DNA from: Octopus sinensis
Taxonomy: Eukaryota
Direction: 5' to 3'
Length of the DNA: 64,000 nt
Assembly (NCBI RefSeq): GCF_006345805.1
Contig: NC_043014.1
Span: forward strand, 42,470,001 to 42,534,000
The notes beneath the pieces are model-generated. The model did no database searches. It was given only the letters and a program-made list of their open reading frames with translations, and was not told the DNA's origin. Positions 1-64,000 of this stretch are shown here, piece by piece. Both the position numbers and the translations under genes were made by a program. Each line of letters begins with the position of its first letter. Position 1 is the first letter of the stretch.

Positions 1-91
1 GGCAATGATAATGATGATGACGATGACAGCGATGATGATGAGGATGATGTTGATGACGACGACAACGATGAGATTGTCTGAACAGGTGTAT

Positions 92-230
92 ATAAAGAAA
101 TAAGAAACTGAAAGAAGCCCGTCATATATGTTTGTATAAAATAATAAAATTAGAATTCAATTTATCATTTAATGATTAAATTAATTAATTGTTCAATTCA
201 TTATTTTGGTTTCCCTTTCTTATATATATA
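92..230 (+). repeat. ~140-bp direct duplication, second copy at 1159-1300
   Basis: ataaagaaataagaaactgaaagaagcccgtcatatatg...ggtttccctttcttatatatata occurs at 92 and at 1159. Confidence 0.9.
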
Positions 231-301
231 TACATATATAAACATATATATACATATATATACATATATATACATATATAAACATATATATACATATATA
301 T

Positions 302-343
<42 letters not shown>

Positions 344-399
344 GTCAAATGTAAATAATGTAAATAATATACATAATGTTTGAAGCATTTGTGGGAGGA

Positions 400-720
400 C
401 ATGAATCTGTCAAGCACAAATAACTGGATTCTTCGTGGTGACAATGCACCGTCACCAAGCACTTCTCAATCGTGAGTTTCTCACCAGAAACATGACATTA
501 CTTCCACACCTGCCCTCTATTCACCAGATTTAGCACCTGTAGACTTCCATCTCTTCCCCAAGACGAAAATGCAGCTCAAAGGTTGCCGTTTTAACACCAG
601 TGTCGAGATCCAGTGTGAATCACAACAGGTCCTTGACTTGCTTATGGGACCAGATTCCAAAAGTGACAGGAATGCTGGGACCAGTGTATTGCCACACAAG
701 GGGACTATTTCAAAAGAGAT
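400..720 (+). mobile_element. mariner (Tc1/mariner) transposase C-terminal remnant, frameshifted
   Basis: Translates to WILRGDNAP (425), YSPDLAPVDFHLFPKTKMQLKGCRF (518 onward) and WDQCIATQGDYF; matches mariner motifs DNAP, YSPDLAP-D and W-x-x-C-I-x-x-x-G-x-Y-F. Confidence 0.9.
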
Positions 721-938
721 GATGATGATGATGTTAAAACTCAGGTAAATATGTTATTTTTCATTAAACATAACTAGACCAGGAACATACTGACAAGGTT
801 TGCTCATTACCTTGTGATCATGAGCTGAATCCCTTAATCAGTAGACCATGCACCTTCACAAAGTAATATTAAGGGTATTCTATAGTTCAAGCAAACAAAA
901 GCCTTGTGAGTGGATTCAGTTGTCAGAAACTCAAAGAA

Positions 939-1172
939 GGCGGCAAGCTGGCAGAGACGTTAGCATGCCGGGCAAAATACCTAGTGGTATTTCATCTGTC
1001 TTTACGTTCTGAGTTCAAATTCCGCCAAGGTCGACTTTGCCTTTCATCCTTTCAGGGTCGATAAATTAAGTACCAGTTACACACTGAAGTTGATGTAGTT
1101 GACTTAATCCATTTGTCTGTCCATGTTTGTCCCCTCTATGTTTAGCCCCTTGTGAGCAATAAAGAAATAAGA
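939..1172 (+). mobile_element. tRNA-headed SINE, working family A, inserted into a family B SINE
   Basis: A-box-like agctggcagagacgttagc, B-box gagttcaaattc, core gcctttcatcctttc-ggggtcgataaattaagtaccag; flanked by agaaact(c/g)aaagaag duplication. Confidence 0.85.
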
Positions 1173-1285
1173 AACTGAAAGAAGCCCGTCATATATGTTT
1201 GTATAAAATAATAAAATTAGAATTCAATTTATCATTTAATGATTAAATTAATTAATTGTTCAATTCATTATTTTGGTTTCCCTTT

Positions 1286-1323
<38 letters not shown>

Positions 1324-1388
1324 ATAGAAATATTAAAATTACTAAGTCTCTCTAAAGGAGATTACGACAGCATTACTGGAAATTAATA

Positions 1389-1639
1389 GTTATCGCCATA
1401 CTTATATGGCAGTCTTATAAATATAAGACTAAAGCTGTCGCTGATTAGCTCAAGAGGCCACTGCCTCAGCTAGCTATCTGACACAGGCAGGATGAAGCGG
1501 CTGACCTCCCTTGTCGAAGGTTTGTAATGGACGCAGATTGTGTGTCAAATAGCTAGCTTGAGGCGGTGGCCTCTTGGAGCTAATCAGCGACAGCTTTAGT
1601 CTTATATTTATAAGACTGCCATATTAGTATGGCGATAAC
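1389..1639. mobile_element. MITE/foldback element with ~98-bp terminal inverted repeats and TA flanks
   Basis: 1389-1485 is the near-perfect reverse complement of 1541-1639 (gttatcgccatact...gacaca / tgtgtc...agtatggcgataac); TA on both sides. Confidence 0.9.
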
Positions 1640-1684
1640 TATATATACATATATATACATATATAAACATATATATACATATAT

Positions 1685-1725
<41 letters not shown>

Positions 1726-1749
1726 TGTGTGTATATATATGTGTGTGTG

Positions 1750-1785
<36 letters not shown>

Positions 1786-2496
1786 TGTATGTATGTATGC
1801 ATGCATGCGTGCATGCGTGTGTGTGTGTGCATGTGTGTGTGAGTATCCTTGCACCTCACCAGCATGGATAGCAGACATGAAATGATGATGATAAGGACAA
1901 TGGGGATGGTGGGTGGCGGCAGCAGTGGTGCCAGGAATGGTGGTGGCGGTCGTGGTGGTGGTGGTCGTGGTCGTGGTAGCGTTTGTGATGATAAGGAGGA
2001 TGATGATAAAAGTTGTCTCCCCTTGTCTTTCTTGACCAGAATTAAGCATAAATATAATCGGGGTTGATTTTTCTGGTTTTATTATTTTTTTTCCTCATCA
2101 CTACAGATATAGATTTAACTGAATATTAAACACATTAGTAGACAGCATAACCATTCAATTTTTCATCCGGATGGCCTCCGAGTAATTTTTCGCCTGGCCA
2201 TAAGGTGGTGTTCATGAGTTAAAATATAGGACTAGACTTTTATATTGACAATTTACCAGATTGACAAGTGTTCTGAATAAAGATTTTTATCATATCTAAC
2301 TTAGGTTTTTTTCTTCTCTCCCTAACTCATATTAGATCTCCCTTCCTTATCTAGAATTGTTATTGTTGATCAAGTACACACATAATCAATAGAATTCCAG
2401 CTGTGACTATTTTTTTTTCTCAGTCATTGTACATCAAGGACTACAATACACAGAGTGTCTTTTTTCTTCTCTCTCTCTCTCTCTCTCTCTCTCGCT

Positions 2497-3105
2497 CTCT
2501 TTTATTCTTTTACTTGTTTCAGTCATTTGACTGTGGCCATGCTGGAGCACCACCTTTTTTAGTCGAGCAAATCGACCCCCAGGACTTATTCTTCGTAAGC
2601 CTAGTACTTATTCTATCGCTCTCTTTTGCCGAACCGCTAAGTTACGGGGATGTAAACACACCAGCATCGGTTGTCAAGCGAAGTTGGGGGTGCAAACACA
2701 GACACACAAACATACACACACACACATACATATATATATATGTATATATACATATATACGACGGGCTTCTTTCAGTTTCCGTCTACCAAATCCACTCACA
2801 AGGCTTTGGTCGGCCCGAGGCTATAGTAGAAGACACTTGCCCAAGGTGCCACGCAGTGAGACTGAACCCGGAACCATGTGGTTCGTAAGCAAGCTACTTA
2901 CCACACAGCCATTCCTATGCATGTAGCTACTCCTGCTATATACACAACAGGCTTCTTTCAGTTTCCATCTACCAAATCCACTCACAAGGCTTTGGTCGGC
3001 CCGAGGCTATAGTAGAAGACACTTGCCCAAGGTGCCACGCAGTGGGACTGAACCTGGAACCATCTGGTTCGTAAGCAAGCTACTTACCACACCGCCACTC
3101 CTACA
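2497..3105 (-). mobile_element. tRNA-headed SINE family B with a duplicated head/core segment
   Basis: Reverse complement of gcaggagtggctgtgtggtaag...ggttcagtcccactgcgtggcaccttgggcaagtgtc...gaaactgaaagaagcc...cagtcaaatgactgaaacaagtaaaagag; MIR/CORE-like accttgggcaagt motif. More than 20 copies in the window, e.g. 3860-4290, 4675-5065, 9545-9992, 13560-13965, 19640-20050, 20875-21250 (-); 5099-5268, 18910-19325, 35360-35770, 36995-37400, 50720-51550, 55270-55680, 59385-59775 (+). Confidence 0.9.
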
Positions 3106-4343
3106 CCTCTCTCTCTCTCTCTCTCCTCTCTTTTTTTTTTTTTTTTTTGATTTTTCAAGGCAGCTTATTGTGATTTAATATAGAGCTGGTTGCTGCTTTT
3201 AATAGGGCAAGTGATCCTGAGATAGTTGATACCGTTCACTGGAAACAGTTTTTGTCGTGGTACTCTGCGTTTAATCTAAATTACAGTTTAAAGAACGCCC
3301 GAGGGAAATTACCAGATGGTATTTCAAGAATATAGCACAAGCAAATCCAAATACTTAGTTTTTTTGGCAATGTGACAGTACCACTACAACAACATCAACA
3401 ACAACTGTACAACAATTAAATAATGATAAATAATAATTATTATTATATGTGGGCTTTTGGTGCATCCCAATCAATCATGAGTATTCTAGACGGGTGGTAC
3501 TTAAACTAGGTAACAAGGAAGAATAATTATTGCTTAACCTTTTCAATACTGACATACCTGAGCCTGTCTTTTACTTCTATAATAGAAAACCTCCTGTTTA
3601 TAAAGTGTTCGTATTTGAATTAAAAATATTGCATTATAATTTAAATTAAAGAACTGTGAATAATTACGGCCTAAATATTAATTCAAAACTGCATTGCAAT
3701 AGTTTGTTAATTAATTAATTAAATCACTGCAATTTTTTTTTATTATTTTCATATTTATTGAAAACATAAAGAAAGTGTATTTCATTGGAAATATGGTCGT
3801 GGAAGTTTTCCAAGTGAGTTTTACGGGGTGAGGGTGGTTCTAAGTATTCTTTTATTCTTTTCTTTTCTTTTATTTGTGTCAGTCATTTGACTGTGGCCAT
3901 GCTGGAGAATCACCTTTTTAGTCCAGCAAATCGACCCCAGGACTTATTCTTTGTAGGCCTAATACTCATTCTTAGTTATGGAGACATAAACATACCAGCA
4001 TCGATTGTCAAGCGATATTGGGTGGGGTGCAAACAGAGACACACGCACACACACACGCACACACTCACAGACACACACACACACACACACACGCACGCAC
4101 GCACACACACACACACACACAAATATACATACGGCAGGCTTCTTTCAGTTTCCGTCTACCAAATCCACTCACAAGGCTTTGGTCAGCCCAAGGCTATAGT
4201 AGAAGACACTTGCCCAAGGTGCCACGCAGTGGGATTGAACCCGGAACCATGTGGTTGGTAAGCAAGCTACCTACCACACAGTCACACCTGCTCCTATATG
4301 TGTTAGTTTGCTGTTAGAAATGTCTTACATTGTTAACTGTGTG

Positions 4344-4670
4344 GGCACATGGCTTAGTGGTTAGAATATTTGGCTCATGATCATAACATCATGAGTTCAA
4401 TTCTCGGTGATTCATTGTCTCCTTGAGCAAGACACTTTATTACTATTTAACATTGCTTCGGTCAACTCAGCTGGCAAAAATGAGTTGTACCTGTAATTCA
4501 AAGGGCCAGTCTTGTCACACCGTATGTCACACTGAATCTCCCAGAGAACTACATCAAGTGTACATGTGTCTGTGGAGTACTCAGCCACTTGCATGTTAAT
4601 TTCACAAGCCGGCTGCTTTGTTGATCAGATTAACTGGAACATTTATCGTCATAACCAACAGAGTGCCAGA
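4344..4670 (+). mobile_element. tRNA-headed SINE family F
   Basis: ggcacatggcttagtggttag A-box, gagttcaattc B-box, ttgagcaagacacttta core, tail gtacatgtgtctgtggagtactcagccacttgca; the tail recurs at 9380-9500 (+), 34350-34575 (-) and 47585-47770 (-). Confidence 0.8.
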
Positions 4671-5293
4671 ATATCTCTCTTTACTCTTTCACTTGTTTCA
4701 GTCATTTGACTGCGGCCATGCTGGAGCACCGCCTTTAATCGAGCAACTCGACCCCGGGACTTATTCTTTGTAAGCCTAGTACTTATTCTATCGGTCTCTT
4801 TTGCCGAACCGCTAAGTGACGGGGACGTAAACACACCAGCATCGGTTGTCAAGCAATGCTAGGGGGACAAACACAGACACACAAACACACACACATATAC
4901 ATATATACGACAAGCTTCTTTCAGTTTCCGTCTACCAAATCCACTCACAAGGCATTGGTCAGCCCGAGGCTATAGCAGAAGACACTTGCCCAAGGTGCCA
5001 TGCAGTGGGACTGAACCCGGAACCATGTGGTTTGTTAGCAAGCTACTTACCACACAACCACTCCTTTATTAATTTTAATAAAAGTGGAAACTAATAAGTG
5101 CAGGAGTGGCTGTGTGGTAAGAAGCTTGCTTACCAACCACATGGTTCCGGGTTCAGTCCCACTGCGTGGCACCTTGGGCAAGTGTCTTCTACTATAGCCT
5201 CGGGCTGATCAAAGCCTTGTGAGTGGATTCAGTAGACGGAAACTGAAAGAAGCCTGTCGTATATATCATATTTATTGAAGGAGGACCATCATT

Positions 5294-7351
5294 ACTTTTA
5301 GCATTTTTGAGAAAAACTTATATTTACAAAGTTATTTCACGTTAAAGTTGTCCTATTTTGGTAATTTCAACCAATCAATGACGTGTATTCAGCTGAATAA
5401 AATTACTGCCGTTGTTTGTCAACAACAACTATCAGCGGTGTATTTTTCATTTGTCACTGTTATTTATGACATCGTTCATGCATTTGTACTGGTTTTTAGC
5501 TTTAAGGTTTTAGGGTTAGGGTTAGGGTTAGGGTTAGGGTTTTAGGGTTAGGGTTAGGGCTTTAGGATTAGGGTTAGGGTTTTAGGGTTAGGGTTAGGGT
5601 TACGGTTTTAGGGTTAGGGTTAAGGTTTTAGGGTTAGGGTTAGGGTTAGGGTTTTAGGGTTAGGGTTAGGGTTTTAGGGTTAGGGTTAGGGTTAGGGATT
5701 TAGGGTTAGGGTGGGTTTTAGGGTTAGGGTTAGGGTTAGGGTTTATGGTTAGGGTAGGGTTTTAGGGTTAGGGTTAAGGTTTTAGGGTTAGGTTAGGGTT
5801 AAGGTTTTAGGGTTAGGGTTAGGGCTTTATGGTTAGGGTTAGGGTTTAGGGTTAGGGTTAAGGTTTTAGGGTTAGGGTTAGGGTTAGGGTTTTATGGTTA
5901 GGTGTTGGGTTAAAGTTTTAGGGTTAGGTTAGGGTTTTATGGTTAGGGTTAGGGTTTTAGGGTTAGGGTTAAGGTTTTAGGGTTAGGGTTAGGGTTAAGT
6001 TTTAGGGTTAGGGTTAGGGTTAAGGTTTTAGGGTTAGGGTTGGGTTTTAGGGTTAGGGTTAGGGTTAAGGTTTTTTGGTTAGGTTAGGTTTTAGGGTTAG
6101 GGTTAAGGTTTTGGTTAGGTTAGGGTTAAGGTTTTAGGGTTAGGGTTAGGGCTTTATGTTAGGGTTAGGGTTTTAAGGGTTAGGGTTAAGGTTTTTTAGG
6201 TTAGGGTTAGGGTTAGGGTTTTAGGGTTAGGGTTGGGGTTAAAGTTTTAGGGTTAGGGTTAGGGTTTTATGGTTAGGGTTAGGGTTTTAGGGTTAGGGTT
6301 AAGGTTTTAGGGTTAGGGTTAGGGTTAAAGTTTTAGGGTTAGGGTTAGGGTTAAGGTTTTAGGGTTAGGGTTAGGGTTTTATGGTTAGGGTTAGGGTTTT
6401 AGGGTTAGGGTTAAGGTTTTAGGGTTAGGGTTAGGGTTAGGGTTTTAGGGTTAGGGTTGGGGTTACGGTTTTAGGGTTAGGGTTAGGGTTTTATGGTTAG
6501 GGTTAGGGTTTTAGGGTTAGGGTTAAGGTTTTAGGGTTGGGGTTAGGGTTAGGGTTTTAGGGTTAGGGTTAGGGTTTTAGGGTTAGGGTTAGGGTTAGGG
6601 ATTTAGGGTTAGGGTTAGGGTTTTAGGGTTAGGGTTAGGGTTAAGGTTTTATGGTTAGGGTTAGGGTTTTAGGGTTAGGGTTAAGGTTTTAGGGTTAGGG
6701 TTAGGGTTAAGGTTTTAGGGTTAGGGTTAGGGTTTTATGGTTAGGGTTAGGGTTTTAGGGTTAGGGTTAAGGTTTTAGGGTTAGGGTTAGGGTTAGGGTT
6801 TTAGGGTTAGGGTTGGGGTTAAAGTTTTAGGGTTAGGGTTAGGGTTTTATGGTTAGGGTTAGGGTTTTAGGGTTAGGGTTAAGGTTTTAGGGTTAGGGTT
6901 AGGGTTAAAGTTTTAGGGTTAGGGTTAGGGTTAAGGTTTTAGGGTTAGGGTTAGGGTTTTATGGTTAGGGTTAGGGTTTTAGGGTTAGGGTTAAGGTTTT
7001 AGGGTTAGGGTTAGGGTGGGTTTTTTAGGGTTAGGGTTGGGGTTACGGTTTTAGGGTTAGGGTTAGGGTTTTATGGTTAGGGTTAGGGTTTTAGGGTTAG
7101 GGTTAAGGTTTTAGGGTTGGGGTTAGGGTTAAGGTTTTAGGGTTAGGGTTAGGGTTAGGGTTTTATGGTTACGGTTGTCATAAGTAACAGTGACAAACAA
7201 AAAATACACCACTGGAAGTTCTAGTTGACAAACACAGTAATAATTTTATTCAGCTGAATACATGTCATTGATTGGTTGAAATTACCGAAATAGGCCTTCT
7301 TTAACGTGAAATTACTTCATAAATATAAGTTTTCTCAAAAATGCTAAGAGT
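5294..7351. mobile_element. foldback-like element: ~175-bp inverted arms enclosing a telomere-like array
   Basis: 5294-5470 matches the reverse complement of 7177-7351 (agcatttttgagaaaaacttatattt...aatttcaaccaatcaatgac...tattcagctgaata...tttgtcactgtta). Confidence 0.85.
5503..7176 (+). repeat. interstitial telomere-like array of TTAGGG with TTTTAGGG, TTAAGG and TTTTATGG variants
   Basis: Continuous ~1.67-kb array; 580-bp higher-order duplication (ggttggggttaaagtttt at 6231 and 6811; ggttacggtt at 6461 and 7041). Confidence 0.97.
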
Positions 7352-7589
7352 AAAACATGTTTTATATGAAACATTCTACCAGTGTCTGAAATTTGAAAGT
7401 GTTCAGTTACAAAAAATTATTTTTTAAATCTGTACGTCAAAAGGTAAAGATCCCAAAAGTCTATATGATAGCTTACCTCATGGTGTCTACTGCAGAATAG
7501 CTTGTTCTAACATAACATCCGTGCTTAAGTGAGGATAAATATTACCTCTTGGTATTAATACTGCCTCTGTCTCTAATATAAAGCTTTCC

Positions 7590-7830
7590 TGTAGGTACCA
7601 AGTTACAGTGTTCTATCACCATCAGAATCAAAACTTTGAACCCACTAGAAGAGAAAAGGAAGAAATCAAGCGAAATGAGAGAAAGGCTCAACAAAATCAC
7701 CCTCATTCTCCACCAGCATTATCATGCAGCCAATGCCATCAGCTCTTCTTCTATGCAAGAATTGGTCTGCTTAGTCATCAACTCCATAACCATAAAGGAA
7801 GTGTTCAGCAAAGGAGAAACTAAATTCTTG
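7590..7830 (+). mobile_element. RTE LINE ORF2 3' fragment with C-terminal C2H2-type finger
   Basis: ...FEPTRREKEEIKRNERK...CSQCHQLFFYARIGLLSHQLHNH resembles the RTE C-terminal C-x2-C...ARIGL-SH-x-x-H motif. Confidence 0.75.
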
Positions 7831-8669
7831 GATATGAGATAAAACTGCAGTTATGTTGTAAATAAATGTAGACATCTTGTCTTTGAATACAATATCTAAG
7901 TCAAAAGATGAAGAGAAGTATCCTATGTTATGATTCCATCAGATCTTTTTAACTGCCTGCACAGACACTACTAATAAAGCCATTATTACTCATGGCTTAC
8001 ATAAATTGGATAGACTAGTTTGCATATATACAAAACATTCGGAGTAGCTAGTTCAATCACCATATTTGATGGCATGTAAAACATGTATTTTTTTCTGTAC
8101 ATACCAGTTGTAAATTTGTCTATCCAGTAGTTTAACACCACTAAACTTGGTGGATATTTAAGCAATGTATTCATGGATACTTAATGGGTTTGATGTGGTA
8201 CTGATGAAAGAGCAATAATTCCTGAAATATGCACATACGCCCATTACCTTCTTTTTTTTTTTTCTACCTTCAATCACATTGTTTACATAAATGTATTCAT
8301 AAATGAAAAATAGAAACTTTCAGTACTGGCTCTAAATTCTATAGAAAACCTGTAAAGATAAACTTTAAAATTTTGTGTTTTATGGTTTAATCTAAAGGCG
8401 GGGAAGGAACACATAGCTTAAAGGTTATTTGTAGCTTTCAAGAAAAAGTCTGGATTTTGCATAAAATAAATACGTTTTTACTGATTATATAATGCTGTAT
8501 TTATTATTCTAATGATTTGCAAATTCTCAAAAACAAAATCCAGTTAAAAATGTCAATTTGCATTTTTATTTCTTATTGTAATATTTTCACAATAAATGTA
8601 ATTACATTTGTTTTTTCTTGAATATTCAATAGAATTTTCTTTTATGGTGTCTTATTAGATTGCACTTGA

Positions 8670-8949
8670 TTCATCACTGTCATCATCATCGTTGTCGTCG
8701 TCATCATCATCATCATCATCATCGTTGTTGTCATCGTCATCATCATCATCATCATCGTTGTTGTCATCGTCATCATCATCATCATCATCGTTGTCGTCGT
8801 CATCAACATCATCCTCATCATCATCGCTGTCATCGTCATCATCATTATCATTGTCATTGTCGTCATCATCATTATCATCATCACCATCATCGTCATATTC
8901 ATCATTGTTATCATCATCATCATCACCATTGTCATCATAATCATCATCA

Positions 8950-8981
<32 letters not shown>

Positions 8982-9380
8982 ATCATCATCATCATCATCT
9001 CATCATCATCATCATCATCACCATCATCGTCATATTCATCATTGTTATCATCATTGTCGTTAGTGTTGTTAATACCATCATCATCGGCGGCGTCGGTGTC
9101 ATCACTACTACCAGCAATATCAGCACCACCGTCACCACTACCACCAACACACTGCCGACACCACCACCACCACCATCACCAACACCACCACCACCACCAC
9201 CACCACCACCATCACCACCAAAATCACTACCTCCACCACCACCACCATCACCAACACCGCCACCATCACCACTGCCACTACCATCACCACCACCACCACC
9301 ACCATTGCCACCAACACCACCACTACCAGTACCATTACTATTGCCATTGTCATCACTATCATTATCATTGTCATCATTCA
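8670..9380. repeat. compound (CAT/CGT)n then (CAC)n microsatellite
   Basis: Seen directly; explains the poly-His/Pro/Met ORFs. Confidence 0.95.
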
Positions 9381-9775
9381 GTGTCAGACTGAATCTCTTT
9401 GAGAACTATGTTAAAGGTACATGTGTCTGTGGAGTACTCAGCCACTTGCATACTAATTTCATGAGTAGGCTGTTCTGTTGATCAGATTAATTGGAGTGTT
9501 CATCATTATAATTAATGGAGACCCTGTTAATAAAGACAGTTACTTTACTCTTTTACTCTTTTACTTGTTTCAGTCATTTGACTGTGGCCACGCTGGAGCA
9601 CCGCCTTTAGTCGAGTGAATCGACCCCAGGACTTATTCTTTGTAAGCTTAGTACTTATTCTATCTGTCTCTCTTGCCAAACTGCTAAGTTACAGGGATGT
9701 AAACACACCAGCATCAGTTATCAAGCAATGTGGTGGGGACAAACAAGACACACAGACATACACACACGCACATAC

Positions 9776-9822
<47 letters not shown>

Positions 9823-10828
9823 TATACACATATATATGATGAGCTTCTTTCAGTTTCCGTCTACCAAACCCACTCACAAGGCTTTGGTCGGCCCGAGGCT
9901 AAAGTAGAAGACAGTTGCCAAAGGTACCATGCAGTGGGACTGAACCTGGAACCATGTGGTTCATAAGCAAGCTACTTACCACACAGCCACTCAAAATTAA
10001 TTGAAGCAAAAGCAGTGTCTTTCATTAGAAATAAGGTAATAATCATTATCATCATCAATGTTCATTTGCCAAAGCACAAATTTACAGGGATGTAAACACA
10101 CCAACACCGACTGCTAAGCAGTGGTGGGGGACAAACATAGGCATAAAGACACACACACAGGCCCGAGGCTATAGTAGAAGACACTTGCCCAAGGTGCCAT
10201 GCAGTGGGAATGAACCCGGAACCATGCGGTTGATAAGCAAGCAACCTACCACACAGCCATTCCTATGCCTATAGCTACCTCTGCTATATACACAACAGGC
10301 TTCTTTCAGTTTCCGTCTACTTAATCACCTCACAAGGCTTTGCTTGGCGTGAGGCTATAGTAAAAGACACTTGCCTAAGATTCCGCTGAGTGGGATTGAA
10401 CCTGAAACCATGTGGTTGAGAAGCAAACTTCTTAACAAAACAGTAACATCTAGCATAACGAGGGTGTAATTACTAGAACACAGGAAGAACCGCATGACTG
10501 ATAAATTCTGTATTGGCTTCAGTTACTTAGGTCAATTCTTCCCATCAGCAAAATTTATGCAACTGTGAAGATGCAGTTGGCACAAAAGCATTTAAACTAC
10601 AAGACAGTCTAAAATGGTTCTGAATTTTGGCATCATACCCATGTAACAACAACATTGATAGGAGAGATTCCGGGTGAAAAGTAATTCACTCCGCATTGTA
10701 TTAGTGAATGTATATGAAATATTTAACAAATTTCAGATCAGTGTGAAAGATGAAATTAGGCATCGGATAACAAGAAGTATAACAATATCTATTAGTTGTC
10801 TGTTCTTACACAAGAATATATAAAACAT

Positions 10829-11140
10829 GTGGAGGCACATGGCTTAGTGGTTAGAGCAGTGGACTTGCAGTCGAGGGATTGCGGGTTCGAATCTCAGACC
10901 GGGGCGATGTGTGTATTTATGAGCGAAACACCTAAGCTCCATGCGGCTCCGGCAGTAGGTAATGGTGAACTTCTGCTGACTCTTTCACCACAACATTTTC
11001 TCACTCTTTCCTCCTGCATCTTGCAGCTCGCCTGTGACGGACCGGCGTCCCGTCCAGGTGGGGAACCTATACGCCAAGGAAACCAGGAAACTGGCCCTTA
11101 TGAGCCAGGCATGGCTCGAGAAGGAACAAACAACAACAAT
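10829..11140 (+). mobile_element. tRNA-headed SINE family D, tail type 1
   Basis: ggaggcacatggcttagtggttagagc A-box, gggttcgaatc B-box, gagcgaaacacctaagctccatgcggctccggcag core, tail gacggaccggcgtcccgtccagg...caacaacaa. Confidence 0.8.
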
Positions 11141-11547
11141 ATATAAAACATGCATCGGTATCAGAGATTATTGATCATTTTCAGTACACTGTAAACACCA
11201 ATAATAATTTCAAAGTTTTGGCACAAGGCCAGCAAATTCAGGGGAAGGTGGGGGGCTTAGTTGATTACATCGACCTCAGTGTTTCACTTGTGCTTATTTT
11301 ATCAAATCCGAAAAAATGAATGGCTAAGTTGACCTCGGTGGAATTTGAACTGAGGACATAAGAACGGACAAAGTGCAGCTAAGCAATTTATCTGGCGTGA
11401 GAACAATCCTGCCGGCTTGCCACTTTACTACAACTGCTAATGATGATGATGGGCAAGTGTCTCCTACTATAGCTTCAGGTCAACCAAAGCCTTGTGTGTG
11501 GGTTTGGTAGACAGAAACTGAAAGAAACCCGTTGTATATATGTGTGT

Positions 11548-11845
11548 ATCATCATCATCATCATCATCATCGTTTAACGTCCGTTCTCCATGCTAGCATG
11601 GGTTGGATGGTTTGACCGGGGATCTGGGAAGCCAGAAGGCTGCACCAGGCTCCAGTATTATCTGGCAATGTTTCTACAGCTGGATGCCCTTCTTAACGCC
11701 AACCACTCCTTGAGTGTAGTGGGTGCTTTTTACGTGCCACCTGCACAGGTGCCAGGCGAGGCTGGCAACAGCCACGGTCGGATTGGTGCATTTTACGTGC
11801 CACCGGCATGGAAGCCAGTCGAGGTGGCGCTGGCATCGGCCACAT
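11548..11845 (-). mobile_element. family C repeat (RTE 3'UTR-type element ending in (GAT)n)
   Basis: Reverse complement of gtggttggcgttaggaagggcatccagctgtagaaac...cccatgctagcatggagaacggacgttaaacgatgatg; also 14010-14370, 21285-21545, 49930-50130, 57880-58010 (-) and 24424-24688, 56255-56445, 56930-57306, 62290-62680, 63705-63990 (+). Confidence 0.85.
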
Positions 11846-12374
11846 ATATTATATATATATATCTGTTCCGACTTGGCTATTTCTTACTGATGATTCTAAG
11901 GGCCTATGGTAGATTGGCTTGATTTAATTTAATCAGGTTAGTTTACCATTAAACAGTAGATGAAACGGTGCATCGTATAAGAAATTACAGGGTAAATGTT
12001 TTTTAATTTTCTCCTGGTTTACGGAATTGATGTTATTTTGCGGTTGAAGCTTTTGGCTGTTATTTCTAGTGGGTGAATGGCCTATTATGGCCGTTCCTTG
12101 ATTGTGATGTTGAACTTAAAAATGGTCTATGACTATTTAATTTTTTCCCACTAGGCCGCTGGTGGCAAAAAAATTCTACAAAAAATTTTTTGCCACCCTA
12201 TATTGATTAATTATATATATATATATATATATTTGTGTGTGTGTGCGAGTGTGTGTGTACTTTATTTTAAATGTGTGTAGCATTTCTTTTTATTTCATTC
12301 TGTTTTAAATGTTTTTAGATACATTTCAACGGAGAAATACTACTTATTCTGGTCGTGAGAGATAATAGGGTATG

Positions 12375-12458
12375 TAGTAGTAGTGGCGGTGGTGGTGGTG
12401 GTGGTAGTGTTGGTTGGTGGTGTCGGTGATGGTGGTCGTCATCATGCCACTAGTAGTT

Positions 12459-12523
<65 letters not shown>

Positions 12524-12529
12524 TGCAGC

Positions 12530-12563
<34 letters not shown>

Positions 12564-12803
12564 AAACTAGCAGAAGTAGTAGCAGCAACAGCAGCAGCAG
12601 TAGTAGTTGGTTGGTGGTGTCGGTGATGGTGGTCGTCATCATGCCACTAGTAGTTGTAGTAGTAGTATAGTAGTAGTAGTAGCAGCAGCAGTAGTAGTAA
12701 TAGTAGTAGTAGTTGTAGTAGTAGTTTGTAGTAATAGTAGTAGTAGTAGTAGTAGTAGAGGTGGTGGTATTATTATTATTAGTAGTAGTAGTAGTAGCAG
12801 CAG

Positions 12804-12846
<43 letters not shown>

Positions 12847-13030
12847 AGCAGTAGTAGTAGTGTAGTAGTAGTAGTAGTAGTAGTAGAGATAGTGGTGGTG
12901 GTGGTGGTGGTAGTTGTAGTAGTAGTAACATGACACCAGCATCTCACGCAACTCGCATTCTACGCAAAATGCGCCATCCATCACCACCACCAGCACCACC
13001 AGCACCACCACCATCACCACCACCACCACC
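12375..13030. repeat. compound AGT/AGC/CAT/GGT microsatellite with an internal ~60-bp duplication
   Basis: gttggttggtggtgtcggtgatggtggtcgtcatcatgccactag at ~12409 and ~12606. Confidence 0.95.
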
Positions 13031-15122
13031 AATAAAATAACGCAACCAACACCCCCACGCCCCCCCTACACACACACACACGGCACATGCTCTGCACAAT
13101 TACCATCCAACACTTAAAAACACATAACACAAATTAGACATCACACATGAGTACAATTACAGCTACCCAACAAAATAATTGGTTTAAATTTATGCATAAG
13201 GAAGGCCTGCAATTTTGAGGAGAGGGTGTTAGTGAATATCATCAACCCCCCCCCCCCCAGCACATGACTGGTATCTACTTTCATCTGTTATCTTCTGTTT
13301 GTCATATGTATCAGTCATTAGACTGTGGCCATGCTGGGGCACAGCCTTGAAGAAATTTAGTCCAACAAATTGATCCAAGAACTTGCTCTTTTTGAAGTTG
13401 GTACTTGTTCTATCAGTCTCTATTGCTGAACTGCTAAGCTGTGAGGATGTTAAACACACTAACATTGGTGCCATGCAGTGGGACTGAACCTGGAACCGTG
13501 TAGTTGGTAAGCAAGCTACTTACCATACAGCCATATATCCATATATATATATATCTCTCTCTTTCTCTCTTTACTTCTTTCAGTCATTTGACTGCGACCA
13601 TGCTGGAGCACTGCCTTTGGTCGAGCAAATCGACCCCAGGACTTATTCTTTTATAAGCCCAGTACTTATTCTATCAGTCTCTTTCGCCGAACTGCTAAGT
13701 GACGGGGACGTAAACACACCAGCATCGGTTATCAAGCGATGTTCGGGGAACAAACACAGACACACAAACATATACACACACATACACATATATATACATA
13801 TATATGACCGGCTTCTTTCAGCTTCCATCTACCAAATCCACTCACAAGGCTTTGGTCGGCCCGAGGCTATAGCAGAAGACCTTGCCCAAGATGCCACGCA
13901 GTGGGACTGAACCCGGACTGTGTGGTTGGTTAGCAAGCTACTTACCACACAGCCACTCCTGCGCCTATATATATATATATATATATATATCATATATCAT
14001 CATCATCATCATCAATCATCATCATCATTAGCGTCCGCTTCCATGCTAGCATGGGTTTTGACAGTTCAACTGGGGTCTGTGAAGCCGGAAGGCCGCATCA
14101 GGCCCAGTCTGATCTGGCAGTGTTTCTACGGCTGGATGCCCTTCCTAACGCCAACCACTCCGTGAGTGTAGTGGGTGCTTTTTATGTGCCACCCGCACAG
14201 GTGCCAGACGGAGCTGGGAAACGGCCACGAACGGATGGTGCTTTTACGTGTCACCGGCACGGGGGCCAGGCGAGGCTGGCAATGGACACAAGCGGATGGT
14301 GCTTTTACGTGCCACCGGCACAGGGGCCAGGCGAGGCTGGGAATGGACACGAACAGATGGTGCTTTTATATATATAGCTTGAATTTACAGAAAACAAAAG
14401 ACGAAGACAGGTGAGGGAACAACAAGCAGGGTATTAGTTTGACACTTGGGAAAAATGGAAAAGTCTTTCATGTTTCAAGCCTTTGCTCTTCAACAGAAAG
14501 GATGTGTAGGGATTAATGGTTCAAAATGATGAAATGACTGGAAGAAAGAGGCTGAACAAAAGGGAGATTATAATGATAACCTGGCTGAACTAAGGTGCAC
14601 AAGCACATGTGTGTATGAGATTGGTCAGTGTGTGTGTGTGTGTGTGTATGTGTGAATGAGGTGAGCTTGTGTGACTTTATGCATGGGCGAGCTTAAAGTT
14701 ATGTGGGCCTGTGTGTGTTTATGAGAGTGTGTGTGTGTGTGTGTGCGTATAAGTAACCTAGTGCATTCATTTTTTTTGAAGTGATGTATGTTTTGTGTAT
14801 TTGTGTGTGTTGTGTGTTGTTGCACGTGCATGTATGGACGTGTGTCAATGTGTGTGGGCTGTGTATATTATGTGCATGAGGTGAGGCTATGTATATAAAT
14901 ATATATATATATATATATATGCATATATATATATATTTATATGCAATATATATACATGTATATAAATATGTGTAGTGTGTGGGTATGTAATATATATATA
15001 TTGTATATATATGTTTGTGTGTATATATACATGTTTTATATGTGTGTATATATACGTTTTATATGAGTGTTGTGACTATATATATATATATATTTATATT
15101 ATGTATGTATATATAATATACT

Positions 15123-15159
<37 letters not shown>

Positions 15160-15727
15160 ATACATATATATAAACACATATAAGGAAATATGTCTATCGG
15201 GATTTATATTGTTCTGACCAGCCATCTATCCAGTTATACAGTTCAAAAACATATCAAGGAGTGGTTTTGTGTATTGTAATATTTCCTCTATAAACTATTT
15301 GTTAAAATTCAAATACCTAAATATAACCTTTCTTGTCGACTTTTCTATTCTTTGTTATTTCGGTTTTTTTTTTTTTAGAGTTTGTACATTAAAAGAAGCT
15401 TTTTTTTGTTTCTTATTTTATTGTTTCTTATTTTTTGCTTTTTTCCTTTTTTTTTTTTCATCTTTCTCAGATTCTGACATTAGCAATGCTTTGTTACATT
15501 CAAATACTTTATGTAAGTTTTTTTTTTTTGTATTTTCACTTGTTTATGACCATACAGCACACATGCACATGGACACACACACACACACACGCACACACAT
15601 GCACACATACATGCACACACATGCACACATATTGATATATATACATGTGTGTGGTGTCTGCTTGTGCTTGTGTTGTGTATGTATATATATATATATGTGT
15701 ATATTTATATATATCTATATATTATAT

Positions 15728-15759
<32 letters not shown>

Positions 15760-16559
15760 ATAATATATATGTATATATTATATGTATGTATTTATATATA
15801 TATATTACATATTACATATTTTATAGATAATATATGTAATATACATTTTATATATATATTATATAATATATATATATATGTTACACACACACACACACAC
15901 TCATTCATACATACATATGTGTATGTTGTGTAATATATATATATTCATAGATCATGTGGCTATGGCACAAATCAAAGCTCCCCAGCAGACCTGGCTAACA
16001 GACAACCTAGAAATCCAATATGGAGAAGTAGAATGCAGAATTCTATGCAGCTGAAATCCAGGACATCCAATTGAAGAAATTATTTCATGAGGCACATATA
16101 AGCTATAAAAAGTCAAAAGGTATGAGAGGTAAATATATGTATTTAACCACTTGTCATCGTTAAGATTACAGCTGTTTCATAGCTTTCTCCATGTAATTAT
16201 TATTTCAGTGTATAATAAATTATTTTACATGTCTGCACTAGTATGTATGCTCCGCATTATGCAATAAAATTCTCTATTTACAAATCAGTGCAGATAAAGA
16301 AAGTAGCACACCAACTAACTTGAACATCATGATTACACCAATGCTTTACCAATGCTATGTATGCCTGGTGTCACCAAGCCATCTTCAGGCTCAGGCCACA
16401 TGGTTAGTTTGATCTGAAAACCAGGATGCTGGTACATGAAAATCCATGTGAAAATACAAGAAGAAAGTTGATGTCAAATGTGGAATGAGAGGGCAAAGGG
16501 TGAATAAAAACAGAAAAATAAAGGGAAATTGAGAGTTACATCACCTTTGACCATATCAG

Positions 16560-17390
16560 TCATACTCTAGCTGGTATAGAATAATTCAATGGTGAGGAGT
16601 CCTAAAGTCTTCTAGGCAGCAGCTCAATTTAGAGAGGATTGTGTCCACCAGTTTGACTAAAGGAATTTGTCTATATACTTGCATTTCTGAAAATTTCATG
16701 TCTGGAATTAAGTTATGTCATGAAATTCTTGGATCTAATAACAATGTGCACTCATTAGGCTACACATAAGTTGCATCTCTTTGATTCATTTACAAATGGC
16801 ATATATTTATCCACAATTTCCTACCTGATTGTTTAGTGTGCAGTTGGACTTCAGACCCCGTATGTGGTTAGCCAAACTAGTCACTTTATTTTTATTGATA
16901 TTGATGTATCAGAAAGAAAACTGGTGGTTCACATTATGTCTTTTAAAATTGCCTTCATATGAACTGATGTAATATTTTGTTTCTTTAACATTATGTTGAA
17001 GCACTGCTGTGACTTCAGCCACATACACTACTGGATTCATAAAACACACCTGATCTAGTGGGCAAGTTTTAGAGTCTCACCAATTACAATTTGGAATGGG
17101 CTCTCAATGAGGCTTGCAAGTGACAATGTCCTTCATATTGGGGTATTTGATTGTATGTGGTGTGCAGCTGGTTTTTAGGAACTCATACATGACTAGCCAA
17201 CTTAATGGCTTCATTTTTATCAATGTGTCAGAAACAATACTGGTAGTTTGCATAACATTTTTTAAAGTTGCTTTCGTATAGATCAACATAATTTTTCTTT
17301 TCAAATTACAGAGTTATTGATGATAGTTAAAAACCAAGTCCTGGGAGAGGACTGTCCATTTTTGATTTCTCTTCATCGTCTACCTAGAGA
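16560..17390 (-). mobile_element. possible highly decayed Penelope-like RT remnant
   Basis: Minus strand gives KMDSPL (cf. MGSPL) followed by NYVD (cf. YVDD) at plausible spacing; many stops. Confidence 0.3.
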
Positions 17391-17690
17391 GAAACAGAAA
17401 AGACAACTCAATCTTGAGAATAGCAAAAAAAGTCATCCATGGCCTTCACCTCATTAGTAGTAAAGGACTTAATTAAGTAAAGTGATAGTGTAAGTGCATT
17501 GTGAATTACATTATTGTATTAAGTGAGAGCAGTGGTTGGAAGAATCATTAGAAATCGACCCCAAGACTTATTTTTGTAAGCTTAGTACTTATTCTATCGG
17601 TCTCTTTCTGCTGAACCGCTAAATTGTGGGCACATAAACACACCAGTTGTCAAGCAATGTTGGTGGGGACAAACACAGACACAAACATAT

Positions 17691-17727
<37 letters not shown>

Positions 17728-18747
17728 CGACAGGCTTCTTTCAGTTTCCATCTACCAAATCCACTCACAAGGCTTTGGTCAACCTGAGGCTATAGTAGAA
17801 GACATTTGCTCAAGGTGCCACGCAGTGGGACTGAACCCAGAACCATGTGGCTGGTAAGCAAGTTACTTACCACACAACCACCAACAACTATGCCATTTTG
17901 CTAACTTATATTAATATTAATATACATAATCATTTCTTCTATAGGCACAAGGCCTGAAATTTTACATCGATTTTCATCCCCACCCCATCCATATTCAACT
18001 GGTACTTAATTTATTGAAGCTAAAGTGATGAAAGGCAATGTCGACCTCAGCGGAATTTGAACTCAGAACACAGAGGTGGAAAAAAAATGCCAACTAGGAA
18101 GTTTGCCCGGCATGCTAAGAATTCTGCCAGATTGCTGGCTTATATTATTACAAACAAGAACAAAGGCTGTTATTCATTTTAACTCATTCATAACAGGATT
18201 AACGGTCGGAATAGTTCTATATGGAACAGTTATATATGCTTCTAGCTACCATAAACATGAAAGGGTTACCTCATTAACAAGATTTAGAGATGAATTAATT
18301 ATATGCTGTATCTATTGTAAGTGCTGCCAATGTTTGTGAACATTAGTTCTTCCCAGAATGCATTGCAACAAAATGCAATTTACATCTTATATATTCATGT
18401 AGGTTTTATTCTAGACAAGAAAATCTTAGCTCTTGCGTTTCTTTGTTGATGATTAATAATCAATATGACAGTGAGATAAGAAGTTTGTTTACCAACTACA
18501 TGGTCTCAGGTTCAAGCTCACTGCCTGGTACCTTGGGCAAGAGTGTCTTCTACCGTAGCCCGGGGGCCAATGAAAGCCTTACGTGTAGATATGTTTGATC
18601 ACTTTTTCTCTCTCCTTCTTTTGCTCTCCCTTTCAGCTAGGTAACCAAGTATCTCCTTTATAGCAGCACACCTGTTTCTGCCCTCTCTCTTGTTAACTCT
18701 CTTACCCTCTCTCTCTTCCTTTCTTTCTCTCTCTTTATCTCTTCTGC

Positions 18748-18782
<35 letters not shown>

Positions 18783-20084
18783 GTTATGTAACTATGTACC
18801 TCCCTTACAACAAGACATCTGTTTCTTATTTCTTTACTGCACACAAGGGGCTACACACAGAGGTGATGGTGATGGTTGAAAACAATCACAGGGGCTAGCT
18901 TAAGAGCCACCAGGAGTGGCTGTGTGGTAAGTAGCTTGCTAACCAACCACATGGTTCCGGGTTCAGTCCCACTGTGTGGCATCTTGGGCAAGTGTCTTCT
19001 GCTACAGCCCCGGGCCGACCAATGTCTTGTTGTGAGTGGATTTGGTAGACGGAAACTGAAAGAAGCCTGTCATATATATGTATATATATATGTGCATGTG
19101 TGTGTTTGTGTGTTTGTGTTTGTCCCACTAGCATTGCTTGACAACCGATGCTGGTGTGTTTATGTCCCCGTCACTTAGCGGTTCGGCAAAAGAGATACCG
19201 ATAGAATAAGTATTGGGCTTACAAAGAATAAGTCCCGGGGTCGATTTGCTCGACTAAAAGGCGGTGCTCCAGCATGGCCACAGTCAACTGACTGAAACAA
19301 GTAAAAGAGTAAAAGAGTAAAGAGAGAACGAGAGAGAAAGACAAAGATAGAGGTTGGACAGAAGAAAATTGTACTGAGCCCCGAATGGGAAGACAAAAAG
19401 GGTTGTTTATCATGCAGCTTTGCAATAAGTTCCAAGTCAACAAATTATATCATTGTTTTGATTAAAATTGTTCCATGCTTGAAAAATATTGGTCAAGTTT
19501 GATAAAATTGAATATTTACTCAATGCATGAAGTGTCATTGTTGGGCCCAAGGCCCAAATGAAGAGCCCTCCATAGGGGCTAGGTTAAGAGCCACCTAATA
19601 GGGCAGCTTTTAAACTAGTATATATATATATATACTCTTTTACTCTTTTTTTACTCTTTTACTTGTTTCAGTCATTTGACTGCGGCCATGCTGGAGCACC
19701 GCCTTTAGTCGAGCAAATCGACCCCGGGACTTATTCTTTGTAAGCCCACTACTTATTCTATCGGTCTCTTTTGCCGAACCGCTAAGTGACGGGGACGTAA
19801 ATACACCAGCATCAGTTGTCAAGCGATGTTGGAGGGGACAAACACAGACACACAAACACATACACACACTTATATATATATACATATATACGACAGGCTT
19901 CTTTCAGTTTCCGTCTACCAAATCCACTCACAAGCATTGGTCAGCAGCCGGGCTATATAGCAAGACACATGACCAAGATGCCACGCAGTGGGACTGAACC
20001 CGGAACCATGTGGTTGGTTAGCAAGCTACTTACCACACAGCCACCTCTGCGCCTATATATATATATATCCAAATTTTATTTGAT

Positions 20085-20310
20085 TTGCTTTGCGGGAAGG
20101 ACTGCTTCAATGAAGTCGCGTCTTGTCCTTACCTTCGAAATGCATAGTAGACAAAACAAGGACAAGAAGGGGAATATTCCTTGTGTTGTATGTCTTGTAC
20201 TCTGCTTTTTTCATTGTTTGAAAAAAATAGTTCGTTTCCATGTTTTTGTTTTTATGTTTTTGTTTCTCATTGTGTTCAACGTTTTTTTTTTATGTCTTGT
20301 ACCCATATAT
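20085..20310 (+). mobile_element. Penelope-like terminal fragment with decayed hammerhead-like motif
   Basis: CTGC-ttcaatga-...-cGAAA-TGCA-TA-GTAG at 20102-20150; inference from motif order. Confidence 0.35.
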
Positions 20311-20675
20311 GCATCTATATATACATATAGATGTAGATATGTACATATATGTATATATATATATGCATATATTTATATATTATTTATATTATTATATGAT
20401 CGAACGCCACGCATCCTTTTCCAAGTATATATATATATATTTATACATATATATAATACCAAAATATTTTCCAATTTCCTGGTTTGTTATAAAATAGCTC
20501 TGCAAACAATATTTCCACAAATTTCAACTCTAAAACATCTTACATCAATACAATCACTACAGTAGCTACATACACAGGATTGTAATACTGGAATGAGAAG
20601 ATGTACTTCAAGAGGACACAGCTGGGATTTTACCCCACCTACATAATATGGTGTGTGTGTCTGTGTGTGTATTTA

Positions 20676-20718
<43 letters not shown>

Positions 20719-20750
20719 ATATATATATATATATATGTATATACATATAC

Positions 20751-20783
<33 letters not shown>

Positions 20784-20789
20784 TATTAT

Positions 20790-20832
<43 letters not shown>

Positions 20833-22014
20833 ATATGTTATATATATGTATATGTATGTGTGTGTATATATATTCTTTTATTCTTTATTCAAAGCAGTCA
20901 TTTTAACTGCAGCCATGCTGGAGCACCGCCTTCAGTTGAACAATTCGACCCCAGGAATTATTCTTTGTAAGCCTAGAACTTATTCTCTCAGTCTCTTTTG
21001 CCAAACCGCTAAGATATGGGGACATAAACACACCAATATTGGTTGTCAAGCGATGATGAGGTGACAAATACAGACACACACGCATATACGATGGGCTTTT
21101 TACAGTTTCTGTCTACCAAATCCACTCACAAGCCTTTGGTCAGCCTGAGTCCAGAGTAAAAGACACTCACTGAAGGTGACATGAAGTGGGACTGAACCCG
21201 GAACCATGTGGTTGGGAAGCAAGCTTCATGCTACACAGCCACACCTGTACCTGTGTGTGTGTGTGTGTGTGTGTGTATATCATCATCATCATCATCATCA
21301 TTGTTGTTGTTCAATGTCCGCCTTCCATGCTATCATGGGTTGGATGATTTGACTGGGGACTGGCGAACCAGATGGCTGCACCAGGCTCCAATCTGATCTG
21401 GCAGAGTTTCTACAGCTGGATCTCCTTCCTAACGCCAACCACTCTGAAAGTGTTTTAGGTGCTTTACGTGCCACCGGCATGAGGGCCACTGGCAAGAGGG
21501 CCAGTCAGGCAGTACTGGCAACAGCCATTCTCAAATGGTGTTTTTTATGATGAGTAGCAAACGTAGTAGAATATAAGAAATAGTAGTGCACCAGGTGTAA
21601 ATATTTTGCATTTTTTAATTTTGACATTCGGAATTCCAAACTCACCTGGAATGACATTCACCCATCAGGTCGTCGTCATCATCATCATCACCACTATCAC
21701 CATCACCATCATCATCATTGAACATATGCTGACATGGGCTAGGCAGTTTGACAGAATCCAATAAACCCAAGGATTGCACTGTGCTCCAGTGTTTGCTTAG
21801 ACATGGTTTCAACAGCAGGATGCCCTTCCTAATGCCAAAACCAGCTTTCAAGCAGTGGAAGCAGGGGACAAACACAGACACAAAGACACACACACATTCA
21901 CACACACACACACAAGATGTCAAACAGTGGTAGCAGGGGAAAAGCACAAACACAAAGACACACACACATTCACACACACATACACACACACATGCACACG
22001 CACACACACACACG

Positions 22015-22073
<59 letters not shown>

Positions 22074-22289
22074 GTTGAAGTTCTTTCAGTTTCTGACTAC
22101 TAACTCCATTTACAGGGCTTAGGTCAGCCCAACGTTTTAGTAGAAAACACTTGCCCAAGGGGCCATGCACAGGGACTGAACCCTGACTCTTGTGGTTGAG
22201 AAAAGAAGCAAACATCTTACCATACAGCCACACCTGGGAATAACAACAATGAAAGGGTGAGATTTAGCAAACAGATAAGTCAATTGATT

Positions 22290-22930
22290 GGTAAATTTAG
22301 AAAGCATAAGAGAAGGTTAGGCTGAACAATAAGCATGGGAATATTCATTGAATTGAAATGTAGAAGCGATGTTTTGGTCATGCGTCAAGGACTGGAGTTT
22401 AGCTGCCAAAACAAGATCAATAGTGTTAGAAACTCACTTTGAACTTGCTCAAGGAGAAAAAGAATGTCAGCAGGGACACTAACTCAAAATTGGTAAAAGT
22501 ATTCCCCGCAAAGGTGAATAAGTGATTTGTACAAATGAAGAGATTCGGAGGAAAGATAATGACAACTTTGATATACAGAACCAACCTTTGTAGATAGTGG
22601 CTGTTTTAGCAATAGATTTGATATAATCATGCCAGATAAGATCTCAAGAAAAAGGTAAGGTTAAAAGAAAATAAAAAGGCAAAATAAGAAGACTTCAGAA
22701 GAACAGTGTTAAACATAGAAATAAGAATGTCATCAGAGTTCCTGCAATATTTGATGGAAAGTAATATGGCGTTTTGCAGAGTTGAAGACAACCAGCCACT
22801 GGAAACATCAATCAGTCCCTGATATGGGTCATGCTCAAGAGAACCAACTATTTTTGGTTGATTAGATGAATCAAACACCTCACTGAAGTACAAATACAAA
22901 GAATTGTCATCAGCAAATTGTTATAAAGAA
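22290..22930 (-). mobile_element. CR1/Jockey-group LINE RT remnant
   Basis: Minus strand: FADDNSLY (~22915), WL-VFNSAK, DLIWHDYIKSIAKTA, LHLYKSLI, interrupted by frameshifts. Confidence 0.8.
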
Positions 22931-24423
22931 AGAAATCAGTAATTGTAAAGTATAAAAGCCATCTCAGTATGGCTAACCACAAAGTGGGGGTGTTACTGTA
23001 GCTTTTTAGCCCCAGGAGATCATCGTCTCCAGCTGGCTTTAGACACACTTTCTGTGCCCTTGAAGTATTTGCAAAGGAAGGCCATCCCTTCCTCGTAAGC
23101 CTGAGTGATACGCACGGACCAGTTTCGAGATTATTGTCTCTTATCAATGGGCAGTAACCACCAGGTCATGATGAAAGACAAGGCCTGCTTTGCAAATATA
23201 TAAGAGTTTTTCTAATGACGTCTGCCACTGATAGGAAAAAGGGAAAAATTTAACGGGAAAAATTTGACAAGTCAGTCAGTCAATGGCTGACACTTGCTGA
23301 CGATACATCAAAGAGGTCAGGGAACAGAAGAAAGAAGAAAAAAGAAAACATGCACCCAACACCAGAGCTGAAGACACCTCCAAAAGGGGGGGGGGGCGCC
23401 ATGTCAAAACGGTAGAGGAGTAGGGGCCGAAACCAGACGTGGTTCCCCCTGATGATGTCTTGAGCTAACTGGATCCTATAAAGGAGCTGTTGTGGTAGCA
23501 GACCACGAAACACGGTTGTAATTCCTCAGTCAGTTAGTTATTTGATACACAGGTCACAAGGGTAAGCTGAGCTGGTGGACTGCTCATTACATAGCCTGGG
23601 ACTTGAAACTGGGCTATAGCCATTATATTATGCTCTGAGACAAGGTACATCTATACTATAGTGAAGAAAGATGCTCATTAATTAGTTGGGAGTATGACAC
23701 TTTTAGTAAAAGAAAACAATTATTCAAGTTTAAAGTGTCTAGAAAATTCTTAAAAATTCTAATTTTAGCATATTTTTATCAAAATGTGGTTGACAAGCCT
23801 TTTTATATTACAGAAGAATTTTAACAACAAAAAGCTAATTTTAATTCACAGCCAAATAGTGCTTTTCTTCTTTCTCTTTTCTTTTCTCCTTCTCTCACAC
23901 TTTGTGTTGCTACTCTACAAACATATCAGAAGAACATTTCTCCAAATTATAGTTTAATCCAACATCAGCCAAATTATGTTGATTCCGGTATCCTTTCATA
24001 TTTGGCGGGTAATTATGAAGAAATAGAAAGCTGAAAAAGAAAGTGGATTTAATTTACTTACATCAATTGTACCAAATACAAAATTGACTCATTTTCTTTC
24101 AAGTATTTGATTATTGCACATAGTGTTTGGAAGTAAATTAACCATTATAGAGGATTGTTGCAGTACATGATAAGGACTATAATGTGAAATCTGTTATATA
24201 TATCCAATAGTTAATTATTTTTATGAGAACTTCACAGTTTGTGTTTCTTCACAAATTTTAACACCGTCTTTGAGTGCTTGTTATTATTCTAAATTTATTT
24301 CTTGAGTGAGAGTTATTAGACAAATAAAAAAAAAAAATATGAAGGGTAATTAGATATAATACATCGGGAAAATTACACAAATTGGGAGTCAAATATACAA
24401 ATATAATTTAGCAATAAGCAATT

Positions 24424-24559
24424 GACGTTAGGAAGGGCATGGCGTTAGGAAGGGCATGGCGTTAGGAAGGGCATGGCGTTAGGAAGGGCATGGCGTTAGG
24501 AAGGGCATGGCGTTAGGAAGGGCATGGCGTTAGGAAGGGCATGGCGTTAGGAAGGGCAT
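24424..24559 (+). repeat. 8 tandem copies of the 17-mer ggcgttaggaagggcat at the 5' end of a family C copy
   Basis: Counted directly (first copy gacgtt...); continues as ccagccgtagaaac...gatgatg to 24688. Confidence 0.95.
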
Positions 24560-25975
24560 CCAGCCGTAGAAACATTGCCAGATCAGACTGGGCCTGGTCC
24601 AGCCTTCTGGCTTCCCAGACCCCAGTTGAACCGTCCAACCCATGCCAGCATGGAAAGCGGACGCTAAATGATGATGATGATGATGATGAAGCAAGAAACT
24701 GTCATCAGAATATATCAGAGATGATTAAGGCCTTGATAGATGTTACTGTTTGGTCCAAGTTGTTCTCTAAACAAGCAGATCTTGGATCAAAGACTCATTT
24801 CAAGTGTTGTCATCCTGTCTCTTTTCTTCTGTGAGACATTGTGGAACTGTGTCTACGTTATCTAATTTATTAATTTCAATAATGGCAGGGTGTGATTTTG
24901 AGGGAGATTTTTCTGCTGTTTTTAACAGTTTGTTCAACTGTGTATTGGTATCTTCACAAACTGATTACTTTAATTACACTGTGTAACAAAATTAAAATCT
25001 TTCTTGTCTTTGGCCAATAAATGTTATTTCATATTTGCTTCTATCTAGAAATCAAAGGAAATTGCTACTATTCCCTTCAAACTTTGCTTTTGTGACCTGG
25101 ACATCAATATTTTGAAACTGACTTATTTTCCATTACACTTCAAACTGATTCAGCGCTGAATTGCTGAAGCAGAAATATCGTTATAGCAAATATTCTGCTC
25201 AATACCACAAATTTGCTTGACCATAACCAATTGAGCATGTCTGTTAATGGCAGACAATATATGCATCACTGATCATGAACAGGAGTAGTGGGGGAGCACC
25301 ATAGCCATGTGTTGAGAGGGATTCTTTGAGGTTTAAATAAATGTAACAAAAAGTTTAAAGAAAATATCAATCATTTTTCATGCTTTCTAGGCACATGGCA
25401 CAGTAGTTAGAGCACCGGGCTCACTATCATGAGGTGGTGAGTTCGATTCCTGGACTGAGCTGTGTTGTGTTCTTGAGCAAGACACTTTATTTCACATTGC
25501 TCCAGTTCATTCAACTCTAGAAATGAGTCGTGATATCACTGGTGCCAAGCTGTATCTGGCCTTTACCTTTCACTTGGATAACATCAGTGCATGGAGTGAG
25601 GAGCCTAGTATGTATGGGTGACCACTGGTCTTGCATAAAAACAACCTTGCCCAGACTTATGCCTAGGACGGGAACTCTCTAGGTGCAATCCCATGATCAT
25701 TCATGATCGAAGGGGGTCCTTTTTATTCCTTTTTTTTAGGGGTAAGCAAATAGGAAATAACAGTCGCAACCCAAGGGCAAAGAATGTGTTACACAGTGTT
25801 ATCAATGCCTAGATGCAATGAGTTTCAAATGGGACAAACTATAACGAACACAATGTTGATTACAATGATAGCAATATTGATTATAGCAACTATGATGACA
25901 ACTTATGTTGATAATAACAGTTTCTAAATTTAGGCCCAAGGTCAGTGATTTTGAGGGGAGACCCCGGCTCTTTAA

Positions 25976-26172
25976 CCCTTTCAGCCTGGCTGAAACCGTC
26001 TCTGGCTCAGTAGTACAAATGTCTTGTTTTCATAAGTTCTGAATTAAAATCTTCCACCAAACCTTAGTCACAATTTATGATCCTAACATCAGCTTAAGTT
26101 ATTTTACTAATTAATTTAGAATTAATTGAAAGAAACACAGAGCATCTCAAAATAAATACTGTGATGAAAGGG
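25976..26172. mobile_element. piggyBac-type MITE
   Basis: TTAA-CCCTTTCA ... TGAAAGGG-CTAA ends; a related left end ttaaccatttagtattc occurs at ~54345. Confidence 0.65.
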
Positions 26173-26714
26173 CTAATGGCACTTTGCTTTATTGAGCCCA
26201 GAGGGCTATAAAGCAAAGTAGATTTCAACAGGATTTGAACTCAGATTGTAAAGATTTGGACCAAATACTGCAACAGCATTTTGTCCAAAACTCTAATGCT
26301 TCTGTTAGTTTATCGTCTTTGGTAATTGTCTCTTATTTAGACACAAGACTAATAATTTTGAGGGAGGGGTTTTAGTTGGTAACACTGGTCCCAGTACTTC
26401 ACAAGTAGTTTATTTTATCAAACCCCAGAGGGATGAAAGCCAAAAGTTGACCTTGGCAGGACTTAATGTAGAGCACATCGAATAATGAGATCTTTGGTTC
26501 CTAACACATATGTTAAACAAAACAAAAAAAAGACAGGAAGGTCACATCTGGATTACCTTTGATCATAAATCAACCCAATAAGAGCAAAATTGAAGCTAAA
26601 CAATAACTAAAAGCCTTTCTCGAACTCAGACCAGGGTCAGTTACCAAAGTTGTCCCAATCAGCTACAAATTGCTTGTAATCCCTAATTTGAAGCATCAAA
26701 AGTGTAAAGAGCCT

Positions 26715-27340
26715 CTTGTGTGGTAAGAAGCTTGCTTCTGTCCACATGATTCTGGGTTCAAACCCACAACATGGCACCTTGAGCAAGTGTCTTCTACTAT
26801 AGCCTCAGGCTGACCAAAGTCTTGTGAGTGGATTTGGTAGACAGAAACTGAAAGGTGGCGAGCTGGCAGAAACGTTAGCACGCTAGGCGAAATGCTTAGC
26901 GGTATTTCGTCTGCCGCTACGTTCTGAGTTCAAATTCTGCCGATGTCAATTTTGCCTTTCATCCTTTTGGGGTCGATTAAATAAGTACCAATTACGCAGT
27001 GGTGTCGATATAATCAACTTAATCCATTTGTCTGTCCTTGTTTGTCCCCTCTGTATGTAGCCCCTTGTGGGCAGTAAAGAAATAGGAAACTGAAAGAAGC
27101 CTGTCATATGTGTGTGTGCATGTGTGAGTATGTGTGTGTGTGTGTGAGTGTTTGTTGCCCACACATGCTTGAGAACCAGTGTTGGTTTGTTTAATTCTCT
27201 AATTCAACAAAAATGACCGATAGAATAAGTACCAGGCTTTAAAGATAAAAATAAACCCAAGAGTCAATTCTTTCAACTAAAATTTTTCAAGGCATTGCCC
27301 CAGCATGACCGCAGTCTAATGATTGAACACAAGTAAAAGA
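26715..27340 (+). mobile_element. family B SINE interrupted by family A SINE (26853-27085)
   Basis: gaaactgaaag duplicated on both sides of the A copy. Confidence 0.85.
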
Positions 27341-29039
27341 TAAAAGATAAAAAAGCCTTTTATTCTTTGTTTTAGATGCTCTAACAATTCTGCAAATCCG
27401 TCAGCTAAGTATGTTGACAATAATCCTTTCTACCGTAGGCCAAAGACCTGAAAGTTTGTCTGGCATGCCAAGTATTTTGTCTGGCATGCTAACAATTCTA
27501 CAAGCTGACTGCCTTGAATTTGTTGGTAATAATGATGATAATAATGATGATCATAAAGATGACAAGAATGATAACAATGATAATTCTTTCTCAAGGCAAT
27601 GAGCTGGCAGAATCGTTAGCACACCAGGCAAAATGCTTAGCGGTTTTTTTATCTGTCTTTACATTCTGAGTTCAAATCCCACTGAGATTGACTTTGCTTT
27701 TCATCGTTTTGGGGGCTGATAAAATAAGTACCAGTTGAAAACTGGGGTTGATGTAATCTTCTTATCCCCCCACCCCCAAAATTGCTGGTCTTGTACCAAA
27801 ATTTTAAAATTGAAATCAATAATTATTCTTTCTATTATAGGCAGAAGGCCTTAAATCTTTGTAGGGAGAGGTTTAAGCAATTATACTACTGACCCCAGTT
27901 CTCAGTTGCTACTGATTTTATCGACCCTGAAAGAATGAAAGACAATGGAATTTTAGCTCAGATGGAATTTGAACTGAGATGAAATGCCACGAAGCATTAT
28001 GTCAGATGCTCTAACGATTCTTATTTCTTTACTGCCCACAAAGGGCTAAACATAGAGGGAACAAACAAGGACAGACAAAGGGATTAAGTTGATTACATCG
28101 ACCCCAGTAACTGGTACTTATTTAATTGACCCCAAAAAGATGAAAGGCTAAGTCGACCTCGGCGGAATTTGAACTCAGAACGTAGTGGCAGATGAAATAC
28201 TGGTAAGCATTTCGCCCAGCATGCTAACATTTCTGCCAACCTGCCGCCTTACTCTCAAGCACCTACCAGATGCTCTAACGATTCTGTCAGCTCATGACCT
28301 ACATGGCAATAATAATTCTTCCTACTATAGGTACAAAGCCTGAAATTCTATGCAGAGGAGCTAATCAATTACATTGACCCAGAACTCAATGTGAAGGTGC
28401 GTGGTTTAGTGGTTAGGGTGTGGGGCTCATGATTGTAACATTGTGATTTTGATTCCTGGACTGGGCAACGCATTGTGTTCTTGAGCAAAACACTTCATTT
28501 CACATTTCTCTAGTCTGCTTAGCTGGCCAAAAGTGAGTAACCCTGCAACAGTCTGGCATCCTATCCAGGGGAAATATATGTACCAAGGTAACCAGCCCTA
28601 TGAGTCTATATGATTCAAGAAGTGTCTGTCTGTCAACTGGTACTGTTTATATCAAGCCTGAAAGGATGAAAGGCAAGGTTGACCTCGGTGGAATTTGAAC
28701 CCAGAATGTAAAGATATAAAGAGTTGGAAGAAAGGCCACTATTTTGTCTGACATGCTAATGATTCTGCCAGCTCACCACCTTCGTGATAACAATAATAAT
28801 GATTTCAAATTTCGGCACAAGGGTAATTCAGGGAGGGGTTAAGTTGATTACATCAACCCCAGTGTTCAACTGGTACTGATTTTAACAACCCCGAATGGAT
28901 GAAAGGCAAATTTGGCCTCGACAGCATTTGAACTCAGAATGTAAAGATGGGACGAAATACCACAAAGCATTTTGCCTGGCTTGCTAACAATTCTGCCAGC
29001 TCACCAATAATAATTCTTTTTACTGATATAGGTACAAGG

Positions 29040-29918
29040 CCTGAACTTTGGTGGGAGGCAGGGCCAGTCGATTAGATCAGCCCCAGTATGTAAAGGCAAA
29101 GTTAACCTCGGTAGAATTTGAACTCAGAACATAAAGACAGATGAAATGCCTATTTCTTTACTACCCACAAGGGGCTAAACACAGAGAGGACAAACAAGGA
29201 CAGACAAATGGATTAAGTCGATTATATCGACCCCAGTGCATAACTGGTACTTATTTCATCGATCCCGAAAGGATGAAAGGCAAAGTCGACCTCGGCGGAA
29301 TTTGAACTCAGAACGTAACAGCAGATGAAATGCCTATTTCTTTACTACCCACAAGGGGCTAAACACAGAGAGGACAAACAAGGACAGACAAACGGATTAA
29401 GTCGATTATATCAACTCCAGTGCATAACTGGTACTTATTTAATCGATCCCGAAAGGATGAAAGGCAAAGTCGACCTCGGCGGAATTTGAACTCAGAACGT
29501 AACGGCAGATGAAATGCCTGTTTCTTTACTACCCACAAGGGGCTAAACACAGAGGAGACAAATGGATTAAGTCGATTATATCGACACCAGTGCGTAACTG
29601 GTACTTAATTTATCGACCCCCTGAAAGGATGAAAGGCAAAATCGACCTTGGCAGAATTTGAACTCAGAATGTAACGGCAGATGAAATGCCTATTTCTTTA
29701 CTACCCACAAGGGGCTAAACATAGAGGGGACAAACAAAGACAGACAAACGGATTAAGTCGATTATATCGACCCCAGTGCGTAACTGGTACTTAATTTATC
29801 GACCCCGAAAGGATGAAAGGCAAAGTCGACCTCGGCGGAATTTGAACTCAAAACGTAACGGCAGACGAAATACGGCTACGCATTTCGCCCGGCGTGCTAA
29901 CGGTTCTGCCAGCTTGCC
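29040..29918 (-). repeat. head-to-tail tandem array of family A SINE units
   Basis: aaggcaaa marker at 29093, 29277, 29461, 29633, 29817 (periods 184, 184, 172, 184). Confidence 0.92.
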
Positions 29919-29994
29919 ATCAATAATAATGGCAACAATGCTAATAAGGATCACAACAGCAATGATGACAAGAGTGATGACAATGATGATGACA

Positions 29995-30026
<32 letters not shown>

Positions 30027-30179
30027 AACAGTCACGGGAATAATAAATTGGATGATAAGCAATCAGTTGTGAGGTGTTTGAAGCATCAAATTAGTGATTA
30101 CAAAACAGCTCACAGCTGATTGGGACAATTTGGGAAACTGGGTTAGATCTGAATTCTAGAACGAGTTTTTGTTGTCCTT

Positions 30180-31290
30180 ATTTGGCATCAGATTAAGGTG
30201 ACAAGCTACTGGCAGAATTGTTAGCACTCTGGGCCAAATACTTAGCAAGTATTTCGTCTGTCTTTACGTTCTGAGTTCAAATTCTGCCGAGGTCGACTTT
30301 GCCTTTCATTCTTTCGGAGTTGATAATTTAAGTACCAATTGCATAGTGGAGTTGATCAAATTGACTGGGCCCCCTCTCCCCTCAAATTCCAGGCCTTGTG
30401 CCTATAGTAGAAAGGATTATTTGGCATCAGATTAAGGTAGCAAGCTGGCAAGAATTATTAGCACACCAGGTGAAATGCTTAGCAGTATTTCGTCTGCTGC
30501 TACGTTCTGAGTTCAAATTCCGCCGAGGTCGACTTTGCCTTTCATCCTTTCGGGGTTGATAATTTAAGTACCAGTTACATAGTGGGGTTGATCAAATTGA
30601 CTGGGCCCCCTTCCCTCAAATTCCAGGCCTTGTGCCTATAGTAGAAAGGATTATTTGGCATCAGATTAAGGTAGCGAGCTGGCAAGAATTATTAGCACAC
30701 CAGGTGAAATGCTTAGCAGTATTTCGTCTGCTGCTACGTTCTGAGTTCAAATTCCACCGAGGTCGACTTTGCCTTTCATCCTTTCGGGGTCAATTAAATA
30801 AGTACCAGTTATGCACTGGGGTTGATAAAATTGACTTAATCCGTTTGTCTGTCCTTGTTTGTCCTCTCTGTGTTTAGCCCCTTGTGGGTAGTAAAGAAAT
30901 AAGTATTTCACCCGTCGCTATGTTCTGAGTTCAAATTCCACTTAGGTTGACTTTGCCTTTCATCCTTTTAGGGTTGATAAATTAAGTACCAGTAACGCAC
31001 TGGGGTTGATGTTATCGGCTAGTCCTCTCCCCCAAAATTTCAGGCCCTGTGCCTTTAGTAAAAAGGATTATTTGGCACCAGATAAGTTAATGAGTTGGCA
31101 GAATTGTTAGCACAGCAAGCAAAAAGCTTAACAGTATTTCATCCATCTTTACATTCTGAGTTCAAATTCCACTGAGGTCAACTTTGTTTTTCATCCTTTC
31201 GGGGTTGATAGAATAGGTATACCAGCTGAGCACTGAGGGTGATGAAATCGATCTTACCCCATCCTTAAACTTGCTGGCCTTGTGCCAGAA
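30180..31290 (+). repeat. second tandem array of family A SINE units, mostly with an alternative tail
   Basis: atttggcatcagattaagg marker at 30180, 30419, 30653 (periods 239, 234), variant at ~31071; tail caaattccaggccttgtgcctatagtagaaaggatt. Confidence 0.9.
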
Positions 31291-31581
31291 TTTGAAAACA
31301 TTGTTTAACCCCACTTTTGGCAATATTGAGCAGACCTATAATCAAAGACAAACCATCTGTGACCTATATGTTTCTTTTTTTTTTTTCATGTAAAAGAAAT
31401 CCAAGACTATATTATCCAATGAATCCATTTCTAAGATGGCTGGTGCAATTTAAGGGAAATTTAGCTGCTATTTCTAACAAATCATGCAACCACATTGTGA
31501 TTCCTTCATTGATTCATATATGTATGTATGTCCATGTAAACTGGTTTAAATGGCTGCACCAATTTACATTCCTTTACATCT

Positions 31582-31980
31582 AGAGTCTAGAAGCTGGCTA
31601 CCTGCATGGTTCTTGGTCTCAAGCATTTGTCTTATGAAGAAAAACGCTGCTGCCGTGGTGATCTCATTCTCGCTCACAACATCATAAGCGGTAAGTGTAA
31701 CCTCTCGAAAGAGCTGTTCTTCACTCTTGCTCTATCGACGACGATTTCATCTCAATCGAAGGAGAGGGGCTTTCTCCGTCCGGGTTGCAGATCCGTGGAA
31801 TAAGCTGCCGGACGAGATAGTGAAGATGCCGATGACCACTCGGTTCAAAGTCCCTCTTGACCAGAAATGGCCTGAACTCTTTGTATGACCACCCTTCCTG
31901 TACATAACTCCATGTCCCCCTACATGGCATTGCTTTTGCTTTTTGAGCCAATAAAAATTGAATTGAATTGAAAAAAAAAA
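31582..31980 (+). mobile_element. CR1 LINE 3' fragment with two internal deletions
   Basis: MVLGLKHLSYEE...DLILAHNII...WNKLPDEIVKMP; (aattg)n tail; homologous to 33130-33660. Confidence 0.9.
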
Positions 31981-32156
31981 TCTAATAGGAATAACTTAGC
32001 TGTTCAATAAATAGAGATCAATACAATAAGTACCAAACTGAAAAATGTGTTGGGATCAATATAATCAACTAAAATCCTTGAAAGAAGTGTCCCAGCATGG
32101 CTGTTGATTGGATTAAAAGATTAAAAGTATTTGCTATTGTTTAGTGCAGGGTTGTG

Positions 32157-32402
32157 AAGGCGCGTGGCTTAGTGGTTAGGGTGTCAGCATCATGATCGTA
32201 AGATTGTGGTTTTGATTCCTGGACTGGGCGATGCGTTGTGTACTTAAGCAAAACACTTCATTTAACATTGCTCCAGTCCACTCAGCTGGCAAAAATGAGT
32301 AACGCTGCGATGGACTGGTGTCCCGTCCAGCTGGGGAACACATACGCCATAGAAACCGGGAAATCGGGCCCATGAGCCTGGCTAGGCTTTAAAAGGGCGC
32401 AT
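32157..32402 (+). mobile_element. tRNA-headed SINE family E
   Basis: gaaggcgcgtggcttagtggttagg head, aagcaaaacacttcattt core, gctgcgatggactggtgtcccgtccag tail; also 28395-28620 and 48841-49030. Confidence 0.8.
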
Positions 32403-32624
32403 TTATTTATTTTTTTAGTGCAGGGTTAGCCAACCTGAGACCTGCCAGGATGCATGCAGCCTGCAAACTTTTATCTTGGGGCCTGCTTGATACTTTCTTG
32501 AAATGGGTTTATTTAAACAAACATTTTAAAAATTTTATTGAAAATTAAAGATTGTAATGAAAAGTAAAAAAGAAAGATGCTACTGTTTTTGCAAGGATAA
32601 AATTTCATGTTGAACCAACGATCA

Positions 32625-32945
32625 TTCATTCACGAAAACAGCACAGCTCTCATGTCTTTCGGAAGCATTTTTTCACGCTAAGAGTTGCTGACGCATGGAA
32701 CAAACTGCCAGCATCAGTTGTTAGTTGTCGGAGCACTGCATCCTTCAAAACTTCCATGCTTCCTGAGATTCGCCAACACTACACCTGATTTTCTCCCCTC
32801 CATACACACGCAAGCATGTAACTGATTCATATACTGTTCACTCTCCAGACATTTGTACATTACTGCAAACGCTTTATATGCACTCTTGACAAGTTGTGGT
32901 GTACCTGAGCACTGTTTACAATAATTTCGTTATATTATATTATAT
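32625..32945 (+). mobile_element. CR1 LINE 3' fragment of a second family
   Basis: RKQHSSHVFRKHFFTLRVADAWNKLPASVVSCRSTASFK, then 3'UTR and (atatt)n tail. Confidence 0.85.
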
Positions 32946-33129
32946 TGTAATAATAGCACGAGAAAGCAAATTCTTTCAATTGGGTCAGCAGTGCTTTATT
33001 CTCATAGCACACTAATGTACTTTGCAAGTGTTAATTGAGCATCTTTTTTCTATCTTTTAAAACTTATAAGTGGCAATAAAGCAATAACCTACAATTTTAT
33101 AATTTTAAACAAACGAAAAGTATGGAAAA

Positions 33130-33660
33130 TTCTTAAGTTAAGTTAAGTTAAGTTCATTTTTTGGCTCAAAAAGCAAAAAGCAAGGCTATGCAGGGAGACA
33201 TGGAGTTATATACAGGGAGGGTGTTCATGCAAAGAGTTCAGGCCATTTCTGGTCAAGAGGGACCTTGAACCGAGTGGTCATCGGCATCTTCACTATCTCG
33301 TCCGGCAGCTTATTCCACGGATCCGCAACCTGGATGGAGAAAGCCCCTCTCCTTCGATTGAGATGAAATCGTCGCAGGTAGAGCTTTTTGGAGTGACCCC
33401 GCAGCTGACGCTCTGGAGCAGGAGTGAAGAACAGCTCTTTCAAGAGGTTACACTTTCTGCTTATGATGTTGTGAGCAAGAATGAGATCACGGCGTTGTCG
33501 TTTTTCTAGAGAATAAAGGTCGAGCGTCTTTAGCCTTTCTTCATAAGACAAATGCTTGAGACCAAGAACCATGCGGGTAGCCAGCTTCTGGACTCTTTCA
33601 AGGTGATGTATGTCTTTGAGGAGATAAGGAGAAGAGGCTTGAATCTCGTACTCCAATATG
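33130..33660 (-). mobile_element. CR1 LINE ORF2 3' fragment
   Basis: LEYEIQASSPYLLKDIHHLERVQKLATRMV...RGHSKKL...AFSIQVADPWNKLP; (aactt)n tail. Confidence 0.92.
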
Positions 33661-34687
33661 GGTCAAAATTTGATTATCTAACTATTAGTGCATAAAGTAT
33701 ACAAGAGGCCCTCAAAAATCTTTCTGTTATTAAAGTGGCCCGCAGTGTAATTCGAGTTGGCCAGGCCTGGTTTAGTGTTTACCTTCACTTCTTTTGGAGC
33801 AAAGGCTATTGATAACCTTTCTCCAGCTTTCTTAACTCTGGACTATCTTCTCTCCAGCTGGATCCCTGTTTTTCCGTTTGGAATTTGCTTCTATGCATCA
33901 TGTTTCCCTGAGGGAAGGCTGTCCTTTTCCAAATGTTGTTAGTTTTGAATTGTCCTCTATATTTCTCTAACTTTGCTTTTTTCCTTGAGAGGGGTGTTGG
34001 CCCTATACAAACCCATTTTTATCTCTGGGAAGAGGCAATCCATATTAGTCTGGCCTATATCTTTTTATCTGTCCAACATGGGAGGCCCATACCAGGATCT
34101 TATACTCTGCTTGCACAGCTTTCATCGTTGTTGAGACGCACAAAGCACCAGACCACAAGAACTGGGCCCTGTGGTGAATTGTTAAGTTCTAGGTCATCCT
34201 TAAATTGAAACCATTGCAGCAGTGACCATCATAGTCTCTTTCCTAAGTACTGCAAACAAAGAACCATTTTACCCAGCATGTCCTTCTCTTTTCAGATAGT
34301 AGGAAGTGATCTGAAATAAATCTGGCAGCTAATTCTAGCTGGTCAAACAACCTCATAGATACATGTACTCTTAATATAGTTCTCAGGGAAATTCAGCATG
34401 ATACAGAATGTGACAAGGCTGGCCCCTTTGAACTATAGGGTACTACTCATTTTCGCCAGCTGAGTGGTCTGGAGCAACAGGAAATAAAATGTCTTGCTCA
34501 AGGACACAGCACGTTTCTGGGGATTGAACTCATGCCCTTACAATCGTGAGGTGAATACCCTAATCACTAAACTATATGCCTTCACAGTGGATATGTAGGA
34601 TTTCGGTATGTGGTGTTGGCAGTCGGTGTTATGGGAGCTTGTGGTGTCAGTGGAGAGGACGACAAATGAGGTGGGCAGAAGTAGGTA

Positions 34688-34930
34688 GGAGAGTCCAGTT
34701 TGCTGGACATTGTTGTAGAGCTGAAAACGAGGCAATTTCTACTCTTCTCCTCTGGAAGCCATCTGCTCGCAATACCAGAGGGCGCACACTCTCCTACCCT
34801 GATGTAATCTCCAGGGATACAGGCATCCAGCAACAGGACCTCTGTAATGCTATGATGGACCGTGAAGTCTGGCGTAGCATGGTAAATTCCATTGTCTCGA
34901 CCACGGTCAAACAATGATGATGATGATGAG
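34688..34930 (+). mobile_element. RTE LINE 3' fragment
   Basis: FAGHCCRAENEAISTLLLWKPS...LSYPDVISRDTG...AMMDREVWRSMV followed by (tga)n. Confidence 0.85.
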
Positions 34931-35974
34931 GGCTTGCAGGGGCCGGTGGAAGACTGGAGGGCGCATGTGCGGGGGGGAAGCAGAAGCGGTCAAGCGGGAC
35001 GCACGTGTGGCGATCGAGGAAGCGGGCAGTTCGAGCATAGACAGATGAGGAAGCGACAGGATGTGTCGAATTTGTAAGAGACCTCTGATCTTCGCCGAGG
35101 TAAGGCCTGTTTGTATTTCTTTCCCCTTTTTCTTCTGTTGTCCTCTTCATCCATCACACTACACAGTATCTAAATCAGGTGGTGTTTCCCCCAGGGGGTG
35201 GGGGCACTGGGTATGTCAAAGGTAGAATTAGACTTTCGGGGATGATGAGGAGACAATGAAGTAACGCAATCAACATATTAAATTTTACCTGTTGTAGTAA
35301 TCATATTATACATGATAAAACTAGTTATGGCTATAAAAATAAAATGAGAGATAAATATAGGCACAGGAGGGGCTGTGTGGTAAGTAGCTTGCTAACCAAC
35401 CACATGGTTCCGGGTTCAGTCCCACTGCGTGGCATCTTGGGCAAGTGTCTTCTACTATAGCCCCGGGCCGACCAATGCCTTGTGAGTGGGTTTGGTAGAC
35501 GGAAACTGAAAGAAGCCTGTCGTATATATATATATATAAGTGTGTGTGTATATGTTTGTGTGTCTGTGTTTGTCCCCCTAGCATTGCTTGACAACCGATG
35601 CTGGTGTGTTTACGTCCCCGTCACTTAGCGGTTCGGCAAAAGAGACCGATAGGATAAGTACTGGGCTTACAAAGAATAAGTCCTGGGGTCGATTTGCTCG
35701 ACTAAAGGCGGTGCTCCAGCATGGCTGCAGTCAAATGACTGAAACAAGTAAAAGAGTAAAAGAGAGTAAAGAGTATATATTATAGATAAAAACGTGTTTG
35801 AACAAGAGTAATTCATCTTTAATGTTATATTGCTGTCTTGATTGGTGTTTTCCAGGTGTGCAATTTTGCTTGTTTCCTTTGTATATTGCAATCTCCATCA
35901 TATTTTGTATAGTGATGTAATTATATATACACAATTGTTGTGTATGTTACCTTTTTAAAAATTTAGAATGTGTG

Positions 35975-36130
35975 GGGAAAAATAAAGTATAGTCAATACT
36001 CGTGTGAATATTTGAAATATGGATTTATTCCATCTATGAATAATGAGCAACTGTTACTGTGTTTAATATGTGAAAAAAAACGTTCTCAAATGAAGCAACG
36101 AAGCCTTCGAGAATGATTAAACATTTATGA
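35975..36130 (+). mobile_element. hAT (Buster/Charlie, ZBED5-like) transposase N-terminal remnant
   Basis: QYSCEYLKYGFIPS...LCLICEK-FSNEATKPSRMIKHL matches the Buster-group Y-L-K-x-G-F ... C-x2-C ... SNEAMKPS motif. Confidence 0.85.
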
Positions 36131-37155
36131 AGGATACCAGCAGATGAAGGCAGAAAAAAGATGTTAAGCTAGTATAGTCGTGATACCTGAGACATCACTT
36201 AGGTGGGTGCCAGGCATAACAACTGCTTAAAAAGGGCTGCTACAAGAAAAAAAAAAAAAAGGGCTGAGATTCACTGATCTAATGTGACCTTTTCTAATGT
36301 GAGATGGTAGCTATGGATTGAAAATGATTAGGCTGCTATTTCTAGCAGGTCAAGGAAGCACATAGAAGTGCTGTCTAATGATGACAATCTCTGTGATGAC
36401 AACAGCAATACTCATGACAATAAAAATCTGTACCACTATAGGCACAAAGCCTGAAATTTGGGGGAAGGGGATGGTCAGTTACATTGACCCCAGTATGCAA
36501 CTGGTACATAATTCTTCATCTCTTAAATATAGAACTGTATTCTTTCCTATTGTTCTTGGCTTTTGTGCTAAGAAAATTTATGTAAATCAATTCACTTGTA
36601 ACCTTAAAGCAGATAGGAAATGGAAAGTCCTTTGTTTAGCTTCATCTAATTTAGTAAGAAAAAATATAAATACAGAACCCAGATTCTCTTTTGTACCTCT
36701 TTCACTGTGTGCCAGCCCCAAAGAGCACACGTCTATTTTTCTGCTTTCACTTATGGCTTGTCACTGTGTGACAACACATATTTCCCTTCCTCTACCTGTC
36801 AACACAGAGGTAAATTCTTTTACTTTTTCTCTCCCTCCTTTTTACATAAATCTTCTAGCAGTCAACAGAAGATGAATTTAACTTCCTATGAGATGTACAA
36901 TAGAGCTAAAAATAATCTGTGTACAACAACAATTTGAAGAAGTTGCTTCCTACATTGTAACAAATAAATAAAAGACCATAACAGTTAATATTTTTGGCTG
37001 TGTGGTAAGTAGCTTGCTAACCAACCACATGGTTCCGGGTTCAGTCCCACTGCATGGCATCTTGGGCAAGTGTCTTCTGCTATAGGCCCAGGCCGACCAA
37101 TGCCTTGTGAGTAGATTTGGTAGACAGAAACTGAAAGAAGCCTGTTGTATATATG

Positions 37156-37188
<33 letters not shown>

Positions 37189-37798
37189 TTGTGTGTCTGT
37201 GTTTGTCCCCCTAGCATTGCTTGACAACTGATGCTGGTGTGTTTACGTCCCCGTCACTTAGCGGTTCGGCAAAAGAGTCTGAGAGAATAAGTACTGGGCT
37301 TACAAAGAATAAGTCCCGGGGTCGATTTTCTCAGCTAAAGGCGGTGCTCCAGCATGGCCGCAGTCAAATGACTGAAACAAGTAAAAGATTAAAAGAGTAA
37401 AGAGAGTATATACTACACTCATGGAGTGGTTGGCATTAGGAAGGGCATCCAGCTGTTCTTTGCTTGAGAATACAATGTATTATCTGGTTCACAAATTGAG
37501 CCCATGATTTTATGATCATGATCCAAACAACCTAACCATTTGGCCAAGTGCCTTTCACAGTCTTGTCAATGATTTAACCCAGGAGGAACCTCCCCCAGCT
37601 GGCTGTCAATGCAATCTGCATCTGATATATATTGCAAGCAGGGGAGAAGATCGCTGGCATCTTCTTGCAAACGATGGGACCATCAAACAATATGGTTTTG
37701 AGCTATTTGTGCTCGTCCTCAAGGGTGAACACCCATCTGCTAGAAATAGCAGCAATCTGCTCCAGCTTGCAATATACAGAAAAATATATACATTTATG

Positions 37799-37843
<45 letters not shown>

Positions 37844-37849
37844 CTCTCT

Positions 37850-38202
37850 CTATCCGTTTAGTCAAAGTCGACTCTCAGTCACTCGTTGGATCAGTGTCCT
37901 CCAATCAGTTCTATCCTGGGCCGCTTTCTTCAGACTGGCCATGTCCATTCCGGTATCACTCCTGATGGTGTCAAGCCAGCGGGTTCTTGGTCAGCCTCTT
38001 CCTCTCTTGCCACTGACCATTTCGAGCATGATGTCCTTCTCCAGCGATTTTCTCCGCATAATGTGACCGAAATGTGCCAATCTACGCTTGGTGATCCCAG
38101 CTTCTAATGACATTTTTGGCCTTATCTGCTTCAGAACTTCTCCATTGATGAGCCTCGCTGTCCATGGAATCCGCAAAAGTCTTCTCCAACACCAAAGCTC
38201 AA

Positions 38203-38203
<1 letters not shown>
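37850..38203 (-). mobile_element. BovB-like RTE LINE 3' fragment
   Basis: [17 protein letters not shown]...[17 protein letters not shown]...GKRGRG*PRTRWLD...DRTDWR...VTESR, closely following the BovB C-terminus. Confidence 0.9.
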
Positions 38204-38244
<41 letters not shown>

Positions 38245-38305
38245 TATACATATATGTATATATGTATGTATATATATATATTATATATATATATATATAT
38301 ACATA

Positions 38306-38362
<57 letters not shown>

Positions 38363-38366
38363 TATA

Positions 38367-38417
<51 letters not shown>

Positions 38418-38418
<1 letters not shown>

Positions 38419-52254: not shown

Positions 52255-52517
52255 GTAATTTAAACTTGTTTTGGGTGGGTGTGTCTTATGGGCTGGCTTA
52301 CTTGTTTTTTATATACGGACAATATAAAGTAAATAAACAAACATACATATCGTGTGTGTGTATATGTATATATGTATATATATATATATCATCATCATCA
52401 TTTAACATCCGTTGTCCATGCTGCCATGGGTTGGACGGTTTGACTGGGCTGGCACGCTGGAAGGCTACACCAGATTTATATATGTATATATCAACATCAT
52501 ATATTTATATATGTATG

Positions 52518-52549
<32 letters not shown>

Positions 52550-52563
52550 ATATTATGTATATA

Positions 52564-52631
<68 letters not shown>

Positions 52632-52744
52632 CACGTGATCATGTGACCGACCAGGCTTTCAGATGTTGCTATACATCGCTGGTCACAATGTGCTTCGCAT
52701 TGTTTTAGTCTTCAAATGACGCCACCCCGCGGCTAAGCGAGCAG

Positions 52745-52782
<38 letters not shown>

Positions 52783-52783
<1 letters not shown>

Positions 52784-53290
52784 TAGCAGCAGTATCGCCC
52801 GGCGTTGCTCGGGTTTGTAAGGGAAATAACTATATAAGCATTTTTAGAGAGTTACTTCCCTTATAAATTCGGGCTTTCTTAGCCATTTTTGTTTTGGTGT
52901 CTTCAAGCCATGAAGTCGTTGTTCTAAAAGAACGCTGGTTTCCTTCACAACGCATTACGACGTTGATTTCCTTACACTCCCTTCCCCACAGCTTCGAGGG
53001 AGGGAAGAAGGGGGAGAAGAGAAAACAGGTGCAGGTGTGACCATGGACGCCAACTCCGCCGCCATCGACACACGATGCATTTTATTCATTAAAATGGAAT
53101 AAAAAATGATGTTAAATTATTTTTAAAATCGTAGGCTCATCGTTGACGCGCGCTAATAGTCAGACGGGCTCGATATGAATCACGACTATAAGATACCCGA
53201 ATTTGGTTAAACTGCACCGCAAAATGTGGGAGGAGTTAGGAATCTAAATCGAAGGGGACAGACACTCACACAACTAGAGATTTATTATAT
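52783..53290 (+). mobile_element. Helitron/Helentron-type (DINE-1/HINE-like) non-autonomous element
   Basis: 5' agcagtatcgcccggcgttgctcggg hairpin, 3' ggaggagttagg...gacagacactcac...gatttattatatatata; embedded in TA runs, no TSD. Confidence 0.6.
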
Positions 53291-53934
53291 ATATATATAT
53301 ATAATATATATATATATATATGTATGTGTTGTGTGTGTGTATGTGTGCATGTGTATATATATATGTATGTGTGTGTGTGTGTGTATGTGTGCATGTGTAT
53401 ATATATATGTATGTGTGTGTGTGTGTGTATGTGTGCATGTGTATATATATATATATGTGTGTGTATGCATATATATATATGTATGTGTGTTTGTGTGCAT
53501 GTATATGTATATGTGTGTGTGTGTGTGTATTGGTGGCTCATTGCTGTTGTATTTATCTCATAGTACTGACACAAACACTTGTGTACATCCTTTTGTCTTG
53601 CTTACTTCACCACAAGAGCAATTTTTCCACCTTCACTACCTGCACACACACACACACACACACACCATAGAAAATGTTTACTCACTGTCCTCCAGACTTG
53701 GTGGCAGTGAGCCAACAGCCTTCAAAAACAACAAATGTAAGAATGTTCCATTCTTTTACATTCGATTTTCCCCCTCTATATTCCCACCCACTCTTCTTGA
53801 TTCTCCCTCCTGCCTATACAATCATTCACCTTTTATTCTTGTGTGTATTTAAATATATTGTCATTTCGGTGTCTTCAGATATCTCTGATTTTATTACTTA
53901 CTGTTTTGGAATCTTTTCGGTTTGAACGGCAGTT

Positions 53935-54350
53935 TTTTAAAATAATTTCCACGTAACTAAACACTTTTAAACTTCGTATACTGGTAGAGTGTGCTTATAA
54001 AACATCTTTTTCTCTTGGCTTTATTGAGAAAATTCTATTGTTTGTAAGATATTTGTTGTTTTTTTTTCCTTCAATTTCTGCAATTTCAACCAATCAATGA
54101 CGTCTATTGAGGTAAAAAAAACAACATTCTGTGTCGTATGAATATGTCCCTCGTTTAAGAAACAGATTGGGTTTATTTACATTTGTGAAGAAAAAAATAT
54201 ACCCTTCCCCCCACCCCTAACCCTAACCAACCCTAACCCTAAAATAGATTGAAATGCAATAGATCGATACTAGGGTCATAATTATGGGTGACAATTTCAT
54301 ATGACACCGCTAGAAAAGATCCGAACATTAACTGTGATTTACTGTTTAAC
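53935..54350. mobile_element. relative of the 5294-7425 element, carrying a short CCCTAA seed
   Basis: 53935-54030 matches the reverse complement of ~7330-7425; aatttcaaccaatcaatgacgt at ~54083; ccctaaccctaaccaaccctaaccctaaaa at ~54215-54244. Confidence 0.75.
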
Positions 54351-57300
54351 CATTTAGTATTCAGACTGGCCATATCCGGCCTGAATATTCTATCTGCTTG
54401 GTGTTCAAACCGGCCAGGTCCAACCTCTCGCACTTATCCTACAATGTCATTCTAAAAATAAATGATAGGAACATGGCTCCGGGTTCAGTCCCACTGCGTG
54501 GCACCTTGGACACACACAGACATACACACATGACAAGCTTCTTACAGTTTCCGTCTACCAAATCCACTCACAAGGCTTTGGTCGGCCCGAGGCTATAGTA
54601 GATGACATTTATTTCTTTATTGCCCACAAGGGGCTAAACATAGAGGGAACAGACAAAGGGATTAAGTCGATTACATCAACCCCAGTGCACGACTGGTATT
54701 TAATTTATCGATCCCAAAAGGATGAAAGGCAAAGTCGACCTTGGCGTAATTTGAACTCAGAACGTAGCGGCAGACGAAAGATCGCTAAGCATTTTGCCTG
54801 GTGTGTTAACGTTTCTGCCAGCTCACCACCTTAGTAGAAGACACTTGCCCAAGGTGTCATGCAGTGGGACTGAACTCAGAACCATGTGGTTGGGAAGCAA
54901 GCTTCTTACCACACAGCCACACCCGTACCATAATTTTTGTTCCAGTTTTTGTTATATTTTTTCATTACTTGTCATGTACGGCTTTTACTATAAGTGATCA
55001 ACAACATACATTTAAAAAGGAACAGAAATGTTTTTAATTCCTTAATCACCAATACACTTATCACAGGCAAAGGAATTCAAAGAATGGGAAGTGTGAAATA
55101 GCTGTAAATGTATCAAGCTAATATAGGGTGGTACTTTACAGTAGATGATGATCATGATGATTCTCATAAAACTGAGATACTGGACATTGCAGAATACTTC
55201 TGTCTTCATGTAATGTACTGAAAGCAGGTTTGCCTGGCGGAGCCTACCTTTCCTCAAGTTATACTCATAGGCGCAGGAGTGGCTGTGTGGTAAGTAGCTT
55301 GTTTACCAACCACATGGTTCCGGGTTCAGTCCCACTGCGTGGCACCTTGGGCAAGTAAGTGTCTTCTACAATAGCCTCGAGCCGACCAAAGCCTTGTGAG
55401 TGGATTTTGTGGACGGAAACTGAAAGAAGCCCGTCGTATATATGTATATATATGTACATGTGTGTGTGTTTGTGTGTCTGTGTTTGTCCCCCTAGCATTG
55501 CTTGACAACTGATGCTGGTGTGTTTATGTCCCCGTTACTTAGCGGTTCGGCAAAACAGACCAATAGAATAAGTACTGGGCTTACAAAAGAATAAGTCCCG
55601 GAGTCAAGTTGCTCGATTAAAGGCGGTGCTCTAGCATGGCCGCAGTCAAATGACTGAAACAAGTAAAAGAGTAAAAGAGTATAGGAGTTGAACTTGGTGT
55701 GGCAATATAATAAAACTTCTATCAGTAAGATAGTATTTCCACTTGTATCTGTGTGTTCCAAGCTCTGACACATTAAAAAAAATTTTTTTTTTATTCCTGT
55801 GAAGTTGTGATGCCTGGTCTCTGTAAACTAAAAACTTCTGTCGTTAACTGTGTTTAATAACTAGTGTCCAGAAAGAAAAGTGTGTTTTTGCCCCATTGAC
55901 CAAGTATGGATTGCTTTGACCAAATTTCAAAGCACACTGCTCTGTGTATCTATCTACAAATATTCTTGTACTATTTATTCTATGTAAGTTATATCAAGGA
56001 CTTAGCCATTTGATAAACTGGGATTGATTAAATTAGTGCTGGACAAAGTACTGAAGTCAATATAATCGACTAGGCACAGGAGTGGCTGTGTGGTAAGAAA
56101 CTTGCTTCCCAACCACATGGTTCTGGGTTCAATCCCACTGTGTGGTACCTTGGGCAAGTGTCTTCTACTATAGCCTCAGGTCGATCAAAGCCTTGTGAGT
56201 GGATTTGGTAGACAGAAGCTGAAAGAAGCCTGTTGTATATATATATATATATATTTGCCAGCCTCGTCTGGCCCCCGTGCCGGTGGCACGTAAAAAGCAC
56301 CATCCGATCGTGGCCGTTTGCCAGCCTCGTCTGGCACCTGTGCAGGTGGCATGTAAAAAGCACCCACTACACTCACAGACCCCAGTTGAACCGTCCAACC
56401 CATGCTAGCATGGAAAACGGACGTTAAACGATGATGATGATGATATATATATAAGCTAATAAAAAAAAAAAAGGATTCCTTGGCAACATGATCTCAATTA
56501 TACTACGCAGAAGCACTGTACCCATGTATATTTCAATTCTCTGTAAATTAAAACTGGTCACTTTAGATGCTTACATATAAGGAAGAAGAAACATGGAGGG
56601 TTAAATGGCTAATAAAAACCTAATCAAGACAAAGGGACAGCAACTCCAAAATTTTAATCAGTTAAGATTTTAATTACGCTGTGAAGGTAGAGAGCAATAA
56701 CTCAAGCTCACTGTGTTAAGTGGTTAACGTTAGGAAGGACATCCAAACCACGCCTCAACAGACAGCTGGAGCCTGGACAGCTCCCTGCTAGTCAGCTCCA
56801 TGTCAGACCGTCCAACCCATGCCAGCATGGAAAGCGGACGTCTGTCTTTACGATCTCAGTCTAAATTCTGCTGAGGTCGACTTTGCTTTTCATCATTTCG
56901 GGGTCGATAAATTAAATACCAATTTGCCAGCCCCGTCTTGGCACCTAAAAGGCACCCACTACACTCACGGAGTGGTTGGCGTTAGGAAGGGCATCCAGCC
57001 GTAGAAACATTGCCAAATCAGACTGGGCCTGGTGCAGCCTTCTGGCTTCCCAGACCCCAGTTGAACCGTCCAACCCATGCTAGCATGGAAAGCGGACGCT
57101 AAATGATGATGATGATGATGATGTGTACTAGTAAGAAGCACCCACTACACTCATGGAGTGGTTGGCGTTAGGAAGGGCATCCAGCCGTAGAAACATTGCC
57201 AGATCAGACTGGGCCTGGTACAGCCTTCTGGCTTCCCAGACCCCAGTTGAACCGTCCAACCCATGCTAGCATGGAAAGCGGACGCTAAATGATGATGATG

Positions 57301-58154
57301 ATGATGTGTACTGGGGTCGATCTAATCTACTGGCCCCAACCTCCCAAAAATTTCAGGCCTTGTGCCTAGAATAGAAAAGAATATCAAATTAATTTAATTT
57401 TTGATAATTCTGAACATATATTCTTATATTAATAGCCTAAAATATTTCCAAATTTGGGAGCTTCTTAAATTTCTTTCAACCACTTGAAGTTTTACAAATT
57501 TTTCACTAGATTATTTTTTTAAAAATGTAGTTCAGATGTAGTTTTGCTTGCTGATGACGAAAACTGAATTCATTCTTTACTGGATATTAATAGTAAGAAA
57601 GTCACAGGCATTTAAAATTATGTACTTTTAGCCAAATGCAACCTCAATTGCCATATACACTGGAAATCATGACTTGTCCCATGGCATCAGCACATATAAA
57701 AGCTTTATGTGATCTGCATCAATTCTGAATATCATTCTATGTTAATAGACTGGACTGTTGTCCAGAACTGACACTTTGCATACCAAAGATTAGATCTTTT
57801 AGCTTGTGGTGGTTGGGTAGGATTTAGCTAAAATGTACGTGGGCATGAACCTTCTTTTCTTATTTTGTAGTTAATCATCATCATCATCATCATCGTCATC
57901 ATCATCATCGTTTAGCGTCTGCTTTCCATGCTAGCATGGGTTGGACGGTTCAAGTGGGGTCTGGGAATCCCGAAGGCTGCACCAGGCCCAGTCTGATCTG
58001 GCAATGTTAATCTAAATGTTAATTAACTATCACAGTTGTTGCCCCTTTGCTTTGAGAATAACTGACTTAATTAAATTGTTTTAGTATCAAATAAGTCAGT
58101 TGAAATCAAGCAAAGTTTTGTCGTCCCTTGAAGTGTGTGTACAGATGTGCCTTA

Positions 58155-58193
<39 letters not shown>

Positions 58194-59136
58194 AAGTTAT
58201 TGAATGTGTGAAACCAGTTACTACTATTTTGTATAGTCATTAAGTTGGTTACAATCAAATTGCCAGGAGAAGAGAGGATAAACTTTTTTTTTTTAAATTC
58301 TGACTGACTGCTAGACTGTATACAGAGAAGCTACCAGAAAGAACTAACATTGAAACTCTTGCCATTTTGTAGTCACCACAGTTAACGGTTGTTTACTTGA
58401 ACTATTGTGTGTGTAGAATGTTTGTTAACCTGAAAAGCAACATAAAGAGAGTCGGTGGATTAAAACTGAGAGAAAGGGCTGTGATTGCTCAGATATTGTC
58501 AACCAAGAATGCATACTTTTCATTTCAGACATACAATCGGCAACATAGTTCTCTTTATTTTAATTACTTTCGCACATTGTATATCATTTAAAATGCTCGT
58601 TAACCTGTTTCTCTCTCTCACTCACTCACTCTCACCTCTTTCATTCTACCATTTGATTATTATTAATGTCAAGTATTTCATTATGATTTTGGATTAATTT
58701 ACACCTCGGGGCGCTTCTTTTAAATGAAAATAATTTTTGTTCATAGTTTTTGCCATAAAACTGGGAGCCATTGATAAAATGTACCAGAAAATTTCAAGGG
58801 TAAAGAATGATGTTTGCTGAACCTCTGATTAATTTTCTGTTGGGAATCATTTCCTATCAAGCCAATAAGAGAAATTTCTACATGGTCTATTAAACTATTA
58901 ACAATGGTAGCCATATTTCCCGCAAATCATATTTTGTTGCTCTGATAAAGCTCAGAGCACATTCAATAATGTAATTGCGGATGCCCTATGTCTGAAAGGA
59001 AGACAATACATATATATAGTCACATTTGAATTTCCTTTGATCATAGGCCAGCTTATATAAGGTTGTCCTAAGGCTAAACCACACAGCAACAACAAAAGAC
59101 AAAGTGTCTGCTACCTGGCACAGGTATATATTTCTT

Positions 59137-59350
59137 TATTGCCCACAAGGGGCTAAACATAGAGGGGGCAAACAAGGACAGACAAAGAGATTAAGTCGAT
59201 TATATCGATCCCAGTGCGAAACTGGTACGTATTTAATCGCCCCCAAAAGGACGAAAGGCGAAGTCGACCTCGGCGGAATTTGAACTCAGAATGTAACGAC
59301 AGACGAAATACCGCTAAGCATTTCGCCCAGCACGCTAACGTGTCTGTCAG
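59137..59350 (-). mobile_element. family A SINE, full length, with target-site duplication
   Basis: ctggcacaggtata on both sides; other A copies at 17940-18135, 27860-28310, 47170-47350, 54607-54830. Confidence 0.88.
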
Positions 59351-59947
59351 CTCACCGCCCTATCCTGGCACAGGTATAGTTATGTGGTTAAGAAGCTTGT
59401 TTTGTAACCTTGTGGTTTTTGAGTTCAGGCCTACTGTGCAGCCCCTTGGTTAAGTGTCTTCTAATATAGCCTGAGCTTACCAATCAATACCTTGTAAGTG
59501 AATTTGGTGGGCGGATATTGTGTGGAAGCCTGTCATATATAATATGTGGGTATGTGTTTTTGTGTTCGTTTGTCACTTCCCCCCCACTTCAACTGCTTGA
59601 CGACTAGTATTGATTCGCTAGCATCCCTGTAACATAGCGGTTCAGCAAAAGAGATTGATAGAATAAGTACAAGACTTACAAAACAAAAATAAACAGATAA
59701 ACCTAAGTACTAGGTTCAATTTACTCAACTAAAACCCTTCAAGGTCGTGCCCCAGCATGGCCACAGTCCAACAACCGAAACACATAGGTGGGAGGCATCT
59801 AATTCATTAGGTCCGTTTTGCTCCCACACTGAAGATCTCACAGGGATTACATGAAACAGTGTGATGCTTGACCTCCCAGAACAGAAAGAACTGTACAAAT
59901 TGAATGATTATGAAGAAATTAATTCCGACTTCATCCTATTTCCTCAG

Positions 59948-60058
59948 ACCAAAGCTGGCGTTTTGCCACTTTCCGGTTGTTGCCCTACTCTCCCGAGGCA
60001 AACTGTCACCAGGAGCATATGTTTTCTCTTTGCCCTATTTAACACCGAAAGACACTGA
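59948..60058 (+). CDS. candidate terminal exon
   Basis: cttcatcctatttcctcAG acceptor, ~50% GC island followed by A-rich UTR-like sequence; frame unresolved. Confidence 0.25.
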   Translation, partial: TKAGVLPLSGCCPTLPRQTVTRSICFLFALFNTERH

Positions 60059-60359
60059 CAACAATGGACGCAGGACGTCCAATAGAGAGAAAATAGAATT
60101 TTCAAACGGCAGCGAGCCAGAAATCAATAATAAAAACTTAAAAAAAGAAGAAAAAAAAAAACAAAACAAATATTTACATATCAGTGTTTCTGGTTGTGAC
60201 ATGTGTGCTGGATTTTTCAGTGACCTTTCTCATTTGCAATATGAAGCAAAAACTGTTGCAACGAAACAACAATGTCGGCTTTTAATGCATATTAATTAAA
60301 CTGCTTTGAAACACAGGAAATCGTAAAAGAAAAAAAGAGTTAATAATTAGACTGCGAGT

Positions 60360-60391
<32 letters not shown>

Positions 60392-61218
60392 AGATATATA
60401 TGTAGTATATCTGATATTACGATTGTCTGCCAGTATGATGTGCTGCTGAATTGCAATATCTTTTTATGCAGTAACTGTTATGAATGCAGCGTTGCTGCAT
60501 CGATGACCTCATGATGCACTTGGACAGTGGCCGAGTAAAACTGACAGCTGAAATTTATGTACACTTTGCAAATGTGGTCTCATAATCCATTGGTTTGTTG
60601 GAAAACACCATTGAAAAATTTTTAATTTATTCGCAAACAGTGTCGTGAGTATTGTCTCTGGTGTTTGTTTGTTTGTTGAGCGAAGCGGTCTTCTGGAGAA
60701 GTCCGAAACGTGGTCCTTTGCTATTCGTAAGACTCGCAGAAGAGAAAGCAGGTCAACTCTCGACACTGAGAGCATCGATGGGTGGATGAATGCGCATCCA
60801 GGCTCAGCGGTTGCGTAGGAAATCAGGTACAAGAAACAGGAAGAAAGAGTGAGAGAAAGTTGGAGCGAAAGAGCACAACAGGGGTCGCAACCTGCCCCTG
60901 CTGGAGCCTCATGGAGCTTTAGGTGTTTTCACTCAATACACACACACAACGCCCGGTCTGGGAATCGAAACTGCGATCCTCCGACCGCAAGTCCATTGTG
61001 CCTCCTGTTGCTGGTGTTACACTGCTGTCCAGCTCTCTATGTCAGCCCTGATCAAATGCATTCCAACCATAACCATCTTGTCTTTTTAGCACCGCATTGT
61101 CCAATATGTCCTTTCCTCATATAAGACAGCTGAGTGGGATTTGGCTGCTATTTTTGGCAAGCAGTAAAGTATATATATATATATACTTTATTTAAAGCAG
61201 TGGAAAATTCAACAAAAC

Positions 61219-61255
61219 CTGTTACTCTGAGTTTCACGTTCCGTTCGTCGGACAA
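61219..61255 (-). ncRNA. minimal type I hammerhead ribozyme-like motif, copy 1
   Basis: Minus strand TTGT-CCGACGA-ACG gaa CGT-GAAA-CTCAGAG-TA-ACAG: stem I, core, stem II, GAAA, quasi-palindromic stem III, GUA site; U4C deviation from CUGANGA. Confidence 0.65.
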
Positions 61256-61473
61256 TGGGTATTGTCACTGGTGTTACACTCTGTCCACTCTCCATGTCAG
61301 CCCTGATCAAATGCATTCCAACCATGACCATCTTGTCTTTTTAGAACTGCATTGTCCAATATGTCCTTTCCTCATATAAGATAGCTGAGTGAGATTTGGC
61401 TGCTATTTTTGGCAAGCAGTAAAGTATATATATATATATACTTTATTTAAAGCAGTGGAAAATTCAACAAAAC

Positions 61474-61511
61474 CTGTTACTCTGAGTTTCACGTTCACAT
61501 TCGTCGGACAA
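61474..61511 (-). ncRNA. minimal type I hammerhead ribozyme-like motif, copy 2
   Basis: TTGT-CCGACGA-ATG tgaa CGT-GAAA-CTCAGAG-TA-ACAG. Confidence 0.6.
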
Positions 61512-61728
61512 TGGGTATTGTCACTGGTGTTACACTGCTGTCCAGCTCTCCATGTCAGCCCTGATCAAATGCATTCCAACCATGACCATCTTGTCTTTTT
61601 AGAACTGCATTGTCCAATAGTCCTTTCCTCATATAAGATAGCTGAGTGAGATTGGCTGCTATTTTGGCAAGCAGTAAAGTATATATATATATATACTTTA
61701 TTTAAAGCAGTGGAAAATTCAACAAAAC

Positions 61729-61765
61729 CTGTACTCTGAGTTTCACGTTCACATTCGTCGGACAA
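61729..61765 (-). ncRNA. minimal type I hammerhead ribozyme-like motif, copy 3 (1-nt deletion in stem I)
   Basis: TTGT-CCGACGA-ATG tgaa CGT-GAAA-CTCAGAG-TA-CAG. Confidence 0.5.
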
Positions 61766-62240
61766 TGGGTATGTCACTGGTGTTACACTGCTGTCCAGCT
61801 CTCCATGTCAGCCCTGATCAAATGCATTCCAACCATGACCATCTTGTCTTTTTAGAACTGCATTGTCCAATATGTCCTTTCCTCATATAAGGTAGCTGAG
61901 TGAGATTTGGCTGCTATTTTTGGCAAGCAGTAAAGGCTCCTTTATTGGTTCTTGGAAATCTTGTTCAATTTGCAAGTTGGCCCTGATTGAGTAGACATAT
62001 GATACAAGGTATTCTAGCCCTGACTGCCCCACCTTTATTTTATGGGCATAGTGTACCTTGGACAACAGTATCCAGTGTCTTTTTTCTATGGCAGTTGGAC
62101 AACATTTGAGGTAGTTTGTACTGCTGTTTCTTGCAGATTAAATGACTATGCTCAAGAACACAATGCAATACCCAGCCTGGGAATTGAACCCATGATCTTT
62201 CAATCATGAGTGCAACACCCTAACCACTAAGCCATGTGCC

Positions 62241-62292
<52 letters not shown>

Positions 62293-62794
62293 GCCAGTGC
62301 TGCCTGACTGGCACCCGTGCCAGTGACATGTAAAAAACACCATTCGAGCATGGCCGATGCCACTGCCACCTCACTGGCACATAGAAAGCGCCATTCGAGC
62401 ATGGCCGATGCCAGTTCCACCTGACTGGTACTTGTACCAGTGACACCTAAAAGGCATGATTCGAGCATGACGGATGCCAGTACCACCTGAGTGGCACGTA
62501 AAAGCACCCACTACATTCTCGGAGTGGTTGGTGCTAGGAAGGGCACCCAGCTGTAAGAAACCTTGACAAATCAGATTGGAGCCTGGTGCAGCCCCTCAGC
62601 TTGCCAGTTCTCAGTCAAACCGTCCAACCCATGCCCAGCATGGAAAGCGGGCGTTAAACGATGACGATGATGATGATGTATATATATCTGTTTTATACTA
62701 GTTCAGTAATCTCTTGTTTCCAACCATATGTGAATTGAGCATTCCTATCTGGGTTTGAGCTAATACTTTATATACATTGTCGTATATATGTATG

Positions 62795-62825
<31 letters not shown>

Positions 62826-64000
62826 TTGTGTGTCTGTGTTTGTCCCCCTAGCATTGCTTGACAACCGATGCTGGTGTGTTTATGTCTCTGTCACTTAGCG
62901 ATTCGGCAAAAGAGACCGATAGAATAAGTACTGGGCTTACAAAGGATAAGTCCCGGGGTCGAGTTGCTCGACTAAAGGCGGTGCTCCAGCATGGCCGCAG
63001 TCAAATGACTGAAACAAGTAAAAGAGTAAACCCACCCGACTGATTATTCTATAATTAATTAATGAATATGTAGAACTTGTTCCCATTAGAAATATCTTAA
63101 CATTTATGTAAGTGTGTGTGTGTGTGTGTGTATAACATGTTTATTGATTTCTTTTCACTGGAAACAAGGCCAATTTCTTTTCTTTTTTCTTTTCTTTTTT
63201 TTTTTTGTTGGTTGGAAGGGTATTGTTGACTGACTTGACTTATTGTTTTAACCAACACCTGAACAATAAAAGGCAAAGTCAATCCCAGCAGGATTACAGC
63301 GTACAAGTATGAGGTATCAAATTAGATTTAATAAAATCAACATTACGATATTCTATCTAATACCGTGGTAATCATCATAATCATCGTCATTTTATGTTTG
63401 ACTTTCCAGTCCGACATATGTGTTGGCTGGGTCTCGTAATCTTTGTCATCTGGCATACACAATAGCATTGGAAAAAAAAAACCCACCCATCTTCATTGCC
63501 TGTCATGAGTTTTTTTTTTTGTGTGTTTTCTTTCATAGGTGCAGGAGTGGTTGTGTGGTAAGAAGCTTGCTTCCCAACCACATGGTTCCAGGTTCAGTGC
63601 CACTGCATGGCACCTTGGGCAAGTGTCTTCTGCTATAGCCTCAGGCCAACCAAAGCCTTGTGAGTGGATTTGGTAGACGGAAACTGAAAAGAAGCCCATC
63701 ATAAATGATGCCAGCGCCGCCTTGACTGGCTTCCGTGCCGGTGGCTCGTAAAATCCACCAATCTGATCGTGACCATTGCCAGCCTTGCCTGGCACCTGTG
63801 CAGGTGGCACGTAAAAAGCACCCACTACACTCACGGAGTGGTTGGCGTTAGGAAGGGCGTCCAGCTGTAGAAACATTGCCAAATCAGACTGGAGCCTGGT
63901 GCAGCCTTCTGGCTTCCCAGATCCCCGGTCGAACCGTCCAACCCATGCTAGCATGGAGAACGGACGTTAAACAATGATGATGATGATGTGTCTGAAAACT

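What the first reader, a model, noticed from the sequence alone, without database searches (positions are those of the whole stretch)
5294..7425. Telomere-like array enclosed by long inverted arms: a transposon-borne interstitial telomere
Seen: the 1.67-kb TTAGGG-variant array starts ~30 bp after one ~175-bp arm and ends flush against its inverted copy. Each arm holds the perfect palindrome TATTCAGCTGAATA and a ccaatcaatgac motif. Inference: this is not a chromosome-fusion scar (no head-to-head TTAGGG/CCCTAA switch) but an array grown inside a foldback DNA element, which could spread telomere-like, G-quadruplex-prone DNA through the genome.
Basis: partly seen in the sequence, partly recalled or inferred. 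Interest (0 to 1): 0.75.

Follow-up and report, generated by a model that had tools for sequence, protein, structure and literature searches.

The report
Octopus repeat element carrying telomere-like array
A 1.66-kb telomere-like (TTAGGG-variant) satellite in an octopus genome lies between two inverted 180-bp arms of a dispersed repeat family, and a second, older copy 47 kb away carries only a short telomere-like tract at the same place, so the array most likely grew in place from a seed that the element carries.

Summary
A 1,664-bp TTAGGG-variant array (5510-7173) sits between inverted arms at 5292-5473 and 7174-7353. The arms are about 180 nt and 88% identical. There is a 37-nt gap on the left and a flush junction on the right. 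The array holds no CCCTAA.

Three new points:
- The array is not a telomerase product. It is built of 20- and 26-nt units, TT(TTAGGG)3-4, with fixed TTAAGG and TTATGG variants, and it contains a 98.9%-identical 580-bp internal duplication.
- The arms are not the element's ends. Family homology runs 105 nt beyond the right arm, to 7458.
- A second, diverged copy (53904-54328) has a short (CCCTAA)~4.5 tract on the same strand. It lies 100 nt from the conserved block, against 86 nt in copy 1. These are the only other telomere dimers in the 64 kb.

The element class is not settled. A long-TIR non-autonomous DNA element is my best guess (about 0.5). The target-site duplication evidence is weak and n = 2. 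Reverse transcription primed on telomeric DNA is the main rival. No further Octopus DNA could be reached to test the family genome-wide.

The parts
5292..5473 (+). Left arm. An inverted copy of the right arm, on the strand carrying CCAATCAATGAC and the palindrome TATTCAGCTGAATA. It lacks the outer 105 nt of the family unit.
   Evidence: 87.8% over 180 nt to 7353-7176, E = 9e-60; nhmmer profile positions 105-284 only.
5474..5509 (+). Spacer between the left arm and the array. Its last ~18 nt (TGGTTTTTAGCTTTAAGG) look like a degenerate array unit.
   Evidence: Read directly. Its similarity to the copy 2 spacer is not significant.
5510..7173 (+). Telomere-like satellite with the G-strand on +. 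Units are TT(TTAGGG)3 (20 nt) and TT(TTAGGG)4 (26 nt) with fixed TTAAGG, TTATGG and TTAAAG variants. It holds 186 perfect TTAGGG, 0 CCCTAA and 30 G-quadruplex motifs.
6199..6551 (+). First copy of a recent 580-bp-shift segmental duplication inside the array. The second copy is 6779-7131. Identity is 98.9% over 353 nt.
6779..7131 (+). Second copy of the 580-bp-shift internal duplication.
7174..7353 (-). Right arm, flush against the array. Its sense strand is the - strand, so the array reads (CCCTAA)n downstream of it.
7354..7458 (-). Outer family segment beyond the right arm. It is homologous to copy 2 but is not part of the inverted repeat. The family boundary lies at 7458 (sense strand starts TTTTGGGATCTTT).
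   Evidence: 7244-7458 vs 54121-53904, 73% over 220 nt, E = 2e-27.
53904..54121 (+). Copy 2: the outer segment plus the outer ~113 nt of the arm, including CCAATCAATGAC at 54090. This is the securely homologous part.
54122..54204 (+). Copy 2: the stretch in the position of the inner arm. Its length is similar to copy 1 but sequence similarity is not significant.
54205..54243 (+). Copy 2: short C-strand telomere-like tract CCCCACCCCTAACCCTAACCAACCCTAACCCTAAAA. Its reverse complement begins TTTTAGGGTTAGGG, like the array units of copy 1.
   Evidence: (54211-54242).
54275..54328 (-). Copy 2: candidate degenerate right arm. It consists of an inverted inner-arm piece (54275-54311) followed by an inverted copy of the family terminus (GAAAAGATCCGAACA, 54313-54328).
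   Evidence: p about 0.025; pair I4; p about 0.02-0.07. Weak.

Best explanation
The locus is one copy of a dispersed, non-coding repeat family of an Octopus genome. The family is most likely a non-autonomous DNA element with long inverted ends: about 285 nt in the ancestor, of which 180 nt survive on the left side of this copy. Its centre carries a short telomere-like microsatellite. In this copy the seed, a TTTT-prefixed run of TTAGGG hexamers, was amplified in place. Replication slippage and unequal exchange first produced 20- and 26-nt units, then ~112-nt blocks, and most recently a 580-bp block, giving a 1.66-kb satellite. Telomerase did not build the array. Shown: the anatomy, the internal higher-order structure, the second copy with a short tract at the matching position and strand, and the strong hairpin potential. 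Inferred: that the family moves as a TIR transposon, that the inverted arms are ancestral rather than a local duplication, and that hairpin formation by the arms favoured expansion of the loop.
For: Arms are 88% identical over 180 nt. The collapsed element folds as a DNA hairpin of -139 kcal/mol, z = -26.6. A second family copy is 73% identical over 220 nt, with unrelated flanks on both sides. The only other telomere dimers in the 64 kb lie in that copy, on the same strand relative to the conserved block, at 100 nt against 86 nt. My rough estimate of the chance of that placement is below 0.01. The reverse complement of the copy 2 tract starts TTTTAGGGTTAGGG, the same prefix as the copy 1 units. 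The array has recurrent unit orders (C-N-F blocks) and a 98.9%-identical 580-bp duplication, far younger than the 12% arm divergence. Copy 2's far side shows, in the expected order and orientation, an inverted inner-arm piece and an inverted terminal motif, flanked by TTACTG/TTAACTG. MITE-borne tandem repeats are a documented phenomenon, including in molluscs (PMC6947457). Octopus vulgaris carries many TIR and MITE families (PMC13282606).
Against: Only two copies could be examined. Copy 1 has no convincing target-site duplication, and its left arm stops 105 nt short of the family boundary seen on the right. The inverted arm and terminal motif in copy 2 are individually only p about 0.02-0.07. 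The inner arm half and the spacer are not significantly similar between copies. No transposase partner and no superfamily-specific termini were recognised. Both copies share a precise boundary on one side only, which a retro-copy would also produce.
Confidence: 0.5

Rival explanations
1. Reverse transcription primed on telomeric DNA. An RNA of about 285 nt that ends in CCCUAA repeats anneals to a TTAGGG 3' end at a break or an existing interstitial tract and is copied to its 5' end. That RNA could be a non-autonomous retroelement or the 5' part of the telomerase RNA itself, as in type-B TERC-ITS loci. The result is (TTAGGG)n followed flush by the antisense element.
For: The geometry fits. The array runs flush into the antisense right arm, and both copies end at the same precise outer boundary (7458 and 53904, TTTTGGRATCTTT), as expected for the 5' end of an RNA template, while the other side differs between copies. 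Type-B TERC-ITS loci have exactly this order and orientation (PMC8537989). A small hairpin (TGTCA...TGACA) sits just upstream of the tract, where template-boundary helices lie in telomerase RNAs (sequence; the comparison is from my own knowledge).
Against: The model does not explain the left arm or the inverted pieces in copy 2. There is no poly(A) tail, only CCAAAA, and no target-site duplication. No telomerase-RNA or hammerhead match appears in Rfam, even at E <= 10. Known mollusc telomerase RNAs are only 350-410 nt in total (PMC8480181) and, from my own knowledge of animal telomerase RNAs, the template lies near the 5' end, so a 285-nt leader would be unusual. TERC-ITS loci are rare (41 in 30 vertebrate genomes), so two within 49 kb would be surprising.
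Confidence: 0.2
2. Telomerase-mediated repair or healing of a break at the apex of a pre-existing palindromic element. An interstitial telomeric insertion in the sense of Nergadze and Giulotto was later amplified. On this view the telomere tract is not an ancestral part of the family.
For: Long hairpin-forming palindromes are fragile at their centre (own knowledge). The strongest pure run, 5 hexamers, lies at the left start of the array. Telomerase-inserted tracts at break sites are documented (PMC8537989).
Against: Copy 2 carries a tract at the equivalent position and strand, so two independent events would be needed at the same place in the same orientation. The present array is a higher-order satellite rather than pure hexamers.
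Confidence: 0.12
3. A local inverted duplication (fold-back repair) around an ordinary interstitial telomeric array that happened to lie next to one copy of a dispersed repeat. On this view the paired-arm architecture is not a property of the family.
For: The left arm copies only 180 of the 285 nt of the unit and ends where no family boundary exists. The evidence for a second arm in copy 2 is weak.
Against: The arms have diverged by 12%, so the duplication would be old. The weak inverted pieces in copy 2 lie in the expected order. The tract and unit are associated in both copies.
Confidence: 0.13
4. An assembly artefact: a chimeric or palindromic read, or a collapsed or expanded repeat.
For: The window comes from a scaffolded assembly, with a 100-N gap at 44509-44608. 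Array length in assemblies is often unreliable.
Against: Artefactual palindromes have near-identical arms and a palindromic centre. Here the arms are 88% identical and the centre has a single orientation. A diverged second copy exists.
Confidence: 0.05

Closest known systems
MITEs and MITE-like elements that carry internal tandem repeats. Examples are lepidopteran MITEs with hitchhiking (GTCY)n microsatellites, Xenopus Xstir/T2-MITE arrays, and bivalve MITE-like or Helentron-borne satellites (reviewed in PMC6947457).
   Same: A short non-coding element with inverted ends. A central repeat varies in length between copies and can expand into a satellite-like array. Copies are dispersed.
   Different: The passenger repeat here is the host's own telomere motif. 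The inverted ends are very long (180 to ~285 nt). The superfamily, termini and target-site duplication are not established.
TERC-ITS loci of vertebrates, type B (PMC8537989)
   Same: TTAGGG repeats are followed directly, in the same orientation, by a non-telomeric sequence that ends at a fixed point, as in the array-to-right-arm junction.
   Different: There the flank is a 25-98-nt piece of telomerase RNA and the tract is 6-205 bp. Here the flank is 285 nt, is of unknown origin, is repeated in inverted form on the other side, and the array is 1.66 kb. No telomerase-RNA match was found.
Heterochromatic or amplified interstitial telomeric sequences (het-ITS; review PMC6410037)
   Same: Degenerate telomere-like repeats are amplified by unequal exchange or slippage into arrays longer than the seed. 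Transport by mobile elements has been proposed for them.
   Different: Het-ITS are usually pericentromeric blocks of hundreds of kb without a defined carrier. Here a defined carrier unit can be seen.
Drosophila foldback (FB) elements
   Same: Long inverted ends with strong hairpin potential.
   Different: FB ends are themselves built of tandem sub-repeats. These arms are unique sequence, and the tandem array lies between them.
Endonuclease-deficient Penelope-like elements (Athena, Coprina) and the telomere-bearing elements (TBE1) of Oxytricha
   Same: Mobile elements physically linked to telomere repeats. Penelope-like elements often carry inverted partial copies.
   Different: No reverse transcriptase ORF or hammerhead ribozyme is associated. 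The location is interstitial. In TBE1 the telomere repeats lie at the outer tips of the inverted ends, whereas here they lie inside.

Membership tests
Non-autonomous TIR DNA transposon (MITE-like) | Terminal inverted repeats at both ends of the unit | tested here: inconclusive
   Copy 1 has 180-nt inverted arms, but the right side continues 105 nt further as family sequence with no partner on the left. Copy 2 has only weak inverted terminal and inner pieces (p about 0.02-0.07).
Non-autonomous TIR DNA transposon (MITE-like) | Target-site duplication of fixed length flanking the unit | tested here: inconclusive
   Copy 2 has TTACTG (53898-53903) against TTAACTG (54329-54335), an imperfect match. 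Copy 1 has none at 5291/7459. A TA...TA pair flanks the arm ends at 5293-5294 and 7351-7352, but those are not the family boundary.
Non-autonomous TIR DNA transposon (MITE-like) | Several dispersed copies with unrelated flanks | tested here: met
   Two copies lie 47 kb apart. The flanks are not similar. No more genome was available.
Non-autonomous TIR DNA transposon (MITE-like) | No coding capacity | tested here: met
   All frames of the arms are interrupted by stops. The longest open stretch is 88 codons, and an alignment query built from it and the matching frames of the other two arm copies found no homologue.
Non-autonomous TIR DNA transposon (MITE-like) | Empty (pre-insertion) sites in paralogues or related species | not testable with these tools
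   No eukaryotic genome collection was on hand. The flanks have no paralogues in the window.
Foldback (FB) elements | Inverted ends composed of tandem sub-repeats | tested here: not met
   Tandem Repeats Finder reports no array within 5292-5473 or 7174-7458.
Chromosome-fusion interstitial telomere | Head-to-head TTAGGG/CCCTAA arrays | tested here: not met
   186 TTAGGG and 0 CCCTAA in the array.
Telomerase-synthesised tract (healing or short ITS) | Uniform hexamer repeats | tested here: not met
   67% of bases lie in perfect hexamers, the longest pure run is 5 units, and the array has 20/26-nt units and a higher-order structure.
TERC-ITS | The flank matches the species' telomerase RNA | not testable with these tools
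   No cephalopod telomerase RNA appears in PMC8480181 or its supplement. Rfam gave no telomerase-RNA match at E <= 10, but to my knowledge its models do not cover molluscs.
Penelope-like retroelements | Hammerhead ribozyme in the terminal repeats and an RT ORF | tested here: not met
   No hammerhead hit was found. No RT ORF adjoins either copy.
Helitron / Helentron carriers of satellites | 5' TC and 3' CTRR ends with a subterminal hairpin | tested here: not met
   The unit ends read TTTTGG... and ...AAGTAA or ...CCAAAA in either orientation.

The most novel reading that the evidence does not exclude
The family is a mobile element that uses telomeric DNA for its own propagation. Its RNA would end in telomere-template-like CCCUAA repeats and be reverse-transcribed from TTAGGG 3' ends, possibly by telomerase itself or from a telomerase-RNA-derived ancestor. 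Each insertion would then plant a new interstitial telomere seed, and some of these seeds would grow into kilobase G-quadruplex-rich arrays across the octopus genome.
Probability: 0.15. Interest if true: 0.75.

Novelty: new variant of a known kind. Interest (0 to 1): 0.45.

Why it matters
Reviews list transport by mobile elements as a possible origin of interstitial telomeric arrays, but as a proposal rather than a demonstrated case with a defined carrier (PMC6410037). If genome-wide data confirm it, this locus pair would give a concrete carrier unit. It shows a 'seed' state of about 35 nt in copy 2 and an 'expanded' state of 1.66 kb in copy 1. Such arrays are prone to forming G-quadruplexes (30 motifs here against 0-1 in the rest of the window). 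They are also potential fragile or recombination sites and binding sites for telomere proteins, in a genome that is about two-thirds repeats. The family could also serve as a marker for how satellites are born from element-borne microsatellites in cephalopods.

Tried and rejected
1. Finding more family copies.
- Exact 20-mer scans of the metagenome, prokaryote-genome and viral collections gave only chance hits or none.
- A protein-space search with an alignment of arm translations found nothing.
- I tried to sample Octopus DNA through transposon proteins. This gave one 21-kb O. vulgaris locus with no family copy. A second protein search returned no further octopus proteins with contigs.

2. 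RNA-family searches. At gathering thresholds the whole window gave no hits. At E <= 10 around both copies there was no telomerase RNA and no hammerhead, only microRNA-like scores on the neighbouring inverted SINE-like pair.

3. Homology of the spacer and of the inner arm half between the two copies was not significant in shuffle tests.

4. Empty-site test within the window: the flanks have no paralogues.

5. Pfam did not confirm the short mariner-like and LINE-tail-like ORFs near the locus. ARAGORN found no tRNA-like heads in the SINE-like repeats.

6. I considered promoter-like motifs in the conserved block (CCAAT, TGACGT, CAGCTG, AATAAA). A perfect 20-nt run in a 220-nt alignment at 73% identity is not statistically remarkable (my estimate, p about 0.3), so I make no functional claim.

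7. I rejected a fusion scar, a pure telomerase product, a classical foldback element, a Helitron and a palindromic read artefact. The reasons are in the membership table and under the rival explanations.

Full report
**Source and setting.** The window is animal DNA of 32-44% G+C, packed with dispersed SINE-like repeats and simple repeats. A reverse-transcriptase/PHD ORF at 39131-39928 has its best named relatives in Octopus vulgaris and O. bimaculoides, so the source is an Octopus genome. A 100-N run at 44509-44608 shows that the assembly is scaffolded. That molluscs use TTAGGG telomeres is my own knowledge; I could not confirm it for Octopus in the paper library.

**The observation.** It is correct.
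- Tandem Repeats Finder reports a single array at 5510-7176 with periods 6, 20 and 26.
- The inverted-repeat finder and BLAST give arms at 5292-5473 and 7174-7353. They are 87.8% identical over 180 nt, E = 9e-60.
- The left arm is followed by a 37-nt spacer. The right arm is flush with the array.
- Each arm holds TATTCAGCTGAATA and CCAATCAATGAC.
- The array has 186 TTAGGG and no CCCTAA.
- With the array collapsed, the element folds as single-stranded DNA into one long hairpin of -139 kcal/mol, z = -26.6.

**What the array is.** It is not a run of hexamers of the kind telomerase makes.
- Only 67% of its bases lie in perfect TTAGGG, and the longest pure run is five units.
- Autocorrelation peaks at 20 and 26 nt, not 6.
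- Cutting at the TTTT junctions gives a few recurring units. These are TT(TTAGGG)3 and TT(TTAGGG)4, with fixed variants ending in TTAAGG or starting with TTTTATGG. They occur in recurring orders; the triplet I labelled C-N-F appears nine times.
- The segment 6199-6551 is repeated at 6779-7131 with 98.9% identity.
- The array therefore grew by slippage and unequal exchange of ever larger blocks. Its latest growth is much younger than the 12% divergence of the arms.

**A second copy.** BLAST and an nhmmer profile of the arms find one more homologue in the window, at 53904-54121 on the + strand. Three things follow.
- Homology with copy 1 does not stop at the outer end of the right arm (7353). 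It continues at the same level to 7458 (73% over 220 nt, E = 2e-27). The family unit is thus at least 285 nt long. Its boundary reads TTTTGGRATCTTT in both copies, and the left arm of copy 1 is a partial inverted copy of it.
- The flanks of the two copies are unrelated and have no paralogues in the window, as expected for a dispersed element.
- Copy 2 is followed on the same strand by CCCCACCCCTAACCCTAACCAACCCTAACCCTAAAA (54205-54243). These are the only telomere dimers in the 64 kb outside the big array. The first CCCTAA lies 100 nt after the conserved block, against 86 nt in copy 1, on the same strand. The reverse complement of the tract begins TTTTAGGGTTAGGG, the prefix of the copy 1 units.
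- I estimate the chance of a lone tract landing there in that orientation at below 0.01. This is a rough positional argument, not a computed test. The simplest reading is that a short telomere-like tract is an ancestral part of the unit, and that copy 1 shows its expanded state.

**Is it a foldback or TIR transposon?** The evidence is mixed.
- Downstream of its tract, copy 2 has a 37-nt match to the inner end of the arm in inverted orientation (p about 0.025 against shuffles). Directly after that comes an inverted copy of the family terminus, GAAAAGATCCGAACA against TTTTGGAATCTTTTC (p about 0.02-0.07).
- Their order and orientation are what an internally deleted second arm would give, and TTACTG/TTAACTG flank the unit so defined.
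- This hints at ancestral inverted ends of about 285 nt, with the left end truncated in copy 1 and internally deleted in copy 2.
- Each signal is weak. The inner arm half and the spacer are not significantly similar between copies. Copy 1 shows no target-site duplication at the family boundary.
- The arms contain no tandem sub-repeats, so the element is not a classical foldback element. The termini do not fit Helitrons.
- No transposase partner was identified. A mariner-like ORF remnant at 476-745 is a resemblance from memory that Pfam did not confirm.

**The main rival.** The array-to-right-arm junction has the geometry of reverse transcription primed on a TTAGGG 3' end: repeats, then flush the antisense of a sequence that ends at a fixed point in both copies. 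Type-B TERC-ITS loci of vertebrates look like this (PMC8537989). Several points weigh against it.
- It does not explain the left arm.
- There is no A-tail.
- Rfam gives no telomerase-RNA or hammerhead match.
- Known mollusc telomerase RNAs are only 350-410 nt in total (PMC8480181). From my own knowledge of animal telomerase RNAs, the template lies near the 5' end, so a 285-nt leader would be odd.
- No cephalopod telomerase RNA is available, so the idea cannot be excluded.

**Other rivals.** Telomerase healing of a break at the apex of a palindromic element would need two independent hits at the same place. A purely local inverted duplication is disfavoured by the hints in copy 2. An assembly palindrome is excluded by the 12% arm divergence and the single-orientation centre.

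**What is known.** Elements that carry and expand internal tandem repeats are well documented, including in molluscs (PMC6947457). Octopus vulgaris has many TIR, MITE, Helitron and Penelope families (PMC13282606). [quoted passage not shown] I found no description of an element family with an internal telomere-motif passenger in six literature searches. That is absence of evidence in one library only.

**Verdict.** The best reading (about 0.5) is a long-inverted-end, non-autonomous element family with a telomere-like central microsatellite that expanded in place in this copy. I rate it a new variant of a known kind, of moderate interest. The interest would rise if the priming-on-telomere reading (about 0.15-0.2) proved true. 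The main limitation is that every family-level statement rests on two copies within one 64-kb window. All attempts to reach more Octopus DNA failed.

Noticed in passing
window 4901-5074 and 5093-5266: Immediately left of the left arm, two copies of the common SINE-like repeat sit head-to-head (174 nt, 91% complementary, 18-nt loop). They form a second strong hairpin, and Rfam scores it weakly as various microRNA precursors. The right-hand copy is cut short at about 5275 compared with the ~400-nt copy at 4675-5065.
   Followed up: partly
window 24426-24559: A perfect tandem array of a 17-mer (CGTTAGGAAGGGCATGG, 7.9 copies, 100% matches). The motif is part of a dispersed repeat seen elsewhere in the window, so this looks like another element-borne repeat that expanded recently.
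   Followed up: no
window 61011-61935; 29092-29871; 30178-30836: Tandem arrays with long units: 255 nt x 3.6 at 96% identity, 184 nt x 4.3, and 234 nt x 2.8. They are built from pieces of dispersed repeats.
   Followed up: no
window 44509-44608: A run of 100 N, which is a scaffold gap. The window therefore comes from a scaffolded assembly.
   Followed up: yes
window 38536-39928 (+): A LINE-type reverse-transcriptase remnant with a PHD finger (Pfam RVT_1 and PHD). Its closest named relatives are in Octopus vulgaris and O. bimaculoides. I used it to identify the source organism.
   Followed up: yes
window 476-745 (+) and 7539-7820 (+): Two short ORF remnants. One resembles the C-terminus of a mariner transposase (YSPDLAP.DFHLF). 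The other resembles the C-terminal zinc knuckle of a LINE ORF2 (C..C...IGL.SH) and lies just right of the element. Both resemblances are from memory, and Pfam gave no hit.
   Followed up: partly
window 8680-9328 and 12383-13031: Long, imperfect trinucleotide arrays ((TCA)n, (CAC)n, (TAG)n, (GTG)n) of 200-375 bp lie close to the element. They create long, low-complexity pseudo-ORFs.
   Followed up: no
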